Below, in pieces: positions 1 through 14,091 of a stretch of 14,091 nt of DNA. Position numbers and translations under genes: made by a program. The stretch comes from Candidatus Eiseniibacteriota bacterium (GTDB lineage: Bacteria > Eisenbacteria > RBG-16-71-46), in NCBI GenBank assembly GCA_031364845.1, contig JANLWX010000079.1:1-14091 (forward strand), in the 5' to 3' direction. Numbering within the stretch: position 1 is the stretch's first letter; each line of letters opens with the position of its first letter. The notes under the pieces were generated by a model. It searched no databases and was not told where the DNA came from. It was given only the letters and a program-made list of their open reading frames with translations.

Positions 1-278
1 GGATCGGTGAAGTTGCTGATGTTGCCGTGCGCGTGGAATTTCGCAAGGTTGTCGAGCACGCCGAAGTAGCGTTTGGACGCGCTGCGCCACGACAGCGTGT
101 ACGTGGTCGTGAACCACATGGGCGATCTCATCTACAGCACCAGCGGGAGCTACCCCGCCTACCGCTATCCCACCACGTACACGCTGTCGTGGCGCAGCGC
201 GTCCAAACGCTACTTCGGCGTGCTCGACAACCTTGCGAAATTCCACGCGCACGGCAACATCAGCAACTTCACCGATCC
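1..278. repeat. Perfect 107-bp inverted repeat (1-107 = reverse complement of 172-278), probable fold-back chimera at the sequence end
   Basis: 1-107 (GGATCGGTGAAG...GTACGTGGT) matches the reverse complement of 172-278 (ACCACGTAC...CTTCACCGATCC) base for base, with a 64-nt spacer. Confidence 0.95.
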
Positions 279-2793
279 CGAGCAGGTCGTCGGCGAGCTG
301 TTCGGCCTCGACGATCTGAAGACCGAGGACGCCGCCGTACAGAACGAACTGATCCTCGCCTCGCAGTGGCTGATCGAGAACACCGACTGCGATGGCTATC
401 GCATCGACACCGTGAAGCACGTCGAGATGTCGTTCTGGAACACTTGGGCGCCCGCCGTCCACGCGCACGCCATCTCGCGCGGCAAGGACCGCTTCTTCCT
501 GTTCGGCGAAGTGTTCGACGGCGACGATGCGAAGAACGGCTCGTACACCGGCACCGTCTCGGGCGGCAACTACAAGCTCGACGCCGTGCTGCACTACCCC
601 ATGTACAACACGACCAACGGCGTGTTCGGCTTCGACAATCCGCCGAGCGAGATCTCGAGCCGCTACGCGCAGCTCGGCTTGTACGACGCGACCACGCGCG
701 AGCAACTCGTCACGTTCCTCGACAACCACGACAACTCGCGGTTCTTGGGGTTCGGCATCGCGAATCAGGACGAGAGCCGCCTGCGCGCGGCACTCGGCTG
801 GCAGCTCACCTCGCGCGGCGTGCCGTGCGTGTACTACGGCACCGAGCAGGAGTTCGACGGGGGAAGTGATCCGTACAATCGCGAAGATATGTGGGATGGG
901 GCGTGGGATTTCGGGCCGTCGGATTTCGATAACTTCGATATGGTGCATCCGCTGTTTCTGCATACGAGGAAGTTGCTCGATGCGCGCAAGCGGCACGAGG
1001 CGCTGCGGCGCGGGGTGACGACGGAGCGGTTTGCAGAGGGCGCGGGGCCGGGGCTGTATGTGTACGACCGGCGCACCGCGACGGACTCCGTGCTGGTGGC
1101 TGTGAATACTTCGAACGCGCCGGTGATTCGGGTGGGGCAGAGTTCGCCTTGGGCATCGGGCTCAGTGCTCGTCGATGCGCTGGATTCCGCGGTGCGCGAC
1201 ACGATCGGTGCGGGCGGAGCTTTCACATTGCGCGTGCCTGCGCGCGGGGTGCGTGTTCTGGAGTCGCTCGCCGCGAATGTGGCGACCGGTGCTGCGGAGT
1301 TGCTGCATGTGACCACGACGTACCCGGGGCACGATCAGAACCTGAACGACCGCAGCTCGCCGATGACGGTGACGTTCGACCGGCCGATCGATCCCGCGAC
1401 GCTGCCCGGGGCGTTTGCGATTGCGCCGGCGACCGGCGGAGCTTGGCAGGTGGCGAATGATGGACGCTCGGCGAAGTTCTTTCCTGCGGCGATGTGGTCG
1501 GCGGGAACGTCGTACGCGTGGAGCTTCGACATGACGCTGCGCAGCGCCGACGGTCGCTCGATGCCTGCTGCGTATGCGTCGAGCTTCAAGTTCCTGGCGC
1601 CATCGATCGGAATCACGGTGGTCGCCGGATTTACCGCCGATCGCATCGCACGGCAGGGGCTGGGTGCGGCCGAGGGCATCGCCTTCGTACCAGCACTGGG
1701 TTCGCTGCTCGTCACCGACACTTCGCGCGACCGCATCTTTACCATCACGCCCGGCGGCGATCTGGGACATTGGCTCGGCGACTCGCGCTGGACCGAGAGC
1801 GAAGGCATCGCGCAGGCGCCCGACGGCCGCATCACCGTGCTCGATCACACCGGCATATTCGCGATCGACGCGCGCCGCATGATCACGCATACCTCGGCCA
1901 GCACCGCCGCATCGCAGACCGGCGCAGGAGCGTGGGGAGGAGCCGCGTTCTCGAACCGCTTCTACATGGGCGACCCCGCGAGCGATCGCATCGTGTATGT
2001 GAACCCTGCCAGCACGAACACCCTGTTCGCGACGGGCATCGCCGGCGCCGAAGGGTTGGCGTTCAGTACCAACCGCGCATGGGGCACGGACCTCTACGTC
2101 GCCGATGCCAACCTGACCTCGCTCGGATCGAACGCGAACGGAACCGGACGCATCGCGCGCGTGACTCCGGCCGGAGTCGTGTCGACGTTCGTGCAGAACG
2201 CGGCGCTGCTGAACGGCGCGTGCGGAATGGCGTTCGACACCTACGGGCGCTTCGGAGGCAACCTGTTCGTCGCCGATATCTTGGGCGAGCGAGTGCTGCA
2301 GGTGACGCCGGCCGGAGCTGTGAGCGTATTCGCGACCGGCTTCAAGAACTTGAGTGGATCGCAGTGCCTGGCGTTCGCGCCGGACGGCGCGCTGTACGTG
2401 TGCGACGCAGGGTCCGGGCAACCATTCTCGAACTCGATGGGGACGAACCAGGCGCAGATCGTACGGATCGCGCCGGCGGTGCTGACGACGGATGTGGTCG
2501 CTGATGCGAATGCCGGCGGCGTTTCGCTCGCGCAGCCGATGCCGAACCCGGCGCGGGATGATGTGGTGTTCAGTTTCACGTTGCCGGTCGCGGGTGCCGC
2601 GAAGCTGTCGGTCTACGATCTCTCGGGGCGGTTGGCGCGGACGCTGTTTGCTGGGCGAGCAGACGCTGGAGTTCGGAGCGTGCGCTGGGACGTGCGCGAT
2701 GATCGCGGACTGCGCGTGCGGGCCGGGATGTATTTTGCGGTGGTGGAGACGGAGTCGGGAAGGGCGGGCCGGCGGGTGGTAGTGTTGCCGTAG
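73..2793 (+). CDS. GH13 alpha-amylase family glycoside hydrolase with Ig-like, beta-propeller and C-terminal FlgD-Ig domains. 5'-truncated: genuine sequence begins near 101 and the TTG at 73 lies in the inverted copy
   Basis: GH13 conserved regions: (D)VVVNH, DGYRIDTVKH (nucleophile Asp), GEVFD (acid/base Glu), FLDNHD, and GVPCVYYGTEQ. Ig-like segment TYPG..PMTVTFDRPID at about 1303-1596. Propeller blades AEGIAF/SEGIAQ/AEGLAF/CGMAFD/CLAFAPDG at about 1612-2475. PNP...LSVYDLSGRLARTL...WD.RDDRG....GMYF at about 2521-2790. Confidence 0.9.
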   Translation: MDALRHDSVYVVVNHMGDLIYSTSGSYPAYRYPTTYTLSWRSASKRYFGVLDNLAKFHAHGNISNFTDPEQVVGELFGLDDLKTEDAAVQNELILASQWLIENTDCDGYRIDTVKHVEMSFWNTWAPAVHAHAISRGKDRFFLFGEVFDGDDAKNGSYTGTVSGGNYKLDAVLHYPMYNTTNGVFGFDNPPSEISSRYAQLGLYDATTREQLVTFLDNHDNSRFLGFGIANQDESRLRAALGWQLTSRGVPCVYYGTEQEFDGGSDPYNREDMWDGAWDFGPSDFDNFDMVHPLFLHTRKLLDARKRHEALRRGVTTERFAEGAGPGLYVYDRRTATDSVLVAVNTSNAPVIRVGQSSPWASGSVLVDALDSAVRDTIGAGGAFTLRVPARGVRVLESLAANVATGAAELLHVTTTYPGHDQNLNDRSSPMTVTFDRPIDPATLPGAFAIAPATGGAWQVANDGRSAKFFPAAMWSAGTSYAWSFDMTLRSADGRSMPAAYASSFKFLAPSIGITVVAGFTADRIARQGLGAAEGIAFVPALGSLLVTDTSRDRIFTITPGGDLGHWLGDSRWTESEGIAQAPDGRITVLDHTGIFAIDARRMITHTSASTAASQTGAGAWGGAAFSNRFYMGDPASDRIVYVNPASTNTLFATGIAGAEGLAFSTNRAWGTDLYVADANLTSLGSNANGTGRIARVTPAGVVSTFVQNAALLNGACGMAFDTYGRFGGNLFVADILGERVLQVTPAGAVSVFATGFKNLSGSQCLAFAPDGALYVCDAGSGQPFSNSMGTNQAQIVRIAPAVLTTDVVADANAGGVSLAQPMPNPARDDVVFSFTLPVAGAAKLSVYDLSGRLARTLFAGRADAGVRSVRWDVRDDRGLRVRAGMYFAVVETESGRAGRRVVVLP

Positions 2794-2901
2794 TACGTTC
2801 TGGCCGCTTGGCTCGGCACCCCACGATGGCGCTGGGAGTTGCGCTCACAGGCTCTTCGGCGCGGCCGCGGAAGGTCTGCCACCAAGAACGGAGAGGTGAC
2901 C

Positions 2902-3438
2902 ATGCGATACGCTCTGATCGTCGCGTTCGTTGGAATCCTGTCTCTTGCCGCGGCTGTAGCCCTTGCCGACGATACGGTCCAGCTCACTTCCGGTACTCGT
3001 GTTCGCGTCACGGTCCCAACCGGAGGCGGTCGGCTAGTCGGGACCGTCCTCGCACTCGACGACAAGAACCTCACGCTGCAGATTCCGGGTAAGACGGACA
3101 CTACGGTTCTCCGCCGCGAAGACATCACCACGGTGGATGTCTACGCGGGTCGCCGCTCCAGGGGCAGAGGCGCCCTCAACGGAGCAGCGTTTGGCGCGGT
3201 GATGGGCGCACTCATGGGCCTCGCGGCCGGTAGCGATGATCCAGGTACATTCATAAGGCTCTCGGCGGGGGGAAAGGCGTTGATCGCTGCCACTTTGTTG
3301 GCACCCATTGGGGCGCTGGTTGGTGCGGCCGCACCTCCACCGGAACGGTGGAAGGAACTGCCCAAGGATCGCATCCGCCTGAGCTTTGTGCCTGTCATTG
3401 GACGCGGTGCCGCGGTCTCCCTGGCGTTCGTGTTCTAA
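2902..3438 (+). CDS. Exported/membrane hypothetical protein (178 aa): signal peptide, small beta domain, glycine-zipper helices, C-terminal Phe
   Basis: GGAGAGG RBS just before ATG 2902. Sec-type signal MRYALIVAFVGILSLAAAVALA|D. GxxxG repeats GALNGAAFGAVMGALMG. Ends AAVSLAFVF. Confidence 0.8.
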   Translation: MRYALIVAFVGILSLAAAVALADDTVQLTSGTRVRVTVPTGGGRLVGTVLALDDKNLTLQIPGKTDTTVLRREDITTVDVYAGRRSRGRGALNGAAFGAVMGALMGLAAGSDDPGTFIRLSAGGKALIAATLLAPIGALVGAAAPPPERWKELPKDRIRLSFVPVIGRGAAVSLAFVF

Positions 3439-3454
3439 GAGGGGCCAGGTCGGG

Positions 3455-3937
3455 TCAGCGCCGACGAAGATGCGAGGGCGTGCGCTTCGATGGCGACGAA
3501 ATCAAGCCAAGGCGTTTCCAAGTGTCCAGGGAGTCCTTTGCGGCGATCGCCATCTTGAGAGGCTTCGATCCGCTGCAGGCATCGGTCGTGAGCATCGACT
3601 GTTTCTTGGGAAACGGTCGAGCAAACACGAGGTGCGTGGAATCTCCCCGGAGGGCCCAGTCTTCGAATGCGTATCCGCAATCACCGCCTCCAGTCCCAGT
3701 CGCGATGTCGACTACTGTGCCGGGAGAGACACCTTTCCATGACTCGATAATTTTCATCTGCACGAGTGAAAATGTGGGGACTGGAACGCGCACACTGACT
3801 TTCACCTTCATTACCTTTGCCACGAACACATGCGTGCTGGCGCGGAATTCGGCTTGAAGGGACTGCTCAATGCATGAGCATGCCGTTGCTCGGCCAGCGA
3901 TAGCCAGTAGCGACACGATCGTCAAAGTAAGTCTCAT
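3455..3937 (-). CDS. Secreted TIMP/NTR-like domain protein (160 aa)
   Basis: Internal ATG at 3937 of the 3455..4360 ORF gives signal MRLTLTIVSLLAIAGRATA|CSC. Mature protein has Cys1, Cys3, Cys68 (GGGDCGYAF) and Cys102, plus a VFVAKV strand. The longer ORF extension overlaps the AsnB gene and is discarded. Confidence 0.72.
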   Translation of the reverse strand: MRLTLTIVSLLAIAGRATACSCIEQSLQAEFRASTHVFVAKVMKVKVSVRVPVPTFSLVQMKIIESWKGVSPGTVVDIATGTGGGDCGYAFEDWALRGDSTHLVFARPFPKKQSMLTTDACSGSKPLKMAIAAKDSLDTWKRLGLISSPSKRTPSHLRRR

Positions 3938-3999
3938 GCAAAGTGCCCACCAGTCGCCGCCACGCACATCGGCTCGAAGCCGTTGATGCTGCGCAGAAA

Positions 4000-6000
4000 T
4001 CACCATGGCCTGCTCGCCACTCCATCTGCCAAGACTGTAACCCGCGCCGCGGTGCTCGCTTTGTGACCTTGCGTTCCCGCACTCCCGACCCACCGCTCTG
4101 CCCACATCTGCAGACTCAACACCGCCCACAACGTCCGCCCGCGCTCTGCCGCTCCCGACAGATGCTGTGCCAGCATGCGCTCGACGGCTCCGGCATCCAG
4201 AACTCCCGCGTGCTCGATGCGCTCGCGCGATAGCTTGCTCGTGAGGACTCCGCGCAAGGGGCCCCGCGCCCATGCGGAGAACGGGGGCGAGAAGCCCTGC
4301 TTGCGGCGCGTCACGATGGCTTCGGGCAGCAACTCCAAAGCGATCTGCTTCAGCGCCCACTTCCCGGTTCGCCCGCGCAGGCGCGCAGACTCCGGGAGCG
4401 CGAATGCATGCTCGATGAGCGGCGCGGACAGGAATGGCGCGCGTGATTCCACACCGTGCGCCATCGTGCAGCGGTCGACTTTCGCGAGCAGCCCGCCGCC
4501 CAAATAGAGCTCGAAGTCGAGGAGTTGATACGCGAGCGTCTCGGGTTTGCGCGAGCTCGCGCCACAGCGATCACCGATCGCGGACGCGAAGCGACGCAGA
4601 TGCGCACGCGCAGCATCGGGCGCCAAAGCCGCACGGAGATCCGGCGCCAGTAACGCCTCGGCTTCAGCAGGCGCAGCAGTTCCGAACCACGCAAGATGCC
4701 GCTCGAACGGCGGCAGGCCGCGCGTCCCTAGAAACTTCTCGATCAGCAGCGGGATCGTGACGTGATGGTGTCCGGGGCGCACGCGCCGAGCGAGCGCGAC
4801 CAGAGCGCTCGCGAGCGGTCCGGGCATGTGTTCGGCCAATCCGCCGTAGCGATGGCCGAGATACGTGGGATAGCCGCCGAACAGTTCGTCGCCACCTTCA
4901 CCCGTGAGCACGACGGGCACGTGCTTCGCGGCGAGTCGCGCCAGCGCCCAGGTGGGCAGCAGGCTGGGATCGCCGAGCGGCTCGTCCATCGTCTCGGCAT
5001 ACGAGGTCAGCACTTCTTCGCCGCTGCGATGGTCCATGGTGACGAGGAAGTGCTGGGCGCCGAGTTTATCGGCGACGGTGCGCGCGAGCGCGGATTCGTC
5101 GTAGCCCTGATCGGTCCAGCCGAGGCTGAAGGTCGGGAACCGGCGATGGTCGCGGGCGACGAGTGCGGCGGCCACACCGGAGTCGACGCCGCCCGACAGG
5201 AACACGCCGAAGGGAACTTCGTCGGGCACGCGCGAGTGCACGGCGCGCTCGAGGTGCTCGCGGGTGGTCGAGAGAATGGTGGCGTCGTCGGCCGGAGTTT
5301 CGTGATGGCCGTCGGCGGGCAGTTTGTCCCACGGGCGCCAGTAGCGGGTGAGGCGCTGATCGTCCTCGGTGATCTCGAGCACGTGTCCGGGCGGCAGCAT
5401 CTGGAGCGCGGCGAATGCCGAGTCGCCGCCGGCGAAGAATCCGTGCGCGAGGTAGCGCACGATCGCATCGGGCGATGGCGCGCGCGAGACCCACGGGAGT
5501 CCGACGAGCGCCTTGGGCTCCGACGCGAACGCGAAGCTCGACCCGTGGCGCGTGTAGTAGAGCGGCTTCTCGCCGGCGCGGTCGCGCGCGAGCACGAGCC
5601 GGCGTTCGCCGGCATCCCACAGGGCGGCGGCGAACATGCCGTCCATCACTTCGGGGAATCGCGCGCCGCGTTCTTCATAGAGATGCGGGATCACAGTGGT
5701 GTCGGGGCCGGCGCCGATGCGGTGGCCGCGAGCTTCGAGTCCGCGCCGCAGTTCGCGATGGTTGTAGATCTCGCCGTTCACCACGGTGTGAATGGTCGCG
5801 GTTTCGTTCTCGGCGGTGCGCGCGGGCAGGTGCGGGGCCACGATCGCGAGGCGCGCGAGGCCGAGAGTGATGCCGGGTCCGTTCCACAGCGCGTCACCGT
5901 CGGGGCCGCGATGCACGAGGCATCCGAGCATGGCCTCGACGTGGCGTCGGCGCGCGTCGGGTGTGAGTTCAGGTGCCCAGAGTCCTGCGATACCGCACAT
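4000..6000 (-). CDS. asnB: Asparagine synthase (glutamine-hydrolysing) family amidotransferase
   Basis: N-terminal MCGIAG (Ntn Cys), HRGPD, NGEIYNH, RDRAGEKPLYY, FLSGGVDS, VLTGEGGDELFGGY, KVDRCTMAHGVESRAPFL, RRKQGF. AAGGA RBS upstream. Confidence 0.95.
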   Translation of the reverse strand: MCGIAGLWAPELTPDARRRHVEAMLGCLVHRGPDGDALWNGPGITLGLARLAIVAPHLPARTAENETATIHTVVNGEIYNHRELRRGLEARGHRIGAGPDTTVIPHLYEERGARFPEVMDGMFAAALWDAGERRLVLARDRAGEKPLYYTRHGSSFAFASEPKALVGLPWVSRAPSPDAIVRYLAHGFFAGGDSAFAALQMLPPGHVLEITEDDQRLTRYWRPWDKLPADGHHETPADDATILSTTREHLERAVHSRVPDEVPFGVFLSGGVDSGVAAALVARDHRRFPTFSLGWTDQGYDESALARTVADKLGAQHFLVTMDHRSGEEVLTSYAETMDEPLGDPSLLPTWALARLAAKHVPVVLTGEGGDELFGGYPTYLGHRYGGLAEHMPGPLASALVALARRVRPGHHHVTIPLLIEKFLGTRGLPPFERHLAWFGTAAPAEAEALLAPDLRAALAPDAARAHLRRFASAIGDRCGASSRKPETLAYQLLDFELYLGGGLLAKVDRCTMAHGVESRAPFLSAPLIEHAFALPESARLRGRTGKWALKQIALELLPEAIVTRRKQGFSPPFSAWARGPLRGVLTSKLSRERIEHAGVLDAGAVERMLAQHLSGAAERGRTLWAVLSLQMWAERWVGSAGTQGHKASTAARVTVLADGVASRPW

Positions 6001-6012
6001 GGGGTCGTCCTT

Positions 6013-6114
6013 ATGTCATCAACTGTCATGTCACCAACTGTCCGTGAGGACAGTTGGAAGTCTTGTCGCGTGGTCCGCGCGCCACCCGACCGAACTGTCC
6101 GCACGGACAGTCGG
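6013..6114. repeat. Intergenic pair of related palindromes (REP-like) plus a 15-bp tandem repeat
   Basis: 6034-6057 CCAACTGTCC-GTGA-GGACAGTTGG (perfect 10-bp stem). 6090-6114 CCGAACTGTCC-GCAC-GGACAGTCGG. Tandem ATGTCATCAACTGTC (6013-6027) / ATGTCACCAACTGTC (6028-6042). Confidence 0.75.
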
Positions 6115-6150
6115 ATTAGTTTTCCACGCGTTTTCGTGCGAGGCGCCGCG

Positions 6151-7785
6151 CTAACGCGCGGCTCTTACACGCCGGAACGCCACAAACCGCCGGTCCCTGA
6201 AAAACTCCACACTCCCCGGCGGGGCCGGCGACGGATTGCGTCCGCGCCGCACGATCACCTGCGCCTCGGGCGCCAGGCTCGAGTCCGCCCACGCCCGCCA
6301 TCGTCTGTTGCGTTGGAGAGCCTCGCGATAGCGGACCTGATAGATGCTGGTGGTCTCTTCGCCTTTGGCGCTCACGAGATCCGAAATCCGATTGAGCCGG
6401 TAGTCCGTGCCGGGACTATAGCAGCGCTCGTAGCGCACGCGCGCTGCCGTCTCGGCAGCCGCAATCGCGGCTGCCAGGGGTCCCCCAGACTGGGTCTCAG
6501 CGTAACGCACGAGCACTGGCCCGGCGGTCGCAAACAGCAACGGGACGAAGGCGCAGAGTGCAGCGATCGCCCACGCCGGGCGCTGCCTTGCAGCGCCCAC
6601 ACCCGCGACCACCGCCGCGATGCCGAGCGCCACAGCGAACGCCGTCGCGGCCGGCGCCACCGGCATATCAAGCGACGCACTCAGCTTGCCGGTCATGGGC
6701 GCCGCAATCACGCCGCCGATCGCCAGCACCGCAAGCACGATCACGGCGGCCCACGCGCCGCGCCGCGCACGCGAAGGATCCGACCACGCCTCCGCGGCCA
6801 TCCACGCGAGCGGCGGCAAACACGGCACGAGATACGTGACGAGCTTCGAGTTTGACGCGGTGAAGAACACGGCGGCGAACAGCACGAAGCCAAGTCCGAC
6901 CCGGGCCGCGACGCTCATGGGCAGCGCCCATGGCGTTGCGAGCGACCATGGCAGCGCGCCGCCGAGCAGCACGGCGGGAACGAACCACGGCGGCTGATTG
7001 CGCTGGAACGACTTCGTGGTGAGGCGCTCGTACGACTCCTCCAAGAACGCGTAGCGCGGATACTCGGGATGCTGCTGGCTCGCGAGCCAGAACCAGCCGC
7101 CGGCCACTCCGAACACGATCAGCCAGCCGGGGATCCAGGCGAGCCACTTGAGCGGCTTGAACGATCGCATCATCGCGGCGGCGCCGACGCTGCCACCGAG
7201 CGTCCACGCGAGCATCACGGGGCCCTTCATGAACACCCCGGCAGTAACGGCGGCGAACATGGCGACGCGCCGCCATCGTGACGCTCCGTGCTCCAACTCG
7301 GCGGCGAGGCCGAGCCACACGATGGTCACGCACAGTCCGAGCAGCAGGTCGAAGATCACGTAGGCCGAGAGCACGGCGAACAAAGGTGCCGCCGCGAGCA
7401 GCGCGACGGCGAGCAACGCAAAGCGTGTCCCGCGATGTCGGCGCGCCGCAATGGCGAGCAATGCGAGCGTGACGGCGCCGGCGACGGCGGCGGGCACACG
7501 CGCGGCCCAGGGCTCGGTGCCGAACGCGCGGATCGCCATTGCTCCAGCCCAGAACAGGCCCGGAGGCTTGTCGAGATAAGGCATGCCGGCGAGGTGCGGG
7601 ACGATGAGGTTAGTGCCTGCCGCCATCTCGCGCGCGACTTCGGCGTTGCGGCCTTCGTCGGGATCGATCAGGGGATAAGCACGCGCGAGCAGCAGGTTCA
7701 CGATCAGCGCGAGCAACGCGACCACCAGTGGGAATGCGGCGCCTGAGCTTGGCTGGGGGTTGGAATTCCGGATCATGCGGCGCAC
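6151..7785 (-). CDS. ArnT/PMT-family (GT83/GT39-like) integral membrane glycosyltransferase
   Basis: DPDEGRNAEVAREM, PHLAGMPYLDKPPGLFW, EPWAARVP, MKGPV, SKLVTYLVP motifs and many TM helices. Start is GTG 7785 or ATG 7776. Confidence 0.9.
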   Translation of the reverse strand: MRRMIRNSNPQPSSGAAFPLVVALLALIVNLLLARAYPLIDPDEGRNAEVAREMAAGTNLIVPHLAGMPYLDKPPGLFWAGAMAIRAFGTEPWAARVPAAVAGAVTLALLAIAARRHRGTRFALLAVALLAAAPLFAVLSAYVIFDLLLGLCVTIVWLGLAAELEHGASRWRRVAMFAAVTAGVFMKGPVMLAWTLGGSVGAAAMMRSFKPLKWLAWIPGWLIVFGVAGGWFWLASQQHPEYPRYAFLEESYERLTTKSFQRNQPPWFVPAVLLGGALPWSLATPWALPMSVAARVGLGFVLFAAVFFTASNSKLVTYLVPCLPPLAWMAAEAWSDPSRARRGAWAAVIVLAVLAIGGVIAAPMTGKLSASLDMPVAPAATAFAVALGIAAVVAGVGAARQRPAWAIAALCAFVPLLFATAGPVLVRYAETQSGGPLAAAIAAAETAARVRYERCYSPGTDYRLNRISDLVSAKGEETTSIYQVRYREALQRNRRWRAWADSSLAPEAQVIVRRGRNPSPAPPGSVEFFRDRRFVAFRRVRAAR

Positions 7786-7852
7786 GATAACTGCGTGCGG
7801 GCCGGGCGAGAAATAGAACGCTCGCCGGGGTGTCTTCGGCCGGCGCGAGCCG

Positions 7853-8986
7853 TCAGGCGGCGAGCAGGCGCTGGACGAACCAGTACGTGCCGGCGGCGAT
7901 GATCACAACCGACATCGCGGTGACGATGCGCCGAGCCACCTGCGGATCGCGCTTCTGCACCCATGCGAGCAGTGGCGCCACCGCGAGCACGATGCACGCC
8001 TGGCCGACTTCAACGCCGACGTTGAACGAGCCGAGTGCCCAGCCGAGCGCGCTCGAGGGCAATCCGAACTCGCGCAGCACGCCGGCGAAGCCGAAACCGT
8101 GGACCAATCCGAAGCCGAATGCGATGCGCGCGCGCGCGTCGCGCTGGCGTTTGAGCGCCCACAGGGTTTCGAAGCCGATGTAGATGATGCTGAGCGCGAT
8201 CGCCGGCTCGACCAGCCGCGGTGGCGGATTGACGATGCCGAGCGTGGCGAGCACGAGCGTGAGCGTGTGGGCGATGGTGAACGACGTGACGATCTTGAGC
8301 AGCCGCGGCAGCGAACCGCCGAGCAGCATGAGGCCGATCACGAACAGGATGTGATCGGGGCCGATGAAGATGTGATGCACGCCCTGGACGAGGAACGTGC
8401 CCGCGACCTTCAACGGACTCTGGCGCGCGCCGACCGTGTAGCGCGCGCTCTTGTGCTTGGCGTCGATCAGGTCCTGATGCATGAGCGTGTCGCCGACGAA
8501 CACGTTCACGTACGTTTCGTGCGGGGGATCGTAAGGAAACAGGGGACCGGAGATCTCGATGGTCGCGGGATCGCGCTCGGCGGCGCGCCAGTCGAAGGCG
8601 ACGGACTTGCGGGAGCGCACGATCTCGAAGCCGCTCCACTCGAGCTTGGGTGCGTGGCCGTCGAGGCGCAGATGGAACCGGTCGTCGACCAAGCGCTGCA
8701 GCACCGCCAGGTGCTGCTGCACGTAGGCACCCGCGAACAGCGAATCGGACGATGCGAAGCCGCCTTCGTGCGCGAGGTCGACGACGTGCGCGGTGACGCG
8801 TCCGCGCACCGCGCCCGAGTCGATGCGGACTTCGACGAAGCTGTAGGGCTCTTCGTGGGCGGTCGCGAGCGTGGGGATCAGCAGCGCGCTCGCGAGCATG
8901 AGTGCGAAGAGCGGGACGCTCGCGGCGCGCCGCCAGGTCGCGAGGTTCACGAACAACCGGCGGCGGTCAGGTGTAACGAATTTCAT
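7853..8986 (-). CDS. HupE/UreJ-family (HupE_UreJ_2) membrane protein with N-terminal extracytoplasmic domain, putative Ni/Co-type metal transport
   Basis: GVHHIFIGPDHILF, FTIAHTLTL, VEPAIALSI, FGLVHGFGFA, FNVGVEVGQ. Signal-like segment ending ATA|HEEP. Start codon uncertain. Confidence 0.9.
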   Translation of the reverse strand: MKFVTPDRRRLFVNLATWRRAASVPLFALMLASALLIPTLATAHEEPYSFVEVRIDSGAVRGRVTAHVVDLAHEGGFASSDSLFAGAYVQQHLAVLQRLVDDRFHLRLDGHAPKLEWSGFEIVRSRKSVAFDWRAAERDPATIEISGPLFPYDPPHETYVNVFVGDTLMHQDLIDAKHKSARYTVGARQSPLKVAGTFLVQGVHHIFIGPDHILFVIGLMLLGGSLPRLLKIVTSFTIAHTLTLVLATLGIVNPPPRLVEPAIALSIIYIGFETLWALKRQRDARARIAFGFGLVHGFGFAGVLREFGLPSSALGWALGSFNVGVEVGQACIVLAVAPLLAWVQKRDPQVARRIVTAMSVVIIAAGTYWFVQRLLAA

Positions 8987-9003
8987 GAGCGCGGCCGCTC
9001 AGC

Positions 9004-9849
9004 TCACGGGCGCTTAGCGGGACGCGCGAAGGTGAGCGAGGCCCAGAAGCTCTCCCAGTCGGAGGCGCGCGGGTCGCGTGAGGGCACCATGTGGACCGCA
9101 CTCACGAGCCATTCGCCGCCACGCGGCAGCACGAGCCGCACATGGCCCGCGGTGTCCGTGCGGCCTTCGACCACCGGACCGACGGAATCGCGCGTCGCGC
9201 CGTCGGCGGGCCGCATGCCGGTGGCGAGCGGCTGGTTCCATGCGCGCACCAGAGCACCCGAGAGCGGCTTACCGTGGTAGAGCAGGTCGAGATCGAGCGG
9301 GCCCGCCGCGGCGGGATCGGTCCGCGGAACGAGTTCCAGCGTGAGACCGGTGGGCGTCGTCGCGCGCTTCGAGTCCTTGCCCGCGATCCACGTCTTCGGA
9401 CAGCGCGCATAGCGCTCGCGTCCGGGTTCCTTCGTGAGCCCCGTCTTCGCGCGTTCCTTGCGCACGTGGTCGAGGCCTTCGAGCGCGAGGTAGCGTTCGA
9501 ACTCGGGCGCGCCGAGTTCAATCTCCACGAAGTTCGACTCATAGGCGATCATTGCTCCGCCGTCGTCGGCAGCGACCCAGCGCCCGAACACGTCGTCACC
9601 GTTCACGCTGGTCGCGCGCAGGTCCTGAACGCGCGCGGCACTCGCGACAAAGCGGACGGCACGGGGTGCGGCGTAGGGTTTGATCTCGCCGCGAAACCCG
9701 GTGCCGACGAAGATGGTCAGCTTCACGGTTTCGCCGGTGGCGGCGCGATAGGTCGAGGGCGCGAGCCAGAATTCGTGCGCGCGCGCAGGCACGGGCGCTG
9801 CCGCGATGACCACGGAGGCAAGCAGGGCGCGGGTGATCGAAGGCTTCAA
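9004..9849 (-). CDS. DUF4198 (NikM-like) periplasmic protein (281 aa)
   Basis: AAAGGA RBS 6 nt before TTG 9849. Signal ending ARA|HEFWLAP. FERYLALEGL, ERYARCPK, GLTLELVP, YHGKPL, RTDTAG, GEWLVSAVHM, WESFWASLTF motifs. Confidence 0.88.
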   Translation of the reverse strand: MKPSITRALLASVVIAAAPVPARAHEFWLAPSTYRAATGETVKLTIFVGTGFRGEIKPYAAPRAVRFVASAARVQDLRATSVNGDDVFGRWVAADDGGAMIAYESNFVEIELGAPEFERYLALEGLDHVRKERAKTGLTKEPGRERYARCPKTWIAGKDSKRATTPTGLTLELVPRTDPAAAGPLDLDLLYHGKPLSGALVRAWNQPLATGMRPADGATRDSVGPVVEGRTDTAGHVRLVLPRGGEWLVSAVHMVPSRDPRASDWESFWASLTFARPAKRP

Positions 9850-9899
9850 GGGGGTTCCTTTCGCAGTTACGGCGAAGAGTGTCTTCACTTCACCACAGA

Positions 9900-10766
9900 T
9901 TACGCGTATGTCCCGGGTTTGGATGTCTCGACGTTGTCCGGTGTTCGGCGCGCGAGGAGTTGCGCGGTCCATGGTCCCGCCGGAGGCGACGGCTCATCGT
10001 AGCGAAGCACTTCCAGCGTCGGAAACGCCGCGCGGAGCTCGCCCGGCTGCAGCAGGAACCGCGCGCGCGAAGGGCGGCCGAATTGCTCCTGGCCTGCGCG
10101 GAACGTCTCGTACACCAGATGTCCGCCGGGGCGCAGTGCCCGCGCGAGCCGCGGCAGCAGCGGGCGATGCAGGTAGCGGACGCACACGATCAGATCCCAC
10201 GCGGCTTCGGGCAGCGGCACTTCGGGTTGCTCGAGGTCGCAGATGAGCGTCGAGATTCGAACTCCCGAGCGCGCGGCGAGCGCAGTCGCGCGCACCAGCG
10301 CCTCGGCGTCGTAGTCCCACGCTTCGACGTCAAACCCCATCGTGGCGAGGTACACCGCATCGCGCCCGGCGCCGGCGGCGAGGTCGCACGCGCGTCCGGA
10401 GTGCGGAATCTGCGGTAGCACTTCGGCGAGGAAGGGATTAGGACGCCACAGCCGTTGCGCGGGGCCTGTGTCCCATCCGCACTCGCGAGTCGACAGCGCC
10501 GCCACGTCGCCGTCGAACCAGCGAACGTCCTTGTAGCCGCGCTCGGTCAGCGCGGCCGCGGCGTCGGCCGCAGCGGCCGGATGTGCGGCGACAATAAGCA
10601 CGGCGGCATCGCGCGGCGGCAGCTCGGAGCGGCGCTCGTCAAAATCGGCGCGCTCGAGGTTGCCGCTACCGGGCAGGTGCCCGCGCGCGAACAGCGTGGG
10701 GGTGCGCACATCGAGCACGATCGCGTCACGGGCGCGGGCGCAGGCGGCATCGGCATCGAGCTTCAA
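9900..10766 (-). CDS. Rhodanese-like domain fused to a TehB-like class I SAM-dependent methyltransferase (288 aa)
   Basis: TTG at 10766 overlaps the upstream TGA (TTGA coupling). Rhodanese motifs VLDVR, GHLPGS, GYKDVRWFDGD. Methyltransferase motifs PNPFL, DLAAGAGRDAVYLA, WDLIVCVRYLHR, LRPGGHLVYETF, FLLQPGEL. Confidence 0.85.
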   Translation of the reverse strand: MKLDADAACARARDAIVLDVRTPTLFARGHLPGSGNLERADFDERRSELPPRDAAVLIVAAHPAAAADAAAALTERGYKDVRWFDGDVAALSTRECGWDTGPAQRLWRPNPFLAEVLPQIPHSGRACDLAAGAGRDAVYLATMGFDVEAWDYDAEALVRATALAARSGVRISTLICDLEQPEVPLPEAAWDLIVCVRYLHRPLLPRLARALRPGGHLVYETFRAGQEQFGRPSRARFLLQPGELRAAFPTLEVLRYDEPSPPAGPWTAQLLARRTPDNVETSKPGTYA

Positions 10767-11848
10767 GCGATGATCGGAAGCTCGCAGCAGTCGCCGGCCG
10801 GGATCGGCTTGCCGTGCGGGCACTGGCGCGGATGGCCGAGGAACGAGCAGATGCTGTTCGTGACCGCGGCGTCGATGATGTGCTCCATGCGGCACGCGGC
10901 GAGTTCCACGTCGGGACCGCGGATGTGCATCGCGGAGGAAAACAGCACTTCGGCGAGCCGGCGGCGGCGCACGAGATCGCGCGCGAGGCTGCGGCCGCGC
11001 GGGGTGAAGTCGAGCGCTTCTGCGCTCTGCACCACGAGGCCGCTTTCGGTCATGCCCCGCAGCGTGCGGCGGTTGTCGACGACGTCCGGAATCTTGACGC
11101 GCGTGGCGTCGGGACGGCGTCCGTCTTCGGCCACGGTCCACATCTGCACCAGCACTTCGTCGTAGCGTCGCTCGAGTTCCTCGCTCGGCACCGTGAGGTC
11201 GGCGAGGCGGCCGTGGTTCAGTTCGACGCGGCGGTCCGCGAGATTTCCGATCTTGGGTGCGTGCGTGACGGTGACGAGCGTGTGGCCTTCGGCATGCAGT
11301 TCCTGAAGCAACGCCAGCACCTTGTCTTCGTTCTCGGCGTCGAGATTCCCGGTCGGCTCATCGGCGAGGATCAATGCAGGCTGGTTGATGAGCGCGCGCG
11401 CGACGCACACGCGCTGCTGCTCGCCGCCCGAGAGCTGCGGCGGAAAGTGCGTGGCGCGTTCCGAGAGTCCGACGCGATCGAGCGCCGCCGAGGCCTCGCC
11501 GGAGTCGGCGACCGAGTGGTAGTGCTGGGCGACCATCACGTTCTCGAGTGCGGTGAGGTAGGGGAACAGATGGAATTGCTGGAAGATGATCCCGACCTTC
11601 TCGCGGCGGTAGCGCACGCGGTCGCTCTCGCTGAGTCCGGTGATCTCCACCCCATCGACGACGATCCGTCCCGCCGAAGGGCGGTCGAGTGCGCCGAGCA
11701 GATTCACGAGCGTGCTCTTGCCGGAGCCCGACGGTCCCATGATGGCGAGCCACTCGCCGCGGCGGATCTCGAGATCGACCTGATCGAGTGCGCGCAGCGT
11801 CGCGAAGTGGCGCGAGACGCCTTCGAGTCGGACGAGTTTGTCGGACAC
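10763..11848 (-). CDS. LolD/MacB-type ABC ATP-binding protein fused to a C-terminal DtxR/MntR-like module (361 aa)
   Basis: GTG 11848 with GGGAG upstream. Walker [10 protein letters not shown]-loop FQQFHL, signature LSGGEQQR, Walker [14 protein letters not shown]-loop VTH. Then, in frame, [22 protein letters not shown]...ACRMEH...[14 protein letters not shown], the DtxR metal-binding/dimerisation signature. Confidence 0.92.
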
Positions 11849-11853
11849 GGCGT

Positions 11854-13002
11854 CTAGTCTCCCTTCAGCGCGAGCGCGGGCTCTACGCCCAGCGCGAGTC
11901 TCACCGGACCGAGGCTCGCGAGTCCCGCGACCAGCAGCGACAGTCCGAGCACCGCGAACGGCACGTCCCAGCGCAGCGCGATCGCCGAGTGAAACACTTC
12001 GCGTCCGATCACCTGCGCCATGCCCAATCCGAGCAGCCAGCCGCCGAGTCCGCCGATGAGTCCGATCGTCACCGACTCGACCGCGAACTGGCGCACGATC
12101 TCGCGCCGCGTGGCGCCGAGCGCTTTCATGAGCGCGATCTCGCGGCGGCGCTCGAGCGCCAGGTCGGTCAGTGTGCCATAGGCACACAGCCCGGCCGCCA
12201 CCAGTGCCGCGATCGTGACCAGCGACATCAGGCGCCGCATGCGGTCGAGCAGCCGGCCTTCGGTCGCGGTCAGCGCCTTGAGCGGGATCACGCGAAGCGC
12301 GCTTCCGTCCTCGACCACGCGCGCGATCACGGCGGCCTCGGCGACGTCGCCGTCCATGCGGGCCTGGATCACGCTGGCTTTGCCTTCGAGTCCGCTGAGA
12401 GCCTGTGCGACTTCGAGCGGAATCCACCACGCTTCGTCGTCGGGTCCGCCGGCTTCGAGCGTGGGACCGGCGACGATGTCGATCGAACGCGCGCCGTCGA
12501 GGCTCGAAAGCCGCACCGCCTGGCCGGACGTCACGTTCAAGCGGCGCGCGAGGCGCACGCCGATCCACGACGGATGCTCGCCGGCGGCGATCGTCCACGA
12601 GGGATGCAGCCGCCGTGCGGCCGCGAGGTCGGCGCCGATCACCTGGAACGCGACGCGCCCGGTGCGCGCGGCGACATAGAGGAGCGGCACGCCCTGAACG
12701 CCGGCGGCGCGCAGACGCTCCTGCGCGGAGCGCGCGTCGAGGAATACTCCGGAGGCGGCGCCGGTGGTGCCGATCGGTCCTTCGATGCCGCCGGATGCGC
12801 CGGGCACCACGAGCAGGTTGGGCCCGAGCGAACGCAGCTCGCGCGTGAGCTTGCGCGAAACATCGCCGGACACGTGCAGCAACGCCGAGGCGACCGAGGC
12901 GCCGATCATCACCGCGATCACCGCGAGCCCGGCGGTGCCGCGCTTCTTCCACAGCGCGCCGCGCAGCAGGCGCAGGTCCATGCGCAACGACGCATCAGCC
13001 AC
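11854..13002 (-). CDS. ABC transporter permease, FtsX/MacB family
   Basis: N-terminal TM followed by LTRELRSLGPNLLVVP, a periplasmic domain, then ERRREIALMKALGA and three C-terminal TMs ending VEPALALKGD. GTG start overlaps the upstream gene end. Confidence 0.92.
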   Translation of the reverse strand: MADASLRMDLRLLRGALWKKRGTAGLAVIAVMIGASVASALLHVSGDVSRKLTRELRSLGPNLLVVPGASGGIEGPIGTTGAASGVFLDARSAQERLRAAGVQGVPLLYVAARTGRVAFQVIGADLAAARRLHPSWTIAAGEHPSWIGVRLARRLNVTSGQAVRLSSLDGARSIDIVAGPTLEAGGPDDEAWWIPLEVAQALSGLEGKASVIQARMDGDVAEAAVIARVVEDGSALRVIPLKALTATEGRLLDRMRRLMSLVTIAALVAAGLCAYGTLTDLALERRREIALMKALGATRREIVRQFAVESVTIGLIGGLGGWLLGLGMAQVIGREVFHSAIALRWDVPFAVLGLSLLVAGLASLGPVRLALGVEPALALKGD

Positions 13003-14091
13003 GGAGCACCTGCGCGGGATCGAGTCGCAGCGCCATGCGTAAAGGTCCGAGCGTTCCGAGTACGGCGACCATGAACGCGAGCACGAGGGCGAGCGGCAGC
13101 AGCAGCGGCGACAGGGCCGAGCCGGTGCCGAACGTGTCGCCGCGAATCGCCGCAGCGCCCGCGAGGCCTAGGCCCCAGCCAAGGAATCCGCCTAGCAGCG
13201 AGACGAGCAGCGTTTCGCCGAGCAGCAGTGCCGCGATCTGCGGCGACGTAGCGCCGAGTGCCCGCAGCAGCCCGAGCTCGGTGCTGCGCTCGACGACGGT
13301 CGCGGTGCTGGTCGACAGCAGGCCGAGCACCGAGGCGACGATCGCCGCGAACGCGAGCAGCACCATCAGGAGATTGAGCCGCCCGACCACCGCGCCCTCG
13401 CCGGCGACGAGTTCGGTCATCGGCAGCACTTCGGACTGGGCGATGCTGTTCTCGAGTGCTTCCGCGACCACGTCGGGATAGGCGGTGCACATGTGGCGCT
13501 CGTAGCCGACCGGATCGCTCGCCGCATCGGGCGCCGGCTTGCGGCTCGGCGGGCGCACCAATGCCGACAGCCACACGCGATCGATGGTTCCGGCACCGCC
13601 AGCCAGCGCTTCGACCTGCTCGAGCGAAGTCCATGCGCGCTCTTCTTCGCGCGCGTCCGCATGCACGATGCCGGTGACGAGCAGCGGCGAGCGCCGGTCA
13701 CCGTGCGCGACCGCGACGCGGTCGCCGACGTGTACGCCGCGGCGTTCGGCCCACGCGAGCCCGATCGCGACTTCGGCGGCGCTCTCCTTGGGCCAGCGTC
13801 CGGTCACGCTCCACTGCGGATGCAGGCGGGAGAGGCCGGTGCTCCAGGTACCGTCTTCGACGGAAATCGTGCGATCGAACCACGTGCCCGAGAGCGTCAC
13901 CGGCGCGCCGTCGATCGTCGCCGACAGCAGGCGCTCGGGCGTGGCCTCGAGCACGTTGTTCTTCCAGAACGTGGACTTGAGTTTCGCGACGGCGGTCGTG
14001 GCGAGTGCGAGTCCCGCGCGCGGGGGTTCGAACTCGGCGCCGCCGAGGGCGAGCGGCCCGCGCGCGCCGGCCGGCCACAAGACGAAGGTGG
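12995..14091 (-). CDS. ABC transporter permease, FtsX/MacB family, resembling Fet/P19-cluster permeases; 5'-truncated by the window edge
   Basis: Frame is open to the edge (..TFVLWPAG). ERSTELGLLRALGA and LDPAQVLRG motifs. KSTFWKNN and YERHMCTAY resemble the FWRNN and WYCTAY motifs I recall for iron-cluster permeases. Confidence 0.9.
   Translation of the reverse strand, partial: TFVLWPAGARGPLALGGAEFEPPRAGLALATTAVAKLKSTFWKNNVLEATPERLLSATIDGAPVTLSGTWFDRTISVEDGTWSTGLSRLHPQWSVTGRWPKESAAEVAIGLAWAERRGVHVGDRVAVAHGDRRSPLLVTGIVHADAREEERAWTSLEQVEALAGGAGTIDRVWLSALVRPPSRKPAPDAASDPVGYERHMCTAYPDVVAEALENSIAQSEVLPMTELVAGEGAVVGRLNLLMVLLAFAAIVASVLGLLSTSTATVVERSTELGLLRALGATSPQIAALLLGETLLVSLLGGFLGWGLGLAGAAAIRGDTFGTGSALSPLLLPLALVLAFMVAVLGTLGPLRMALRLDPAQVLRG

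Follow-up and report, generated by a model that had tools for sequence, protein, structure and literature searches.

A DtxR-like domain fused to an ABC transporter ATPase as a candidate metal sensor in a putative iron-uptake operon

Why should the ATPase of an ABC transporter end in the core of a metal-dependent transcription factor? The question is raised by a gene in the window, the 14,091-nucleotide stretch of Candidatus Eiseniibacteriota DNA (GCA_031364845.1, contig JANLWX010000079.1) that we analysed. An earlier note, made from the sequence alone, had described a LolD-type ATPase running without a stop into a tail of about 140 residues that resembled a whole DtxR-family protein, and had proposed either a repressor domain co-opted as a cytoplasmic metal sensor of a MacB-type transporter or a membrane-tethered regulator. 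The features that bear on these proposals are as follows.

10763..11848, minus strand: fusion gene, 361 residues, predicted FetD-type ABC ATPase plus DtxR-like domain (open reading frame, Pfam and model)
11201..11848, minus strand: ABC ATPase domain, residues 1–216 (Pfam, motifs and comparison with an E. coli plasmid ATPase)
10766..11185, minus strand: DtxR-like domain, residues 222–361 (model matches IdeR/DtxR, TM about 0.8)
11156-11158, minus strand: E231, at the M10 position (profile alignment to IdeR)
11045..11125, minus strand: eroded helix-turn-helix (HTH), residues 242–268 (3-residue deletion relative to IdeR; DNA contacts replaced)
10880..10894, minus strand: C319, E322 and H323, at the positions of the DtxR primary-site ligands C102, E105 and H106 (profile alignment to IdeR)
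10784..10849, minus strand: Cys4/His2 tail, C334, H339, C343, H345, C354 and C355 (invariant in 76/76 fused proteins)
11854..13002, minus strand: MacB/FtsX-type permease 2, FetC-like (Pfam; 34% identity with its E. coli plasmid counterpart)
12995..14091, minus strand: MacB/FtsX-type permease 1, FetB-like (truncated at the 5' end, where the contig stops)
9900..10766, minus strand: rhodanese plus SAM methyltransferase gene, TehB-like (Pfam and neighbourhoods)

One reading frame, two domains

The 361-residue frame contained no internal stop in the translated window. Pfam assigned ABC_tran to residues 21–166 (124 bits) and Fe_dep_repr_C (PF02742, for metal binding and dimerisation) to residues 282–350 (76 bits; the cut-off is 27 bits). 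GC3 hardly differed between the ATPase part (0.85) and the tail (0.88). The junction was bridged without gaps by one contig of run X1 (10400–11368, two differing letters), which may derive from the source sample and is hence not independent. Independent homologues carried both Pfam domains: a query with the tail (residues 200–361) matched 340 clusters, with both domains in 120/120 among the matches listed, and an acidobacterial tail query matched 3661 clusters, with both domains in 118/120 among the matches listed. Together, the stop-free frame, the X1 contig and the homologues with the same fusion ruled out a frameshift or assembly artefact.

To gauge how widely the fusion occurs, we used two samples. 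Both domains shared a single stop-free frame in 25 of 41 genomes, that is, the window's own and 40 relatives (an unpublished genome, G026, is included in these 25, in the FeoB tally and among the three Fur-box loci described below). A scan covering 18 of the 64 parts of the named-genome set examined 600 stretches and confirmed 336, and the best 80 of these, hereafter the named loci, comprised 75 fusions and 5 stand-alone proteins. Acidobacteriota predominated among them, with Candidatus Eisenbacteria next; the closest named relatives were Eisenbacteria. The description of an ATPase continuing without a stop into a tail was thus borne out, all the motifs that the earlier note had quoted were present, and the architecture itself, ABC_tran plus Fe_dep_repr_C, proved to be recurrent. 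A quick, unfinished and weak tree gave six changes for 32 fused rows, of which 26 clustered (support 94) and the rest were long branches; a single origin of the fusion was not established by this tree.

The ATPase motifs were intact (Walker A at 38–45, signature at 139–144, Walker B/D-loop at 160–169 and H-loop H196). Walker A, Q-loop, signature, Walker B with the catalytic Glu, D-loop and H-loop were all invariant in the covered rows of the fused proteins. The best Foldseek matches of the full-length model were MacB-type NBDs; fold searches with the full-length protein were filled by ATPases and gave no match specific to the Cys tail. The domain scored below the equivalog cut-offs of LolD (203.5 versus 307.75 bits) and FtsE (194.4 versus 264.85 bits) and likewise did not pass that of MacB. 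With the ATPase encoded in a FetMP cluster on an E. coli plasmid (NZ_CP021880.1), a cluster that was among its best plasmid matches, it shared 57% identity, and other proteins of the operon also resembled their counterparts there (FetB-like permease, 32%, compared through the G001 orthologue; FtrD, 34%; FTR1, 29%). A generic LolD/MacB exporter was rejected on the neighbouring genes, FTR1–FtrD and the permeases. The permeases are of MacB type, as the note had supposed, but the operon and the pairwise matches point to a FetBCD-type unit of a Fet/Ftr cluster and not to a generic LolD/MacB transporter. We therefore assign the fusion ATPase, on its sequence and gene setting, as the predicted FetD-type subunit encoded by a compact Fet/Ftr operon.

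The whole-protein model (pLDDT 89) and the model of the DtxR-like domain (pLDDT 90, pTM 0.85) agreed with each other, and the domain model superposed on 2isy with a VIA Z of 18.5 (rmsd 4.0, 139 aligned). Helix 1 (222–241) starts five residues after the last ATPase strand in the models. In the profile alignment, E9/M10 of IdeR become D230/E231, H79 becomes R296, E83 is retained as E300 and H98 becomes E315. The positions of C102, E105 and H106, which we take to be the DtxR primary-site ligands, were invariant in 76/76 fused proteins. The ancillary site, presumably formed by H79, E83 and H98 with ligands from the SH3 domain, reads R, E and E in the window with no SH3 domain; relatives keep H79 in 66/76 and H98 in 38/76. 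The Cys4/His2 tail is a candidate extra metal or Fe–S site, and we know of no recognised cluster motif with its spacing, C-x8-C-x10-CC. Two fusions, G027 and G029, have lost C102/E105 and kept the four cysteines, an indication that it is these cysteines, and not the DtxR site, that are essential.

The part of the domain that would contact DNA has fared differently. Mean conservation across the 76 fused proteins was 0.79 in the metal/dimer region and 0.76 in the ATPase, but fell to 0.51 for the HTH and 0.46 for the wing, and these last two tolerate insertions of 9 and of 30–33 residues, respectively. Some acidobacterial subgroups (L069, L074, L087, L116 and L090) have either a His/Cys-rich wing insertion of 30–33 residues or a His/Cys-rich linker between ATPase and DtxR-like domain, possibly further metal sites. 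The first HTH helix was modelled as a loop, the remainder being DtxR-like, and PF01325, the DNA-binding Pfam domain, was undetected in the fusion, whereas the canonical MntR of the same genome, encoded beside an NRAMP gene, does match. The resemblance to a whole DtxR protein therefore held for Fe_dep_repr_C and the fold, but not for PF01325, the first HTH helix or the SH3-like third domain, which is absent. We took twelve DNA-contact positions of IdeR from the accessible part of PMC8464063; ten of these were kept in at most 6/76 fused rows. The fusion lacked the IdeR-type winged-HTH set of S37, P39, T40 and Q43 with backbone arginines, and the median net charge of the winged helix was −3 in fusions versus +2 in three canonical proteins. 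Counting against a DNA-blind reading, the two remaining contacts, R47 and R29, were kept in 56/76 and 34/76 rows, and the HTH segment had a conservation of 0.84 in the closest 111 homologues. Since the metal site and the four cysteines are kept and nearly all DNA contacts lost, direct throttling of the transporter by the metal level of the cell is likely, rather than gene switching.

The operon, its control and its alternation with FeoB

In relatives, the operon consists of an FTR1–FtrD fusion gene, two MacB-type permease genes and the ATPase–DtxR fusion, in this order, the FTR1 iron permease being fused to an FtrD-like (DUF2318) domain. In the window's own genome, the end of contig C225 carries an ArsR gene, the FTR1–FtrD gene and the start of permease 1; we infer a C225/C144 join, with about 11 codons missing between the contigs and no overlap. 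FTR1 plus FtrD and both permeases were complete at 58 of the 75 fused loci (a few with frameshifted pieces), 16 were cut by contig ends and one was an orphan. This orphan, L086:6344-7453, has no permeases or FTR1 nearby and no Fur match in its genome. No FetP/P19 or thioredoxin gene recurred within about 7 kb at the 80 named loci. The FTR1 domain, the sole FTR1 of the window's genome, keeps both REGxE motifs, and the FtrD domain has two CxxC motifs. The four-gene operon likely imports iron. In the accessible part of PMC10783030, fetA-D deletions impair low-iron growth of C. jejuni, the authors call the substrate of FetBCD unclear even in Campylobacter, and a model has FetBCD relaying reducing power.

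We found that the fusion alternates with FeoB (called as PF02421, E<1e-45). Of the 25 genomes with the fusion, 3 had FeoB, as against 13 of the 16 that lack it, a descriptive pattern among kin and partly incomplete MAGs. Within the window's family, the counts were 1/15 with the fusion versus 8/10 without, and 1/5 acidobacterial genomes had FeoB. A decayed remnant of the DtxR-like tail (L148:4877-5161, genome G010) lies before a rhodanese-methyltransferase gene in a genome in which the operon is otherwise gone and FeoB is present.

Transcriptional control of the operon appears to lie outside the fused domain, with a Fur-box-like palindrome in Acidobacteria and an ArsR gene in the window's family. 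Among the 56 named loci with a usable upstream region, 51 had a 19-bp palindrome (consensus GTTGCAAATNATTTGCAAC) just behind a sigma-70-like promoter; its score beat all 20 shuffles, with the promoter matrix trained on 43 of these 51 loci and with identical training and scoring regions. The palindrome fits TG-N11-CA, the pattern common to Fur-type boxes in the accessible part of PMC1698941, and not the IdeR consensus. A Fur-family gene was found in 4/5 acidobacterial genomes tested, and the acidobacterial palindrome is probably under Fur. A similar palindrome heads the fur-feoB operon of G039, a genome with no fusion match; the fur-feoB operons L031 and L075 had no matching upstream site, and a genome-wide iron regulon was not recovered from palindrome matches in three Acidobacteria.

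Of 20 loci on the window's side, three had the palindrome, 12 had an ArsR/SmtB gene instead and five had neither. All three palindrome loci were in genomes with a Fur match near 1e-29. A TGAA-N14-TTCA site was present in 10 of the 12 ArsR/SmtB-led loci, and just two such genomes gave a weak Fur-family match; Fur was not found in the window's own genome nor in 21 of 24 members of its family. Because the fused domain is present at all 20 loci while the regulator changes, it is unlikely to be the repressor of the operon, and this persistence supports a sensor over a repressor role. The ArsR/SmtB-type gene in the window's genome (L118:1478-1975, G000 contig C225) encodes a C-x4-C motif near the C terminus, has the conserved TGAA-N14-TTCA site and leads the operon. 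Regulators of the ArsR/SmtB class are usually de-repressed by metal excess. The ArsR/SmtB-led operon, the replacement of H79 by R and of H98 by E, and the failure to find Fur suggest that the metal sensed in the window's family may not be iron.

Downstream, the TTG start of the rhodanese-methyltransferase gene overlaps the stop of the ATPase–DtxR gene. This gene is conserved downstream in the window's family only, not in Acidobacteria, and an RND efflux pair is often next. In the window, genes of the DUF4198 and HupE/UreJ families follow directly (7853-9972, minus strand), both families being linked to Ni/Co uptake. Elsewhere in the window, a perfect 107-nt inverted repeat at the contig start (1-107 and 172-278) is probably an assembly fold-back and makes the 5' end of the open reading frame at 73-2793 (plus strand) unreliable. 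The product of this frame, with an alpha-amylase catalytic domain, Big_5, NHL-like repeats and a C-terminal FlgD-Ig domain, is likely a secreted glycoside hydrolase. An ArnT/PMT-type glycosyltransferase and an asparagine-synthase-like amidotransferase are encoded at 4000-7785 (minus strand), and GC drops to 0.56 at 3501-4000.

Stand-alone relatives behind feoB

The Cys4 tail is not confined to fusions. We selected by length, from 50%-identity representatives, 81 stand-alone proteins of 205–260 residues; PF02742 was detected in 81/81, FeoA in 75 and PF01325 in none (at least one member, P0188, is probably a fusion fragment). With the five stand-alone loci added, the triad was present in 86/86 rows and the four cysteines in 83–86/86, while the recognition-helix motif was found in 0 and the HTH segment ranged in length from 39 to 86 residues. 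A Cys4 DtxR-like protein was found in 46 of 81 sampled Nitrospirota genomes. The best 30 Nitrospirota loci all encoded a FeoA-fold domain, although DtxR proteins ordinarily have such a domain as their third; feoB lay directly upstream in 22, and an FTR1 gene came next in four. In four genomes of the Nitrospirota group (L198, L199, L200 and L201), the order is feoB, Cys4 DtxR-like/FeoA gene and FTR1, with fur in front in three. Operons of this kind, fur-feoB-sensor-FTR1, could plausibly have given rise to the fusion. On a Pelobacter plasmid, too, feoB is followed by a Cys4 DtxR-like gene, and WP_011733790 of Pelobacter propionicus, annotated as a 'metal-dependent transcriptional regulator', is a stand-alone Cys4 example. 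The Geobacter 'IdeR' is presumably a stand-alone DtxR-like protein behind feoB as well.

PMC8980893 excluded DtxR-linked FeoA proteins from its dataset, and PMC2700814 records fur-feoB-1 but not the DtxR-like gene. Consistent with the feoB adjacency and the dead HTH, we infer that the stand-alone Cys4 protein acts on FeoB. More tentatively, and at less than even odds, fused and stand-alone proteins may form a widespread, unrecognised DtxR subfamily that no longer binds DNA and serves as a plug-in iron or Fe–S sensor for two unrelated Fe(II) importers. In Acidobacteria and Eisenbacteria it would be part of the FetD ATPase chain itself, whereas in Nitrospirota and other lineages its FeoA-fold domain would be what acts on the FeoB GTPase. 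If so, many 'DtxR-type regulators' annotated beside feoB do not regulate genes.

Metal gating, its rivals and known systems

We consider it most probable, at about 0.55, that the tail senses metal in the cytoplasm; as a dimer, it would sit under the ATPase dimer and block its cycle when loaded. The two DtxR cores would dimerise beneath the ATPases as DtxR does. Since helix 1, with its ligand at the M10 position, starts so close to the last ATPase strand, metal binding could pull directly on the nucleotide-binding domains. The sensed metal would most likely be Fe(II), and plentiful metal would shut the ATPase cycle down. The Cys4 tail may bind structural Zn or a second Fe/Fe–S centre in place of the lost SH3-dependent site. 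As what FetBCD itself moves is unclear, gating would be exerted on a component that assists the FTR1 permease. This would amount to trans-inhibition of the kind known for MetN, ModC and ZnuC: the accessible parts of the sources show such inhibition by the ATPase tail for MetN and ModC (PMC10710835), report tail feedback for ZnuC (PMC12236471, a preprint) and only propose iron binding and a similar role for a histidine cluster in FbpC (PMC2896483). The sensor proposal of the earlier note thus fits the invariant ATPase motifs, the one invariant DtxR metal site and the iron permease in the operon, and its tethered-regulator alternative is disfavoured, given that DNA-contact residues are lost and other regulators lead the operon. 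Counting against the sensor reading, no FetP/P19 or thioredoxin recurs beside the operon, which therefore differs from the Fet systems that have been tested.

An unlikely alternative is that the Cys4 tail holds an Fe–S cluster or a redox-active metal and that the domain works in the manner of FeoC. Instead of free Fe(II), it would sense oxygen, redox state or the supply of Fe–S clusters, or else it would pass electrons to the redox-dependent FtrD/FTR1 step. The cysteines are indeed the strictest invariant in fused and stand-alone proteins, persisting where C102/E105 are lost; the CxxC motifs of FtrD and the relay of reducing power in the C. jejuni model would suit such a role, and FeoC, which has a winged-helix fold, binds both [4Fe-4S] and FeoB (accessible part of 10.1101/2022.02.26.482101). 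However, adjacent cysteines with His also occur in the ZnuC zinc sensor (accessible part of PMC12236471), and, two rows apart, the DtxR triad is just as invariant. Still less probable is a role without regulation, in which the domain, its metal being structural, would clamp the dimer constitutively or accept metal at the cytoplasmic exit. Fe_dep_repr_C does serve dimerisation, and most Fet ATPases work without such a tail, the E. coli plasmid protein having 231 residues; but a pure clamp would need neither the helix-1 ligand, the C/E/H triad nor the Cys4 motif, all conserved across phyla, and this module is also found next to FeoB, an unrelated protein.

We regard as very improbable a turn of the operon, in the window's family, to another metal or to export and detoxification, with a sensor that activates rather than inhibits. 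This would accord with the ArsR/SmtB gene and its own site at the head of the operon, the replaced H79 and H98, the TehB-like rhodanese-methyltransferase, DUF4198, HupE/UreJ and RND pump genes nearby, and the fact that MacB-type permeases are usually exporters or mechanotransducers. By contrast, FTR1 keeps both REGxE motifs and has no second copy in the genome, and the operon alternates with FeoB inside this very family. We give hardly any credence to a membrane-tethered repressor acting on the promoter palindrome. Such a repressor could explain the strength of the palindrome across the named loci, its being the best such site in the three acidobacterial genomes, where other matches form no clear iron regulon, and the winged-helix fold that persists in the model. 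Yet the DNA contacts are lost and the winged helix is negatively charged, the palindrome is of Fur type, and it tracks Fur rather than the fusion, as at fur-feoB of the fusion-less G039.

We found no description of a DtxR-derived tail on an ABC ATPase, nor of a substrate-sensing regulatory domain on MacB-type transporters, in the accessible literature (main texts; most subscription papers lay outside it). A metal-gated FetD would, if confirmed, place an iron sensor derived from a transcription factor on a transporter of the MacB type. As a point of control open to mutation, the fused domain would offer a handle on the role of FetBCD in Fet iron uptake. The 3661 clusters matched by the acidobacterial tail suggest relevance to the abundant soil Acidobacteria.

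The operon shares its gene order (FTR1, DUF2318/FtrD, two MacB-type permeases, ATPase) with FetMP-FetABCDEF of C. jejuni and FetMP of the E. coli plasmid, but here the FTR1 core and FtrD form one protein, FetP/P19 and thioredoxin do not recur and the ATPase has a 140-residue DtxR-like tail. With DtxR/IdeR (2isy, 7b1v and 1bi0) and MntR, the fusion has in common the fold over about 130 residues and the C102/E105/H106 and E83 positions; it differs in its eroded HTH, the absent SH3-like domain, E or H in place of M10, variable H79 and H98, the Cys4 tail and the ATPase. The stand-alone feoB-linked proteins have the same Cys4 tail, invariant triad and eroded HTH, but keep an SH3/FeoA-fold third domain and have no fused ATPase. 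As far as the accessible parts of the sources go, MetNI and ModBC (PMC10710835) and ZnuBC (PMC12236471) also have a C-terminal ATPase extension, which dimerises and binds substrate, and the ZnuC tail has Cys/His ligands including adjacent cysteines, like the fusion; these are, however, type I/II importers with unrelated tail folds, whereas the fusion has a transcription-factor core on a MacB-type transporter. FeoC is likewise a winged-helix protein with cysteines that acts on the nucleotide-binding domain of an Fe(II) transporter and not on DNA, but it is a small separate protein of another family with no DtxR dimerisation core (accessible part of 10.1101/2022.02.26.482101). Both the iron-uptake cluster, here in compact form, and the principle of feedback through the tail of an ATPase are thus known; what the present analysis adds is the feoB-linked Cys4 sister family, the switch from Fur to ArsR and the alternation of the operon with FeoB.
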